This document shows positions 1 through 64,000 of a stretch of DNA of 64,000 nt, piece after piece. Under the pieces are notes generated by a model that saw nothing but the letters and a program-made list of their open reading frames with translations, made no database searches and was not told the origin of the DNA. Made by a program: the position numbers and the translations under genes. The stretch's first letter is position 1. Every line of letters begins with the position of its first letter. Origin of the DNA: Myxococcales bacterium (GTDB taxonomy: Bacteria > Myxococcota_A > Polyangia > Polyangiales > Polyangiaceae); the NCBI GenBank assembly GCA_016720545.1, contig JADKKK010000003.1, positions 345,516 to 409,515 on the forward strand, written 5' to 3'.

Positions 1-570
1 CCGACCTCTCTCGCCGCGACCGCGAGGAGGATGGCCTGCCCGATCGACAGCAGGGCGTACGCGCGCCGACGAACAGCGCGAGCGGGCCGAGCTCGCGCGA
101 GTCGAGGGCGAGCGCCGTCGCCGAGGCGAGCACGAGCAGCACGTTGAAGTAGAACGACACGGCCGCCGCGCGCGCGGCCGACACCGCCCCGACGGGATCG
201 CAGCGGAGCAGCTTGGACCCCGACAGCCAGAGCCACGCCGCGAGGACGAGCCCCGGGATGCTGAGGAGCCCCGCCCATCGCGACCAAGCCGAGGGAGCGC
301 CCACGCGAGCCCGGCAGGAACATGGAGCCCATCACGAAGCGGCTCAGCGCGGCGAGCCGCACCACCCCGGCGCGCGCTCTGAGATGACCCGTGAAGACCG
401 GGCCGCCCGAGCGGTAGGCGCTGCGGTCGAGCACCTCGGGCGCCTTCCGGAAGGTCTGCCACGTAGGGCGGGTCTTCGCCTCCTCGCGGAGGTACACGGC
501 GCCCGCCAAAGGCGCGGCGTGGGTGATCGCGAACGCGCTGACGAGCCCGAAAAATATGCCGTCCGACATG
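1..570 (-). pseudogene. Integral membrane protein, N-terminal part (runs off window 5' end). Start ATG revcomp at 568-570 (MSDGIFFGLVSAFAITHAAPLAG...). Frame breaks about 250 nt in.
   Basis: Manual reverse translation gives a hydrophobic GC3-rich reading frame. A second frame continues with LLSIPGLVLAAWLWLSGSKLL...FYFNVLLVLASATALAL. No family recognised. Confidence 0.4.
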
Positions 571-787
571 GTTCCCGTCCAATCGTGAGCGACGCGGAGA
601 GCTCCCTGGGCCGGCGCTCCGCCCGTTCCCCCACCAGAGACGCTAGGGGTCGACCGCGCGCAGAGCAAGGCGGCGGGCGCGCGCGCCTGCCCCTCCCGGA
701 ACGCCCCCCGGGTGCGACGGCATTCCGCCGCGCTCGCCGCAGAAATCGTCGAGACCGTGACGGGGCGCGGGTATGCTGCGATCCCCC

Positions 788-1620
788 ATGATCGACAGTG
801 CCTCCTCCGTCCGCGCCCGGCTCGAAGAGACCGTCAGCGCCGTGCGCGCCAAGTCCTCCACCAACCTCGCGTCGGCCTCGTCCTCGGGAGCGGCCTCGGC
901 GCCTTCGGTGACACGCTCGACGACTTGGTAAAGATTCCTTACCATGAGCTGCCCCACCTCCCGCAGTCGAAGGTGGTCGGCCACTCGGGGAACCTCTGCT
1001 TCGGCAAGGTGAACGGCGTGCCGGTCGTGTGCGTGCAGGCGCATTCACCTCTACGAGGGGCACTCGGTGGAGGCCGTGGTGCACGGCGCGCACGCTCGCG
1101 AGGCTCGGGGTCGAGTCGGTGCTCACTCACGAACGCCGCCGGCGGCATCGAGCCGGAGTGGGCGCCGGGCGATCTCATGGTGCTCACCGACCACCTGGAC
1201 CTCACGGGGCACAACCCGCTCGTGGGCCCCAACGACGACGCGCTCGGCCCGCGCTTCCCGGACATGTCGGCCGCGTACGACCCGAAGCTCCGCGGCGCCG
1301 CGCACCACGCCGCCCGCGAGGCGGGGTTCTCCTTGCGCGAGGGCGTGTACGCCGGCCTGCTCGGGCCGACGCAGAGACCCCCGCCGAGGTGCGCATGCTC
1401 CGCGCCCGGCGCGCAAGCGGTGGGCATGAGCACCGTGCTCGACACCATCGCCCTCCGGCACATGAAGGTGCGGGTGGGCGCGCTGTCCTGCATCACCAAC
1501 CTGGCCGCCGGCCTCTCGAAGACCGAGCTCGATCACTCCGAGGTCGAGCAGACCGCGCGCGGCGCGCGCGAGCGGCTCACGGCGCTGCTGCGCGGCTGGA
1601 TCCAAGGGGCCGCGGCGTGA
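788..1620 (+). pseudogene. punA: Purine nucleoside phosphorylase (PNP/MTAP family), disrupted by at least 3 frameshifts
   Basis: MIDSASSVRARLEET... (frame 2), then VGLVLGSGLG...GHSGNLCFGKVNGVPVV (frame 1). HLYEGHS.EAVVH and TLARLGVESVL lie in two other frames. LTNAAGGI, GPNDDALGPRFPDMS, GMSTV and ITNLAAG are classical PNP motifs. Confidence 0.8.
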
Positions 1621-2065
1621 GCGGGCGAGCCCACCCGGCCCCAGGTCGATCTCCTCGCCGCGCTCGTCGCCGAGGCCCGCGGCCGCCAGGCGCGCGCGTA
1701 CGCCGTACTCGGGCTTCCACGTGGGCGCCGCGCTGCTCACGAAGAGCGGCCGGGTGTTCGTGGGTGCAACGTGGAGAACGCGTCTACCCGCGGGCATCTG
1801 CGCCGAGCGCACCGCCATCGTCTCCGCTGATCGCCGCCGGCGAGCGCGACCCCGTGGCGATGGCGATCGTCACGCCGGGCAAGCGCGGCGGCTCGCCGTG
1901 CGGCATCTGCCGGCAGACCCTGAGCGAGTTCGCGCGCGACATGCCAATCGCGCTCGTGGGCGTGGACGGCGACAAGGAGGCGCGGCGTGACACGCGGCTC
2001 GCGGCGCTCCTGCCGGACGCGTTCGACTTCGAGCCCGAGCACGACCCGCGCTCGCGCAAGAGCCC
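1617..2065 (+). pseudogene. cdd: Cytidine deaminase, frameshifted. GTG start overlaps the punA stop (GTGA). True 3' end uncertain, between 2065 and 2159.
   Basis: AYA(P)[26 protein letters not shown]...AGICAERTAIV.. then ..GERDPVAMAIVTPGKRGGSPCGICRQTLSEF. Zinc-binding CAER and PCGxCRQ motifs are present. One deleted C at gccccg breaks the frame. Confidence 0.8.
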
Positions 2066-2122
2066 TGACCCCGGGCGAGCCCAGGGCCGGCGCAAACGTG
2101 CAGGTTGCACACACGTCGTCGC

Positions 2123-3337
2123 TCAGAAGAAGCGCAGGCCAAACCCGATGGGCGCGTAGAGCACGCGGTTGTCGTTGGCGGGTTCGCGAAAATAGTAGCC
2201 AATGCTCGCTGTGATGAGCCACTGGCCATAGGGCTTCGTGGCCACCGAGAAGGCGAGGTCGAAGGTGGGCGAGAACACGATGTTCGTCGCCAGCTTGGTC
2301 GTCCCGGTGCAGCTCTGCGCCTGCCCGCCGAGCAGGCCAACCCCGAGCCACGCCCAGTCGCGCGCGCACGGGAGATCGCCGGGCCCATGGAGAGAAGTTC
2401 GAGCCCGCCACGCTGCCACACTCCGACCCGATGGCGGTGAGCGCGCGGACGAGGATCTCGGCGCGGCGCGTGAACGCGTAGCCGCCCTCGACCGCGAGCG
2501 ATGGAGGCGCCGGTCGCGCTCGCCTCCTGCGGGCCTTGTCGGCCTTGAAGAAGGCGTAGGGGACCGCGACGAAGTGGGCGCCGAACACGAAGCCGTCGGG
2601 CGCCGGAGCCGGCGGAGTCTTCGGAGGCACGGGCGGCGTAGGCGCGGGCACCTCGGCCGGCGGGGGCGTGACGCCGGGCGCGCGGCGCAGGCATCGCAAG
2701 ACTGGGCCGCTTGAACCTGAGCGTCTCCGACGCGCGGGGCCCAGTGTGAGATCGCGCTCTTCGCGGTACTCATCGGCCTCCACGACGACGTGGTGGGCGC
2801 CCGCGCCGAGGAGCACGGCGGTGGGGGTGCGCTCCTGCAGCTGCGCACCGTCGATGAAGACGCGCATGCCGGGCGGCTCGCTCTCGACGCGGAGGCGCGC
2901 CGCGCGCGCCTTCAGCTGTGCGGCGGCGACCGCGGCGGCGGTGGCGAACTCGCCCCGCTCGCCCTCGTCGGCGATGTACCGCTCATAGCCGTCGACGGCG
3001 GCCTGGACGCGCCCGAGCCGCTCGTCGCAGGCGCGAGGTTGTAGACGATGACCGGAGCGTGGTGGAGCTGCTCCGCCTCGGCGAAGCGCTGTCGTGCGCC
3101 GAGGACGTCGCCACCCTGGTAGAGCTTCCTCCTCCTGGAAGAGAGAGCGCCCGCTCCACCGCCGGTGCTTCCGGCGCGGCCCGCGACTCCTCGGCGCGGG
3201 CTGCGCGGGGGCGCGGCGGCGCCCCAGGTGAAGGTGGAGGCGCACGCGCACGCCACGCCAGCGCGCCGAGGCGGGCGGTGCGCGCCGACCACGGCCCCTC
3301 CCGCCCTCGCACGCACCGCATTCACGCGAGCGACCAC
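2123..3337 (-). pseudogene. PEGA-domain outer-membrane beta-barrel protein with TPR-like N-terminal segment and Pro-rich linker; frameshifted
   Basis: PEGA motif MRVFIDGAQLQERTPTAVLLGAGAHHVVVEADEYREERDL. Linker PPPAEVPAPTPPVPPKTPPAPAP. C-terminal OMP signature ...YAPIGFGLRFF ending in Phe. The 5' boundary is approximate. Confidence 0.55.
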
Positions 3338-3395
3338 GCCTGGAAGCTAGCAGGCGCGACGCGGCGCGGGCCGAAAAACGCGCCCTCGCGCGACT

Positions 3396-4843
3396 CTACT
3401 TCTCCACCTTGCAGTCGAGATCCTCGCTCACGAGCTCTCCGCCCGCGGCGCCGCCGTCACGCACGTAGACGACGGTGAACCCGCCACGCGGCTTCGCGAA
3501 CAGGCGCGCCTCGGACGCCTTCTCGTCGTCCTTCGACACGGCGTACGCGCGCCCCTGCGAGCGGAAATCAGCGCCGATCGGCATGATCCGAGGTGCCCTT
3601 CCCTTCTCGACGTCGTCGAGGTAAGATCCAGCGCTGGCCCTTGTCGTCGCGGAGGGACTCGGGCGCGGGCCGTGTGCGCCGTGAGTCTTCGTCGGTCACG
3701 TTCGTGGGCCCTGCGGGCAGCGTACCGCCCGCGACGCGCGCGCCGCGAGGGTCCTGCACGCCCCTTGCCGGTCGCCTGGGCCGCCATGAGCACGGTGTCG
3801 CGCCGTCGCGGGCGATGTCGGGCATCTGGAGTAGCCGGGGTAGCTCTTCGGCGCCCATCGGCTTCTTGTCGTGCGACACGAACGACGCGACGAGCCGCCC
3901 GCGTGCCACGAAGAACGAGCCATCCCGAAGCCGTCGGAGATGGGTGTCGTAGTCGATTCCTGGAACGGGCTCGCGCTCATCGGCGTGGCGTACGAGGGCC
4001 CTCGCTGTTCCGGCCTGGCGATGGTGAGCCTCGCCTGGGACTTGGCGTCCGCCTCCGTCCACCACCGGACCTTGAAGCTCGACACGACGACCTCCTCGTT
4101 GCGCTTGTGGGGTCGAAGAACGGACGGCAGTCGCGCTCGCGGTAGGGCCAGGCCGCCGTGATGTGGTGGGCGGCGACGAACGCCGGCACCGGGTCTTTCG
4201 AGGTCTTTGGATCATCGAGCACCGCCGGGCGCTTCCAGTCGACCCCAGCGCTCCGTGACGTTCGGTGGGGCCGCACACGATGGCGCTGCTTTCCGGGCCC
4301 GCCGGGTCGGGCGCCCTGGAACCTCGCGAAAGTCGACGAACGCCCCACGTTCGCGCCCTCGATCTTCGCGGGCGTCACGCGCCAGATGATGCGCGTCCCT
4401 CGCCGGCCTTCGGGGCGCTTGGCGAACTCGAGCCGGGTTCAGGTGACCTTCTTTAGGCCGCCCGCCGCCCTCTCCTTTGACGTTGAAGAGCACGCACGGC
4501 GTGTTACCGAGCGCGAGCCCGACGACGTCGGTGCCGTCAGGGGTCCCTCCGCCGTGAGCCCCGTGAGTGTTGACCCTTGGTCCACACCTTCTGGTTCACC
4601 GTGCAGGTGGGCTTCAGCTCCGGCGCGCTCGGCGCGCTGGACGCTCGCCGTCGCGACGGGCTGCCCGACCGCCGCGCTCGCCGTGGCCGACGAAGCATTG
4701 GCGGCGCCGCCGGTGTCGTCGCTTCTTCTTGGGCAGCCCAGGAGGGCCGTCGCGGAGAGCGGTGACGACGAGAGGCAACAGCGGAGCGGCCCTTGCTCAC
4801 GGGCGATGCTACCAAGGTGCCGCTCGCGCGTCAACCCCAACAC
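3396..4843 (-). pseudogene. Secreted or lipoprotein of unknown family, mosaic of at least 5 frames. Contains the apparently intact 62-aa tail ORF 3396..3584.
   Basis: Protein-like segments in successive frames. Lipobox-like N-terminus ...ATALLGC. Then KPTCTVNQKVWTKG, PDGTDVVGLALGNTPCVLFNVKGEGGG, VAAHHITAAWPYRERDCRPFFDPT, SSFKVRWWTEADAKSQARLTIARPEQRGPSYA, GIDYDTHLRRLRDGSFFVARGRLVASFVSHDKKPMGAEELPRLLQMPDIARDG and MPIGADFRSQGRAYAVSKDDEKASEARLFAKPRGGFTVVYVRDGG...DCKVEK. Confidence 0.45.
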
Positions 4844-4846
4844 ACC

Positions 4847-7043
4847 TCAGTCGGACGGTTCTTGCGGCGTCGCGTCGTCTTCGGCACCTTGCCCTCGGCG
4901 GAGAACGCTGCGCAGTGGGCATCTGCCGGAAGCGGCTCTGGCCGGGCCGCGACCTCCGCGACGCGGACCACCTCTCCGGTGCTCTTGGAAGCGGTACTGC
5001 GAGCGGAACGCCGGCGCGCCCGCCTTTGGCCGACCCCTGGCCAGCGCCCGTCGCTCTGGAGGGCCCACGACCCGGCCGTGTCCTGGCTCGAGATCGAGCA
5101 TGTCCGCGCGGAGCTTCGCGCGCAGGGTGGCCCTCGATGGGGATCATCACCTCGACCCGCCGGTGAGGTTTCGCGGCATCCAGTCGGCGCTCGAGAGATA
5201 GGACCTCCTCTTTTCCGCCGTTGAAGCGGAAACACGCGACCGTGCTCAGGTACCGATCGACGATGGCGCGCCACCTCTGATGTTTTCGCTCACGTTCGGG
5301 ACACCGGGTCGCAGGCAGCAGATACCGCGAATGAGCAAGGTGATCTGCGCCTGCCTGGGAGGCGCAGTAGAGGGGCCTCGATCACGTCTTCGTCGACGAG
5401 CGAGTTCATCTTGGCCACGATGCGCGCCGGCTTCCCGTGGCGAGCCTGCTCGGCCTCCCGCGCGATGAGGCCCAGCACCCCCTCGTGGAGGCCGAGGGCG
5501 CGACGATGAGCGGGTTCCACGCGCCGGGCGCTGTAGCCGGTGAGCAGGTTGAAGAGCGACGACGCGTCTTCCCCGATGCTGGTGCGGCACGTGAGGAGCA
5601 GAAACGTCGGTGTAGTGCCTCGCGGTCCCCGGGTTGTAGGTGCCAGTCGACAGGTGCACGTACCGCCGCAGTCCGGCGCGCGCCGGACGATGAGCAGGCA
5701 CTTCGCGTGGGTCTTGAGGCCCATGAGGCCATGACCACGTACACGCCCGCTCTGCTCGAGGGTGCGGGCCCACTGGATGTTGGACTCTTCGTCGAAGCGG
5801 GCCTTCGAGCTCGACGATGGCGGTGACCTGCTTGCCCGACTCCGCGGCCCGCGCGAGCGCCTTGACGATGGAGAGTCGCCGCCGGCGCAGTAGAGGTCTG
5901 CTTGATGCCAACACGTCAGGGTCTTCGGCCGCGCGGCTGACGAGTTCGACGATCGGATCGAACGACTCGTAGGGGTGGTGAAGCAGGATGTCGCCGTCAC
6001 GGATGGCAGCGAAGATGTCCTCCGCGTCGCGCAGCCAGGGCACGGCAAGCGGCACGTCCGGCTCATCCCGCAGGTTGCGCCGCTCCTCGCGCGCGAACAG
6101 CGCGAGGGGATCGCTCACGTTCAGGACCGCCGTCGTGCGGTAGACGTCGCGCACGGGTCGAGCTTCAGGGCCTTCACCAGCTTGGAGAGCGACGCCTCGG
6201 TGTACTCTCGGACACCTCCAGCCTGACGGCGTTGCCGCGCTCGCGGCGGCGGGGCTCTCCTGCTGAATCGTCTGGAGGAGATCTTCCGCCTCCTCCTCGT
6301 CGATCTCGATGTCGAAGTTGCGTGTCACGCGGAACGCGTAGACCCCCTTCAGCCGCACCCCTGGGAAGATCATGTCGACGTGCCGCGCGACGATGTCCTC
6401 GAGCAGCACGAACGCGTGCGGCGCGACGACGCCGCGGCGCTCGGGACCAGGCCCACCATCATGAGGCGAGCAACATCGTGGGCACTTGCACGACGCCGAA
6501 GTTCACGTCGCCCGAGCCGTCGCGCGAGAACATGACGCCGAGGTTCAGGCTCTTGTTGCGCACGTGAGGAACGGGTGCCCCGGGTCGATCGCGATGGGCG
6601 TGAGGACCGGGAAGATCTCGCTGTGGAACCGCTCGTCGAGGCGGGCGAGCGCGTCCTCGGGGAGCTCCGCGGGCTTCAGCCACGCGTAGCCTTGCTCGGC
6701 CAGGGCGGGCAGGAGGTGGTGCTTCAGCACCTCGTCCTGGTGGAGCATCATCTCGTGCACTCGCTCGGAGATGCGGGTGATCTGTCGGCCGCACGCTCAT
6801 GCCGTCGGGGCGATCTCGCCGACCACGCCGGTGAGCTGCTGCTTAGGCCGGCCACCCGGACCATGAAAGAACTCGTCGAGGTTCGGGTGACGATCGCGTG
6901 GATTTCAGGCGCTCGAGGAGCGGCACGGTCTCAGTCTCGGCCTCGGCCAGCACGCGCGCGTTGAACTCGAGCCAGGACGCTCGCGGTTCCAGATAGAGGT
7001 GCGGGGCGCGCAGGTCGTCGGCCTCGCGGCTCGCCGGTGGCAT
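4847..7043 (-). pseudogene. ppk1: Polyphosphate kinase 1, at least 5 frameshifts. 3' end approximate.
   Basis: Start MPPASREADDLRAPHLYLEPRASWLEFNARVLAEAETETVPLLERLK (ATG revcomp 7041-7043). N-domain FHSEIFPVLTPIAIDPGHPF. Catalytic ...KTHAKCLLIVRR, YVHLSTGTYNP.TAR.YTD, FNLLTGYS, KMNSLVDE. C-terminus IVDRYL..FNGGKEEV...RRVEVMIPIE...LDLE. Confidence 0.85.
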
Positions 7044-7555
7044 CGACGCGGAGGTCGGTGCGGTCCGGCGGGCGACGTGGTGGAGAGCGGCGCCGGCTCG
7101 ATGGGATCCATGCGTGGTCCGTTCTGCAAGAACGCTTTCGGAACACCAACTTGCGCGCAACCTAGCCCGACCTGCGTCAGGGTCACGGGAGGCGACGACC
7201 CGGGGGCCGACGGCTGGTCGAAGCGCGGCGCGCTCCGACAGCGCGGTCGTTCCGCAAGAAGACCGCGTGCCCTGAGTTCGCCGTCTCCGTGTAGCTCGCG
7301 AGACCCACGCCGCGCTCTCGGGGCGGTGCTCCCCCCGAAATCGCGGACCGACTCCTGCCAGGTGATGAGCGGCGCTTTGTCGTGAAACGAACGCGGCCGG
7401 CGGCTTCGCGCGGAGCGCGCGAGGGAAGTCGCGCTCGTGCTCGTCGCGGAGGGCCACGATCTGGCGGGCCTGCACGGGGTTGGGGTGGAGGCCGACGGGA
7501 TCCGGCAGGTTGCCGCCCGCGAGCGCGGCGTCCGGGTTAGGTCGTAGGCGTAAAT

Positions 7556-8755
7556 TTAGGGCGTCGCGCTGAGTCGCTGGGCGAGGAAGAGGACGTAGGG
7601 GGGTCCATGCCGTAGGTCTGGACGCGCTCGTCCGGTTGGGTCGTGAGGCGCAGGTACAGAGGCGGCCTGACGGAGCTCCCACGGGAAGAAGTCGCTCGTC
7701 TGGAAGTACACGAGGTAGTCGTGCGACGTGCGCTCGATGGGGTCCCGGGCCTTCGTGAGGAGCCAGAGGCCCTGCACGTACGGCGAAATCGGCATCAACG
7801 TGGCGACCCGCAGCAGAGCGCGGCGCGCCGCAACGATGGGCAGGAGGCGATCGGGACGCCGCCGGGGCGCGGAAGGTGCGCTCGGCGTACCAGCAGACGA
7901 GCAGCACCCACTGGAGGCTCACCCCGCGCTCACCGGGTGGAAGTGGTAGGGAACCCTTTGCGCTGCGCGAGCATTTGCTCGCGAGGCCACTAGCGGGGGG
8001 CGAGCGCGATGGCGAGCGCGGCGCGGCAGCGTGCCCGTCGCGATGAGGCTCACGCCATCACCGCGCTCGTGGCGACCGCCGCCGCGGCGGGTGGAGAAGC
8101 CATCGAGGCCGAGGATCTCGTAGGGGGTGCGCGGCCAGATGAACCGGTACATGAGCGGCACGTCGACGAGGTAGGTGCGGAAGAACACCACCAGGTCCCC
8201 GAGGACCGCGAGGTAGAGCAACTGCGTGGCCGCGCCGAGCGCCGCGCCGACCGCGAAGGCGAAGAGCCGTCGCTTGCGGGGAGTGGGCACGTCGTCCACG
8301 AGGAGGGTCGCGATCTGAACGACCGTGAACAGGGCGTACGTGGGACGCCGAACCACAAGATGAGCGAGCGCGCCCGCCCACACGAGCGCAGCGCGCCCAG
8401 GGAACCAGGCCCCCTCCCCCGCGCGGCTGATGGCGGCGTCGGACTCGCCGTTCCGCATGCGGTCTTGGGCGGCGAGCGGGAGGCCGAGGAGGTCAGCGGG
8501 AACCAGTCGCGAAGCTCTCTCGCTGGGCCGTCCCAAAAATGTAGAGGAGATACTGCCCGCACTCAGCACCACCCAGGCGGCCAGCGCCCAGCCGGACCGG
8601 GAGGCGATCTCGCGGACCCACCGGGCGGCAGGCCCTGCCCGGAAGGTTCGGCCTCGCCCGCCGCCCGATCCAGGGATGCACGCGCCCACGAACGCGAAGG
8701 CGACGCCGCTCTCGAGATCGAGGACATGGAAGACGTGCTCGTCGGCGCCTCCCAA
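7556..8755 (-). pseudogene. Polytopic membrane protein, possible GT87/DUF2029-like glycosyltransferase; frameshifted across 7919/7922
   Basis: Multiple TM segments (WALAAWVVLSAGSISSTFLG, ALFTVVQIATLLV, LFAFAVGAALGAATQLLYLAVLGDLVVFF). Continues after a frame break as SLQWVLLVCWYAERTF...MPISPYVQGLWLLTKARDPIERTSHDYLVYFQTSDFFPWE. The family assignment is a guess. Confidence 0.4.
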
Positions 8756-9159
8756 CGAGAAACGCGATGTGGACCCGGTGGGTCAGCGGGCCGTTGACGT
8801 CGCGCACGTCGCGGTAGTCCACGTCGCCCTTCAGCACGGCCCAGGCGATGTACTGGAAGATCCCCTGGTCGCGCCCGAGCAGCCGAGGTCGCCCGGCAGG
8901 TGGCGTCGACCCACCAGTAGAGCGGGGGAGCGCCACGACCAGCGCGGGAGCAGCACCCGGAGGGCTCGCTGCCCCGAGGACGAGGCTCTTCTTGCGGGGC
9001 TCGCGGGCATGTCGGCGCCCGGCGTGCTTCCCATCATTGGCCCGGAGAAGCAAGCGCGGGCCGCCCCACCCCGTGGGGCTGGACACCTGCGACGTGCCTG
9101 CAAAAGGGCTCACGTCCCGACCCCAGAGGGGAGCACAATTCCGCTCCACTCCCAGGCGA

Positions 9160-10254
9160 AGCTGTTCGGCGCCTCAACGTCCCTCAAGCCGGTCCTGGAG
9201 CGCGCCCGCGCCCTGGCCGAGACCCTCGAGCTGGCTCAGGGCAAGCATCTGCTGGTCTCGCTGCGCGGCACCCCGATCCCGACGGGATCGCCTCCGCGCT
9301 CGCGCTGTCGCACATCGCGCTCCGGCTCGGTGTGGGACGTGACGTGGTGGTTACCGCGATCTGTCGCACCGCGAGAACCGCGCGCTGGTGAAGCTGCTCA
9401 ACATCGAGCTCAGAAGATGCGTAGTGTCGCGGAGATAGGTCAGGTCGACTACCTCGCGTTCGTCGACTCCCGACATCGATCCCGACCTCGGGGCGCCGGG
9501 GCATCGAGGTGCTCGCGATCGTAGACCACCACCGCGCGCAGACCCCCCAAGGCCCGCTTCGTGGACATGCGCCTCGACGTAGGGGCCACGGCGACGATGC
9601 TCGGGTACCTCCAGGAGCTGGCGCCGCTCGACAACTCGAGCGAGGAAGACCGCCGCGTGGCGACCGCGCTCATGCACGGTCTCGCGACCGACACCGACGA
9701 CTTCCAGCTCGCCAAGGGCATCGACTTCCGGGCCGCGGCCTACCTCACCGAAATGTGCGACAAAGACCTACTCACCGACCTCAGCCGGCGCCTCATCGCG
9801 CCCGAGGCGATGGACGTCATCGCCCGCGCGCTCGCGTCGCTCACGGTCCGGAGAAACTTCGCCATGGCCGGGGTCGGGTTCGTCTCCGACGGCGATCGCG
9901 ACACGGTCGCGCAGGCCTCGACTCCTCGTACGCCGCGAGGACATCGACACCGTGGTGGTGTACGGCGTCGTCGGCGAGCGGTTCATCGAAGGATCGCTGC
10001 GCACGCATTCGGCGAGCGTCGACCCCGCCGCCTGGCTCGAGAAGGCGTTCGGGCACGACGACCGCGGGCGCGCGTACGGCGGCGGCCGCCGCGACAAGGG
10101 CGGCTTCCGCATCCCGATCGGGTTCCTTGGCCGCTCGACCGACCGCGCGCAGCTCTGGCAGCTCGTGGAGCACGCGATGCGGCAGGCGCTCGTGCGCCAG
10201 CTCGGCGACGAGGCCATCCCTCAGCTCCCGCCCTCTGTCCAGACTCCGGGCTGA
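9160..10254 (+). pseudogene. DHH-family phosphoesterase (NrnA-like, DHH plus DHHA1), frameshifted. Start not resolved.
   Basis: LKPVLERARALAETLELAQGKHLLVSL then (frameshift) H..PDPDGIASALALSHIALRLGVGRDV. DHH motif GIEVLAIVDHH. DHHA1 tail VVYGVVGERFIEGSLRTHSASVDPAAWLEKAFGHDDRGRAYGGGRRDKGGFRIPIGFL. Confidence 0.7.
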
Positions 10255-10261
10255 AGGGTCG

Positions 10262-11245
10262 GTGGCCCGCCTCCGCGTCGCCTTCGTCGGGCTGCCGCTC
10301 GCGGCGCTCCTGCTCGCCGCGGACGGCCACGACGTGGTGTACGCGGGCATTTGCCGGGATCGCGCGCCGGGCACCCGCCGGCTTCGGGCGCGACTCGGCC
10401 GGGGCCGCGTGTTCGTGAAGCCAAGCCTCACCGCCCACGCCGACCGCGTGCGGGCCCTCGCGCCCGACGTCGTGGTGAGCTGGTTCTGGACTCGCAAGGT
10501 GCCGGCCTCGTTCCGGGAGGCCGCCCGCCTCGCGGCGTTCGGCGTGCACCCGTCGCTCCTGCCTCGCCATCGCGGCGGAGACCCGTATTTCGCAGCCATC
10601 GATGCCGGGGACACGGTGACCGCCGTCACCGCCCTGCTCCTCGTAGACGCCGACGACACGGGGCACGTTCTCGGGCGGCGCGCGCTCACGTTCGACCCGT
10701 CGTGGAGCGCGTGGCGGCTGGCGAAGCGCCTCGATCGCCCCTCGCTCTCGCTGCTCCGGGAGGTGACCCGCGCCTACGCGGAGGGCCGGCCGCCCACGCC
10801 CGAGCCTCAAGACGAGGCGCTCGCGACCGAGGCAGGGCTGCTCTCGGAGGAAGACCTCGAGCTCGATCTGTCCATGACGGCGGAGCAGCTGGCCCGGCGC
10901 GTGCGGGCGGCGAGCCCGTACCCGGGCGCGTACCTGTTCGTGGGCGAGGCGCTCCTCACCATCGTCCGCGCCGAGGCGACGCCGGCCGCGCCGCACGGTC
11001 TTCAGCCCGGCGAGATCGCCGTGGATCCGGGGGGCGCGGCGATCGTCAAGACCCGCGATGGCGGCCTCCGTCTGCTCGCGGCGCGCCTCGCTGACGACGA
11101 CGACGACGCGCCGGACGAAGCGGGCGAGCGCGAGCCGGGGCCGGAGCGGAGCTGGATCGTGGCGAGATCGCCGATCTCGTGCGCGCGCTCGCGCGGGGAG
11201 GCGAGGAAAGACGGTTCCCTTGAACCGAAGGCTTACGTAGACTGA
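10262..11245 (+). CDS. Formyltransferase-family protein (methionyl-tRNA formyltransferase-like)
   Basis: GTG start 7 nt after the DHH stop. VARLRVAFVGLP, VVSWFWTRKVP and HPSLLPRHRGGDP match the Fmt HxSLLPxxRG motif. The Asp-rich C-terminal tail may hide a frameshift. Confidence 0.65.
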   Translation: MARLRVAFVGLPLAALLLAADGHDVVYAGICRDRAPGTRRLRARLGRGRVFVKPSLTAHADRVRALAPDVVVSWFWTRKVPASFREAARLAAFGVHPSLLPRHRGGDPYFAAIDAGDTVTAVTALLLVDADDTGHVLGRRALTFDPSWSAWRLAKRLDRPSLSLLREVTRAYAEGRPPTPEPQDEALATEAGLLSEEDLELDLSMTAEQLARRVRAASPYPGAYLFVGEALLTIVRAEATPAAPHGLQPGEIAVDPGGAAIVKTRDGGLRLLAARLADDDDDAPDEAGEREPGPERSWIVARSPISCARSRGEARKDGSLEPKAYVD

Positions 11246-11295
11246 GGCGCTCGACCATTCGCGCCCCCTCGGCCCCGCAAGAGAGCCATCGGGTA

Positions 11296-12723
11296 TTGAC
11301 TGCCCACGCTGGGATCAGAGCCTCAGGAGAGTGCCCCGTGTCCGACCCCGTGACCACTTCGCGTTCTGCCCGTGAATCCTTGGCTCGTGGCCTCGCCGCG
11401 CTCCAGGTCGACCCAAGCACTCCGCCCGCCATCCTCGAGATAGCAGAGCCCATCGCGCTCGCCATGGGCTCGCTCCACAAAATCGAGAGCTCGCAAGGGG
11501 CAGCGCTCGTGCCCAACGCGGAGACCGCGCTCGGTCACGTGCGGGCCGCGCTGTCGCAGCTCCAGGCGCAGACCTCCGGCCACCCCTCGGTGCCCAACGC
11601 CATGGAGGCGGTCGCGGCGTCGCTCGGCCTCGTGCACCAGCTCTCGAAGATGGTGACCGGGCCGTCGGTCGCGCCGGCCGCGCCGGCCGCGCCGGCCGCG
11701 CCCGTGCAAGTCGCCCCCGTCGCCCCCGCCGCCCCCACCGCCCCCGCCGCCCCCGCCGCCCCCGCCGCGGCAGCGGTCCCACGCCTCGGCACCCAGCCGC
11801 TCGCTCCGGCGATGGCCCCGCGGCCCGTGGCGGCCCCGCAAGCCCCGATGGCCCCGATGGCGCAAGCCCCGATGGCCCCGCAAGCCCCGATGGCCCCGCA
11901 AGCCCCGATGGCCCCGCAAGCCCCGATGGCCCCGCAAGCCCCGATGGCCCCGCAAGCCCCGACGGCCCCGCAAGCCCCGGCGTTCGCTCACCAGCCGGTG
12001 GCTCACCAGCCCGCTCCCCAGCAGGCCCCGCAGTTCGCCCCCCCGCCCGTGGCTCACCAGCCCGCTCCCCAGCAGGCCCCGCTGCAGGCGCCGCCGCAAG
12101 CGTTCGCGCCCCAGCCCATGGCCCAGCAGCCCGCGCCTCCGCAGGCGTTCGCGCCCCAGCCCGTCGCGGCCCCCCAGTTCGCTCCCGCGCAGCAGCCCGC
12201 TCCGCAGTTTGCCGCGCCTCCGCAGCAGCAGCCCACGCTGGCGCAGACCGTGGCGCTCGGCCAGCCCCAGCCCCAGGGTATGCAGCACACGCTCCCGGTA
12301 GCCCCCCAGGCCGCGCCGGACCCGTTCGCGGCGCCCCGCGGCTCCGCTCCCGCGCCTGCGCCCGCCGCCGCCGGAGGCCCAGGCCGGCCGGTGCCGGTGC
12401 TGAACGCCGACCTCGGCGCCCACAGCCCCACGAACTTCTACAAGGGGCTCTCGGGCAACGACGTCGTCGATCACGGCGGCCTGTTCGTTGCAACCTACAT
12501 GATCCCGAAGATCGGCAGCCCAGTGCGGCTGCACGTCTCGCTGCCCGGCGGGTATGAGTTCGACGCGGAGGCGATCGTGCGCTGGGCGCGGGACCAGGCC
12601 GGCAGCTCGGAGAGCGCGCTCCCCGGCTTCGGCGCGCAGTTCACGAACATCTCGCCGGAAGCGCGCCAGCTCATTTACCGCTACGTGCGCAACCGCGAGC
12701 CGCTCTTCCACGACGACCTGTAG
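11296..12723 (+). CDS. PilZ-domain protein with long Pro/Ala/Gln-rich low-complexity region, including 6 tandem PMAPQA hexapeptides
   Basis: Intact 475-aa ORF. C-terminal PilZ-like segment LHVSLPGGYEFDAEAIVRWARD...GFGAQFTNISPEARQLIYRYV. 18-bp DNA repeats at about 11848-11965. Confidence 0.7.
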   Translation: MTAHAGIRASGECPVSDPVTTSRSARESLARGLAALQVDPSTPPAILEIAEPIALAMGSLHKIESSQGAALVPNAETALGHVRAALSQLQAQTSGHPSVPNAMEAVAASLGLVHQLSKMVTGPSVAPAAPAAPAAPVQVAPVAPAAPTAPAAPAAPAAAAVPRLGTQPLAPAMAPRPVAAPQAPMAPMAQAPMAPQAPMAPQAPMAPQAPMAPQAPMAPQAPTAPQAPAFAHQPVAHQPAPQQAPQFAPPPVAHQPAPQQAPLQAPPQAFAPQPMAQQPAPPQAFAPQPVAAPQFAPAQQPAPQFAAPPQQQPTLAQTVALGQPQPQGMQHTLPVAPQAAPDPFAAPRGSAPAPAPAAAGGPGRPVPVLNADLGAHSPTNFYKGLSGNDVVDHGGLFVATYMIPKIGSPVRLHVSLPGGYEFDAEAIVRWARDQAGSSESALPGFGAQFTNISPEARQLIYRYVRNREPLFHDDL

Positions 12724-12754
12724 AGCACCCGTAGTTGCGTAGCAGGCGGCTCGA

Positions 12755-13204
12755 GTGAGCGTCCCGCGCCTCTCCCCGGCGGAGGCTCTGGCCCTATTGC
12801 ATGAGGGTTACACGTACCTGGACGTGCGCTCCGAGAGCGAGTTCGCCGAGGGCCACCCCGAGGGCGCGGTCAACGTGCCCTGGCGCGTGGACGGCCCGAT
12901 CGGCACCCTGCCGAACGAGGCCTTCCTCGACGTGGTCGCCCGCGCCTTCGGCGAGGAGGCGCGGCTCGTCGTGGGCTGCCACTCCGGCGGCCGCTCCCGG
13001 CAGGCCGCTGCGGCCCTCGCCGCCCAAGGGTTCCGCGCGATCGTCGAGCAACGCGCGGGCTGGGACGGCGCGCGCGGCGCGTTCGGCGAGATCGTCGAGC
13101 CCGGGTGGCGGCGCCAGGGTCTCACGCGCTCCACCGCGGGCACCTCGTACGCGGCGCTGCTCGCGTCCTTGGAGCGCGCGCTCCCCGTGGCGCCAGCCCC
13201 CTGA
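12755..13204 (+). CDS. Rhodanese-domain sulfurtransferase
   Basis: LDVRSESEFAEGHPEGAVNVP and catalytic-loop CHSGGRS. Intact. Confidence 0.8.
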   Translation: MSVPRLSPAEALALLHEGYTYLDVRSESEFAEGHPEGAVNVPWRVDGPIGTLPNEAFLDVVARAFGEEARLVVGCHSGGRSRQAAAALAAQGFRAIVEQRAGWDGARGAFGEIVEPGWRRQGLTRSTAGTSYAALLASLERALPVAPAP

Positions 13205-13243
13205 CGCGGCCTCAGCTCCGTGACGCCGTGCGCTCGCGGAGCC

Positions 13244-13861
13244 TCAGCGGCGGGCGCGCTCGTAGTCGGCTGCCGCGCGCTCGACCACCGCGAGGTCGCG
13301 CGCGCTGCGTTCGGCCTCCGCCACGAGGTCGGCCGTGAACATGGTGAGCCCCCAAATGCCGTTGTCGCGCCTACGAAACGCGTACCGCGTGCCGCGCGCC
13401 GTGACGACGCTCGCGCGCTCGCCCTGCTCCTCGACCGAGACCGCGCCCGACAGATCACGCCGGAGGCGGCGGTCCCAACCGCGCTCCTTCGCGTACAGGG
13501 TGAAGACGTCCGCGCCGTCGGCCGCGGCCGCATAGCGCGCGTAGTCGCGCTCGAGGGCGCCACGCTCCCCGTCCGGATACCAGCGCCGCGCGAGGGCGAG
13601 CGCCTTCCTCCGGTTCTCTCCCACCGTGAAGCAGGCCCACTGAGCCTCGGTCTCGAGGTAGGGAAACGCCACCTGGATCTGCCCGTCGGTCAGGCCGTGG
13701 GCGATGCGTACGTACGCCCCCTCGGGGGTGCGATCCGAGGGGAAGGGCCGGTGCACTTTGGCGACGACGCCCGCCGCCACGACCGCGACGAGCACCGCGA
13801 CGAGCGCGACGCGCCGCGCGCCCGACGCACCTCGCGGTCTCGCCTCCTCGCTCGGGCCCAT
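13244..13861 (-). CDS. Hypothetical signal-anchored protein (205 aa)
   Basis: Intact ORF with N-terminal basic segment then a hydrophobic helix VALVAVLVAVVAAGVV. Protein-like composition downstream. Confidence 0.55.
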   Translation of the reverse strand: MGPSEEARPRGASGARRVALVAVLVAVVAAGVVAKVHRPFPSDRTPEGAYVRIAHGLTDGQIQVAFPYLETEAQWACFTVGENRRKALALARRWYPDGERGALERDYARYAAAADGADVFTLYAKERGWDRRLRRDLSGAVSVEEQGERASVVTARGTRYAFRRRDNGIWGLTMFTADLVAEAERSARDLAVVERAAADYERARR

Positions 13862-13954
13862 GCGCGCCCGACGCTAGCACCTTCGCGGGCGGGTCGTCCC
13901 CTGGAGGCCGCAGAGCGGTCGCGGCGCGCGGCCGGCTTCGAGTACCCTGCGACC

Positions 13955-14926
13955 TTGCCGCTCGCTCCACTGCGCACGCGTTTTGCGCCCTCGCCCACGG
14001 GGGATCTGCACCTCGGCGGGCTCCTCTGCGCGCTCGTGTCGTTCGCGCTCGCCCGCGCCTCGGGCGGCGCCTTCGTGCTGCGGATGGAGGACCTCGACGC
14101 TCCCCGAACGGTGAAGGGCAGCGCCGCCCGCATCGAGGCCGATCTCGCGCGGCTGGGTCTGGCCTGGGACGAGCCCGCGGCGGACGGCGCCGGGCTCCAT
14201 GCGCCCTACACGCAATCGGCCCGAGGCCCGCTGTACGAGGCGGCGCTGACCACGCTGGGCGAGGTCACGTACCCGTGCGACTGCTCCCGCTCCGAGCTGC
14301 TCGCGGCGAGCGCTCCACACGCGGGCGAGGACCGCGTCTACCCCGGCACCTGTCGGGAAAAAGATCCCGCGCGCGTGATGCGACGGCCACCCGCGCAGCG
14401 GCTCCGCGTCCCGGAGGGCGCGGTCGTCGAGCTCGTCGACCTCGCCGCGGGAACGCTCACGCAAGACGTCGGGCGCGAGGTGGGCGATTTCGTGCTGCGG
14501 CGTGGAGACGGCGTCTTCTCCTACCAGCTCGCCTGTGCGCTCGACGACCACGCGATGGCGATCGATCTCGTCGTCCGCGGGCGCGATCTCCTGACCTCCA
14601 CGCCCCGGCAGCTCCTGCTCGGGCGGCTCCTCGGCGCGCGCGCGGCGCCGCGCACGCTCCACGTGCCGCTGCTGGTGAACGGCTCCGGCGAGCGGCTGGC
14701 GAAGCGCACCGGCGGCATCGCGGTCCGCGAGCTGCTCGCGCGCGGCGTGCCGATGGAGGCGCTGTTCGGCGTGCTCGCCCACGCGGCGCGCCTCGCGACG
14801 ACGCCCGGCCCGCTCACGCTCGACGAGGTCGTCTCCCGCGCGGCCGCTCGCCTGCCCGCGCTGCTCCGCGGGGAGGTGCCCCTACCGGAGCGCGCGACAG
14901 TGCCCGACGCGCTCCAGGGGTGCTGA
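13955..14926 (+). CDS. gluQ: Glutamyl-Q tRNA(Asp) synthetase (YadB)
   Basis: TTG start gives MPLAPLRTRFAPSPTGDLHLGG (class I HIGH-type motif). Also YPCDCSRSE, YPGTCR and LAKR (KMSK-like). The 568-aa listed ORF is a fusion with the antisense of the upstream gene. Confidence 0.8.
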   Translation: MPLAPLRTRFAPSPTGDLHLGGLLCALVSFALARASGGAFVLRMEDLDAPRTVKGSAARIEADLARLGLAWDEPAADGAGLHAPYTQSARGPLYEAALTTLGEVTYPCDCSRSELLAASAPHAGEDRVYPGTCREKDPARVMRRPPAQRLRVPEGAVVELVDLAAGTLTQDVGREVGDFVLRRGDGVFSYQLACALDDHAMAIDLVVRGRDLLTSTPRQLLLGRLLGARAAPRTLHVPLLVNGSGERLAKRTGGIAVRELLARGVPMEALFGVLAHAARLATTPGPLTLDEVVSRAAARLPALLRGEVPLPERATVPDALQGC

Positions 14927-14936
14927 GCGGGCCGGC

Positions 14937-15097
14937 CTAGAGCGCCGAACCGCTTGATGACCGAGGATTTTCGCCGAGTTGCGAGCCGTGCGAGGCGCGA
15001 CGACGAGTCCTACTGCTGCTAGGCGAGGAGGAGCAACGAAAGTACGGCGACGTAAATCGGCGAAAAGCCGACCGAATCAAGCGGTTCGGCGCTCTAG
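14937..15097. repeat. 160-bp palindromic MITE/REP-like element with 22-bp perfect terminal inverted repeats (CTAGAGCGCCGAACCGCTTGAT / ATCAAGCGGTTCGGCGCTCTAG). Lies between convergent gluQ and the kinase gene.
   Basis: Seen directly. Internal complementarity (TTTTCGCCGA / TCGGCGAAAA). A second copy of the right half is at 55470-55548. Confidence 0.7.
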
Positions 15098-15098
15098 G

Positions 15099-16337
15099 TC
15101 AGCGGAGCCCGAGCGCTACGCCGACGACCACGCTCCCGCCGACCACGATGATCCACGCGAGCGTCCAGCCGAGCGCCCGACGCGGCGGAGTGACGGGCCG
15201 CTTCGACACGGTCTGCGACACCCGCGACCGGCTCGGGCGCTCGCGATCGGCGTCGCCCGTGCGGCGGCTATTCGGGGGGCGCGGCGAGAGCGAGGGCTCG
15301 GTGGTGCTCGCTTCGGCGGCGAACGGACCGGCGCTCGACGGCGTCGGCCCCGTGCGCTTGGTCTCGGGCACCGGCTCCTCGGGCGCCGGAGCCGGCGGGG
15401 TCTCCGGCGGGAGCGCGGCGCGCTCGGGCACGTCGTCGGGCTCGTCGGGGAAGATCTCGGCGCGCTCGAGCGAGGCCCGCATGGCGCCGGCCGACGAGTA
15501 GCGGTTGTTCGGGTCCTTCGACAGCGCGCGGAGCACGATCGCGGTCACGGCGGGCGAGAGGCCAGGCACCTTCGCCGCGGGCGAGGGCGGCGGCTCGGTG
15601 AGGTGGGCCGTGAGCACGGCGAGCGGCGTCTCCCCGCCGAAGGGAAGGGCGCCGGTGAGCATTTCGTAGAGCATCACCCCGCACGCGTAGAGATCGCACC
15701 GGCCGTCGAGCTCGTCGCCTTGGGCTTGCTCCGGAGACATGTACTCCGGCGTGCCAAACACCATGTTGAGGGTGGTGAGGTTGGTCGTCCCGGTGCCGCT
15801 GCCGCCGTTGACGATCTTCGAGAGGCCGAAGTCGACGACGGTGGCCCGCTCGGCGGCGTCGACGAGCACGTTGTGCGGCTTCAGGTCGCGGTGGATCACC
15901 CCCTGTCCGTGAGCGCACTCGAGCGCCTCGAGCACCTGCTTGGCGATGGCCACTGCGCGCGCCTCCGGGAGCTTGCCGTCTGCGATGAGTCGGTCGAGCG
16001 GCCGGCCATCGATGCGGGGCAGCGCGAGGCAGAGGAGGGGCACGCCGCCGGCCGGGTTCTCGACCTCGCCGACCTCGAGGATGCGGCACACGTGCGGCCC
16101 TTCGAGGCGGCGCAGGATGGCGCCCTCGCGCATGAAACGCCCGCGGATCTGCACCTCGCTCGCGAGGTGAGGGTGCATGACCTTGAGCGCGACGGACTCG
16201 CCGCTCGCGGTATCGCGTGCAGAATACACGACGCCCGTGCCGCCTTCGCCAAGTACGCCTTCGACCTCGTACTTGCCGAGCACGACCGCGCCCCGCCGGA
16301 GGCGCTCTTCGCTGGTGGTGCTCGCCGGGCCGTCCAT
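15099..16337 (-). CDS. Ser/Thr protein kinase with C-terminal TM anchor
   Basis: GEGGTGVVY, VALKVM, HRDLKPHNVLV, DFGLS, GTPEYMSPE. C-terminal WTLAWIIVVGGSVVVGVALGL. Confidence 0.9.
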   Translation of the reverse strand: MDGPASTTSEERLRRGAVVLGKYEVEGVLGEGGTGVVYSARDTASGESVALKVMHPHLASEVQIRGRFMREGAILRRLEGPHVCRILEVGEVENPAGGVPLLCLALPRIDGRPLDRLIADGKLPEARAVAIAKQVLEALECAHGQGVIHRDLKPHNVLVDAAERATVVDFGLSKIVNGGSGTGTTNLTTLNMVFGTPEYMSPEQAQGDELDGRCDLYACGVMLYEMLTGALPFGGETPLAVLTAHLTEPPPSPAAKVPGLSPAVTAIVLRALSKDPNNRYSSAGAMRASLERAEIFPDEPDDVPERAALPPETPPAPAPEEPVPETKRTGPTPSSAGPFAAEASTTEPSLSPRPPNSRRTGDADRERPSRSRVSQTVSKRPVTPPRRALGWTLAWIIVVGGSVVVGVALGLR

Positions 16338-16501
16338 CGCCGCGGCAGGATACCCGACACGCGAGCGGGCGCGAGCCTGGCGCTCCGTGCGCCAACGGTG
16401 CGTTACCCCGCACTTCCTGCGCCGCCCTCGGAGGAGCCCCGGGGCGCCCTCTCAGGTATCCGCGGGCCGCCGCTTGTCACGCGCCTTGCTTGGGTTGGTT
16501 C

Positions 16502-17839
16502 ATGGGCGACCGCTCGGCTCGCGTGCTCCATCTCGCCGTCTTGGCCGTGGTCCTCGCGACTTCGCAGGCGGGGCGCGGAGCTCCCCCCACCGACGCGTGC
16601 TCGCTGCGCGGCGCCGCGGGCGCCCGGGAGAGCGCCTCGCCGCTCGCCTGGCCGCTCGCGGTGACCCCCGCCTTCGCCGAGCCGAGAGGCGGCGCCCCGA
16701 CGCCCGACGAGCTCGCCGGCGGGTGGACGGGCACGGCCTCAATCACCGCGGCGCGGAGCCCGATGAAGCCCGTGGAGAGCGCGATGGCGCCCCACCTCGG
16801 GGTCGCGAGGGACATCGAAGCGGAGGCGAGCGCGTCGAGCGCCGGGGCGACCTTTGCGTTCGGAGGAAAAGGAAGCGCGTGGAGCTGCCCCTTCACGCTG
16901 GCCCGCGGGACGCTCAGCTGCACGACGCAGGTCTACGGCTACCGCATGACGATGACCGGCGCGCTCACGCGGTCGGGCGGCACGCTCCGGGTGAGCGGCG
17001 CCTGGAGCGCCTCGCAGCCCATGCTCACGCTGCGCGGCTCGTGGAGCCTGGAGAAGCCCTCGAGCGACGTGGAGATCGAGCTGCTCCACCCCGCCGGCCG
17101 GAGCCCGAGGGTCTTCACGTCGGGCTGGCTCTTTGGCGCGCGCTGCGTTCGCGGGAAGGGCACGCCCCGCGAGGTCGACCTCACGGCGGAGGTCGAGTGG
17201 GGTGGCACCGCCACGTTCACGCCGCCGCGCGGGACGCCCGTCCGCCCGCGCTTCGCGACCACGGGCAAGAACAAGCTCACCCTCACCTGCGACGGCGCCA
17301 AGAAGACCTTCGTGATCGAGACGGTCGGCACCGCCCGCTTCGCGCGGATGGGTCACTTGGCCTCCGCCCCTGCTGACGCGCACGGCTGCGGGGCCTGCCC
17401 ACACCCCGCGGTGACGGGGCCGATCGTCCAGGGGAGCCCATCCGTGCTCATCGACGGCTTCCCTGCCGCGCGCGTCGGCGACTACGGAGTGCACGCCGCG
17501 TGCTGCGGCGCCAACACGTTCCGTGTCGCCGCCGGCAACGACCACGGCGTGCTGATCGACGGTCGCCCCGCGACGACGATGGGCGCGCGTACGGTGCACT
17601 GCGGCGGGACCGGGAAGATCATCGAGGGCGCTGCGGGCAACTACGAGCCGCCATCGTTCGCCGAGGAGGCCAGCGGCGGCTTCTTTGGGGTCCCGAGCCC
17701 CGCGCCAGCGCGCGCGCCGGCGACGAGGCCACGCGCCACGGCGTCGTCCACGACGTCGACCGCAGTCGAGCCGCCGGTGGCGGCCGACGTGAAGCTCGAC
17801 GCGCCGGCCCCCGAGGACCTCGCGGCGCAGCGAGCGTGA
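16502..17839 (+). CDS. Secreted protein with C-terminal PAAR-like domain
   Basis: Signal peptide MGDRSARVLHLAVLAVVLATSQA. C-terminal half has two PAAR-type repeats: GPIVQGSPSVLIDGFPAARVGDYGVHAACCG and DHGVLIDGRPATTMGARTVHCGGTGKIIEGAAGN. Confidence 0.65.
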   Translation: MGDRSARVLHLAVLAVVLATSQAGRGAPPTDACSLRGAAGARESASPLAWPLAVTPAFAEPRGGAPTPDELAGGWTGTASITAARSPMKPVESAMAPHLGVARDIEAEASASSAGATFAFGGKGSAWSCPFTLARGTLSCTTQVYGYRMTMTGALTRSGGTLRVSGAWSASQPMLTLRGSWSLEKPSSDVEIELLHPAGRSPRVFTSGWLFGARCVRGKGTPREVDLTAEVEWGGTATFTPPRGTPVRPRFATTGKNKLTLTCDGAKKTFVIETVGTARFARMGHLASAPADAHGCGACPHPAVTGPIVQGSPSVLIDGFPAARVGDYGVHAACCGANTFRVAAGNDHGVLIDGRPATTMGARTVHCGGTGKIIEGAAGNYEPPSFAEEASGGFFGVPSPAPARAPATRPRATASSTTSTAVEPPVAADVKLDAPAPEDLAAQRA

Positions 17840-18423
17840 CGCTGCGCACCGAGCCTGGTGCGACGCGGGTCGTCCGCAACACGCCCGACGGCGCGGCGAG
17901 CCCCGCCTCCGCCATCGCCGTCCTGCCATCGTCGGGAGTCACGAGACGCCCGGAGGGGACGATCCACCTGACGCGGGGCGCGATCGTGGTCACCACGTTG
18001 CCCCCGGCCAAGCAGCTCATCGAGACCGACGCGGGCACGGTGGAGCTCGGCTCGCAGGCGCGCGTCGCGCTAGTCGACGGCGCCGTGGACGTGGCGCTGC
18101 TGGCAGGGAACGCCACACTCCGACCGCGAAGTGGGCCCGAGCTCCGGCTCTCCGCGGGGCAGTCGGTCCGCTTCACAGCGAAGGGGGCGATGGCCCCGCC
18201 GGCGGCGATGTCGCCCACGGAGGTCGGCGACGCCGTGCGCGCCCTGGTCGACCCCAAGGCGGCCGCGGCGACGGCCGGCTCCGAGGAGGAGCTCCACCCG
18301 CTCCTGCGCGACCGGCGGCTGTGGATGGCCCTCGGCGCCGGGGTGGCGATCGCCGCAGCCGTCATGGCGGCGGTGGTGCTCGCCCTCGCGAGCAGGCGCA
18401 AGGGCGGACCCGCGGCCCGGTGA
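17836..18423 (+). CDS. FecR-like beta-sandwich protein with C-terminal TM helix; GTG start overlaps upstream stop
   Basis: LIETDAGTVELGSQARVALVDGAVDVALLAGNATLRPRSGPELRLSAGQSV resembles a FecR domain. C-terminal RLWMALGAGVAIAAAVMAAVVLALASRRKG. Confidence 0.5.
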   Translation: MTLRTEPGATRVVRNTPDGAASPASAIAVLPSSGVTRRPEGTIHLTRGAIVVTTLPPAKQLIETDAGTVELGSQARVALVDGAVDVALLAGNATLRPRSGPELRLSAGQSVRFTAKGAMAPPAAMSPTEVGDAVRALVDPKAAAATAGSEEELHPLLRDRRLWMALGAGVAIAAAVMAAVVLALASRRKGGPAAR

Positions 18424-18483
18424 GACCCGTGGTGATCGAGCGATGCAGGTTGACACCCGCGCTCAGACTGCAACCTTCTGCGG

Positions 18484-19897
18484 ATGCGCCTCCGCACGCC
18501 CGCTCTTCCGCCTCGCTTGCCACGCTTGCCACGCTTGCCACGCTTGCCACGCTTGCCACGCGCCCTCGGCGCGCTCGGCTTCGCGGCGGCCGTCACCTCC
18601 TCCGCGACCCTCGCCCGCGCCGCCACGCTGGAGGTAGGGCCGGGCAAGCAGTACGCGGAGCTGTCGGCCATCGCCCGCATCGTGAAGCCGGGCGACGTCG
18701 TGGAGGTGCAGGGCGACCACACCTACGCGCCCGTCGAGTTCAACGTGAACGCCACGCAGGCGGCGCCGATCACCATCCGCGGGGTCCGCGTGAACGGCAA
18801 GCGCCCGATCGTGAAGGGCGGCGAGAACACGGTGCTCTTGCACGGAAACTTCTACACTTTCGAGGGCTTCGAGGTCACGGGCGGCACCGGAATCTGCGTG
18901 GTCCACAGCGCCAACGGGGTAACCCTCCGCGACGACGTGATCCACGACTGCCCGCGCCACGGCATCCTCGGGACCGACAGCGAGGCCGGCTCGCTCCTGA
19001 TGGAGTACGTGGAGGTGTACGCGGCCGGCAGCGAGCGCGCCGGCGAGGCGCTGAAGCACCCGGTGTACATCGCGACCAACGAGAGGATGTACCCGAAGTC
19101 GGTCTTCCGCATGCAGCACTGCTACGTGCATGACGCGAACGGCGGCAACTCGGTCAAGTCGCGCGCCGAGCGCAACGAGATCTACGGCAACTGGCTCGAG
19201 GGCGCGCAGTACTACGAGCTCGAGCTGATCGGCCCCGACGACGACAGCGGCGACACGGTCACCGCCCCGCGCGAAGACGGGGACGTCGTGGGCAACGTGC
19301 TCCTCCAGACCAAGTCGACCTCGTACGTCGTGCGCGTCGGCGGCGACGGCACGGGCCGCACTGGCGGGCGCTACCGCTTCGTGAACAACACGTTCATCGT
19401 CGGCAGTCACGCGAACAACGCGGGCGCGATGCGGGCCTCGTACGCGCTCGACTCGCTCGAGCTCTACAACAACGTCTTCTCCAGGGCCTCCGGCCGGATG
19501 GACTACCTCGTCCGCGAGACCGATCTCACCTGGATCGCGGGCCGCCAAATCGCCGGCGCGAACAACTACATCACCCAGGGCTCGGGCAACATCCCCGCTA
19601 CCCTCACCGGGAACATCTTGGGCACCAACCCGGATTCGTGGACCTCGCGAAGAAGGACCTGCGCCTCGCCGCCCCCCCGCGCCGGGTACGCCCGAGCCGC
19701 CGCCCGGGGTGGTGCCCGGATTGCCGGGGCTGCCGGGGGCGAGCGACGACGGGGGACCCGGCAGCACGGCCACCACGAGCTCGGGATGCGGCTGCGGCGC
19801 GGTGGGCACTCCAACCCACTCGCTGCTCGCCGGGGCAAGCCTCGTCGCAGCGCTTGGACTGCTCAGCCGCGCGCGCGCGCGGCGACGCGGTCGCTGA
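18484..19897 (+). pseudogene. Right-handed parallel beta-helix (pectate-lyase-fold) surface protein with MYXO-CTERM sorting signal; frameshifted near the 3' end
   Basis: Signal ...ALGALGFAAAVTSSATLARA. Beta-helix repeats (NTVLLHGNFYTFEGFEVTGG, GICVVHSANGVTLRDDVIHDC, HCYVHDANGGNSV). Tail in another frame [45 protein letters not shown] is a MYXO-CTERM-like GCGC-TM-Arg cluster. Confidence 0.65.
18497..18541. repeat. Perfect 9-bp tandem repeat (CTTGCCACG) x5 at the extreme 5' end or start region of the beta-helix gene
   Basis: Seen directly. Encodes LPRLPRLPRLPRLPR in the gene frame. Confidence 0.9.
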
Positions 19898-19987
19898 CAG
19901 ACTCCGAGCCCTGCCCGGTGCCGCGGCTCGTGCCACGTGGGCCGCTCGGGTCTTGCGCACTCGGGCGCATCGGCCATACTCCGCCGA

Positions 19988-20933
19988 ATGCGCGCCCTCT
20001 TCCTTGCACTGCCGCTGATTCTCGCACCATTCGCCACCTTCGCGTGCTCCAGCGACGATCCGGGCGATTCGGGCACCTCGCCGACGTCCACGTCCACCAC
20101 CACGACGCCCGTGCCCTCCGTGCTCCCCGACGGCGCCCCCAACCCGACGCCACGGCGACGACCGACGGCGGGGCCCCGGTCCCGACGGCACGGTGCCCCT
20201 GACCGACAGCGGCAACCGTCCACGCCCGGCGTCGTCGGAGCGAACGGCATCGCCGACTGGGACGCTCGGCGACAAGGCCCAGGTCAAGGTATTCCGCAGC
20301 TTCTTCTTGCACCAGTCGGTGGGCGGCGACCTGGAGGACGTCGCGCAGTTCAACGGCTACAAGTTCGAGTACGCGACGAGCGGCTCCACGAACCTCAGGC
20401 CGGGGCTCAACGGCGGGCTGTTCTCCACCAGCAACGGCAACCCGGCGGGCAAAATCGCCGAGTTTCGCTCGATGGCGCTGGCCAACAAGTCGAACCTCCG
20501 CGTGGCGATCATGAAGTTCGGCTACGCCGACATCGTCGCCGGCAAGGTCGCGGGCGCGCAGACCGCCTACGAGGCGGCCGTCGCCGCCGTGAAGGCCGAG
20601 GGCGTGCGCGTGCTCCACGTCACGCCGCCGTTCGTCTACAACGTGCCCGCAGAGAACGCGCCCAAGCAGGCGATGCGCACGTGGATGATGACCACGTTCC
20701 CGAACGACATCATCTTCGACCTGCAAGACATCGAGAGCACCGAGCCCGGGAGCGGCACGCGCTGCGAGCGCGGCGGCTCGTGGGAGATCTGCAACTCGAT
20801 CCGCTCGACGAGCGGCTGTGCGAGCCTCAATCAGGGCGTCGACTCGGCCTCGGGTCAGGGCCACCTCTGCTACACGCACGCCAAGCGCATCTCGAAGGCG
20901 TTCCTTTACGCGATCTACCTCGCGGGCAAGTGA
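19988..20933 (+). pseudogene. Lipoprotein of unknown function; one frameshift between the signal/linker and the body
   Basis: MRALFLALPLILAPFATFACSSDDPGDSGTSPTSTSTTTTP lipobox. Body ...KVFRSFFLHQSVGGDLEDVAQFNGYKFEYATSG...LHVTPPFVYNV... Confidence 0.55.
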
Positions 20934-20988
20934 GGGCACCCACGCGGGCTGTGGCTCGGCGCGGGAGAGCGCCCGCCACGCATCGCCT

Positions 20989-21558
20989 TTAGCGCGCACG
21001 CGGGAGGGGCACGCGCACCTCGCGACGGGCCGCGCCCGCGTCGGCGACGTCGCTCACGAGGAACGGCATCTCGAGGCGGCGCTTTACCGGCACGCACACC
21101 GCGTGGGTCGCCTCGTCGCACACCACGAGGTCCACGGTGCCAGCCAGGCCGGCCTCGGGGGCGCCGCGTGCGGCGACCACCCGCACGTCGAACCCACGGG
21201 AGACCTCCCGCCCCTTCCCACGCAGCTCGGGCGGCACCTCGGCGAGGCCTTCGCTCGTCGTCCACCTCACGTGAAAAGGGGCGTCGTCGTTCACCGCCGT
21301 TCCCAGCGGCGCCTCCCACGCGACGTGGATGGTCGTCGCGGCGCGCGACGAGATCGTGACGGCCGGCACGACCACGCTCACGGCGGCCGCAGGCGGCGGC
21401 GGGGATGGGGATGGGGCGCCCGCGTCGGGAGGATGGACGTCGGGCTTGGGGCCCCCGGCGCGCGAGCACCCGACGACGAGCGCGAGCACCGCCGCCAGGC
21501 CCCGACGCGCCCGCACGCGCGAGGCGCGCGAACCGCAGAGTGCCGAGCGCGCGATCAC
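20989..21558 (-). CDS. Lipoprotein (189 aa), unknown function
   Basis: LAAVLALVVGCS lipobox. Intact. Confidence 0.55.
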   Translation of the reverse strand: MIARSALCGSRASRVRARRGLAAVLALVVGCSRAGGPKPDVHPPDAGAPSPSPPPPAAAVSVVVPAVTISSRAATTIHVAWEAPLGTAVNDDAPFHVRWTTSEGLAEVPPELRGKGREVSRGFDVRVVAARGAPEAGLAGTVDLVVCDEATHAVCVPVKRRLEMPFLVSDVADAGAARREVRVPLPRAR

Positions 21559-22856
21559 GTGCCTAGGGGAATGCCGAGCGATTTTCCGATCCCACAGGCC
21601 GCTGTCGCCCCCACCGCCGTCGGGCGCGTGCGTACCGCCGCCGTCGTCCGAGGCGCGCCCGAAGAACCGAGCAGCTCGTCACGGCGCGCCTGGGCGTCCG
21701 CGCGCCCCATCTCGATGAGCTGCCGGCAGAACGGCCCGTCGAACAGCAGGTAGCTCGCGAGGTCGGCCTCGTCGCCGCCTCCGATGTCCAGGAGCGAGAA
21801 AAGACGCTTCGTAAGTAATGGATTTCCCTGAAACTTTCCCTTCCGCACGTGGACGGCGGCGAGCTTCCCGATGTCCTCGCTCGGCCTCACCGTGAGCGCC
21901 GTCACGTGGCGGTAGGGGCGCGCGCCGCGGCGCTCGGCCTCGACGCTCATCGCTCGCGTGAAGTCGGGCCCGTAGACCTTCGTGCCGTCGGCGACGACGT
22001 GGTTCACGCGGTTCAGCATCTCGATGTCGACGTCGACGTGGTCGAGCAGGAACGCGTTCAGGGCTTCCCGAGCAGGAACGCGGCACCGGGCGAGCGCGCG
22101 CTCTCCTTGGCCGGCTCGACGACGCCGCGGACCTCACGCGAGCCTCGCGATGGCAAAGATGTGGGTCGCGCCGAGGGCGAGGGCGGGCGCGATGGGCGTG
22201 TTCTGGCGGAGCCCTCCGTCGAGGTAGAGGTCGTGATCGATGCGCACCGGCGGGAACAGCAGCGGGATCGCCGCGCTCGCGAGCGCGTGCACCGGCCCGA
22301 TGTGCGCCTGGCGGAAGAGGGTCCGCGGGGGCACGACGTCGGGCATCGCGACGTTCGGTGCAGTCTGCACAAAAATCACCGTGCGGCCCGTCGCGACCTC
22401 GGTCGTCGACACGGTCAGCGCGCGGAGCTTGTTCTTGCGGAGCGAGCGGGCGACGGCGCGCCAGGAGATCTCTCGCCCGACGAGATCGGCCATCGGGCTC
22501 ACGTCGAAGAGGCCCGTCCCCGCGCCCCCGCCCATCACCACGCTGGGGAGCCCGGCGAACTGGCGGAGCCCGAAGCCCAGCACGCGGGTGATCTCGAGCT
22601 CGGACCACAGGTGCACGAGCCGGCGCAGGCCTAGCACGGGATCGGCGAGGTGCGCGGCGAGGTAGCACGCGTTGATCGCGCCCACGCTGGTGCCAGAGAG
22701 CACGTCGACGCGAGGCGGCCCGCCGCGCATCCGCGTGAGCTCCTCGAACACGTAGGAGAGGACGCCCACCTCGTACGCGCCGCGGGCGCCGCCGCCCGAG
22801 AAGATCATGCCGACGCGCTTCGGCGTGGGCTCGCCCCCGCTGGTGATGCTGGTCAT
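21555..22856 (-). pseudogene. Patatin-like phospholipase, frameshift between 22134 and 22019
   Basis: GGGARGAYEVGVL (oxyanion Gly-rich loop), LSGTSVGAIN (GxSxG nucleophile), DGG motif DLYLDGGL. Confidence 0.75.
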
Positions 22857-25800
22857 TTCTTCTCCGACGGCGGCAACGAGCGGGCGCCAAGCATGGCGGT
22901 GAGCTCGCTCGGTCGATCCGCGCGACGACCAGCGGCGAGGGCGTGGTGTCGAAGAGCGCGGCCACCATCGCGCGCTGCGAGTAGAGCTTCCGCAGGCGCA
23001 TGTTCCGGATGGTCTCCATCACGCCGGTCGCGTAGTCGACGGCGCGCTGTCACGTGGCGGCCGCCTGGGGACCCGCGCGCTTCAGCGCGTCGGCGCACAA
23101 GGTGCGCACGTCGAGCCCGTACTCGCTGCCTTGGAGCGCCTCGACCGCGCCGAGGGCGGTGGTCGCGAGCAGGGTGGCCGAGTGCACCTCGCCCGCGTCG
23201 ACGCGGGCCGAGGCCTCGATCGCGAACGCGTAGAAATGATAGGCCACGAGCGCCTGCTTCTCGGCCATCCGCCGGGCCTCGATCGCGAGCTCGATGGCCT
23301 TCTGAGGCTCGCGGCGCGCCTGCGCGATCGCCGCGCCCACGACCAGCCCGTGCGCCCGCCACCCGCCTCTTCGAGAGCGCCGTTGTCGAGAGCGACCTCC
23401 GGCGCTCACGAGCAGCGTGTCGGTGCGACCGTCTTTGTCGGCGTAGCGCTCTGGGCATCGCGCGCGCTGGAGGTAGGCCGCCGCGCGTGGCACGTCGCCG
23501 AGGCGCGAGTAGGCGTGCCCGATGTTGGCGAGCGTCTTGGCGGCTGGAACCGGCCGCCCACGGAGAGGTCGATTTGGATCGACTCGAACGCGAGCGCGAT
23601 GGCGTCTTCGTAGCGACCTTGCACGGAACATGGCGTAGGCGAGCGCGTTTTTGGCCCGCGCCTCTTGGCGATGCGCGCCGCTCTTGCGGTAGATCGCGAT
23701 CGCCTGCACGTAGTCGTCCACGGCCTCGCGCACTCGCCCCACACGACGGAGCAGCACCCGCGAGAGCGCAGCGCGTCGGCGCGCAGCCGCGGCGGCACGT
23801 TGGCGTTCACGTCGGGGTTCGCGGCGGCGAGCGCGCGGTCGGCCGCCGCGAGCGCCGCCTGCGTCGCCGAGCTCGCGACAGCTCGCTCGTGAGCGACTCG
23901 GCCTCGATCTCCAGCTGAAGGAAGCCGGAGCCGCGGGCGATTTGGGCGGCCTTCCGGGCGATCGGCAGGCCGTGGGGCAGCCGCCCTTCGTCGAGATCGA
24001 AGCGGGCCGTACGGAGGAACGCGAGGCACACGCTTCGAGGCGTACCGACGTGGCGCGCGCACGCGCGCATGCCCTCGAGCTGCGCGACGCGATCGCGCTT
24101 GCGGCCGAGCATCCGGTAGATGCCCTCGAGCGCCTCGTGCGCGACGAGCCTTCGCGGGTCGTCGATGGTGAGCTGGAGGAGGGCGCGCTTGTAATAACGG
24201 ACGGCGAGCGGCGTCTGGTAGGTCGTGCGCGCCGCGGTGGCCGCCTCGATGTAGTAGTGCGCCGCGCGCTCGCCGTCGTCGCCGCGGGCAAAATGGCTGG
24301 CCACGATCGCCGCGGAGACACCCCTCGCGAGCGGGGTGCCGGTGAGGTGCTCGCCGAGCGCCTTGTGCATTCGGGCTCGCGCGGTGGCAGAGAGCGCTCC
24401 GTAGGCGACGTCGCGCGTGAGCGGGTGGCGGAAGTCGAGGTCGCTCCCGCGCCGATCGCGAACCCCCGCTCGCAGAGGCGGGCGGCGGGCTCGGTGGCCA
24501 CGCTCGGGACGGAGCTCCCCTCAGCGAGCAACCGCTCCAGGTCGGGGACGGCGAGCGGACCGCCCGCGATCGCGAGCCAGTCCACGATGCGCCGCTCACG
24601 AGGCGGGAGCTCCTCGATGCGGTCGGCGAGGAGCTGCTCGAGCGTCTGGGGGAGGAAGAACTCGCGCTCGCCCTCCTCGGCGCGGACCAGGGCATCCTCC
24701 CGGATCTCGAGGACGCCCCGCTCGAGGAGCGCGTCGACGAGCTCGAGCAAGAAGAACGGATTGCCCCCCACGCGCGGGAGCAGCTCGGCGCACACCTCGC
24801 GGACCCCCTCCTTCACGCCGATGCGTGTCTCGACGAGCCGCACCTGCTGGTCGCCCGAGAGGCCGTGCAGCTCGATGCGCACCTTGCCCTCGAGGAGGGG
24901 GGCGAGACGCTCGTCGGGTCGGGTCACGAGGACCACCAAAATAGGCAGTGGATCCGTGGATTTCAGCAGATCCGCGAGGACGTCGAGGCTCGGCTTGTCG
25001 GCCCACTGCAGGCCCTCGGCGACGAGCACGACGGGGCCATCGGCGGCGAACGCGCCGAGGAGGTTGCGCACGCTCGTGACGAGCAGGCGCTTCTGGTAAG
25101 CCGCGTCGTCGTTGTCGCCCTGTCCAGACGGGCGGTTCGTCACGAGCTCGGCGAGCCGCGCGACCATGGGGTTGTCCCCCTTCGCGCCGGGTCCGCCCGC
25201 GGGCCCGAGCACCTCGACGACCTCCGCGTAGCTCTCCTCGCCCGTGAGCGCGGCGGCCGATCGGACGAGCTCGGCGATCGTCGCGAACGGCACCTCCATC
25301 CGCACCGGCGAGCACTCGGCGCGCACGATCCGCGCGTTCGGCGGCAGCTCGGCGAGGAAGCTGTGGACGAGCGCGGTCTTGCCGATACCGAGCTCACCGA
25401 CGACGGCGCGCGCGCTCATCTTGTCGTGGCTCGTGGCGTTCATCGCCGCGTGGTACGCCGCGACCAGCTCGGCCTTCTCCGCGTCCCGCCCGACCAAATC
25501 GTGCGGCGACGCCCCGAGCCGATCGCGCTCCTCCCGCGAGGCTGCGCTCGAGCGTGTAGATGCGCATCGTCGGCGGAGGTTTGGGACGTCGGTGTCGCTC
25601 GGGAAGTCGAGGCTCGGCGCGTCGCCCCAGCGAAACTCCCGGCGCACGAGGCGGTAGAGCCCGCCCGCGACCCACGTGGTGTTCGGCGGGGTCTTCCGGC
25701 TGAGCGTGTCGGCCAGGTAGGTGACCGGATCGTGCAACGTGTACCGGACGAGGTTCCCGCTCGCGTCGCGGATGCCCGAGGCGATCCCGCGGACCAGCGT

Positions 25801-27203
25801 CATCGTGGCCGACACGGGCGCGGGGAGATCGTCCGCCAGCGCGGCGAGGGCCTCGTGGGTCTCCAAGGCCAGCCACGCGGAGTCGGAGGGGGCGCGCGCG
25901 TGCCGCGCGGTGAGGCCTACGACGGCGCGGGCCTGGAAGTCGGAGGTCCACTGCCACCGCGCACCGCGCTTGTAGGCCATATCGTCGAGCATCGGGCGGA
26001 GCCGCAGGATCGCCCGCGCGAGGCGCGCGCGTTCGCCTTCGGTGAGCACCTGCTGCGGGGCGAGCTCGAGCGTCACGAGCGCGATGTGCCGCACCTCGCG
26101 GTGCTCGCCGCCGCGCTTGTTGGGCCTCGACGACGCGGGCGCGCGATCGCTCGCGATCGCCACCGGCGCCGCGGGGTTCGTGAGCTCGGGCCCAGGCGCG
26201 GGGGACCCGCCGCGATCGCCGCGACGATCGCTCGGCCGCGGGAGGAACGCGTGGATCGTCGCCTCCAGGGGCCGCGCCGTCCACCAGCTCTTGGCGCGAC
26301 AGGAGCGCTCGACCGATGGCCGCCACGAGCTCCCTCCCCGTCGCGTAGCGGCCCTCGGGCCGCGGCGCGAGGAGCTTCATCACGATCTGCTCGAGCTCGG
26401 CGGGCAGATCCATCGCGAACGTGCTCGGCGGCTCGACGCGGCCCGTGCGGACCACCTCGAGGAGCGCCGTCCCGGTGGCGCTGCCGGCGGGACCGGCCGG
26501 AGAGGCACTCCCAGAGGATGACGCCGAGCGAGTAGAGATCGCTGCGGCGGTCGACCCGCTCCCCGCGGGCCTGCTCGGGCGACATGTACCCGTACTTGCC
26601 CTTGATGACCCCCTGCTCGTCCTGCAGGAAGCGCGCGCTCGCGATGCCAAAATCCGCAATTTTTACGCTGCCGTCGTAGGAGAGCAGCACGTTCTGGGGC
26701 GACACGTCGCGGTGAACGATCTCGAGCGACGCGCCGCCGTCGTCTTTCTTCTCGTGCGCGTAGTGGAGGCCCTTGGCCACCTCGGCGATGACGTAGGCGC
26801 TCACCCAGGGCGGCAGGCGCACGCCGGCCGCGCGGGCGGCCGCGACGATCATGCCGAAGTCCGGGCCCTCGACGTACTCCATCGCGAGGATGTGCCCCTC
26901 GGCCCCCTCGTTCGAGAAGTCGTAGACCTGCACCACGTTCGGGTGGTTCAGGCGGGTGGCGAGCTGCGCCTCGTCGATGAACATCGTGCGAAAGCGCCGC
27001 GACGCCCCGAACGAGGGCAGGATGCGCTTGACGACGACGATCTTCGAGGTGCCCTCGGCGCCGCTCTTGCGCGCCAGGAACACCTCGGCCATGCCGCCCG
27101 CGCCGAGGCGCCGAAGCACGTCGTACTGCGCCAACTTTTCGGGGAAAGATTCAGTCACGGCGTGCGCGGTGTCGATGGACGGGCTTGGCCCCGTAGCCCC
27201 CAC
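22853..27203 (-). pseudogene. Multidomain signalling protein: N-terminal Ser/Thr kinase, cyclase-like region, AAA/STAND ATPase (Walker A GELGIGKT), long TPR array. Multiple frameshifts. Could alternatively be two adjacent genes.
   Basis: Kinase: LGAGGMAEVF, VVVKRI, HRDVSPQNVLL, KIADFGIA, GYMSPEQ. AAA: LVGRDAEKAEL...GELGIGKTALVHSF. TPR-like helices through 23100. The C-terminus shifts frame to end ...ARIDRASELTAMLGARSLPPSEKK with an ATGA overlap onto patatin. Confidence 0.6.
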
Positions 27204-27374
27204 CCCGGGAAAGTGCTGTCACCAGCGCCGCCCAGTGTACCCGCGTTCACGAGGGCGGCGCTCAGGAAAACCACGCGCGGAGGGGCGACGCGAGGGCGAC
27301 GCAGGGGCGAGCCACGCGGCGATCGCCGCCCGCGACGGTTTCACGCTCGCCTCGGCTGGTGATGCAGGATATTT

Positions 27375-29095
27375 TTGAGCCTGATGGAAGCCTTGCCCCC
27401 GCCGACGGCTGCCGGTCTGCTCGCAAAGACGCCGCTGGCGCACCTTTTCACCTACGTGATGGAGCGACGCCTCTCGGGCTCGCTCGTCCTCCGCCGCCCC
27501 GACGGCTGGGGCGGGGCCATCGTCTTCTTCGAGGGCCTGCCCCGAAAGGCCGACGCGCCGCCAGAGATCGCCCCGTCCGATCCCGGGGCGCTGGCAGCGC
27601 TCGAGGCGCAGGTGCAGTGCCTCTTCACCTTCCCGCCGGCCACGCAGTTCGCGTTCTACGAGGGGCGCGACACGCTGCAAGAGCGCGGGCCTGGCTTCGT
27701 CGAGGCCGATCCCCTGCGGCTCTTGTGGGCCGGGGTCCGCATGAACCCCTCGTGGGATCACGCGAACGCGGCGCTCGCGCGCCTGCAGACCGTGGCGATC
27801 CGCCTGAAGGCGTCCGCGGCCCCCGAGCGGTGCGGTTTCGACGCGAGCGAGCTGCAGATCGTGGAGCTGCTGCGGCATCGCCCGCTGTTCCTCGGCGACC
27901 TCACGGCGGCGCGCCTGGTCCCGCCGGCCCTGGCTCACTTGTTCGTCTATTTCATGCTGATCACGAAGCAGCTCGACCTGCTCGAGGCGCCGCCGGGGAT
28001 GAAAGCACCTCCGATCGTGCCGCTGGGGCCGCAGGCGCACCCGCAGCAGCCGCAGCCCTCGTTTCACCCGCACGCCGCGCATGCCCCACACGCGCATGCC
28101 CACCACGCCGCCCCGGCTCCCGGCATGAGCCCGATGCCCCAGGCCTACGCGGTCCCCGGCGCGCCGCCCGCGACGCGTCAGCACCCGCCTTCGGACGCGC
28201 CGTTCAACCCGTTCTCCGACCTCTCGCTTGGCCCGCCCCCGCCCGTCCCGGCGACCCGTTCGCGCCCACCTCGAGCCCAAGCTCCCGCCGAACGGGGCGG
28301 CCGGCGTGGCGGCGCCCCCGACGCGCCACAAGCCGACGCTGAGCGACGCTGACAGCGCCCCTGTGGGCCCGGGTCGTCGCCAAGGCGGCCTCGATCGACG
28401 AAGAGGACCACTACCAGGCGCTCGGGATCGCGCCGGCGACCCCGAAGGAAGACATCCAGAAGGCCTTCTTCGCCCTCGCCAAGACGTGGCACCCGGACAA
28501 GCTGCCGTCGACGCTCGGCGAGCTCCGCGACGCGTGCAGCAAGGTGTTCGCGCGCATCACCGAGGCGCACGCGGTCCTGACCGACGTGGCCCGGCGCGAG
28601 GAGTACGACAAGAACCTGCGCGACGGCACGGGCGGCGCGGCCGAGCAGGCGGAGGTCCAGCGCGCCCTCGAGGCGGCCAACAATTTCCAGAAGGCCCTCG
28701 TCTACTTGAAGCGCAACGACACCGCGACGTGCGAAGAGCTCGCGCGGAAGGCGCTCGAGGCCGACTCGACGCAGGCCGACTACCTCGCGCTCGTCACCTG
28801 GCTCGACGCCCAGAAGCCCCACAACCTGAACTTCGATCGCACCCGCGAGCTCATTCTCAAGCTCGACAACGCGATCGCCATGAACGGCAGCTGCGAGCGC
28901 GCCCACTTCTATCGAGGCATGCTCCACAAGCGCACGGAGAACCCGAAGCAGGCCCTGAAGGACTTCAAGCGCGCGGTGGAGCTGAACCCCCACAACCTCG
29001 ACGCCGCCCGCGAAATTCGCCTCCACGGCATGAGGCAGCCGTCCAAGGGAGAAGAGGGCGTCGGGGGGCTCCTGGGCCGCTTCTTCAAGAAGTAG
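27375..29095 (+). pseudogene. DUF4388-like N-terminal domain, HP/Q-rich linker, DnaJ J-domain and TPR-like C-terminal region; frameshift around 28300-28340
   Basis: LFTYVMERRLSGSLVLRRPDGWGGAIVFFEG. J-domain DHYQALGIAPATPKEDIQKAFFALAKTWHPDKLP (HPD motif). The J-domain N-terminus has no in-frame start, so it must continue from the upstream frame. Confidence 0.6.
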
Positions 29096-29110
29096 CCCGC
29101 GCCCCGCCCC

Positions 29111-30112
29111 ATGTCCTCCACCACTCCGACCCCGGCGCCCACGCACTCGTCCGCGAGCGCCGCGGGGCGCGCGGGCGTCGTCCTCGGCACCATGAATTTC
29201 GGGGCGCGGACGCCCGCCCGCGACGCTGAGCGCCTCGTCGCGCTCGCGCTCGAGCGGGGCGTCACGCGCGTCGACACCGCGAACCTGTACGCGGGCGGCG
29301 AGGCCGAGCGAATCCTAGGGCGCACGCTCGCGAGCGTCGCCGGGGCTCGCGACCGCGTGCACCTCGCGAGCAAGGTCGGCGCGCAGCCCACCGGCGGCGC
29401 GGGCCGCGGGGCCGAGGGCCTCTCCCACGCGCGGGTGCTCGCGGCGGTCGACGAGAGCCTCACGAGGCTCCGCACCGAACGAATAGACCTGCTCTATCTC
29501 CACGTACCCGACCCCGCGGTGCCCATCGCCGAGACGCTCTCGGCCATCGCGCACCTGCTCGAGCGCGGGAAGATCCTCGCGTGGGGCGCCTCGAACTACG
29601 CGGCGTGGCAGCTCGTGGAGCTCTTCGCAGCAGCGGAGGCCGCCGGGATCCCGCCGCCCGCGCGCGCGCAGCAGCTCTACAACGCGCTCGTGCGGCAGCT
29701 CGACGTCGAGTACCTCCCGTTCGCCGCCCGGTACGGGCTCGCCACCGAGGTCTACAACCCGCTGGCGGGCGGGCTCCTCACCGATCGGCACGCCGACGTC
29801 ACCGCCGATCGGCGCGGATCGCGCTTCTGGAAGAACAGCCGCTACGAGCGCCGCTACTGGAGCGCGCCTCTGTTCGCGCGGCGCGCCGAGCTCGCCGCGC
29901 TGGCCGAGTCGCTCGGGGTCTCGCTGGTCACGCTCGCGTACCGCTTCCTGCTCGCGCGGGGCGTGGCCGGGGTCGTGGTGGGCCCGGCCACGGCCGCTCA
30001 CCTCGACGCGGCGCTCGACGCGCTCACCGCGCCGCTCGACCCCCCGGCGATGGCGGCCATCGACAAGCTGCATACCGCATGGATCGGGACCGATGCCTGC
30101 TACGCCCGGTGA
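29111..30112 (+). CDS. Aldo/keto reductase
   Basis: VLGTMNFG, VDTANLYAGGEAE, LYLHVPD, GASNY. Intact 333 aa. Confidence 0.85.
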   Translation: MSSTTPTPAPTHSSASAAGRAGVVLGTMNFGARTPARDAERLVALALERGVTRVDTANLYAGGEAERILGRTLASVAGARDRVHLASKVGAQPTGGAGRGAEGLSHARVLAAVDESLTRLRTERIDLLYLHVPDPAVPIAETLSAIAHLLERGKILAWGASNYAAWQLVELFAAAEAAGIPPPARAQQLYNALVRQLDVEYLPFAARYGLATEVYNPLAGGLLTDRHADVTADRRGSRFWKNSRYERRYWSAPLFARRAELAALAESLGVSLVTLAYRFLLARGVAGVVVGPATAAHLDAALDALTAPLDPPAMAAIDKLHTAWIGTDACYAR

Positions 30113-30902
30113 TCCGTCGACCCTCCCGTACGACCTCGACGGCGCGCTCGCGCACTACCGGGCCCACGGCTACGCGCGGCTCGGGCGCCTGCTGGAGGAG
30201 CCCACGCTCGCGGCGCTCCGCGCGCGCATCGACGCGCTGATGCTCGGCGAGATCACCTACCCGGGCGTCTTCTTCCAGCGCGACACCGAGACCGGCGAGT
30301 ACGACGACCTCGCCTACGGGCGCGGGTACGAGGGGCCGTCGCTCAACTACCGCAAGGTCGAGAAGCTCGAGAAAGATCCGCTCTTTCTTGCGTGGATCGC
30401 GCACCCGTGGCTCGAGCCGCTCGCGCGCGCGGTGTACGGCGGCGACGTCACGCTCTACCGCGCGCTCGTGTTCAACAAGGCGGCGGCGACCGGGGGCTCG
30501 CGCCTGCCTTGGCACCAAGACGGCGGCGCGTTCTGGGGCCTCGACCGCGAGCCGGGGCTCCAGGTGTGGACGGCCCTGGACGACGCGCCGGAAGACGGCG
30601 GCTGCCTCGAGGTCGTGCCGGGGAGCCACGCCGCGGGCCTCGTGACGCCTCTCGGAGGCGTGGTGCCGGCGGAGGCCATCGCACGCGAGCGCCCCGAGGC
30701 GCGTTCGCTCCTCTTGCCCGCGGCGGCGGGCGAGGTGCTGCTCGTGCACAACCACCTCTGGCACCGCTCGGCGCGGAGCACCACGGGCAAGCCGCGCCGC
30801 GCCCTCACGGTCTGCTACCTCGACGCCCGCACCACGTGCCGCCGCAAGAAGCGCGCGCCGCGCGAGTTCTTCAAGGTGTTCCCGCGCGACCCGCGCGAGT
30901 AG
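30093..30902 (+). CDS. Phytanoyl-CoA dioxygenase (PhyH) family Fe(II)/2OG oxygenase
   Basis: WHQDGGAFW (HxD), ...HNHLWHRS. Intact. Confidence 0.75.
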
Positions 30903-30961
30903 TTTCGCGTCCCGCACGATTCCCCCTTTACGTCCGGGCGGCGCGGCGCGATACCCGCGGC

Positions 30962-31486
30962 ATGAGCGAGCGCCTCGTCCCGATGATCACCGCCGATGAA
31001 ATCCGAGCCCGCACCGCGGAGCTCGGCAAGCAGCTCACCGAAGACTACAAGGACAAGGCTCTCGTGCTCGTGTCGGTGCTGAAGGGGAGCTTCATCTTCG
31101 CGGCCGACCTGATGCGCGCCATCGACCTGCCGTGCCGCATCGACTTCCTGGGCGTGCGCTCCTACGGCGCGGGCACCGAGACCAGCGGCGTCGTGCAGAT
31201 CACGAGCGACCTCACGCGCCCCATCGACGGCCAGGACGTGCTCATCGTCGAGGACATCGTCGACACCGGGCTCACCATCGCGCACCTCATGGATCTCTTC
31301 CGAACGCGCAACCCGCGCAGCGTGAAGGTGTGCGCCCTCCTCCATAAGCCAGCGCGCGCGCGGGTCTCGGTGCCCGTCGACTACCTGGGCTTCACGATCG
31401 AAGACAAGTTCGTGGTCGGCTACGGCCTCGATTTCGACGAGAAATACCGCAACTTGCCCTACGTCGGCGTGATCGAGCGCGACTGA
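30962..31486 (+). CDS. hpt: Hypoxanthine phosphoribosyltransferase
   Basis: [17 protein letters not shown] and PRPP-binding [13 protein letters not shown]. Confidence 0.9.
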
Positions 31487-31516
31487 GACGGCGAGGGTCC
31501 ACGCCCTCGCGCTCCG

Positions 31517-32296
31517 CTACTGCGCGGCCCAGCCGCCGTCCATGTTCCAGGCCACGCCGCGCACCTGGCTCGCGGCGTCGCTGCACAAAAACCCGACCAG
31601 CTGCGCCAGCTGCGACGTAGTCACGAAGTCGCCCGACGGCTGCTTCTCGCAGAGCAGGGCGCGCTTCGCGGTCTCCTTGTCGGTGTCGTCCTTCGCCGCG
31701 CGCGCGTCGACCTGCGCCTCGACGAGCGGCGTGAGCACCCAGCCGGGGCACACCGCGTTGCACGTCACGCCGGTGCGCGCGGTCTCGAGCGCCGTCACCT
31801 TCGTGAGCCCCACGAGGCCGTGCTTGGCGGCCACGTACGCGGCCTTCTGCGGCGAGGCCACGAGGCCGTGCACCGACGCGACGTTGACGATTCGCCCCCA
31901 GTCGTTCCGCTTCATGTGGGGCAGCGCGAGCCGCGTCGTGTGGAACGCGGAGGTGAGGTTCACCGCGAGGACCGAGTCCCAGCAGTCGACCGGGAAGTCC
32001 TCCACGCTCGCCACGTGCTGGATGCCGGCGTTGTTCACGAGCACGTCGATGCCGCCGAACTCGACCTCGGCGTACCGCGCGAGGTCCTCGATGTCGGACG
32101 CGCGGCTCATGTCGGCGCCGTGATACCCCACGCGCGCGCCGGGCCGCGCCGCGGCCTCCACCTCGCGCCGCGGCCGGCTCTCTTCGCCGAAGCCGTTCAG
32201 CACCACGTGCGCGCCGTGCGCCGCCAGCACCCTCGCGATGCCAAGGCCAATGCCGCTGGTCGAGCCCGTGACGACCGCTGTCTTCCCGGATAGCAT
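31517..32296 (-). CDS. bdhA: 3-hydroxybutyrate dehydrogenase (SDR)
   Basis: TGSTSGIGLGIA (TGxxxGIG), NNAG, YVAAK catalytic YxxxK. Adjacent to the PHB depolymerase. Confidence 0.85.
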   Translation of the reverse strand: MLSGKTAVVTGSTSGIGLGIARVLAAHGAHVVLNGFGEESRPRREVEAAARPGARVGYHGADMSRASDIEDLARYAEVEFGGIDVLVNNAGIQHVASVEDFPVDCWDSVLAVNLTSAFHTTRLALPHMKRNDWGRIVNVASVHGLVASPQKAAYVAAKHGLVGLTKVTALETARTGVTCNAVCPGWVLTPLVEAQVDARAAKDDTDKETAKRALLCEKQPSGDFVTTSQLAQLVGFLCSDAASQVRGVAWNMDGGWAAQ

Positions 32297-32301
32297 GCAG
32301 C

Positions 32302-33585
32302 TTACACCCTTTCCTGAGCGTGGTCCCTACCGCTGCGCGCACCGACGAAATCGCGCACGATGGGGTAGATCGACTCGCGCCATCGCCGCCCGGAGAACAC
32401 TCCGTAGTGGCCACACCCGGCCGCCACGTGGTGGCGCCGGTGCTCGTCGGGCACGCCCGCGCACAGCGCGTGGGCGGCCTGGGTCTGCCCGAGGCCGGCG
32501 ATGTCGTCGTCGGCGCCTTCGATGGTGAGCAGCGCCGTATCGCGGATGGCGGCGGGCCTGACGCGCTCGCCGGCCACGTCCCACGTGCCCCGCGCGAGCG
32601 CGAACTCCTGGAACACGAGCCGCACGGTCTCCAGGTAATAGGGCGCGTCCATGTCGAGCACGGCGTTGTAGTCGTCGTAGAAGCGCTCGTGCGACGCGCG
32701 CTTCGCGTCGCCGTCGCTCCCCGTGAGGTGCCCGAGCCAGTACTCGACGTGGGCGTCGATGTGCCGCGACGGGTTCATCGCCACGAACGCGGAGAGCTGC
32801 AAAAACCCCGGGTAAACGCGGCGCCCGCGGCCCGGATAGCGCCCCGGGACGGTCTTGATGAGCGTGCGCTCGAACCACGCCAGCGATCGCTCGGTCGCGA
32901 GCCGGTTCACCTCGGTCGGGTTCCGGCGCGCGTCGACCGGGCCGCCCATGAGGGTGAGGGAGCGGGGCGTGGCCTCGCCGGCCTGCGCGAGCAGGGCGAT
33001 CGCGGCGAGCACCGGCACGGTGGGCTGGCACACGGCGACGACGTGGAGTGTTGCCGCGCCGAGCAGACGCACGAGCCGCTGCACCGTGTGCACGTAGTCG
33101 TCGAGGCTGAACGACCCCTGCGCCACGGGCACCTCGCGGGCGCAGACCCAGTCGGTGACGTAGACGTCGTGGTCGGCGAGCAGCGAGCGCACCGTGTCGC
33201 GCAAGAGCGTCGCGTGGTGCCCCGAGAGCGGGGCGCAGAGCAGCACCTTCGGCTGGGCGCGGAGGCGCTGGGCCAGCGCGGGGTCGGCGGTCTCGCGGAC
33301 GAACCGCACGAGCCGGCAGAACGGCTCGGCGTGCACGACCTCCTCGGTGACGCGCACCTCGCCGGCGGCGGCGCCGCCGACCGAGACGCGGTCGAGGCCG
33401 AACGCGGGCTTCTCGTAGCGCCTCGTCAGCCGGTGGAGCAGCGCGTGCCCGGCCCCGACCACGCGCGCGCCGGGCACATGAGAGAGCGGGCTCTTCTCGT
33501 GGGTGAGGAGGCGGGCGGTAGCGAAAGAGACGCGCGCCACCGGGTCGAGGCACGTGCGCTGGAGCTCATGAAGGCGGTAGAGCAT
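32302..33585 (-). CDS. phaZ: Intracellular poly(3-hydroxybutyrate) depolymerase (PhaZ family)
   Basis: Overall PhaZ-family layout: ...LLCAPLSGHHATLLRDTVRSLL...VVAVCQPTVPVL... Intact 427 aa. Confidence 0.75.
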   Translation of the reverse strand: MLYRLHELQRTCLDPVARVSFATARLLTHEKSPLSHVPGARVVGAGHALLHRLTRRYEKPAFGLDRVSVGGAAAGEVRVTEEVVHAEPFCRLVRFVRETADPALAQRLRAQPKVLLCAPLSGHHATLLRDTVRSLLADHDVYVTDWVCAREVPVAQGSFSLDDYVHTVQRLVRLLGAATLHVVAVCQPTVPVLAAIALLAQAGEATPRSLTLMGGPVDARRNPTEVNRLATERSLAWFERTLIKTVPGRYPGRGRRVYPGFLQLSAFVAMNPSRHIDAHVEYWLGHLTGSDGDAKRASHERFYDDYNAVLDMDAPYYLETVRLVFQEFALARGTWDVAGERVRPAAIRDTALLTIEGADDDIAGLGQTQAAHALCAGVPDEHRRHHVAAGCGHYGVFSGRRWRESIYPIVRDFVGARSGRDHAQERV

Positions 33586-33767
33586 GGTCTGGGTGGCGCG
33601 GGGTCTCGCGCAGAACCCAGTATGTGCACCTGCAACAATTTGTGCAACGCAATATTTTTGCGCGCCTTCACAGACAGGGTCCGTTCATCACGTGCGCACA
33701 CACGTGTGCTGCGGCGCACAAGCACAGCGGCGGCCGCGCGTCGGCGCGGCCGACTCCGCGACCGGCC

Positions 33768-34728
33768 TCAGCTCGCTTGCAGCGCCCCCAGGTAGTCGCT
33801 GAGGTTCCCCAGGTGCTGACGCCCGCCCTCGATCGCGAAGCCCGAGACCTTCTCGTCGCGCAGCTCGCGCGAGGTGCACACGAGCCGCATCGAGACGCGC
33901 GTCTTGGCGTCACGCCCGTCACGCCCGTCACCTTCCGCGGTGAGCGTGATCTCGGCGCGGAACATCACGGTCTCCCAGTCGCCGTGGTCGTACACGATGC
34001 GCTCGGGCTCGGTGAGCTCGACGTACGTCGCCTTGTTCGGCCAGCGCTTGCCGTCGGGACCTACCATCTCGAACTTCCACACGCCGCCCACGCGCACGTC
34101 TTGCTCGACGCCCACGTTGGTGAACCCGTTGGGCCCCCACCACTTGTTCACGTGCTCCGGATCGGTGAACACCTTCCACACGAGGGCGCGCGGCGCGGCG
34201 ACCACCCGCTCGAGGCGGATCTCGCGCTCGGTCTCGTCGAGGTAGCGATCGAGGCTCGCGAACATGCCGCCGAACCCCTGCGTCATGCCGCCTCGCGCGC
34301 CGTCGAACATGGCCAAGGCCTCGGCCTCGGCCTCGTAGGGCTGCCAGGTGACCGTGACCTTGGTCTCGCCGGGCCCCGCGTCTTCGAAGGTGGTGGTGGC
34401 CATCATTTGCAGTGGCCACGTCGCAGCCATCGGGTGACGGCAGAGGGCGCCGTGCTCGTCGGAGAAGCTCTGGAGGAAGACGAGCTTCTGGTCGGGGACG
34501 ACCTCGCGGTAGAGCTGCTTGCCCCAGGTCTTCTCGCCCTTCTCGTCCGTGTACCCGTAGTGGCACTCGCCGCCCGGCCGGATGTCGAGGTCGAGCTTGA
34601 TGACCTTCGCGCCCGCGGGCCCCATCCAGCGCGCGAGGTGCAGGGCGTCGGTGTGCATTTGGTAGACGAGCGGGCGGGGCGCGCGGAAGACGCGGGAGAT
34701 GCTGAAGGGATTGGTCGGATCGCTCATG
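33768..34728 (-). CDS. SRPBCC / AHSA1 (activator of Hsp90 ATPase-like) tandem-domain protein
   Basis: MSDPTNPFSISRVFRAPRPLVYQMHTDALHLARWMGP and a second repeat RLERVVAAPRALVWKVFTDPEHVNKWWGP. The ATGA overlap with the ArsR stop is the usual pairing. Confidence 0.8.
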
Positions 34729-35113
34729 GGCTCTCTTTCGGATCGGGCGTGTCGAGTGGCGTGGGGGGCGTGGCCGCGGGGGCCGGTGATGTGCGCTGGA
34801 GCTCGTGCAGGTAGGCGTCGAGCCGATCGAAGCGAGCCTCGAGCTCGCGGCGGGTGTGCTCGATCCAGTCGACCGCCTCGTCGAGCGGGCGCGCGTCGAG
34901 CCGGCACGGGCGCCACTGGGCGTTTCGGCCGCGAGTGATGAGCCCGCTCTCCTCGAGCACCTTGAGGTGCCGCGAGATGGCGGGCGCGCTCAGGTCGAAG
35001 GGCCGCGCCAGCTCCTGCACCGACGCCTCGCCCTGGCCGAGGCGCGCCAGAATGGCCCGCCGCGTGGGGTGCGCGAGGGCGGCGAACGTGCGGCTGAGGG
35101 GGTCGGAGGACAT
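34724..35113 (-). CDS. ArsR/SmtB-family transcriptional regulator
   Basis: FAALAHPTRRAILARLGQGEASVQELARPFDLSAPAISRHLKVLEESGLI (wHTH). Confidence 0.9.
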   Translation of the reverse strand: MSSDPLSRTFAALAHPTRRAILARLGQGEASVQELARPFDLSAPAISRHLKVLEESGLITRGRNAQWRPCRLDARPLDEAVDWIEHTRRELEARFDRLDAYLHELQRTSPAPAATPPTPLDTPDPKESP

Positions 35114-35114
35114 A

Positions 35115-35147
35115 GTTAACCCATTTGTTAATTAACAAATAGGTTAA
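35115..35147. promoter_or_regulatory. Near-perfect 32-bp AT-rich palindrome TTAACCCATTTGTTAATTAACAAATAGGTTAA abutting the arsR start codon; candidate ArsR autoregulatory operator
   Basis: Seen directly. One mismatch pair. It is the only AT-rich stretch for kilobases. Confidence 0.6.
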
Positions 35148-35189
35148 ATACAGCACCGGGTCAAGCCCGCGCGGCCGGACCGCTCGCGT

Positions 35190-36404
35190 TCACGTGGTGG
35201 GCAGGGGCCCCGGGCTCCAAATGTGCACGTCCTGGGCGACGCCCTTCAGGCGCTGCGCGCCGAGGTCCTCGCACGCGACGCCGGTCGCGTCGACGAACGC
35301 CTGGCTCACCAGGAGCGGCCGGTCGAGCGCACGACACAACCCCTGGATACGGCTGGCCAGGTTCACCGCCGGCCCGATCACAGTGAAGTCGAGGCGGTCG
35401 GGGCCGCCGATGTTCCCGTACATCACCTCGCCGAGGTGGATCGACGTGCCGAACTCGAGGAGCGCGCTCCCGGCGCGCGCGGCGTTCTTCGCCTGCGCGC
35501 GCTCGAAGGCCTCTCGCGCCGCGGCGAGGGCGGCGAGGCACGCGCGGCGCTCGTCGCCCACCGAAGAGCGGAACACCGCGAGCACCGCGTCGCCGACGAA
35601 CTTCAGCACCTCGCCACCGTGCGCCTGCACCGCGCCCACGACGCAGTCGAAGTAGTCGTTCAGCAGCGCCAGGAGCTCGGCGCTCGCGAGGCGGTCGGAG
35701 AGGACCGTGAAGTCGCGCAAATCGGTGAACGAGACCGCCGCGTGGATGGGCTCGCCGTCGCCGCGCTTCACCGCGCCTCGCAGCACCCGCGCGCCCGCGT
35801 CGGCGCCGAGGTAGGTCGTGAGGAGGGTGCGCGCGATGCGGGCCATCACGTGGGCGTCGAGGATGGGCTCGAGCCACCCGACGGTCGACAGCACGAGCGC
35901 GAGCGCCTCGTCGGTGAAGCCGCCCGGCGCGCGCGTGGCCACGCTCACCGCGCCGAACCCCGCGCTCACCGTGTGGCGCGTGCCCGCGATCAGGTAGTCG
36001 GTGAAGCCGTCCGCCCGGAGATCACCGACGATCGCGAAGTCGGCGGGGCACGCGGGGTCGGCGAGCGGCCGGCGGATCACGGCGTGGGTGCCGAGCTGGA
36101 TGCTGCGGAGCGGGCTCGCGGCGAACTCGGCGCCAAGGACCGCAGCCCACGCGCGGGCGATCTCGCGGACGGGCCGGCCCTCGCCCTCCCACACGAAGTT
36201 CCACGCGGCGACCTGCGGGTGCAGCGTGGGGATGACATAGAACGCCCGGTCGACGGGGACACCGTCGGCGCGAAGCGCGCGCACGTACCCCTCGATCAGC
36301 GCCGCGGTCGCGGGGGTCGCGCGAGCCTCGCCGTGCAAGTAGTGGAGGGTCGCCCCAGGCTCGACGCTGCCGAGCGGCGGCAACGGGACGTCGTAGATGG
36401 CCAT
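35190..36404 (-). CDS. Class III adenylate/guanylate cyclase with N-terminal sensor domain
   Basis: FTDLRDFTVLS, KFVGDAVLAVF, GEVMYGNIGGPDRLDFTVIGPAVNLASR. Confidence 0.85.
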   Translation of the reverse strand: MAIYDVPLPPLGSVEPGATLHYLHGEARATPATAALIEGYVRALRADGVPVDRAFYVIPTLHPQVAAWNFVWEGEGRPVREIARAWAAVLGAEFAASPLRSIQLGTHAVIRRPLADPACPADFAIVGDLRADGFTDYLIAGTRHTVSAGFGAVSVATRAPGGFTDEALALVLSTVGWLEPILDAHVMARIARTLLTTYLGADAGARVLRGAVKRGDGEPIHAAVSFTDLRDFTVLSDRLASAELLALLNDYFDCVVGAVQAHGGEVLKFVGDAVLAVFRSSVGDERRACLAALAAAREAFERAQAKNAARAGSALLEFGTSIHLGEVMYGNIGGPDRLDFTVIGPAVNLASRIQGLCRALDRPLLVSQAFVDATGVACEDLGAQRLKGVAQDVHIWSPGPLPTT

Positions 36405-36616
36405 CGGGCCGATGCTACCTCACCGCCCCCGCGCCGTGCCGCCGCGCGGTCGCGTGAAGCCGCGAGGAGGGCCGGCGAGGCCTCGTGCAAGCCCCGACAC
36501 AGCGTCCGCCGAGGCCGCCGGGCGAGTGTGGGCTTGCGCTCGCGGCGGGGAGTGACCATTCATCGCGAAGACCTGCCGCGTCCTCGAGGCGCGACGTACC
36601 CCAAGAGACGAAGGCG

Positions 36617-37228
36617 ATGACCACCCGCGAAGACCACTGGAACACGATTTACCGCACCAAGCCGGCCGACAGGGTGTCGTGGTACCAGGCCGACGTCTCC
36701 ACCTCGCTCGACCTCGTGCGCGCGTGCGGTCTCCCTCCCGGCGCGCCGCTCCTCGACGTGGGGGCCGGGGCCTCGCTGCTGGTCGATGGCCTCCTCGGCG
36801 CGGGCTTCACCGACGTCACCCTGCTCGACCTCGCGAGCGAGGCGCTGGCCGTCACCCGGGCCCGCCTCGGCGACGAGCCGCGCGTGCGGGAGGTCGTGGC
36901 CGACGTGGCGGCGTGGTCACCGACCCGCACCTACGCGCTCTGGCATGATCGCGCCGTGTTCCACTTCCTCGTCGAGCCCGAGGCGCGCGCGGGGTACTTG
37001 CGGGCGCTCGGCGCGGCCCTCGCGCCCGGTGCGCACGCCATCGTGGGCACCTTCGCCCTCGACGGCCCCGAGCGCTGCAGCGACCTGCCCGTGCGGCGGT
37101 ACTCGGCCGAGGGGCTGGCGGAGGAGCTCGCCCCCGTGCTCGAGCACGTGGAGTCGCGCCACCTCCTGCACACGACCCCGTGGGGCTCGTCGCAGTCGTT
37201 CGTGTTCGGCCGCTTTCGCGCGCGTTGA
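36617..37228 (+). CDS. Class I SAM-dependent methyltransferase
   Basis: LLDVGAGASLLVDGLL (motif I), ...YALWHDRAVFHFL. Confidence 0.75.
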   Translation: MTTREDHWNTIYRTKPADRVSWYQADVSTSLDLVRACGLPPGAPLLDVGAGASLLVDGLLGAGFTDVTLLDLASEALAVTRARLGDEPRVREVVADVAAWSPTRTYALWHDRAVFHFLVEPEARAGYLRALGAALAPGAHAIVGTFALDGPERCSDLPVRRYSAEGLAEELAPVLEHVESRHLLHTTPWGSSQSFVFGRFRAR

Positions 37229-37302
37229 AGGCGACCGATCACGCAGCGCGTGCGTGCCTCGCGCAGAGTCTGCGCCACACACACCGCCCGCGCGATGTCG
37301 CC

Positions 37303-38337
37303 TCACGGCCGGCGCGAGGCGCCCGCGGTCTGCGCGATGGCCTCCCAGTCGATCGGGACGCGGGGCACGTAGCCGAGCACGTCACGCGCCCGCCGCCCGT
37401 CCAGGACGCCGCTCAGGTGGAAGCGCAGCGCGTTCGAATCGTACCGAAACTCCGCGTGGATCGCCCGCTGGCGCAGGCCGTAGAGCGGCCGCAGGAGCGG
37501 CCCCGGGACCGGGATCGACACGCGGCGCGCGAGCTCCACGGCGCGGGAGAGCGGCAACACGTCCCGACCGACGATGTTGAAGATGCCGGTCGGGCGCGGC
37601 CCCTCGCCAAGCCCCCCGCGCGGCGCCGCGCCGTCGACCGCGCGAGGCGACCGCAACGCCGCGAGCGTCGCCGACACAGCGTCGTCGATCGAGAGCAGCG
37701 AGAGCATCGGGTCGAAGCCGATGGGACGAAAGCACACCTTGGACGACAGGTAGTCGAAGAGCTGGCTGCCCGAGGCGGGCGCGAGCAACTCGGCGAAGCG
37801 GAGCACCGCGATCGACAGCCGTGACATGCCCATGCGCATGCACACCGTCACGTCGGCCTCGAGGCGATCGCGCTCGATCTGCGGCATCCCGCCGACGAGG
37901 CGCAGCGGGTGCTCTTCGGCGATCAGCACCGGTTCGTCGGGGTCGATGCGGTAGACGTCGGCGTAGCTGCGAAAGACGAAGTGGTCGATCGTGGGGTGCT
38001 CTTCGGAGAGCCGCAGCAGCTCCCGCGTCGAGTCCACGTTGAGCTGCCTGATCTTCCGGCCCGCGTCGGCCGCGCGCCGGTGCCATGCGCCATGCACGAC
38101 GGCGCGTAGCCCGAGCTCGCGGGCCGGTCCGCCGAGCAAGGTCTGGAGGTCCCGCGGCCGGGTGAGATCCGCACGCACGTAGGTGAGCCGCGGATCGGCC
38201 GGCAAGAGCCGCGCGGCCTCCTCATTCGACTCGGCCCCCACCGCGAGCACGGGGCAGAGCCCTGGCTCCGCCAGCAGTCCCCGCGCGAGGGCGCGCCCGT
38301 AGGGCGTGGTCGCCCCTGTCAGCAACACCCCGCTCAC
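37303..38337 (-). CDS. NAD-dependent epimerase/dehydratase family protein
   Basis: GTG start VSGVLLTGATTPYGRALARGLL (Rossmann). GTGA overlap with the upstream acyltransferase stop. Confidence 0.75.
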   Translation of the reverse strand: MSGVLLTGATTPYGRALARGLLAEPGLCPVLAVGAESNEEAARLLPADPRLTYVRADLTRPRDLQTLLGGPARELGLRAVVHGAWHRRAADAGRKIRQLNVDSTRELLRLSEEHPTIDHFVFRSYADVYRIDPDEPVLIAEEHPLRLVGGMPQIERDRLEADVTVCMRMGMSRLSIAVLRFAELLAPASGSQLFDYLSSKVCFRPIGFDPMLSLLSIDDAVSATLAALRSPRAVDGAAPRGGLGEGPRPTGIFNIVGRDVLPLSRAVELARRVSIPVPGPLLRPLYGLRQRAIHAEFRYDSNALRFHLSGVLDGRRARDVLGYVPRVPIDWEAIAQTAGASRRP

Positions 38338-39227
38338 TGGAACACGCCCTTCCGTTCCCGCAGGCCCCGCGCGATGAGGGCCTCGACGGCCGCGCGCGTC
38401 CGGTCGGCGGCGCGCTGCACGATCTCGGGCCGGCGCGCGTCCTCCGGGGCGTAGCCGAAGTGGATCGGGGCTCCGTAGTGGATGTGGTAGCGGACCGGCA
38501 GCGGGAGCGGCGTCGCGGGCACGGGCAGGTAGGGCGCGCCGAGCACGCGTATCGGGAGGCGGGCGAGCTGCGGCCACTGCTCCTCCGCGCCGATCACCGC
38601 GACCGGGACGATGGGCACCCCGTGGGCGATCGCCGTCTCGGCGTGGCCCACCCGCCAGCCCTGCAAGCGGTAGCGCTCACGGAAGCGCTTGCCCACGCCC
38701 GGCGTGCCCTCGGGGAAGATGAGCACGAGCTCGCCCGCCTCGAGCAGGAAGCGCAGGTTTTCGCGGGTGCCAGGCGCCGCGCCCGCGCGCGCAAAGAAGA
38801 GGCCCGCGAAGGGCAGCAGCGGCACGAAGCGATCGACGATGGTCCGCGGCACGCGCGGCGGCTCGGTGTGGCGCTGCACGTCGAGGTAGATCATCGCGCC
38901 GTCGAGCGGGAGGGTGCCGCTGTGGTTGGAGACCAGGATCGCCGGGCCACGCGCCGGCAGGTGCTCGGTGCCGTGGGACTCGACTCGAAAATACGACTCG
39001 TAGAGGAACCGGAAGGCGCCGAGGCCCGCGGCGACCCAGTCGGGGTGGAGCCCGAGGGCGTCGTAGCCGTGACCCGCGTCGTCGTACTGAAGCCTCGCGA
39101 CGCGCTCGCGCTGGGCCTCGGGCAGCAGCACGCGCGCGAGGGCGCGCGCGAACGGGCGCGGCGCGGGGCGCGGCGCACCCGACGCGGGGCGCGACGCAGG
39201 GCACGAAGATGGGGGCTTGGGGGTCAT
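38334..39227 (-). CDS. 1-acyl-sn-glycerol-3-phosphate acyltransferase-like (PlsC family)
   Basis: NHSGTLPLDG (HX4D-type box), FPEGT. Operon with the epimerase. Confidence 0.75.
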   Translation of the reverse strand: MTPKPPSSCPASRPASGAPRPAPRPFARALARVLLPEAQRERVARLQYDDAGHGYDALGLHPDWVAAGLGAFRFLYESYFRVESHGTEHLPARGPAILVSNHSGTLPLDGAMIYLDVQRHTEPPRVPRTIVDRFVPLLPFAGLFFARAGAAPGTRENLRFLLEAGELVLIFPEGTPGVGKRFRERYRLQGWRVGHAETAIAHGVPIVPVAVIGAEEQWPQLARLPIRVLGAPYLPVPATPLPLPVRYHIHYGAPIHFGYAPEDARRPEIVQRAADRTRAAVEALIARGLRERKGVFQ

Positions 39228-39338
39228 CGGGTGCGCTGTCAGGGAGCAAGAACCGAGCCCACTCGTTCGCGTGGGCTGGGGCGACGCGGAGACCGGCGCC
39301 CGCGCCTCGTCGCCGCGCTCCGTGGTACCGTGGACGCC

Positions 39339-40208
39339 GTGAGCGCTCCGCTTCTCGCCGCGACCGATCTGCGCCTCGACGAGGGCGCGAGCGTCGTCGT
39401 CGAGGGGCTCACGTTCGAGACCCAGGGCGACAAGGTGCTCGTCTTCGGTGGGTCCTGGCCGGTGCTGCGCGCGGCCCTCCGCGAGCTCGCGCCGCGCCGC
39501 GGGGCCCTTCTGCTGGGCGGCCACACGCCCGAGCACGCGGCCCGCGCGTCGACCGTCGCGATCGCGCCGCTCGATCCGCCGCTGCCCCCAGAGCTCACGC
39601 CCCGAGCCTACATCGCGTGGAGCGCGCGGCTCGCCACGACCAACGCCGGCCTCGCGCGGAAGCGGGCCGCGGAGGCGCTGGGCGCGCTCGGGCTCGAGCC
39701 CGTCGCCGGCTCGCCGCTCGGCCGGTGCGCCCTCACGGGCAGGCGCGCGACGGTCGTGGCAGCGGCCCTCGCGACCGGCGCCCCCGCGCTGCTCGTGGCC
39801 GATCCCACCGCGGGGCTCGCCGACGACGAGGCGCGGGGGTTCGCGCGCATACTGGTCAAGTCACTTGACAATATACGCTGGGCGCTGTTCGCCCCTCGCC
39901 TCGCCCTCGAGAGCCCGCTCGCCCTCGCCGCCGACGAGGCGCTCGTCCTCGGCGCGAGCGAGGTCCTCGCGCAGGGCGCGCCCGGCGATGTGGCCGCGCG
40001 CGAGCGGCGCTTCGCGATGCGTGTCCATGGCGAGGCCGAGGCGTTCGCGGCCGCGCTCGCAGCGCGCGGCTTCACGACGTCGGGCTCCCCGCCCCGCCTC
40101 TTCGTGGAGCTCACGGGCTCGCAGGGCACGCGCGACCTCTTTGCGCTCGCCCTCGAGCACCGCGCGATCATCGTGGAGCTCTCCCCGGTCGCGGGTGCGC
40201 TCGCGTAG
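39339..40208 (+). CDS. ABC-ATPase-fold protein with degenerate Walker A (pseudo-ABC ATPase)
   Basis: Signature-like LTGRRATVVAAALATGAPALLVADPTAGLAD (LSGG to LTGR, Walker B LLVADP). Where the P-loop should be it reads VFGGSWPVLRAAL. Confidence 0.5.
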   Translation: MSAPLLAATDLRLDEGASVVVEGLTFETQGDKVLVFGGSWPVLRAALRELAPRRGALLLGGHTPEHAARASTVAIAPLDPPLPPELTPRAYIAWSARLATTNAGLARKRAAEALGALGLEPVAGSPLGRCALTGRRATVVAAALATGAPALLVADPTAGLADDEARGFARILVKSLDNIRWALFAPRLALESPLALAADEALVLGASEVLAQGAPGDVAARERRFAMRVHGEAEAFAAALAARGFTTSGSPPRLFVELTGSQGTRDLFALALEHRAIIVELSPVAGALA

Positions 40209-40278
40209 ACTCGCGCGACGGACCCACCCGACTGCTCCGACAGACCGACGAGACGACGAGACGAGGAGACGCGAAGGA

Positions 40279-40935
40279 ATGGCGAACGACGACGAAGCGC
40301 TCGAGCCCCGTGAGGGCGCAGGCACGCTGGCCGCGCGGAGCCTCGGGCCGAGCCGTATGGGGGTATACACCGCGCTCGGCACGCTGAGCGGCGTCGTGCC
40401 CCTGCCCTGGGTGCCCGACGCTGTGGCCCGTCGCATTCGAGGGGCGCTCGCCCACGAGATCGTGAGCCGCCACGGGCTGTCGCTCACGCCCGAGGCGAGG
40501 CGCATCCTCGCGAGCACGGGCGGCGTCGAGGGCCCGCGCGGCGTCGTCGCCGAGGCCGTGGTGTTCGCCACGACCAAGGTGCTCGGGCGCTTCGGGCCGC
40601 TCGCGTTCCTCGCGCCGGTGCGCCTCGGCGTGACCACGTTCCTCCTCGGGCACCTGCTGCAGCGCTACCTCGAGACCGCCCGCAAGGGGCGCGCCGTGAG
40701 GGTCGACGCCGAGGAGGCGCGCCGCGTGCGCCGGGCCATCGACCAGGCCGTGCTCTACGTGTTCACGACCGAGGGCGAGGGCGAGAAGTTTCAGATCCCA
40801 CGCGCGCCGGAAGACCTCCGCGACGGCACGACCCAGCTCATCGACAGCGTGCTCATCTCCGCCGCCAACGTGCCGGCGTGGCTCGTGCGCAGGGTCGAGA
40901 CCGCCTTCGACGAGCTGCTCACGACGCTCGCCTGA
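40279..40935 (+). CDS. Hypothetical protein (218 aa)
   Basis: Intact ORF, protein-like composition, no family recognised. Confidence 0.5.
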   Translation: MANDDEALEPREGAGTLAARSLGPSRMGVYTALGTLSGVVPLPWVPDAVARRIRGALAHEIVSRHGLSLTPEARRILASTGGVEGPRGVVAEAVVFATTKVLGRFGPLAFLAPVRLGVTTFLLGHLLQRYLETARKGRAVRVDAEEARRVRRAIDQAVLYVFTTEGEGEKFQIPRAPEDLRDGTTQLIDSVLISAANVPAWLVRRVETAFDELLTTLA

Positions 40936-41065
40936 CCGGCGCCGCCGAGGCGACAAAAGAGGAATCGTGTCAGGCGCTTGCGCGTGGCCTGTCTCGCCCA
41001 CGCGCGTGGCCGCGCGGCGCGACGCGTGGGCCGCCTTCGTCCGTCGCCGTGCTAACAAGCGGCCC

Positions 41066-42199
41066 ATGAGGCAGCTCGTCCAGAAGGCCCGGCGCGTCGT
41101 GGTGAAGGTGGGCTCGCGCACGCTCGCGAGCGACCGCGAGGTGTTCGGGCGGCTCGCCGACGCCGTCGCCCGCGCCCAGGCCGGCGGGCGCTCGGTCGTG
41201 CTGGTGTCGAGCGGGGCCATCGCTCTCGGCGCGAAGAAGCTCGGCTACCCTACCCGCCCCAAGGAGATGGCCAAGCTGCAGGCGGCCGCCGCGGCGGGGC
41301 AGAGCCTGCTCATGCGCGCCTACGAGGAGGCCTTCGGCGCGCGCGGACTCGCGGTCGCCCAGGTGCTGCTCACCCACGCCGATCTCGCCGATCGCGCGCG
41401 GGTCAACAACGCACGCGCGGCGCTGTCCGCGCTGCTCGACGCGCGCGCGGTGCCCGTCCTGAACGAGAACGACTCGGTCTCGGTGGAGGAGATCAAGTTC
41501 GGCGACAACGACCAGCTCTCGGCGCTGGTCGCGCCCCTCGTCGACGCGGAGCTCCTCGTGCTCTTGTCCGACATCCCGGGGCTGCTCGACGCGGAGGGCG
41601 AGCGCGTGCCCGAGGTGCGCGACATCACGAACGAGGCGATGCGCCTCGTGCGGAGCGGGAAGAGCGCCGAGGGCACGGGCGGCATGGCGAGCAAGCTCGA
41701 GGCCGCGCGCCTCGCGACGCTCACGGGCGCGCAGGTGGTCATCGCCGACGCGCGCGCGCGCGACGTGCTCGATCGCGTGCTCGCGGGCGACGACGTGGGC
41801 ACGTGGTTCGTGGCGCCCGAGAAGCGCATCTCCGCGAAGCGCGCGTGGATCGCGTTCACTCTTCGGCCGCGCGGCGCGCTCGTGCTCGACCCTGGCGCCG
41901 CCCGGGCTGTCACCGAGAAAGGCAAGAGCGTGCTCAGCGTGGGTGTGCTGGGCGTGCGCGGCGACTTCCGCGCGGGCGACGCCGTGCGCCTCTTGTCGCA
42001 CGAGGGGGTGGAGCTCGGCCGCGGCCTGTCTCGGCTCGCGGTGGAGGCGGCCACCCGCGTCGCGGGCACCAAGGCGAGCGCGCCCGTCACGCCGAAGGCG
42101 GGCGGGGGCAAGGTCGCGTCGAAGCCCGACGATGACCGCGACGTGCTCGTGCACCGCGACGAGCTCGTGGTGTTCGCGAAGGCGAGCGCCGTCGGCTAG
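41066..42199 (+). CDS. proB: Glutamate 5-kinase (with PUA domain)
   Basis: VVVKVGSRTL, VLVSSGAIALG, ENDSVSVEEIKFGDND, PUA segment. No proA adjacent. Confidence 0.9.
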   Translation: MRQLVQKARRVVVKVGSRTLASDREVFGRLADAVARAQAGGRSVVLVSSGAIALGAKKLGYPTRPKEMAKLQAAAAAGQSLLMRAYEEAFGARGLAVAQVLLTHADLADRARVNNARAALSALLDARAVPVLNENDSVSVEEIKFGDNDQLSALVAPLVDAELLVLLSDIPGLLDAEGERVPEVRDITNEAMRLVRSGKSAEGTGGMASKLEAARLATLTGAQVVIADARARDVLDRVLAGDDVGTWFVAPEKRISAKRAWIAFTLRPRGALVLDPGAARAVTEKGKSVLSVGVLGVRGDFRAGDAVRLLSHEGVELGRGLSRLAVEAATRVAGTKASAPVTPKAGGGKVASKPDDDRDVLVHRDELVVFAKASAVG

Positions 42200-42500
42200 C
42201 TAGTCCCCTGGAGTCGTGGTTCGTATCAGAAGTCCGGTCTTCGGTGTCATGCCGAGGAGCGAGGGGGTGCCCCGTTTTCGGCGGCGGCGGGCCCGTCCTC
42301 AACTCGGACGTCGTTCCGCGCGGTGGAGGCGGCGCTTTGCGCTCAGGGGACAGTGGTTTCGGGTGTGACCGCGCGAGAACGCCGACCCTCGAACATGAGT
42401 ATCCTCCCACCGCCGCCGAAAACGGGACACCCCCTCGCGCCCTTGTGGCGAAAGGCCGAGCCGCGCGACTTCTGGAAGGGATCACGCTTCCAGGGGACTA
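42196..42500. repeat. ~300-bp imperfect palindromic element between proB and the protease gene. Outer arms TAGTCCCCTGGAG / CTTCCAGGGGACTA. Inner 29-bp arms GAGCGAGGGGGTGCCCCGTTTTCGGCGGCGG / CCGCCGCCGAAAACGGGACACCCCCTCGC.
   Basis: Seen directly. Starts with GCTAGCTAG at the proB stop codon. Confidence 0.65.
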
Positions 42501-42574
42501 GGTCTGACCTCATTTTGGCGTCCTCTCGCCCCGCCGCGACTCGCGCGCGGCGCGCGAGCTGCTACATCCCTGAA

Positions 42575-43447
42575 GTGAGCCCGCTTCGCTCGCTTGGGCC
42601 TTCGACGGTCGCGAAGATCCTGACCGCGGGGAGCCTGCTCGCGCTCACCGGGTGCGCGTACCCATTCTCGGCGCTCTCGCCATTCTCGCGCACGAACGCG
42701 CGCGTCCTCGAGGAGACCTCGCTCGGCGGCGTGAGCGCGGGCAACGCGCGACCCGGCGACGCCGTGGTGCGCGTGTGGATAGGACGCGGCACCTGCTCTG
42801 GCGTGCTCGTCGCGCCGCGCGTCGTGCTGACGGCGCGGCACTGCATCACCGAGACCACCGCGAGCCGCGAGGCGACCTCGCGGCCGAAGGTGCCCGGCGC
42901 GCTCCACGTCGAGCTCGGCGGCGACTACCTCCCGTGGGGGCGCGTCGCGGTCACCGGCGTCCACGTGTGCGAAGCTTCACCGAACGAAGAGCGCGATCTC
43001 GCCGCGCTGCTCCTCGACCGGCCCGTGCCCCCCGACGTGCCGCTCTTGGCCCTCGGGAGCCCCCGCGACGACGGGCGCTACGCGGTGCTCGGGTTCGGGT
43101 CCGACGTGTGGCCCAAGACCGTGGGCGGGATCACGGCGGAGGCCAAGCGGCGGCACGTCACGCGCGGGTCCGTAAAATCCACCAGCCCCGACACGGTTAC
43201 GGTGCACGCCGCGACGCTGCACGGCGACTCGGGCGGCGCGGTGGTCGACCTCGAGACGCGCGCGCTCGTCGCCGTGGTCTCGCGCGGCGACTACGCCGAG
43301 CGGGCGATGGACAACGTGCGCTACGGCGACATCACCGTGGGCGCGCGGGTCGACCGCTGCGAGCACGCGGTGCGCGCGGCGCTGGTCGCCGCGGAGCCCG
43401 CTGGGGCCGCCAGCCGCGCGCGGCGGGTGGCGACGGTCCGCGACTGA
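42575..43447 (+). CDS. Trypsin-like (S1) serine protease lipoprotein
   Basis: Lipobox LLALTGCA. Triad context TARHC (His), DLAALLL (Asp), GDSGGAVV (Ser). Confidence 0.8.
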   Translation: MSPLRSLGPSTVAKILTAGSLLALTGCAYPFSALSPFSRTNARVLEETSLGGVSAGNARPGDAVVRVWIGRGTCSGVLVAPRVVLTARHCITETTASREATSRPKVPGALHVELGGDYLPWGRVAVTGVHVCEASPNEERDLAALLLDRPVPPDVPLLALGSPRDDGRYAVLGFGSDVWPKTVGGITAEAKRRHVTRGSVKSTSPDTVTVHAATLHGDSGGAVVDLETRALVAVVSRGDYAERAMDNVRYGDITVGARVDRCEHAVRAALVAAEPAGAASRARRVATVRD

Positions 43448-43468
43448 GCGCGGTCAGGCGCGGGCGAA

Positions 43469-44686
43469 TTAGATGTAGTGCACCTTGATCGTCTCGACGA
43501 TGGTCTTCAGGGCGCGCTTGACCACGTCGGTGCTCGGATCGCGGACGATGACGTACCCGTCGCCCTCGTAGCCGTCGCTCTTCGGGGCCCCCTCCTTCGG
43601 GAGGTCGGCCTCGACGACGAGGCGCCCCACGGCGGCGTGTGTCTCCCGCACGCCCGAGACCCCCACCACGCGCCCGCGGCCCATGCCCCGGAGGAAGGCG
43701 CAGCCGACCGCGTACTTGCGGTGCCACGGGGCGTCGAGCTCGCCGTCCACCACGGCGCGCGCCCAGCCGCGGTACGGGTCGATGTCGTGCGCGAGGCCGG
43801 TCATGCGCGAGATGTTCGCGCCCGGCGGACGCTGCGCGATCTCGCCGATCGCGAGGGTGCCGTCGCCGCGCTGGAACCACTCCATGTGCGTGAACCCGTC
43901 GTCGAGGCCGAGCGCCTCGACCGCGGCGAAACCGAGCGTGCGCGCGCCGTCGTACTCGGGCCCCTCGATGTCGCGCGGCAAGAGACACGACCACTGGATC
44001 CACGGATTCTCCAGGACCTCGAGGCAGCTCGGCAGGTAGTGCGAGAGCGAGTACACGCGTGGCTTGCCCCCGAGCGTGATGGTCTCGAAGCTGAACTCGC
44101 GGCCGCGCAGGAACTCCTCGGCGAGCACGGGCTGCTCGGCGGACACGCGCAGCCCCGCGAGCGCGGCGGACAGCTCCTCGTTCGAGCCCACGCGGAACGT
44201 GGCCTTGGCGCCCATACCCGCCGGCGGCTTCAGCACGATGGGGAAGCCCACGTCGGCCGCGAACGCGCGGGCGTCTGCCTCGTTCGTGGCGAGCTTGTGC
44301 CGCGCGACGGGCAGGCCGGCGGCGCGGAGCGCGTCCTTCATGCGCGCCTTGTCGCGGAAGAGGTCGGCCGTGCGAGGCGAGGTGCCGGGCACGTTGAACG
44401 CCGCGCGCGCCTCGGCGAGCTGCACCATCAGCGCCTCCAGAATGCCCACGATGCGCGCCGGCTGACCGTGGCGACGCCGCAGCACCTCGACGGCCTCGAG
44501 CAGCTCGCGGCCCGAGAGCGGATCGGAGACCCGCACGAGGTCGTGGTAGAGGCGCGCGTCCGCGCCCTGCGGCGGCGTGTGCACGACGCCGAGCACCCGC
44601 ACGTCGTGCAGGCCGGCGACGGCGCGGAGGAAGCGCATGGTGGTCTCGGCCGGGAAGGGCGCGACGAAGACGATGTTGCGAGGCAT
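43469..44686 (-). CDS. ATP-grasp domain protein, carboxylate-amine / L-amino-acid-ligase-like
   Basis: FRDKARMKDAL, IVLKPPAGMGAKATF, EEFLRGREFSFETI, C-terminal extension. Intact 405 aa. Confidence 0.7.
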   Translation of the reverse strand: MPRNIVFVAPFPAETTMRFLRAVAGLHDVRVLGVVHTPPQGADARLYHDLVRVSDPLSGRELLEAVEVLRRRHGQPARIVGILEALMVQLAEARAAFNVPGTSPRTADLFRDKARMKDALRAAGLPVARHKLATNEADARAFAADVGFPIVLKPPAGMGAKATFRVGSNEELSAALAGLRVSAEQPVLAEEFLRGREFSFETITLGGKPRVYSLSHYLPSCLEVLENPWIQWSCLLPRDIEGPEYDGARTLGFAAVEALGLDDGFTHMEWFQRGDGTLAIGEIAQRPPGANISRMTGLAHDIDPYRGWARAVVDGELDAPWHRKYAVGCAFLRGMGRGRVVGVSGVRETHAAVGRLVVEADLPKEGAPKSDGYEGDGYVIVRDPSTDVVKRALKTIVETIKVHYI

Positions 44687-44874
44687 GGCGCGCAGGGTGG
44701 TCCGCCGAGGGCCGCGGCGTCAACCGCCTCCGTGCGAGGCGGCCCCGCCGTCCGCCGCGCCGGCGCTCCGGGCGCAGAGCTCGCGCGAGTCGCGGTCTCG
44801 GACACGCAGAGGTTGCGTGGCGGTCTGCCTCATCGGCCGGCCCCGCGCGACCGCGGCCGTGGTACATCCTCCGG

Positions 44875-46092
44875 ATGCGCGTCGTCTTCCTTGCGCCCCT
44901 CTATCCGCCGGAGATGCAGCAGTACACGCGCGGGCTCGCCGAGGTGGGCGCCGAGGTGTACGGCGTCGCCGACACCCCGCGCGAGGCCGTGCCGCCTTCG
45001 CTGCGTCCCTACCTGCGCGACTACCTCCAGGTGCCTCGCATCATGGACGAGGACGACGTCATCGCGCGCGTGTCGCGGTGGCTCCGCGGGAAATCGATCG
45101 ATCGCGTCGTGACCAACTGGGAGCCCCTCGTCGTCACCGCGGCGCGGCTCCGCGAACGCTGGGGAATGCCCGGCATGAGCGTCGACACCGCGCGCGGGTT
45201 CCGCGACAAGCAGCTCATGAAGGACCGTGTCCGCGCGGCGGGCCTCCGCGTGCCGCGGTCGCGGCGCGTGCGTGGGGAGCGCGAGATCCGCGCCGCCGCG
45301 GAGGAGATAGGCTATCCGCTCATCGTCAAGCCGATCGACGGCGCCGGCAGCGCCAACACCTACAAAGCGACGACCGACAAGGAGCTAGACGACCTCATCC
45401 CGCGCATGCGCGGCGTGCCCGAGTGCATCTGCGAGGAGTTCATCGAAGGCGAGGAGTTCACCTTCGACACCGTCTGCATCGAGGGGCGCCCCGCGTTCGA
45501 GAACATCGCGGCCTATCTCCCCAAGCCGCTCGAGATGCGCACGGTCGAGTGGATAAGCCCGGTCATCATCACCGTGAAAGACATGTACCAGCCGCGCCTC
45601 CGCGGGGGCGTCACGCTCGGCCGCAAGGTGCTCGGCGCGCTCGGCATGGACGACGGCTTCACGCACATGGAGTGGTACCTCACCTCGAAGGGCGAGGCGG
45701 TGTTCGGCGAAATCGGGTGTCGCCCAGGCGGCGCGTGCCTCGTCGACCAGATGAACTACACGTGCGACATCGACCTGTTTCGCGAGTGGGCGCGCGTGGT
45801 CTGCTACGGGCGCTTCGAGGCGAGCACCAAGCGCAAGTACAACGCGGGCATCGTGTTCAAGCGCGCGCTCGGCGAGGGGCGTATCACGCGCATCGAGGGG
45901 CTCGACGCGTGGCTTCGCGCGTGCGGCGACTGGGTGACCGACGAGCAGCTGCTCCGGCCCGGCACCCCCCGTCGAAACTGGAAGAACACCTTGCTGTCGG
46001 ACGGGTGGGTGCATGTGCGCCATCCCGACTGGGCCGAGGCGCACCGCATGGCCTTCGCGGCGGCCTCCGGCATTAAAATGTTCGCGGAGTAG
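44875..46092 (+). CDS. ATP-grasp domain protein, paralog of 43469..44686, divergently transcribed
   Basis: FRDKQLMKDRV, LIVKPIDGAGSANTY, EEFIEGEEFTFDTV. Same N-terminal pre-domain layout (MRVVFLAPLYPPE.. vs MPRNIVFVAPFPAE..). Confidence 0.7.
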   Translation: MRVVFLAPLYPPEMQQYTRGLAEVGAEVYGVADTPREAVPPSLRPYLRDYLQVPRIMDEDDVIARVSRWLRGKSIDRVVTNWEPLVVTAARLRERWGMPGMSVDTARGFRDKQLMKDRVRAAGLRVPRSRRVRGEREIRAAAEEIGYPLIVKPIDGAGSANTYKATTDKELDDLIPRMRGVPECICEEFIEGEEFTFDTVCIEGRPAFENIAAYLPKPLEMRTVEWISPVIITVKDMYQPRLRGGVTLGRKVLGALGMDDGFTHMEWYLTSKGEAVFGEIGCRPGGACLVDQMNYTCDIDLFREWARVVCYGRFEASTKRKYNAGIVFKRALGEGRITRIEGLDAWLRACGDWVTDEQLLRPGTPRRNWKNTLLSDGWVHVRHPDWAEAHRMAFAAASGIKMFAE

Positions 46093-46151
46093 CCGCGCTG
46101 CGCTCGGGGGGGAACGCGGGGCGGCCGGTACCGCGCTCCCCGCCGGGTCGC

Positions 46152-47093
46152 TCAGAAGTGCTCCATCCACTTCCACATGGGCACTCGGTACACGTCGCGC
46201 AGATCGTGCTTGTAGGGGCTCGTCGCCGTGTCTTCGCACCAGAGCACGGGCGCGGCGCCGGGGCAGCCGTCGTAGGCGACACAGCCCTTCGCGTCGAGCC
46301 CCCACTGCGTGACGGGCTTCGAGGCCTTGGAGCACCCGTTGATGGCGATCCATTTGTCGCGCGCCGCGACGCCGTTCGCCACCGGCTCGTCGTCGTCCTC
46401 GCGGCGGTGATAGACGAGGGCGGACGTCTTGCCGCACCCGCTCTCCTTGTCCGCGAAGCCGCCGTCGGCGGCGACGATCGCGCGCACCGCCGACGAACGC
46501 CTGCAGCCCAGGTGGTTCGTCATGTACGCGCCGTAGCTGAAGCCGAGCGCGAACACCCGCTGCGGGTTCACGCACAGCGTGGCGCCCAGGCTCTTCTGCA
46601 TAGCGTCGAAGAAGAGCAGGTCTTGCTCGCCCTCGATGTCCCAACGCCCGCCCGCGCCGTCGGGGAACACGACGATGGCGTTGCCCGCGGAGTAGTCTTG
46701 CATCTTTACGAACTGGGACATCTGCGTGCCGTTGGCGCCGATCCCGTGGAACACGAAGACCACGGGGTAGGCGCGCGATGGGTCGTACCCGGCGGGCACG
46801 TAGAGCACGTACGAGCGCTTCGCCGCGCCCACGTCGACGGTCTTCTTGTCGCCGGCGGCTGGGCTCGGCTTCGCCGCCACACCACACCCGGGCGTCGTGG
46901 TGGGTAAGCCGCTCCCGCCGTCGTCGCCGGGCGCGGTGCCCGTGCCGGTCGCGGTGGCCGTGGCGGTGGCCGTGGCGGTGGGCGCGTCGGCCCCCTGCGC
47001 GCCGCCGTCGCCGGACGCGCCAGGGTCGTCACCGCCGCAGCGTATCAGGAAGGGTGCGAGCGCCCCCAAGAGCGCGAGCCGTGCGAACCTCAT
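46152..47093 (-). CDS. Secreted esterase lipoprotein, PHB-depolymerase/LpqC-like alpha/beta hydrolase
   Basis: Signal plus Cys, (TA)n/(TG)n linker, VVFVFHGIGANG, GFSYGAYM (GxSxG). Confidence 0.7.
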   Translation of the reverse strand: MRFARLALLGALAPFLIRCGGDDPGASGDGGAQGADAPTATATATATATGTGTAPGDDGGSGLPTTTPGCGVAAKPSPAAGDKKTVDVGAAKRSYVLYVPAGYDPSRAYPVVFVFHGIGANGTQMSQFVKMQDYSAGNAIVVFPDGAGGRWDIEGEQDLLFFDAMQKSLGATLCVNPQRVFALGFSYGAYMTNHLGCRRSSAVRAIVAADGGFADKESGCGKTSALVYHRREDDDEPVANGVAARDKWIAINGCSKASKPVTQWGLDAKGCVAYDGCPGAAPVLWCEDTATSPYKHDLRDVYRVPMWKWMEHF

Positions 47094-47371
47094 CCCTCGA
47101 CTCTCCCAGGCTTCGGGCGGATCGTCGAGCAGAGAGAGCGCACGACCTCACGTGGAGGCGCATGACGCCATCCCCCCCGCAGCCCCCGCAGCCCGAACCC
47201 GGGGCGGCGCGCGAGCCGCGCGGGCAACATGTTAGTGCAACATACACACAACGCGGCCCCGAAGGCGCCGCGCGCTCGCGCACGGGAAGCGTCCGAGGTC
47301 ACGCGGCTACGCCTCCAGGGTGTCCCTCGCCAGCCACGCGAGGGCGGCGGCGAGGCGCGCCGATCCGACGC

Positions 47372-47626
47372 CTACTTGACGAGGCGATCGACCAACGCGA
47401 CGTACGCCGTCATGGCGCTGTCCTTCGAGGTGCCCTTCTTGGCCGCCCATGCGTCGAACTTCGCGCGCCCCTTGAAGTCCATCATGCCGGGGCGCGAGCC
47501 CGTCACGTCGCCCGCCGAGGCCTGCTTGTAGAGCGCATAGAGCTCAAGCAGTTGGTCGTTCGAGGGGGCCTGAGTGAGGGTCTTCACGCGGGCCTGGGCG
47601 TCTTGGAAGGAGGCAGCGAGATCCAT
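47372..47626 (-). CDS. Acyl-CoA-binding protein
   Basis: LLELYALYKQASAGD...KFDAW...KG (ACBP signature). Confidence 0.85.
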   Translation of the reverse strand: MDLAASFQDAQARVKTLTQAPSNDQLLELYALYKQASAGDVTGSRPGMMDFKGRAKFDAWAAKKGTSKDSAMTAYVALVDRLVK

Positions 47627-47709
47627 TGCGCGGGAGCCTATCAGGATCCCGCGCGGCGCGGTGGGAGCGGTGCCCGGCGCCTAAATAGGTCGCCTTTCCG
47701 ACGCTGGGC

Positions 47710-49176
47710 CTACTCGCTCGGCGGCTGGATGCTGCGGTAGATGCGCTCGTAGCTCGCGACGCGTTCGGCCCACCCGAAGCGGAGCCGCATGCCGTTCTGT
47801 TGGAGCCTCCGCCAGCGCGCGCGGTCCTCACCGCGGCCGGTGCCCCAGGTGCGGAGCGCCTGGTCGACGCCGTACGCGAAGCCGGGCTCATCGAAGTGAT
47901 CGAACACGAAGCCGTTGCCCTCGCCGCTGCGTCGGTCGAAGGCCGTGACCGTGTCGGCGAGGCCGCCCGTGCGATGCACGACGGGCGGGGTGCCGTAGCG
48001 CAGGCTGTACATCTGGTTCAGACCGCAGGGCTCGTAGCGCGAGGGCATGAGGAAGCAGTCGGAGCCGGCCTCCACTTTGTGCGCGATAGGCTCGCTGAAC
48101 GCCGCGCGATAGGCCACCTGGTTCGGGAACCGGCGGGAGAGACCGCGAAAAAACTCCTCGTATTTCGGCTCACCGGTGCCGAGCACCACGAGCTGCACGG
48201 GGCGACGCGCCAGCACGCGAGGCAGCACGCCGAAGCAGAGGTCGAAGCCCTTCTGCCAGGCGAGGCGCGACACGATGCCGAACACGAGGACGTGCGCGTG
48301 GTACCTGAGCCCCGCGGAGCGCACGAGGTCGCGCTTGCACACCTCCTTGCCCTCGAGCGAGTCGATCGCGTAGCGCTGGGCGAGGTGCGGATCGGTCTCG
48401 GGGCTCCAGTCGTTCTCGTCGACGCCGTTCAGGATGCCGAACAGCACGTTTTCGCGCTCACGCAGGAAGGCGTCGAGCCCGGCGCCGTGCTCCGGTCGCT
48501 GGATCTCCTTCGCGTACGTGGGGCTCACCGTGGTGAGCGCGTTCGCGTAGAGAATGCCCGTGAGCAGGAAGTTGATGCGCCCCTCGCGGAGCTGGTCTTG
48601 GTGGAAGTGGTGGGCGGCCGCGCCGAGGCCCGTCTCCCCCAAGATGCGCGCGTCGAAGGAGCCCTGGTGGCCGATGTTGTGAATCGTGAGCACGCAGCGG
48701 GTGCGCTCGAAGAGGCGATCCCACGCGAACGCGGTCTTCAGGAGCAACGGCAAGAGGGCCGTCTGCCAGTCGTTCGCGTGGACGATGTCGGGCGCGAACC
48801 CGAGGCGCTGGCAGAGCAGCAGCGACGCCCACGACAAGACGATGAAGCGAAGGTGCTCGTCGGCGTCTTGGGTGTAGATCGAGGGGCGGTCGTAGAGCCC
48901 CGGACAACGCACGAAGTAGACGGGCGCGCGGGTCCCCGGGAACACGCCCTCGAGGATCGACACGATCACCCGCGTGCCGCCGAGCTCGATCGAGAGCTCG
49001 CTCACGGCGGTCGTGAGGTCGGGCGCGTGCGCGTGCACTCGCGGGTAAAGCGGCATCACGACGCGTACGTCGTGACCACGCTCCGCGAGCCGCTGCGGCA
49101 GCGCGCCGGCCACGTCGCCGAGGCCCCCGGTCTTCGCGAAGGGGGCGACCTCCGAGGCGACGAAGAGCACCCTCAC
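47710..49176 (-). CDS. glgA: Glycogen synthase (GT5)
   Basis: GTG start VRVLFVASEVAPFAKTGGLGDV, HANDWQTAL, SRYEPCGL. Confidence 0.9.
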   Translation of the reverse strand: MRVLFVASEVAPFAKTGGLGDVAGALPQRLAERGHDVRVVMPLYPRVHAHAPDLTTAVSELSIELGGTRVIVSILEGVFPGTRAPVYFVRCPGLYDRPSIYTQDADEHLRFIVLSWASLLLCQRLGFAPDIVHANDWQTALLPLLLKTAFAWDRLFERTRCVLTIHNIGHQGSFDARILGETGLGAAAHHFHQDQLREGRINFLLTGILYANALTTVSPTYAKEIQRPEHGAGLDAFLRERENVLFGILNGVDENDWSPETDPHLAQRYAIDSLEGKEVCKRDLVRSAGLRYHAHVLVFGIVSRLAWQKGFDLCFGVLPRVLARRPVQLVVLGTGEPKYEEFFRGLSRRFPNQVAYRAAFSEPIAHKVEAGSDCFLMPSRYEPCGLNQMYSLRYGTPPVVHRTGGLADTVTAFDRRSGEGNGFVFDHFDEPGFAYGVDQALRTWGTGRGEDRARWRRLQQNGMRLRFGWAERVASYERIYRSIQPPSE

Positions 49177-49365
49177 GAGCGAGGGTCCCAGGTGGGAGCG
49201 GGGGCGCCGCGCGAGGCGGCGGGACGCGGTACGGGAGACGAAGGCGAGACGGAGTGGGCACACGCGCGCGGGGCGCGGGCGAGAGAGGAGGCGTCGCTCA
49301 TGGGCGGCCGGAGCATCGCACAGAGTCGCGCCCCCTCTCACCGAAACCCGCAGTAAGCGCGCCGA

Positions 49366-49841
49366 TCAGGGCTTCCTTTTCGGCGCGGCGGCCTTCTTCT
49401 TCGGCGCGGCCTTCTTCGGCGCGGCGGCCTTCTTCGGCGCGGCGGCCTTCTTCGGCGCGGCGGCCTTCTTCGGCGCGGCCGCCGGCGCGGCTTGCTCCCA
49501 TATGCCGAGCGCCGCGCCCGAGGGATCGAGGAAGACGCCGAGCGCCCCCATGTTGGGGATGGGCTGGTACTCGACCAGGATCGTGGCGCCGCGCTTCTTC
49601 GCCTTCGCGATGGTCTTCTTCACGCTGTCGACCTGCACGTATGGCAACCACTGCTTCGGCGCGCCGGGCGTCGGGTTCGGGCCCATACCGCCCCCAGCCC
49701 CGGGGCCGTTGCCGACGCCGAGCATGGTGTAGCCCGGCATAGGCGACGTGAACTCCCACGCGAAGAGGCCCTTGTAGAACTTCTTCGAGGCTGCGAGGTC
49801 GGAGGTGTTGAGCTCGATGTGAACGAATGCATTCGGCATGG
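49366..49841 (-). CDS. VOC (glyoxalase/bleomycin-resistance fold) protein fused to a Lys/Ala/Pro-rich histone-H1-like tail: (AAPKKA)n
   Basis: MPNAFVHIELNTSDLAASKKFYKGLFAWEF... then PKKAAAPKKAAAPKKAAAPKKAAPKKKAAAPKRKP. Encoded by a 21-bp DNA repeat x4. RBS GGAG upstream. Confidence 0.7.
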
Positions 49842-49914
49842 TGTCTCCCCTTCCAAAAATGGACCCCGAAACGTACGCAAGACCCGACCGGCCGTCCATG
49901 GTGGCCTCGCGCGG

Positions 49915-50445
49915 CGCGGCGCGGGAGCGCCCGGCGTGCGATGGCGGCCACCGTTCATGGACGACACCTCGCCTTGGGCTCGGGGCGTGTCTCCACGGTC
50001 TCCACGAGGTCACCGCGCGAACGCCGATCGCCGAGCTCAGCAATCACGAGCACCTTCGTGAATGACTAGCGCTACTGCGAGACTTCGCACGAAGCGCGCC
50101 AAGTCGATCCACGCGCCGATCACGCTTGGCTTACGAGGGAGAACCATTCGAGTGTTCGAAGTCCGTACACGGGATGTTCGGAAGCGGTACGTACGCGCGC
50201 TCTCCGTTCAGGGGTGTGGCGTGGAAAGACCAGCTCGTCATGCAGCGGAGCTCGCCCCTCCGGCTTGCGAGCGCGAGTCGCGCCGGATCGCTCTTGCTCG
50301 CACGGCGCCGATGTCTGGGGTCCCCGAGCGACGAGGGGGCGGACGGAACGCGGCCATCGAGCGCGGCGCGGGAGCGCCCGGCGTGCGATGGCGGCCACCG
50401 GGCGTGTCTCCAGGAGGTCACCGCGCGCGCGAACCCCGGGCCCCA
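49915..50445. repeat. Two direct repeats (about 110 bp at 49915-50030, about 90 bp at 50358-50445) sharing a 39-bp identical core GCGCGGGAGCGCCCGGCGTGCGATGGCGGCCACCG plus GGGCGTGTCTCCA..AGGTCACCGCGCG. They sit in a 690-bp divergent intergenic region.
   Basis: Seen directly. Confidence 0.7.
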
Positions 50446-50533
50446 AGACTCGACAATACCCTGTCACATCAAACACTTGCGGAGCCTCACGCGCGCGCCG
50501 TTCGCCTGGCACTCGCCGTGCTCATGGAGGCGC

Positions 50534-51745
50534 ATGCACAAACACGCCGCCCTCGCCCTCGTGCTCGTCTCCACCTTCGCGTGCTCGCTCGCGTCGCTGC
50601 CGGAAGGCGGGCCGTCCGTCGAGCCCGAGGCGACCGCGACCGAAGCGCGCGGAGAGGCCGAGGCCGACGCGGCGGCTCCAGACGTCGCGCCCGCGCCAGC
50701 GGCTGAGCTCACCGGAGCCGAGCCCGCGACGCTCCCGGTCGTGCACGCGGGCAAGCGCGCCTTCGTGGTGCTGAAGGCGAGTGGCGCGCGCGACGACGCC
50801 GGCGGGGCGCTCGCCGAGGGCCCGCCTCGGCTCGTCGAGACCGACACCGAGGGTGCGTTCGCGGCCCAGCGCGCGGTAGCGGTGGGGAGGCTCGCCCCCG
50901 CGTCGCGAGGGCTGGTCGGCCGGCGGGTGCGCCTCGTCGGTGAAGGCGGCGCCGTGTGCGAGGCTGTGCTCGGGGAGATCTCGCTGCTCGAGCGGGTCTA
51001 CCCCGACGGCGAAGACTACGCGCGGTGGTCGGGCACGGCGCTGGACGACCGCGGTCGAGCGCGCCCTCGCCTCGCCTCGGAGACGATCGCCCTCGAGCTC
51101 TGGCGCAGCACGGACGCCGATCCGTCGGCCGAGCACCCGCTCGTGGCCGCGGTGCGGGCCGTGTCGGGCGACTGCGACGGCGCGGTCGCCGCCCGCGTCG
51201 ACGATGCCGCCGCGCTCTCGGCGACGGAGCGCGCGAGCGACGCGCTCGAGTCCCGCGCGCTGCGCGCCTTCCGCGCGCTGCCCGAGCACACGCGCGTGGG
51301 CGTCGACTACGAGACGCGGTGGCTCGACGAGGTGCGCGCGCTCGAAGGGGCGACGGCGCGGCCTGGCGAGCTCGCGCTCGGTGGAGAGCGCGCCGACGCC
51401 CCCACGCGGAGCGCCACCTGGGACACCCACGCCGAGGCGAGCCCGTCGGTGCGCACGATCGTGGTCGGCGGCGAGACCCTGGTGTGGGTCTCCGCGAGCG
51501 TAGGCGAGGGGTGCGGGGACTTCTCCGCGCAGCTCTCCGCGCTGTTCCGGCGCTCCGAAGACGGGGAGCTCACGGTCGTGCGGGTGTTCGACGGCTTCGC
51601 CGCCGAGCTCGGCGCGGTCGGCGCGCGCGCGGCGGGCTCGCGAAGCGCGCGCGGCTACTCGCTGTACTTCCCCGAAGCGACCGCGGAGACCGTCGACGGC
51701 GAGGTGACCTCGCTCGCGCCCCGAACGTTCGGCTGCGGCTGCTGA
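50534..51745 (+). CDS. Lipoprotein (403 aa), unknown function
   Basis: MHKHAALALVLVSTFACS lipobox. Ends ...FGCGC. Confidence 0.55.
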   Translation: MHKHAALALVLVSTFACSLASLPEGGPSVEPEATATEARGEAEADAAAPDVAPAPAAELTGAEPATLPVVHAGKRAFVVLKASGARDDAGGALAEGPPRLVETDTEGAFAAQRAVAVGRLAPASRGLVGRRVRLVGEGGAVCEAVLGEISLLERVYPDGEDYARWSGTALDDRGRARPRLASETIALELWRSTDADPSAEHPLVAAVRAVSGDCDGAVAARVDDAAALSATERASDALESRALRAFRALPEHTRVGVDYETRWLDEVRALEGATARPGELALGGERADAPTRSATWDTHAEASPSVRTIVVGGETLVWVSASVGEGCGDFSAQLSALFRRSEDGELTVVRVFDGFAAELGAVGARAAGSRSARGYSLYFPEATAETVDGEVTSLAPRTFGCGC

Positions 51746-51749
51746 GCGC

Positions 51750-51790
51750 GACAGACAAAAAAAAGAAGAGCCCGCGATCGCTCGCGGGCT
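51750..51790 (-). terminator. Rho-independent terminator for the minus-strand TRL-like gene. On the minus strand, a hairpin GAGCCCGCGAGCGATCGCGGGCTC is followed by TTCTTTTTTTT.
   Basis: Seen directly. The T-run is rare in this GC background. Confidence 0.75.
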
Positions 51791-51814
51791 CAACCTGCCG
51801 TACGGCGCAGCGGC

Positions 51815-52141
51815 TCAGTTGCCGTTGACGACCGTGCAGCCCTGCTGCCAGATGCCGAGGATGTTGGTGCCGTGGAACTCCACCGAGTGGACGTCCGTGA
51901 CGCCAGCGGCCTTCTTGGCGGCGCCGAGCGAGCCGTCGCCCCAGGACGCGATCCCGAGGACGCCCGACACGCAGGCCTCGCCGTTCTTCGCGCCGGTCTT
52001 GGCCGCGCCCGCGGTCTCGTTGCGGGCCATGCCGTGCGGGATGGTGGAGCCGTTGTACGCGGAGCCGTTGGGGTAGCCGGCGCCACAGCCAACGACGACC
52101 GCGAGAATGCTGCCACACGCGAAAAGTCCGAGCTTGTTCAT
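51815..52141 (-). CDS. Small secreted protein (109 aa), TRL-like family candidate
   Basis: MNKLGLFACGSILAVVVGCGAGY signal. Cys pairs. ...VEFHGTNILGIWQQGCTVVNGN. Preceded by RBS GGGAGA and an AT-richer promoter region. Locally lower GC. Confidence 0.55.
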   Translation of the reverse strand: MNKLGLFACGSILAVVVGCGAGYPNGSAYNGSTIPHGMARNETAGAAKTGAKNGEACVSGVLGIASWGDGSLGAAKKAAGVTDVHSVEFHGTNILGIWQQGCTVVNGN

Positions 52142-52186
52142 TCGATATCTCCCTAGGTTCTTCTTCACGAAAACTTGCCTGGCGTT

Positions 52187-52868
52187 TTAAGGACTCTCCG
52201 ACCGCCCCGAGGTGTCTGCCGGTTTCGGCAGGGCCGGGACCAGGTCGAATCGAAATGAGATCGTCAGGCCCTGAGCGGTGTACCCCATCCCGAAGAGTCT
52301 CCACAAGTACTCGGTGTGCGCGCCCACAGCCAAACGAAATCTACCCGTGTGCACCGCGACAGCGAGCCCCGCGCGGGGTGCGAAAATGTCGACGCTCCAT
52401 TCGCCACGCGCCGCGCTAACCCCGAGCAATCCCAGGCCTATTTGGGCCTCCATTTCCAGGGGGCCGGCCTTGATCCCGCTGGCGTATCCCAGCTGGACGA
52501 GCGTCCAAAGGTATGTCTTGGAGTCGAAGGCGCGAAATACGGTACGCAGCGAGCCGGCCAGGTAGAGGTGCTCTGTCGCGGCGGTGGTGGTCTGCCCCGC
52601 CCCGAGCTCGACCGTGCCTAGGCGCAGCGGCTCGCCGCGCGCGCGGTACCACACGGGGCCGCCGTCAGCCTCGAGCCCCACGGTCGTGTTGGAAGCGTCG
52701 AAGAGCCCCGCGCGCTTCGTGGTGCTCTTCTTCGGCAACGCGCGAGGATCTTCCTCCGCGGGCGGCACGCCGGGCACGCGCGTCCAGTCGACGCCCTGCG
52801 CGCGGGCGGGCCGCGGCGCGAGGCCGAGCGCCAGAAGGCACAGCCCCGCCAGCGCTCGCTTCACGGGC
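52187..52868 (-). CDS. Outer-membrane beta-barrel-like secreted protein (227 aa)
   Basis: GTG start VKRALAGLCLLALGLAPRPARAQG signal. Alternating amphipathic beta-strand pattern. Confidence 0.5.
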
Positions 52869-53868
52869 GGCCCGCGCCGCGGTCGAGGGCGTCGGGGAAG
52901 GGACCAAAGCGCTGGTCGGCGAGCGCGCGGACGGCCCGCGCGATGCGCGGATCGCCGGGCTGGGGCGGCGCCGGATCGCGGTCGAAGAGGCGCGTGGCTT
53001 CGGACGCGAACGCGAGGATCTCGGGCCGAACGCTGAGCTCGCCGTTGCCGCTGACGGCGAGGACCGCGCCGATGCGCTGGTCGGCGGTGAAGCGACGGTA
53101 CACCTCGCGCTTGGCCTCGAAATACGCCCACGCCGCGCCGCGGTTCGGCAGCGGTCCGAGCGCCGCGACGTAGCGCGACGGCTCGGCGAAGAGCCCCACC
53201 GGGTAGGCCTCGCCGCGCGGCACGCCGAGGTAGGTCATGATGGTGCTGATCGAGGGCAGGTTGCTCGCGGGCCCCACGGGCGGCGGCTTGCCCCCGCCCG
53301 CCTCGACGGAGAGCGCCACGAGCTCGGAGCAATAGAGCGCCGAGTGGTCGTGCGTGTCGAAGTGCGTGTCGAACTTCACATCGCCGCGCGCGTAGAGAGA
53401 GCGCGCGTACGCCGCCATTTTCTCGCCGTCGGTGCCGGGTGGCGGATCGTAGATCTCGGTGTGGATGTTCGGGCTCGCGTACTCGAAGAGCGGCCGGCGG
53501 TACATCTTGCCCGAGATGTTGTCGAGCATGCGCGAGTGGAGCGGCACCGACGCCACCTCGCCGGTCACGTCGTACACGTACGGCTCGTCGTCCTCGATCG
53601 AGAGCACGGCCGCGTGCGTGAACGGGTAGAACTTGTCGGGCAGCATGAGGAACGCGTAGCTGGTCGCGTCCGGCGACTCGGTGAGCACGATCTGCCCCGA
53701 GCGGAGCGGCATCCCGAGGTAGTTGTTCTTGGGCGGCTTCACCCCCGCGGGCACGCCCCGGTCGATGATGTTCACACGACCCACCGGGCGCGCCATCGCG
53801 CAGCCGCTCGCGAGCGCGAGGACCGCTACGCCCAGCACCAGGGCCCCAAGACCTGGCCGACGGCTCAT
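52861..53868 (-). CDS. Lipoprotein with YiiX/YaeF (C92, permuted papain-fold) domain
   Basis: Lipobox LALASGC. HSALYCSELVALSV matches the YiiX QYCSEVVWKV catalytic Cys. Upstream SGQIVLTE / AAVLSIEDDEPYVYDVTGEV parallels GDIIF / HTGMLV..PYVFEAVGPV. Confidence 0.65.
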   Translation of the reverse strand: MSRRPGLGALVLGVAVLALASGCAMARPVGRVNIIDRGVPAGVKPPKNNYLGMPLRSGQIVLTESPDATSYAFLMLPDKFYPFTHAAVLSIEDDEPYVYDVTGEVASVPLHSRMLDNISGKMYRRPLFEYASPNIHTEIYDPPPGTDGEKMAAYARSLYARGDVKFDTHFDTHDHSALYCSELVALSVEAGGGKPPPVGPASNLPSISTIMTYLGVPRGEAYPVGLFAEPSRYVAALGPLPNRGAAWAYFEAKREVYRRFTADQRIGAVLAVSGNGELSVRPEILAFASEATRLFDRDPAPPQPGDPRIARAVRALADQRFGPFPDALDRGAGRP

Positions 53869-54215
53869 CGCCCCCCCCCGTCGGCGGGCTGGGAGACGGG
53901 CGCCGCGACGGACCCGACCGGCGCGACGGATGCAGCGGGCGGCGCAGAAGCCTCCGGGGCTGCGCTGTCGGGGCTGCCCTCTCCGGCGTCGCGAGTGAGC
54001 GACGGCATCGGCCCCACGAGATCGCGCCCCTTCGCCGTGCCGTGCGCCCCGGCTCGGAAGTTCGAGCGCTCGCCCGGCCCTACCTCGCGGAAGTCGGCCC
54101 GCAGCGAGTCAGGAATGTGAACGCACGCGAGCGCCCCACACGACACCACCCCTGCCAACGCCAGCCCTCGCACACCCATGCGCGCCACATACTCCAAAAC
54201 CCCACCCGACGTCAT
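53865..54215 (-). CDS. Small lipoprotein (116 aa)
   Basis: MGVRGLALAGVVSCGALAC. Overlaps the downstream gene by 4 nt. Confidence 0.45.
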   Translation of the reverse strand: MTSGGVLEYVARMGVRGLALAGVVSCGALACVHIPDSLRADFREVGPGERSNFRAGAHGTAKGRDLVGPMPSLTRDAGEGSPDSAAPEASAPPAASVAPVGSVAAPVSQPADGGGR

Positions 54216-54286
54216 GCGCCGCGCGCGCCGCGGCGACCGCTCGGGCACGGATCTGACCGCGGCGGTTTGCTGTACGCTTCTGCCAC

Positions 54287-55384
54287 GTGACGCGAGCCTG
54301 CGCCTTCCCCGTGGCGGTCCTCGCCGCCGCCCTCGCGTGCGCCACTGTCGGCGCGGAGAAGCGGGCGTTCGCCGACGAGCCGAAGCCCCGTTCCACCGTC
54401 CTGCAGCGCGCCCGCGCGAGCTCAGACCTGCTCGACACGGCGCCCACCATCGCGGCGGTCGAGGGCACATGGTCGATCATGCTCCAGGCCGGCACCCTCA
54501 TGAGCACGCGGGCGTGGCTCGGCCCGTACCCGCGCGGGCTCGCAGCCCACGTCGCCACGCGCGCCCTCTACGGCACCACGTGGTCGGTGATGCTCGCCTC
54601 GGAGACCCTCCTCGCCCTCACCGTCTCGGGCGGCAGCTTCGCGTGGCTCGGCGAGGCCCACTACCGGGCCGATCAGCTCTTCGGCGTCGGCGTGCCCGCG
54701 GGGTGCGGCTCGTTCGGCGCGAACGGCGGCTGCGGGGTGGGGCTGGGCGGCTTCGCGGGGCTCCACGCGCGCCTCTCGGGCTCGCCGGTTTGGGTCGAGG
54801 TGTCGGGCGGCTGGATCCAGCAGCGCGTGGGCACCGACGCCCAGCGCACGCTCGGCGAGTCGACCTGGGTGATGACCCCGATCGGGATCACCGCCGAGGG
54901 CGTGGTGAACCGGGGCGGCGCGGTCGAGCTCCGCGCGACCGGCGGACCCCACCTCCAGTTCGGCATGCACAACGGGCACGTGCACCCCACGGCGCTCGGC
55001 GACGAGACCCTCTCGGTCCCCTGGACCGAGCTCTTCCCCATGCACATGGGCCTCGGGCCGGGCGCGCGCGCCGAGGTGCGGCTCGTGCTTGGCCAGCGGG
55101 TCTCCCTCGACCTCGAGGGCGTCTTCACGCCGCTGCTGCTCTCCAGCACCGAGGAGCACCCGCGGGCCGTCCTCGCGCCGCTCGGCCCCACGGCCGGCCA
55201 GGGATTGCCCACGTGGCGCCGCCTCGCGATAGGTGCAAGCTACATCGATCGCGCCGTCCGCGTGGGCCTCTCGTTCTTCGGCGCGGAGCTGTCGGGGCGC
55301 CCGGTGACCACGCTCGGACACCAGGCGATCGCCCTGCGGCTCGACTTCCCGCTCGGGCTCGACTCCCGCGAATCCAGGCGCTAG
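54287..55384 (+). CDS. Secreted Gly-rich protein (365 aa), unknown function
   Basis: Signal FPVAVLAAALACATVGA. Gly/Cys-rich GCGSFGANGGCGVGLGGFAGL. Confidence 0.5.
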   Translation: MTRACAFPVAVLAAALACATVGAEKRAFADEPKPRSTVLQRARASSDLLDTAPTIAAVEGTWSIMLQAGTLMSTRAWLGPYPRGLAAHVATRALYGTTWSVMLASETLLALTVSGGSFAWLGEAHYRADQLFGVGVPAGCGSFGANGGCGVGLGGFAGLHARLSGSPVWVEVSGGWIQQRVGTDAQRTLGESTWVMTPIGITAEGVVNRGGAVELRATGGPHLQFGMHNGHVHPTALGDETLSVPWTELFPMHMGLGPGARAEVRLVLGQRVSLDLEGVFTPLLLSSTEEHPRAVLAPLGPTAGQGLPTWRRLAIGASYIDRAVRVGLSFFGAELSGRPVTTLGHQAIALRLDFPLGLDSRESRR

Positions 55385-55469
55385 CGCTCCGCGGCCACTG
55401 GCGCGAGCCTCGGGCAAGCCTCGCTCCGACGAGGCCGCCGAGCCTCTGGCTCGTCGAGCAACTCGGGTA

Positions 55470-55548
55470 GCTGCCGAGGAGGAGCGTCGAAGCGCGGCGA
55501 CGCAAATCGGCGGAAAGCCGACCGAATCAAGCGGTTCGGTGCTCTAGG
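55470..55548. repeat. Second, half-length copy of the 14937-15097 element (about 85% identity over about 80 bp: GAGGAGGAGC..CGAAAG..CGGCGACG.AAATCGGCG.AAAGCCGACCGAATCAAGCGGTTCGG.GCTCTAGG)
   Basis: Seen directly. Confidence 0.7.
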
Positions 55549-55628
55549 CAGCCAGGGGTGGGCTGGTGTAACCTCGGCCCGGCCACTCGGCCCTCCGAGC
55601 CACGCCCACGCCACCCAGAAAGAGCTCT

Positions 55629-56870
55629 GTGATCTCCTCGAAACTCCCCCGCACCAAAGAAGACCGCGCGATCTTCTTCGACGAAAAGGCCTGGCTGAAC
55701 CGCTGGGACCGGCTGACCGAGGAGGGGAAGAAGCTCAAGCGCTGCAAGCGCTGCCTGTACGGCGAGGATCTCCCGTCCATTAAGTTCGACGAGCTCGGCG
55801 TCTGCAACTACTGCGCGATGCACGACAAGCTCGAGGCCGAGTACCAGACCGGCTCCGAGGCGGCTTCGCGCCGGTTCTCGGAGATCGTGCAGAGCATCAA
55901 GGACGAGGGCCGGGGAAAACCCTACGATCTGGTGGTCGGGGTGAGCGGCGGCGCCGATTCGTCGTACCTCATCCACCTCGCGAAGGAGCGCGGCCTCCGC
56001 CCGCTCGCTGTTCACTACGACAACACGTGGAACTCCACCATCGCGGTGGAGAACATCCATAGCGTGCTGAAGAAGCACGACGTGGAGCTCAACACCTACG
56101 TGGTCGACAACGAGGAGTACGACGAGATTTACCGCGCGTTCCTGCGCTCTGGCACGATCGACCTCGACTGCCCGACCGATCTCGCCCTCGCGACCGTGCT
56201 CAATCGCGTCGCTGAAGAGGTGGGGACGCGCTTCATCTTCGAGGGCCACTCCTTCCAGAGCGAGGGCCTGTTCCCCATCGGCTGGCTCTACATGGACGCT
56301 CGCTACGTCCAGAGCGTCGTCACGCGCCATGGAAACGTGAAGCTCGACACGTATCCGAGCCTCTGGTTGAAAGACCAACTCCGCTGGATGCTCGCGCGGC
56401 GAATCAGGAAGGTACGACCGCTCTGGTATCTCCGGTACGACAAGCCGGCCGTCAAGGAGATGCTCATCCGAGACTACGGCTGGAAGTGGTACGGCGGTCA
56501 CCACCTCGAGAACCGGATCACCTCTTTCTGGCACACCTACTTCGCCCCCCGCAGGTGGAGCATCGACGCCCGCATCGTCGGGCACTCCGCGCACGTTCGC
56601 TCGGGCCTCCTGGGCCGCGACGAGGCGGCGGCCGATATCGAGGGACCTCCGCCTTGCTCCATGGACCAAGTGTTCATGATCATGAAGCGCTGGGGGTTCG
56701 ACCAGGCCCAATTCGAAGACTTGATGACGCTTCCGTTCCACGGGTATCGTGAATACGACACGTACAAGACCGTCTTCGAGAGGGGGCGCCCGTTCTTCTA
56801 CATGCTCGCCAAGCTCGAGCTCATTCCGATGAGCTTCTACGTAAAGTACACGTCGAAGGACAACATCTGA
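55629..56870 (+). CDS. N-acetyl sugar amidotransferase (WbpG/PseA-like PP-loop ATP pyrophosphatase)
   Basis: CxxC...CxxC N-terminus (CKRCLYGEDLPSIKFDELGVCNYC). PP-loop VGVSGGADSSY. Noticeably lower GC and A/T-ending codons compared with neighbours. Confidence 0.7.
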   Translation: MISSKLPRTKEDRAIFFDEKAWLNRWDRLTEEGKKLKRCKRCLYGEDLPSIKFDELGVCNYCAMHDKLEAEYQTGSEAASRRFSEIVQSIKDEGRGKPYDLVVGVSGGADSSYLIHLAKERGLRPLAVHYDNTWNSTIAVENIHSVLKKHDVELNTYVVDNEEYDEIYRAFLRSGTIDLDCPTDLALATVLNRVAEEVGTRFIFEGHSFQSEGLFPIGWLYMDARYVQSVVTRHGNVKLDTYPSLWLKDQLRWMLARRIRKVRPLWYLRYDKPAVKEMLIRDYGWKWYGGHHLENRITSFWHTYFAPRRWSIDARIVGHSAHVRSGLLGRDEAAADIEGPPPCSMDQVFMIMKRWGFDQAQFEDLMTLPFHGYREYDTYKTVFERGRPFFYMLAKLELIPMSFYVKYTSKDNI

Positions 56871-57002
56871 GGAACGAGATCTCGTGAAGTTGGGTTGGTC
56901 CTATTCCCACATGGAGTCGACGCAGATCGCCTGCGTCGAGCAGCTCGCGTCCACGGGGACCGTGCGCGACGGCGCTGCGCAGCGCGATTCGAGAGGTAGC
57001 AA

Positions 57003-58010
57003 GTGAGCGACGCAGGTCTTTCTGAACACTGGAGCGCGGACCGCCTCAAGCTTCCGTCGCAAATCGCCCCCGACGACTACGTGAAGGCCCTCCTCGCGTC
57101 CGTGCCCGAGGAACGATACGACCACTATCGGCTCTACCCTGCGACGGACAAGAAGGGCTGGCAGGAGTTCCGGCGAGAGCGCCTGAGAGACGCGCTCGCC
57201 GACGAGGAGACCGTCTTCTTCGGCGACATCGTAGATGGCTTGGCGCTGGCCGTTGGCTGCAAGCTGCCCAGCTGGGACCTGAACCACTTCGGCTTCCCCA
57301 TCGCGAAGATCACCTGGATGGTCTCGTACAACTTGGCGGGCGCCTCGCGAGTCATGGCGCGCCTCATGGACGAGTGCATGGCGTTCCTCGCGAGCCGCGG
57401 CGTCAAGCTCATCGTCACGAGGGTGGACGGGGACGATCTCGCGAACCTCCACCTGCTCGAAGATCAGGGGTATCGGTACTACGAGAACTCGCTCTGGTCC
57501 GTCATGGACTACTCGAAGATGCCGGCGTCGTTCGAGCGTCCCAACGTTCGCTTCATCGAAGACGCGGACATCGAGCGGGTGCTCGATCTCGCGGGGCGCT
57601 ACCAGTACTCGCGCAGCCACTACTACTGCGACGAGCGCATGGATCGCGCCCGGATCGACGACATGTACCGGGAGTGGTTCAAGACCAGCCTTCGGCGCAA
57701 AGAGCCCGTCATGGTCGTCCTCGACGAGGGCGAGGTCATCGGGGGCATCGTCTACCGGTTCCAGCCTTCGCTCTCGAAGCATCTGGGCCACAACTACGGC
57801 CAGCCCCACCTCATGATGATCGAGCCCCGCTCGCGCGGGAAGGGGCTCGGCATGGCGATGTTCCAGGGGAGCATGTACCTCATGTCGACCCTCGGCTCCA
57901 CGTGGCTCGACACGGGCCTCGCGAGCAGGAATCACCCCTCCGCGCGCACCACGATCACCTCGGGCTTCCGCCCCGTCTACGAGGAGATCACCTTCCACCG
58001 TTGGCTCTGA
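57003..58010 (+). CDS. GNAT-fold acyltransferase (two-lobed, sugar N-acyltransferase-like)
   Basis: C-terminal GNAT core VMVVLDEGEVIGGIVY...PRSRGKGLGMAMF. Lower GC, like the amidotransferase. Confidence 0.55.
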   Translation: MSDAGLSEHWSADRLKLPSQIAPDDYVKALLASVPEERYDHYRLYPATDKKGWQEFRRERLRDALADEETVFFGDIVDGLALAVGCKLPSWDLNHFGFPIAKITWMVSYNLAGASRVMARLMDECMAFLASRGVKLIVTRVDGDDLANLHLLEDQGYRYYENSLWSVMDYSKMPASFERPNVRFIEDADIERVLDLAGRYQYSRSHYYCDERMDRARIDDMYREWFKTSLRRKEPVMVVLDEGEVIGGIVYRFQPSLSKHLGHNYGQPHLMMIEPRSRGKGLGMAMFQGSMYLMSTLGSTWLDTGLASRNHPSARTTITSGFRPVYEEITFHRWL

Positions 58011-58101
58011 GCGGCGGCAGCTCGCGAGGTGGCGCGGCTCCGCGCGGGCGTGGCGGCATCGGCCCGTGTATCAACGGGCTTAGCAGCCCGCGCCGGGCTC
58101 G

Positions 58102-59490
58102 TCAGCCCACCTGCCCCGCGCACTCGACGCGAAAATCCCCCGAGCCGTCGAACCACACGTCGAAGATGGGGAGGCCATTTCCAAGGACGAACAATGTACG
58201 TGCAAGTTGCACGGACGCGAGCTGACTGATCTCTTCGGTGAGCGCCGCCGCTAGCTTCGCCTCCACGAGGCCCAGGCGTATCAACAGCTTCACGGTGAAG
58301 CCGCGCGTCGCGACGGCGACCTCGGGGTGGGCCACGAACATCTGCGTCCCGTAGGCGAGGGGTGAGATCAGCGGCACTTGCGAGAAGGGTCCGAGCGCGT
58401 CGTCGAGCCTCACGCGAAGCACGGCCCCCTCCACGTGCCCCCCCGGGAGCGCCGCGTAGAGGGCCTCCGTCGACCCGCTCCAGCGTGCGCTGAAGAACGT
58501 CCGCAGGAAGGCGCGCACGAGATCTCGCCGGGTGCCGTAGTCGTCCGCGTGGAGCATCGACAACTTGAGATGGCCACAGCCAAGGAGCTCGGGGGTCGAC
58601 AGCATGTCGAGCAGATGCGGCACCGCCTCGGGAGGGGGGGCCGTGAAGAACCTCCGCCACTCCCAGGTCTCGGAGATGCCCTCGACGTGCCGCGCGAGGT
58701 CTGGGTGGGCGCGTGCCGCCGCGATGGTCCTATTCCCTGCGGTCGTGTCCGTGTGCAGGCCACACGCCCCGAAGTCGTCGAGGCGTGCCTCCAGCACGGC
58801 GCCCACCTCGGCCTCGGTCATCGCGCGCTTGCGGAGGCTCTCGAGCGCCGAGAGCGCGAGGAGGATCTCGCCGCCGTCGCCGCCGGGCGTGCCCCAGAGG
58901 GCCCCGTGGTCACGCCCGTCGACACACGAGAGGTGCCCGCCCATGAGCAGGGCGCCGAGCTTCTGCCGGTGGATCGCCCGCGGATCGCCGAGGTGTTCGC
59001 GAATGTCTTCCAGGGAGAGCCGTCGACGCTCGGCCTCGAAGTGGGGAGCGATGCGGGCGATCTTGCCGAGGCGGAGGGGGAGCGCGCGGGTCGTCGCGTA
59101 GCCCCGAGAGCGCCACTCCGAGATGCCGCCCCACATGTAGGCGACGAAGCGCATTCCGCGCCCCTCGAGGGCCTTCGCGAGCGCGGGGGCGCGCTCGTTG
59201 GCGCGGTCGACCAGGAGCACCGGGTCGTCGCGATCGAGCGCCTCGACGACCTGTCCGAGGTCCTCGGGGCACACCGAGAAAGAGCCAGGGACCCGGCCCA
59301 TCGGCCCCGAGAGCTCGGCCGCGTCGCGCACGTCGACGAAGTGAAGGAGGCGGGCGTGCTTCGCGGCGAACGCGGCCGTCAGCGCCGGCTCCTGGCTCGC
59401 GCTGCGCACGATGGACTCCGCCCAGGTGAGGCGGAAGCTCCGGAGAGACGGCGGGACCGAGCCTATCTCTGGCACGAGGGACGTATCCAT
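58102..59490 (-). CDS. Rhodanese-domain protein with large uncharacterised C-terminal domain (463 aa)
   Basis: FVDVRDAAELSG..GRVPGS and LLVDRANERAPALAKALEGRGMRFVAYMWGGISEW, then about 300 aa with no recognised motif. Confidence 0.55.
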   Translation of the reverse strand: MDTSLVPEIGSVPPSLRSFRLTWAESIVRSASQEPALTAAFAAKHARLLHFVDVRDAAELSGPMGRVPGSFSVCPEDLGQVVEALDRDDPVLLVDRANERAPALAKALEGRGMRFVAYMWGGISEWRSRGYATTRALPLRLGKIARIAPHFEAERRRLSLEDIREHLGDPRAIHRQKLGALLMGGHLSCVDGRDHGALWGTPGGDGGEILLALSALESLRKRAMTEAEVGAVLEARLDDFGACGLHTDTTAGNRTIAAARAHPDLARHVEGISETWEWRRFFTAPPPEAVPHLLDMLSTPELLGCGHLKLSMLHADDYGTRRDLVRAFLRTFFSARWSGSTEALYAALPGGHVEGAVLRVRLDDALGPFSQVPLISPLAYGTQMFVAHPEVAVATRGFTVKLLIRLGLVEAKLAAALTEEISQLASVQLARTLFVLGNGLPIFDVWFDGSGDFRVECAGQVG

Positions 59491-59697
59491 CCGCAAAGAG
59501 TACGCCGCCCCGCGCGGGCCCCCGCGAGAATTGCGGGCTTCGCAGCCCGATCGCCGGGGCGCCGGGGCGCCGCCGCGGACACGACCGCCGGGGACCTGGG
59601 CACGTGCCCACCGTCCGCGCACGCCTGCCACCGGGGCCGCCTCGCGCGGGCGTTCCTCCTCACGCTCGGCCGGATTGTGGCCTATAGAGACGGCTCG

Positions 59698-60312
59698 ATG
59701 GGTCTCTCGCCTGCCCTCCCGGGTTCGTCACGGTCACGCGCGGCGCGTCCGGCTACGCCGCGCGCGAGCGCCCACCTGCTCCTCGGCGCCATCGCGCCCA
59801 TGCTGCTCACGGGCTGCATTCGCGGCTTCACGCGCGCGGAGACCGGCGCCGCGTACAACCTCGCCGCGCGCGACGGCCACTCGGGGCAGGTGTTCTCGGT
59901 CGACACCGCGATCGGGGTGGACGCCAAGACCGTCAAGTGGATCGACGGGGGGCCGCTGCCGTTCGCGGTGCACACGTCAGGCACGGCGATCCTCGCGCCG
60001 GATCGCAAGGTGTTCGGCTGGGGCACGGGGCTCGCGTACTACGGCTCGCCGCGGCCAATCTCCGGCTACCTGCTCGGCGGCACGTCGCTCCACTTCGACG
60101 AGATCAATGGCAAGTTCAGCTTCGGCAACGTGAGCCCGTACGGCGAGGTCGGTATCCTCACGTCGGTCCCGGCGCGCCACCGGCCCGAGGGCAACGGGCT
60201 CATCTTGAGCTTAGGCCTCCAGGGCGCGACGTACTTCAACTATCTCGTCAAGGGCAACGAGGTCGACGGCTTCCTCCTCGTGAAGCTGGGAGTCGGCTGG
60301 GAAGTGAACTGA
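59698..60312 (+). CDS. Lipoprotein (204 aa)
   Basis: LLLGAIAPMLLTGC lipobox. Beta-rich C-terminus. Confidence 0.5.
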   Translation: MGLSPALPGSSRSRAARPATPRASAHLLLGAIAPMLLTGCIRGFTRAETGAAYNLAARDGHSGQVFSVDTAIGVDAKTVKWIDGGPLPFAVHTSGTAILAPDRKVFGWGTGLAYYGSPRPISGYLLGGTSLHFDEINGKFSFGNVSPYGEVGILTSVPARHRPEGNGLILSLGLQGATYFNYLVKGNEVDGFLLVKLGVGWEVN

Positions 60313-60380
60313 GCGCGCGCCCGCGGTCGAGACCTTTCGCGTCTTCGCGTGAGGCGAGCGACCGCGACCCGGTCCGGGTA

Positions 60381-60829
60381 GCGCTCTAGCTAGCTAAGCT
60401 AGTCGCTGCGCTTTCGGCTCCGGGACCGCTTGCTCCGGGTCCGGCACCTCAGGCTTGGGGCCGGTCACTTTTTTCCCTTTCTCGGCCGCCTCTCGCTCCC
60501 GCTCCGCGCGCTTTGCGATGGCCTCCGCGGGCGGGCCTCACTTCCAGGTTCGCCATCGCCCGTGGTGAAGCGGTTGAAGCGGTCGCCGCGGTGGAGATCG
60601 CCGCCCACGCGGGGGACGCCACCCAAGAAGCGGCCGACCGATGCGTCGTCCTCGGGGATCGGTTGGTGGCGCTCCTCACGGGCCTCATCCGCCGCTGAGG
60701 GTTCGCGCTCGCCGCCCGCGGCTTCGGGTCGCGGTCGCGGTCGGGGGTCGGGGTCGCGGTCGGGGGTCGCGGGTCGGGGTCGCGGTCGGGTGGCGTTGGT
60801 CTTTTCCCGACACACTCCTAGCTAGAGCG
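60381..60829. mobile_element. ~450-bp MITE-like element bounded by perfect 12-bp inverted repeats CGCTCTAGCTAG / CTAGCTAGAGCG. Contains hexanucleotide (GGGTCG/CGGTCG) repeats and a small RP/DP-rich ORF (60465..60815, minus strand).
   Basis: Seen directly. Termini share GCGCTCTAG with the 14937-15097 family. Confidence 0.55.
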
Positions 60830-61736
60830 ACGTGTTCATCACCGCGCGCGTGACGGTGTCGGCCACGAGGGGGTACTTGTTCGCGCTCAAGGGCACCGGG
60901 AACGCCACCCCGGTGAGCTTGCAGCCGGCCTTCGCGCCGGCGAACTCTACCAGCCCGGTGCCGGGCGTGACATTGGAGATGAACACGTTGGCGCCGCGAT
61001 CGCCGGCGCTGGCGGTGAGCGCGAGGTTCGGGTTGAAGGAGCCCGAGTCGGCGTACTGAACCACGGCCTCCGGGTGGCCCGGGATCGTCACGACGAAGCC
61101 GCTCGCGTCGCAGGTGGGCTCGGCCCTGTTGATCACCAGGTAGAAATGGGCCTTCGCGGCGTTGTAGGTGGCGTCGAAGGACCCCATGGTCGTCTTCGCG
61201 AACACGGAGACGTCGGTGTCGGTCCGCACGCCGGGGGGGAAGTTGTAGACGACGCTCGCGCTCTTGTAGAAATCCGCGGGGTTCGTGGACGTCACGAGCA
61301 GGTAGTGGTTCACGCCAGTGGTCGGAGTGAAGCGCACGCGCGAGCCGGCGTAGGGGAGGGGCGCGCTCGTCCCCTGGCACGCGTCCACGAGCTGGATCGA
61401 GGTCTTGCCGCTGGGGTCGGTCCCGCTGTTCGCGGGGTTGAGCTTCACATCGGTCGCGCCCTTGTCGGTGCACGCGCCGGCCTCCGTAGGAGCGTCGGGC
61501 GAGGCGTCGACTGGCGGGGGTGCATCGGGCGTGGCAGCGTCCGTCGCCGTCGCTGACGCGTCGGGGGTCGGCGTGGTGGTCGTCGTCGTCGCCGTCGTCG
61601 TGGTCGTCGTGGTCGGCGCGGGGCCCGCGTCGGTCGCGGCCGGATCGCTGCTGCAGGCGCCGAGGGGCGCGAGGGGCGCGATCGCGCCGACGGCGAGGAG
61701 GGCGAGCAGCGGACGCTTCAGGGTGAAGTTGTGCAT
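60822..61736 (-). CDS. Lipoprotein with poly-Thr linker (304 aa)
   Basis: LAPLGACSS lipobox. TTTTTTTATTTTTT encoded by a (GTC)n tract. CTAGCTAG sits at both gene ends (60818, 61744). Confidence 0.6.
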   Translation of the reverse strand: MHNFTLKRPLLALLAVGAIAPLAPLGACSSDPAATDAGPAPTTTTTTTATTTTTTPTPDASATATDAATPDAPPPVDASPDAPTEAGACTDKGATDVKLNPANSGTDPSGKTSIQLVDACQGTSAPLPYAGSRVRFTPTTGVNHYLLVTSTNPADFYKSASVVYNFPPGVRTDTDVSVFAKTTMGSFDATYNAAKAHFYLVINRAEPTCDASGFVVTIPGHPEAVVQYADSGSFNPNLALTASAGDRGANVFISNVTPGTGLVEFAGAKAGCKLTGVAFPVPLSANKYPLVADTVTRAVMNTSL

Positions 61737-61912
61737 GAGGCCTAGCTAGGGGGGGGCGAGTGAAGGTGGGTACAAGCATACGCGGCCGAGGCGGAGAGGC
61801 AACCGAACATCGAGCGCCCGCGAGGAGCGGCGAACGCAGCGATGCGAGGCGGGCCGGGCGCGGCGAGCTTGGAGATTGCGCCACGCCTCGCGCGGCGCTA
61901 CGAGGTCCGGGG

Positions 61913-62680
61913 TTGCCCACGGCCATCGACATACGCGGGGTGCACCGGCGCTTCGTGACGGGCGGGGGCACTCTCGCCACGCGCGCGACGGTCACCGCTC
62001 TCGACGGCGTCGACCTCGCCATCGAGGAGGGCAGCTTCGTGGCGCTCATCGGCCCCTCCGGCTGCGGCAAGTCGACCTTGCTCCGCATCATCGCCGGGCT
62101 CGACGCGCCCGACGAAGGGACCGTACGGCTCGACCCGGACCACGCGCGCGCCATCGCCTACGTGTTCCAGGACGCGCACCTCATGCCGTGGCGCACGGTG
62201 GCCGAGAACGTGGGGCTGCCGCTCGAGCTGCGCGGTGTGCCGCGCTCCGAGCGCGAGGCGGCGGTGGCAGCCGCGCTGGAGCAGGTGGAGCTCGCGGACG
62301 CGGCGACGCGCTACCCGGCCGCGCTCTCGGGCGGCATGCGCATGCGCGCGTCGATCGCGCGGGCGCTCGTCACGCGGCCTCGCCTGTTGCTCATGGACGA
62401 GCCGTTCGCGGCGCTCGATGAGCTCACCCGCCAGCGCCTCGACGAGCGCCTCCTCGCGCTCTGGCGCGAGCACCGCTTCACGGCCCTGTTCGTGACGCAC
62501 GCGATCTTCGAGGCGACGTTCCTCGCGGAGCGCGCCGTCGTGCTCTCCGGTCGACCCGCGCGGGTGCTCCACGACGCCGCGATCGACCTACCGCCAGAGC
62601 GTACGGCCGCCCTCCGCGGCGAGCCCGCCTTCGCGCGCGAGGCCGCGAGGCTCCTCGCCGCGCTCGACGAGGGCGCGTGA
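61913..62680 (+). CDS. ABC transporter ATP-binding protein (NitT/TauT family: sulfonate/nitrate/taurine type)
   Basis: GPSGCGKSTLL, LSGGMRMRASIARAL, LLLMDEPFAALD. Start codon uncertain (61760-61925). Confidence 0.8.
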   Translation: MPTAIDIRGVHRRFVTGGGTLATRATVTALDGVDLAIEEGSFVALIGPSGCGKSTLLRIIAGLDAPDEGTVRLDPDHARAIAYVFQDAHLMPWRTVAENVGLPLELRGVPRSEREAAVAAALEQVELADAATRYPAALSGGMRMRASIARALVTRPRLLLMDEPFAALDELTRQRLDERLLALWREHRFTALFVTHAIFEATFLAERAVVLSGRPARVLHDAAIDLPPERTAALRGEPAFAREAARLLAALDEGA

Positions 62681-63450
62681 CGCGAGCGACGCGCGTCGTG
62701 CTCCCACCGCTCCTCGCCGCGGCGGTGGGCCTCGCGCTGTGGGAGGGCGCGGCGCGCGGGCTCGCGATCCCCGCGTACCTCCTCCCGCCGCCGAGCGCCG
62801 TGGCGCGCGCGCTGGTCAGCGAGGCCTCGGTGCTCGCGGCGGCGACGGCCACCACAGCGGCGGCCGCGCTGGCCGGCTTCGTCGCGAGCGCCGTGCTCGG
62901 CGTCGCGTTCGGCTTCCTCCTCGCCTCCTCGCGCACGATCGAGCGCGGCCTCTACCCCTACGCCGTGATCCTCCAGACCGTCCCGATCGTCGCGATCGCC
63001 CCGCTGCTCGTGCTCTGGTGCGGCGTGGGCTCGCGCGCCGTCGCGGCCTCGGCGTTCATCGTCTCGGTCTTCCCCGTGATCACGAGCTCGCTCGCAGGCG
63101 TACGAGCTGTGGACCCCTCGCTCCGCGCGCTGTTCGCGCTCTATCGGGCCTCTCGCTTTCAAGTGCTCGTGAAGCTCGAGCTGCCCGGGGCAGCCCCACA
63201 GATCGCCACGGGTCTCCGCGTCGCGTGCGGCCTCGCGGTGATCGGCGCGATCGTCGGCGAGTTCGTCGCCGGCTTCTCCGAGGGGAGCCCAGGGCTCGGC
63301 ATCCTCGTCATGACCTCGTACCGACAGCTCCGCACCGACCTCCTGTTCGCGGCGGTGGGCTGCTCCTCGCTGCTCGGCATGGCGATGCTCGGGGCGGTCT
63401 CGCTGGTGTCGCATGGCCTCCTGCGTCGCTGGTGCGCGCCCGCGCGCTGA
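62677..63450 (+). CDS. ABC transporter permease (SsuC/TauC type)
   Basis: Six predicted TM segments. GTGA overlap with the ATPase stop. Confidence 0.75.
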   Translation: MTRATRVVLPPLLAAAVGLALWEGAARGLAIPAYLLPPPSAVARALVSEASVLAAATATTAAAALAGFVASAVLGVAFGFLLASSRTIERGLYPYAVILQTVPIVAIAPLLVLWCGVGSRAVAASAFIVSVFPVITSSLAGVRAVDPSLRALFALYRASRFQVLVKLELPGAAPQIATGLRVACGLAVIGAIVGEFVAGFSEGSPGLGILVMTSYRQLRTDLLFAAVGCSSLLGMAMLGAVSLVSHGLLRRWCAPAR

Positions 63451-63471
63451 GCGCGCTGATCGGGTATGTAG

Positions 63472-64000
63472 GTGGGTATGCGCCGCCGCCTCGCCCTCGG
63501 GCTCCTCGCCGCCATGCCGCTCGTCCTGCTCGGCTGCAAGGGCGGCTCGAAGCCGGACCCTCAGGGACACGCCGCGGGCTCCGACGCCGCGCGGGTGACG
63601 AGGGTAAAGGTCCAGCTGAACTGGGTCCCCGAGCCCGAATTCGGTGGGCTCTACGCCGCGAGAGAGAGCGGCGCCTACGCGCGTGCCGGACTCGACGTCG
63701 ACATCCTCGGCGGCGGGCCTGGCTCGCCGGTCGTGCAGCTCGTCGCGAGCGGCCAGGCCGACTTCGCGGTGGCGGGCGCCGACGACGTGGTCCTCGCGCG
63801 CTCGCGAGGCGCGGACCTCGTCGCCGTCTTCGGCACGTTCCAGACCTCGCCGCAGGGCATCATGGTGCACGCGGGCAAGTACCTCGCGTCGCTGGCCGAC
63901 CTCAAGTCCGGCACCCTCGTGCTCGAGCCGGGCTCCCCTTCGGGATGTACCTGAAGAAGAAGTTCGGGTTCGCCGGAGCGAAGCTCGTGCCGTACGACGG
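63472..64000 (+). pseudogene. ABC substrate-binding lipoprotein (NMT1/SsuA-like), 3'-partial; frameshift at about 63940
   Basis: Lipobox PLVLLGC. VKVQLNWVPEPEFGGLYAA. Continues in another frame as GLPFGMYLKKKFGFAGAKLVPYD. Confidence 0.7.

Follow-up and report, generated by a model that had tools for sequence, protein, structure and literature searches.

The window, by which we mean the whole 64-kb stretch of DNA analysed here, belongs to a genome with a GC content of ~72%. It contains four copies of the octamer CTAGCTAG, a decayed insertion sequence (IS) of the IS1182 family, and elements of two further kinds, MITE(a) and MITE(b) (Table 1). Two genes adjoin the octamers: proB, whose TAG stop codon occupies 42197-42199, and a lipoprotein gene on the minus strand with its ATG at 61736 and its stop at 60822-60824.

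Table 1. Octamers, mobile elements and gene features of the window
Feature	Coordinates	Strand	Description
MITE(b)	14937..15097		161 bp; one CTAG at either end; terminal inverted repeats CTAGAGCGCCGAACCGCTTGAT perfect over 22 nt
Octamer 1, CTAGCTAG	42196..42203		first CTAG holds the proB stop; second is the left flank of MITE(a)
MITE(a)	42204..42497		non-coding; CTAG flanks 42200-42203 and 42498-42501; 302 bp including both flanks
MITE(b), partial copy	55381..55547		right half alone aligns; CTAG at 55381 and 55544
CTAG array CTAG-CTAG-CTAAG-CTAG	60386..60402		contains octamer 2; adjoins the IS remnant on its truncated side
Octamer 2, CTAGCTAG	60386..60393
Decayed IS, IS1182 family	60403..60817		one end lost, plus an internal 1.2-kb deletion
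Transposase gene fragment in the IS remnant	60404-60530	minus	127 bp, 100% identical to the L001 copy
Passenger 23S_rRNA_IVP-family gene, 3' end, in the IS remnant	~60548-60698	plus
GGTCGC/GGGGTC repeats in the IS remnant	~60699-60790
Terminal inverted repeat CCCGACACACTC of the IS remnant	60806-60817		sole terminus kept
Octamer 3, CTAGCTAG	60818..60825		CTAG 60818-60821 abuts the IS terminal repeat; CTAG 60822-60825 holds the lipoprotein stop
Lipoprotein gene	60822..61736	minus	304 aa; signal peptide, lipobox LGAC
Octamer 4, CTAGCTAG	61742..61749		5 nt before the lipoprotein ATG; part of a 10-nt palindrome, CCTAGCTAGG

Abundance and placement of the octamer

An earlier note on this DNA had proposed that CTAGCTAG is over-represented and placed at gene boundaries, and both statements hold. 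The four occurrences compare with a mean of 0.09 in dinucleotide shuffles of the 64-kb window, none of 100 shuffles reaching four, and this despite a roughly threefold depletion of CTAG itself (29 observed vs 88.8 expected). Eight of the 29 CTAGs fall inside the octamers. Two octamers overlap stop codons, those of proB and of the lipoprotein gene, and another lies just upstream of the lipoprotein start. The four cannot be counted as independent, because three are clustered in 1.4 kb and a pair of these flanks one mobile-element remnant. They recur in independent assemblies of the same species, the first being unchanged in seven other assemblies and the fourth present in all five assemblies of the species. 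As for their positions, 42196 and 60818 had been given correctly, whereas the tandem run placed at 60385-60400 extends from 60386 to 60402 and the copy placed at 61744 begins at 61742.

The octamer is a perfect palindrome of 8 bp. It had also been credited with a stop codon in all six frames, which does not survive a direct reading: TAG occurs at offsets 1 and 5, leaving frame 0 (CTA GCT AG) open, so that two of three frames are closed on each strand and four of six in total. Only the 17-mer CTAGCTAGCTAAGCTAG at 60386-60402, read in the same way, closes all six. A literature search on CTAGCTAG returned primers and microsatellites only, with the exception of a paper on Frankia that is discussed below.

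CTAG-flanked elements in the window and elsewhere

Three of the four octamers are situated at boundaries of transposable elements, one at a MITE and two at the opposite edges of the IS remnant. An intact counterpart of this remnant is found in strain GCA_963852875.1 (locus L001, 99.8% identical to the window), where an element of 2,496 bp at 10913-13408 is inserted at the same lipoprotein stop codon and flanked by CTAG on both sides. In BLAST comparison with it, the remnant is identical over 127 bp and 96.7% identical over 244 bp. The 466-aa transposase of the intact element scores 350.4 bits against NF033551 (cutoff 270), which assigns it to the IS1182 family; Pfam detects DUF772, DDE_Tnp_1, DDE_Tnp_1_6 and 23S_rRNA_IVP in the element, and terminal inverted repeats are present at both ends, GAGTGTGTCGGG at 10913 pairing with CCCGACACACTC at 13397-13408. 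Having kept one terminus only, the copy in the window is a remnant that no longer functions and does not count as a complete family member. The two copies are oppositely oriented and the alleles differ by several steps, which counts against the explanation given below. At the site of octamer 3, the intact IS of L001 comes immediately after a lone CTAG, and the L001 array corresponding to 60386 has one CTAG unit fewer; the number of CTAG units differs at two places between these nearly identical strains. A 42-nt stretch between CTAGs in L001 proved to be unique sequence.

The CTAG flanks extend to other members of the IS clade. More than 50 copies in other genomes have matching termini and CTAG flanks. 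In Telmatobacter bradus the left end abuts CTAG in 16 of 16 copies and the right end, among the 15 displayed, abuts CTAG in 14 and CTAA in one; no other duplication was seen among the ends displayed. Every recognisable end of ~40 further copies, from Acidobacteriota, Gemmatimonadota and others, likewise abuts CTAG, and in acidobacterial relatives the IS inserts into CTAG-containing heptamer arrays. We infer that CTAG is a true target-site duplication, with the reservation that CTAG flanks alone cannot separate a 2-base from a 4-base duplication and that the CTAG/CTAA copy of Telmatobacter fits 2 bp better. At the lipoprotein stop the left CTAG is host sequence, because relatives carry a native TCGCTCTAG there, and the right CTAG is consistent with a product of duplication.

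MITE(a) has the properties expected of a MITE: it is short and non-coding, has imperfect terminal inverted repeats starting with TCCCCTGGAG and TCCCCTGGAA, occurs in multiple copies and has a constant flanking duplication. Its inverted repeat I2 is 35 nt long and 80% complementary, and the inner repeat I1 is 36 nt long and 92% complementary. Copies were found on at least 118 metagenome contigs, CTAG preceding 82 of the 123 ends recovered as pattern hits, and wherever both ends lie on one contig each is flanked by CTAG or a one-base variant. Several assemblies break inside the element. The 558 kb of contigs that bear MITE(a) contain CTAGCTAG twice, in both cases directly abutting a MITE(a) end. 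Within the subfamily of the window copy, the constant feature is a single CTAG; a doubled CTAG is found at three of 13 left ends, which sit at different loci, and at none of 10 right ends, numbers too small for this asymmetry to be significant. The doubled left ends are those of the window copy and of loci L188 and L211, and they differ in both location and internal haplotype. CTAG doubling at MITE(a) left ends recurs independently, and a master copy behind the doubled elements is ruled out by the differing internal haplotypes. Loci L208 and L211, one with a single and the other with a double CTAG, share the flank GCGGCGCT and were considered as an allele pair, but the loci are not the same. 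The link between octamers and mobile elements is the part of the earlier note that came closest to the truth. Its proposal that the octamer is a terminal motif of a MITE family stands as far as this link is concerned, since three of the four octamers lie at element edges, and falls as regards a fixed motif, given the few doubled ends.

MITE(b) is a second CTAG-flanked MITE family, again short and non-coding with terminal inverted repeats. Only two copies are present in the window, and assemblies break at this element. The left CTAG of the partial copy holds the TAG stop of an ORF that ends at 55384. Strain polymorphism of MITE(b) and of the MITE at proB was not seen, all assemblies carrying both, and no metagenome contig was found with MITE(a) at a site that is empty in the window. 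With the IS1182-family IS, MITE(a) and MITE(b), at least three families of CTAG-inserting elements are present in the window.

Origin of the doubled CTAG

These observations make it probable that the octamers are by-products of CTAG-specific mobile elements that leave CTAG on each side. CTAG is rare in a genome of ~72% GC and persists mainly as C followed by a TAG stop and in intergenic DNA, so the elements land at gene ends. In three genes, namely proB, the ORF ending at 55384 and the lipoprotein gene, the TAG stop is within a CTAG and the element lies right there. CTAGCTAG would arise when a second CTAG is added beside one that flanks, or once flanked, an element. An element would enter a CTAG and duplicate the target, its later loss would leave CTAG-CTAG, and a new insertion into one of the two copies would give CTAG-CTAG, element and CTAG in this order. 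Repeated use of one rare target would be the most likely route to doubling, although we put forward the full sequence of excision and reuse with some hesitation, as a reasonable possibility that may well prove incorrect. It does not predict that MITE(a) is doubled at left ends only, and tetranucleotide slippage could give the same +4-bp changes. Neither strain assemblies nor metagenomes yielded a clean pair of empty and occupied alleles for the IS or MITE insertions, and a metagenome scan for the lipoprotein stop followed by CTAG, 0-30 nt and the downstream native flank gave no hits. In genomes with many active related IS the octamer is scarce (one in 342 kb of Telmatobacter, none in 542 kb of other loci), which implies that excision scars, if formed at all, are rare there. 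The octamers need no function, stop closure and palindromy being side effects of the CTAG target.

The fourth octamer, a point against this origin, is an orphan with no adjoining element and lies at a synteny breakpoint. It borders a species-specific spacer of 108 bp (61750-61858) that joins two blocks which are not adjacent in relatives. The spacer was considered as a MITE remnant; it resembles neither MITE(a) nor MITE(b) significantly and has no match in any fetched locus. When the 5' region of the lipoprotein gene was aligned with relatives, the match was too weak to tell whether this octamer is a 4-bp insertion.

The other explanations have to be weighed against this background. (CTAG)n might be a tetranucleotide microsatellite in which slippage changes the number of units independently of transposition and which is merely a good transposon target. 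The difference between the window and L001 at 60386 amounts to exactly one unit inside the near-repeat CTAG-CTAAG-CTAG, as slippage would give, Frankia strains show insertions and deletions of the CTAG tetramer, and the IS makes use of the heptamer arrays of acidobacterial relatives. However, slippage requires an existing repeat, which a single copy does not offer for the step to two. Among the six octamers of the window and the metagenome contigs, moreover, four adjoin the intact terminus of an element and a fifth (60386) is at a truncated IS edge, which slippage alone does not predict, and one orphan (61742) per ~185 kb of the organism's sequence does not exceed the chance level. Slippage as the sole cause is thus improbable. 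The extra CTAG might also be carried by the element itself, a MITE(a) or IS sub-lineage having taken an old flank into its own end. The restriction of doubling to the left end of MITE(a) would agree with this, whereas the differing haplotypes of the three doubled copies reveal no sub-lineage, the first 110 nt suggest that doubled copies are scattered among those with a single CTAG, and both the orphan and the 60386 array are left unexplained; we regard such a capture as decidedly unlikely.

A functional palindrome favoured by selection at the boundaries of genes, either an operator bound by a dimeric protein or a recombination site at the edge of a mobile cassette, is suggested by the symmetry of the octamer (8 bp, extending to 10 bp at 61742), by the bracketing of the lipoprotein gene between two copies, by perfect 12-nt inverted repeats at 60382-93 and 60818-29, and by the Frankia authors' reading of CTAGCTAGCTAG as inverted repeats that enclose a transposable unit (PMC6735867). 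The comparison with relatives speaks against it. Lipoprotein homologues at 77%, 64% and 60% identity share the downstream neighbours, although the octamers are missing from the orthologous positions of these 60-77% identical relatives. At the stop the homologues have a single CTAG or GTAG, none has CTAG upstream of the start, and those at 77% and 60% identity end in TCGCTCTAG followed by unrelated sequence, a single native TCGCTCTAG being present in the relatives L102 and L103. The AGCG/CGCT extension that makes the repeats 12 nt long is therefore native flank, which also rules it out as a terminus of MITE(b). No integrase or recombinase was called within 10 kb on either side, the octamers in 558 kb of related contigs are found at MITE ends only, and no Rfam family matches anywhere in the window. 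The lipoprotein gene thus appears to be a resident: the synteny comparison proposed in the earlier note leaves it linked to its downstream neighbours, and the sequence data do not support its interpretation as a bracketed cassette or point to a role of CTAGCTAG in protein binding. We consider a functional site very unlikely. Even less credible is selection of the octamers as stop-codon insulators against read-through across element boundaries. The 17-mer closes six frames and two octamers overlap genuine stop codons, but the insulation of translation that had been suggested fails for the 8-mer with its four closed frames, one CTAG is enough to supply the stop of either gene in relatives and L001, and the pattern can be explained without any benefit.

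Recognition of the octamers as probable by-products of CTAG-specific elements averts a wrong annotation, in which the palindrome would have been recorded as a signal for regulation or recombination and the lipoprotein gene as a cassette. It also suggests a rule for very GC-rich genomes, in which the rarity of CTAG outside TAG stops and intergenic DNA steers CTAG-specific elements to the ends of genes, where insertion causes little harm. A broader and speculative extension, which we think more likely wrong than right, is that CTAGCTAG and (CTAG)n are scars which IS1182-type elements and MITEs, moving by cut-and-paste, left on excision and which end joining repaired, and that reused CTAG targets build landing pads at gene ends, mark rearrangement junctions such as 61742 and explain the nod arrays of Frankia. 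If doubled CTAGs were such scars, they would serve as a cheap sequence marker from which former transposition and repair by end joining could be read in uncultured Polyangiales-like bacteria.

Comparison with known systems

The element at the lipoprotein stop resembles the IS1182 family, IS5-related DDE transposases, in its NF033551 score above the cutoff, its combination of DUF772 and DDE_Tnp_1, and its short terminal inverted repeats. Within this family ISPsy36 has been reported to target GGCC, and ISPsy32 CTAG repeats (PMC8027508). The clade described here shares with ISPsy36 a palindromic tetranucleotide target on both sides, CTAG taking the place of GGCC. Unlike the Telmatobacter copies of ~1.6 kb, the IS of L001 measures 2.5 kb owing to the passenger gene of the 23S_rRNA_IVP family and a long repeat coding for Pro-Asp. 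A preference for CTAG is also a point of likeness to IS630/Tc1-mariner elements, which move by cut-and-paste, sometimes with a few additional bases remaining at the donor site; according to references listed in PMC2170065, IS630 targets TA within CTAG. An insertion of the IS630 style, C-TA-[G...C]-TA-G, would likewise produce apparent CTAG flanks and, once the element had gone, CTAGCTAG, but the transposase found here belongs to a type other than IS630. Like other bacterial MITEs, MITE(a) and MITE(b) combine a short, non-coding sequence with multiple copies and an intergenic location; they end in terminal inverted repeats and are flanked by a constant duplication. Apart from the CTAG flank, their termini bear no resemblance to the ends of the IS1182 element, and no autonomous partner is assigned to them.

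The closest parallel to the arrays themselves comes from the high-GC cluster-2 Frankia, in which polymorphic (CTAG)n arrays adjoin transposases around the nod operons (PMC6735867). Both cases combine high GC with CTAGCTAG(CTAG) at operon boundaries beside transposases and with a copy number that varies between strains more than 99% identical. In the Frankia paper the arrays are taken for inverted repeats that delimit transposable units, whereas here they can be connected with the ends of identified CTAG-flanked elements, and the gene they bracket is not mobile. If the doubled CTAGs of the window were indeed scars of excision, the similar arrays of Frankia would be explained too.

CTAG tandems in the window

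The octamer CTAGCTAG, a doubled CTAG, occurs four times in exact form in the window (octamers 1-4; see table), against a mean of 0.09 in dinucleotide-preserving shuffles of the window, none of 100 of which gave four; the over-representation proposed in the earlier note is borne out. This excess is all the more striking because CTAG itself is depleted threefold (29 observed, 88.8 expected), and eight of the 29 belong to the octamers. One-mismatch variants are not enriched in the window (5 observed, 8 expected), so that the signal is the exact tandem CTAG. The octamer sites recur in assemblies of this organism that were made independently (NCBI MAGs and JGI, ENA and Logan contigs). The four locations first reported stand, with the tandem run corrected to 60386-60402 and the start of the upstream site to 61742. 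The octamer does not close all six reading frames as had been claimed: TAG falls at offsets 1 and 5, frame 0 (CTA GCT AG) is open on each strand, and only the 17-mer CTAGCTAGCTAAGCTAG, which makes up the tandem run, stops all six.

High-GC codon usage disfavours CTAG within genes on both strands, whether as an in-frame TAG, as the leucine codon CTA or as the codon pair NCT-AGN. The genome has a GC content of 72%, and most of the 29 CTAGs lie at TAG stops or outside confident coding sequence on a rough GC3-based gene map. An element is situated exactly at the CTAG-embedded stop of three genes: proB, the ORF ending at 55384, and the lipoprotein gene. The octamers are found at gene ends because that is where CTAG targets survive. 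Twelve of the 29 CTAGs are boundaries of four elements (the IS remnant, MITE(a), MITE(b) and a partial copy of MITE(b)); another lies inside MITE(b), and two make up octamer 4, the orphan.

Other variable or atypical regions were observed in the window. Seven other assemblies of the species lack a 1.43-kb segment bounded by GCAC microhomology without CTAG; the ORF across it has PAAR motifs, which makes it a PAAR (toxin-tip) region that varies between strains. At another site, resembling Pro-, Gly- and Ala-rich coding sequence, the other assemblies with sequence on both sides (L092-L095) have ~224 extra bases, a second indel at strain level without relation to CTAG. A stretch with a GC content of 0.61-0.64, versus ~0.72 elsewhere, may be horizontally acquired.

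Features of the window and of related loci (window coordinates unless a locus is named)
Feature	Position	Description
Octamer 1	42196	
Octamer 2	60386	
Octamer 3	60818	
Octamer 4	61742	orphan
MITE(a)	42204-42497	closing CTAG 42498-42501
MITE(b)	14937-15097	perfect 22-nt terminal repeats, start CTAGAGCGCC; single CTAG at each end
Partial MITE(b) copy	55381 and 55544	CTAGs as bounds
IS remnant, transposase-gene piece	60404-60530	100% identical to middle of L001 transposase gene
IS remnant, IVP-gene end and repeat	60548-60790	96.7% identical to L001 element
IS remnant, surviving terminal inverted repeat	60806-60817	
Genes downstream of lipoprotein gene, kept in relatives		convergent 208-aa, then 365-aa, 109-aa, 341-aa, 224-aa, TRL-domain
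ABC ATPase leader	61858-61912; L226 4500-4553; L227 69-107	GAGATTGCGCCA...GGCGGCGCTACGAGGTCC
PAAR segment	16414-17844	
Indel in L092-L095	19668-19673	
Low-GC stretch	56000-58000	
Acidobacterial heptamer arrays	L075 9900-9930 and 11555-11620; L039; L072 15715-15750	

Elements bounded by CTAG

In L001, a locus of strain GCA_963852875.1 (99.8% identical), 2.5 kb is found where the window has 0.4 kb. The lipoprotein gene there ends ...TCGCT-CTAG, immediately followed by a 2,496-bp element with the termini GAGTGTGTCGGG...CCCGACACACTC and then by a second CTAG. Its 466-aa transposase contains DUF772 and DDE_Tnp_1 domains and reaches 350 bits against the NCBIfam IS1182 model, whose cutoff is 270; a small 23S_rRNA_IVP-family gene and a long GGGGTC/GCGGTC repeat are also present. 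Because window 60403-60817 is built of pieces of this element, the block between octamers 2 and 3 is a decayed insertion sequence that has lost one end. The remnant is common to three assemblies and lies in the orientation opposite to the intact copy. Octamer 3 combines the CTAG beside the surviving terminus with the CTAG holding the lipoprotein stop, and the array containing octamer 2 is at the truncated edge.

The passenger IVP-family gene of the L001 element (10913-13408) is of the four-helix-bundle type, and the ~200-bp repeat occurs on both sides of the transposase gene; together they account for the extra ~0.9 kb of the element over its relatives in Telmatobacter. Between the element and native flank (L001 13409-13469) lie CTAG-CG-CTAG, a unique 42-nt stretch and CTAG-CTTAG-CTAG. 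The 42-nt stretch, which has no match among any fetched sequences, may be the last trace of another CTAG-flanked element.

At proB, which ends ...GGC TAG (stop at 42197-42199), the CTAG straight after the stop opens the 302-bp non-coding MITE(a), whose 35-nt terminal inverted repeats are 80% complementary. Its terminus, TCCCCTGGA(A/G)NCGTG, defines a large superfamily with several subfamilies (L108-L225) in soil, rhizosphere, sediment and sludge metagenomes, among which no autonomous partner was identified; the flanking CTAGs have often decayed to CCAG, CTGG or GTAG.

CTAG flanks these elements constantly. IS relatives were fetched from species-representative genomes with the L001 transposase as query. 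In the complete genome of Telmatobacter bradus the left end is CTAG-GAGTCTGTCG in 16/16 copies, and the right ends displayed read CGACAGACTC-CTAG in 14 of 15 and CTAA in one; outside flanks of the 16 copies are otherwise unrelated, with no additional duplication. Each recognisable end of ~40 further copies (Acidobacteriota, Gemmatimonadota, Rokubacteria and others) adjoins CTAG, including a 130-bp miniature derivative (L030). When metagenomes were scanned for the MITE(a) terminus, CTAG being omitted from the pattern, at least 118 contigs matched. Among the matches listed, CTAG directly precedes the terminus in 82 of 123, several others have one-base variants in its place (GTAG, CGAG, CTGG, CCAG), and copies with both ends on the contig carry CTAG or a variant at each end. 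The lipoprotein homologues of L102 (77% identity) and L103 (60%) terminate in TCGCTCTAG, beyond which the sequence is unrelated, and a 64% homologue has GTAG at its end; judging from these homologues, the CTAG holding the lipoprotein stop is native. No empty allele (uninserted site) was recovered. The simplest reading is that CTAG would be the target, duplicated upon insertion.

The lipoprotein locus and the origin of the doubling

The lipoprotein gene had been read as bracketed like a cassette. This reading does not hold: homologues in relatives have the same downstream genes across a 52-bp gap, with no octamers and with no CTAG upstream of the start, and no recombinase was called within 10 kb of the locus. 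The suspicion of an insertion is correct for the block between octamers 2 and 3, not for the gene itself; by this synteny the IS remnant simply represents an insertion into the downstream gap. Upstream, relatives have a VF530 gene where the window has an ABC transporter operon, which in relatives is located elsewhere. Homology to relatives ends at ~61858 on the ABC side and at about the ATG on the lipoprotein side, placing octamer 4 where synteny breaks, on the border of a 108-bp species-specific spacer. This position would fit a scar from an element-mediated event, without proving one. The nearest named relatives of the ABC ATPase are in Polyangiales and Myxococcales MAGs. The leader of this NitT/TauT-type ATPase is conserved in relatives, has no Rfam match at the gathering threshold, and is a candidate regulatory RNA or operator.

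The earlier note's link to mobile elements stands in that octamers 1-3 lie at the edges of MITE(a) and the IS remnant, but the doubled CTAG is no regular terminus: in the subfamily of the proB copy it occurs, among the matches listed, at 3/13 left and 0/10 right ends, the chance of CTAG per position being <0.001. The 558 kb of contigs from the MITE(a) scan (matches listed) hold 357 CTAGs and just two CTAGCTAG, both directly adjoining a MITE(a) left end (L188, L211). In the ~121 kb of these contigs from sludge samples shared with the window (Ga0073904, Ga0209476) plus the window, the sole octamer without a neighbouring element is that at 61742, roughly the chance level; element junctions therefore account for the over-representation. 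Genomes with many active copies of related IS have one CTAGCTAG in 342 kb (Telmatobacter) and none in 542 kb elsewhere, so doubling is not automatic for this IS clade. The Telmatobacter octamer lies inside a CTAG heptamer array; short arrays of this kind, (CTAGTCC)n and (CTAGAAG)n, occur in acidobacteria, and the related IS inserts into them.

Three possible routes to the doubled CTAG can be inferred. In site reuse, an element would insert at CTAG and duplicate it, its loss would leave CTAGCTAG behind, and a later insertion into one copy would give CTAG-CTAG-[element]. Such reuse is supported by the number of CTAG units, which differs at two places between the 99.8%-identical strains, and by the Telmatobacter IS, which twice adjoins one same repeated sequence ending ...CCGCT-CTAG. 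The left-right asymmetry of MITE(a) doubling and the scarcity of orphan scars are awkward for it, as is an attempted reconstruction that found no series of steps linking the L001 allele with that of the window. A doubled CTAG carried along by the element as its flank is disfavoured: the three doubled MITE(a) copies occupy separate sites and are distinguished by internal diagnostic positions, and the doubling therefore arose more than once, from no single master copy. Slippage within the existing array at 60386 is possible, but leaves the link of octamers with element ends unexplained.

Relation to known systems

The octamer observation is correct and its cause ordinary; no novel type of system is required. 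The elements comprise a new CTAG-specific IS1182-family member and two MITE families of an uncultured, probably Polyangiales-like activated-sludge bacterium. CTAG as a duplicated target is consistent with published behaviour: the reported target of the IS1182-family element ISPsy36 is GGCC and that of ISPsy32 is CTAG (PMC8027508), and IS630 targets TA within CTAG according to references given in PMC2170065. In the literature, the octamers are most closely paralleled in Frankia cluster-2, where polymorphic arrays of CTAG tetramers and CTAGCTAGCTAG 'enclosing' nod operons lie beside transposases, no mechanism being given (PMC6735867).
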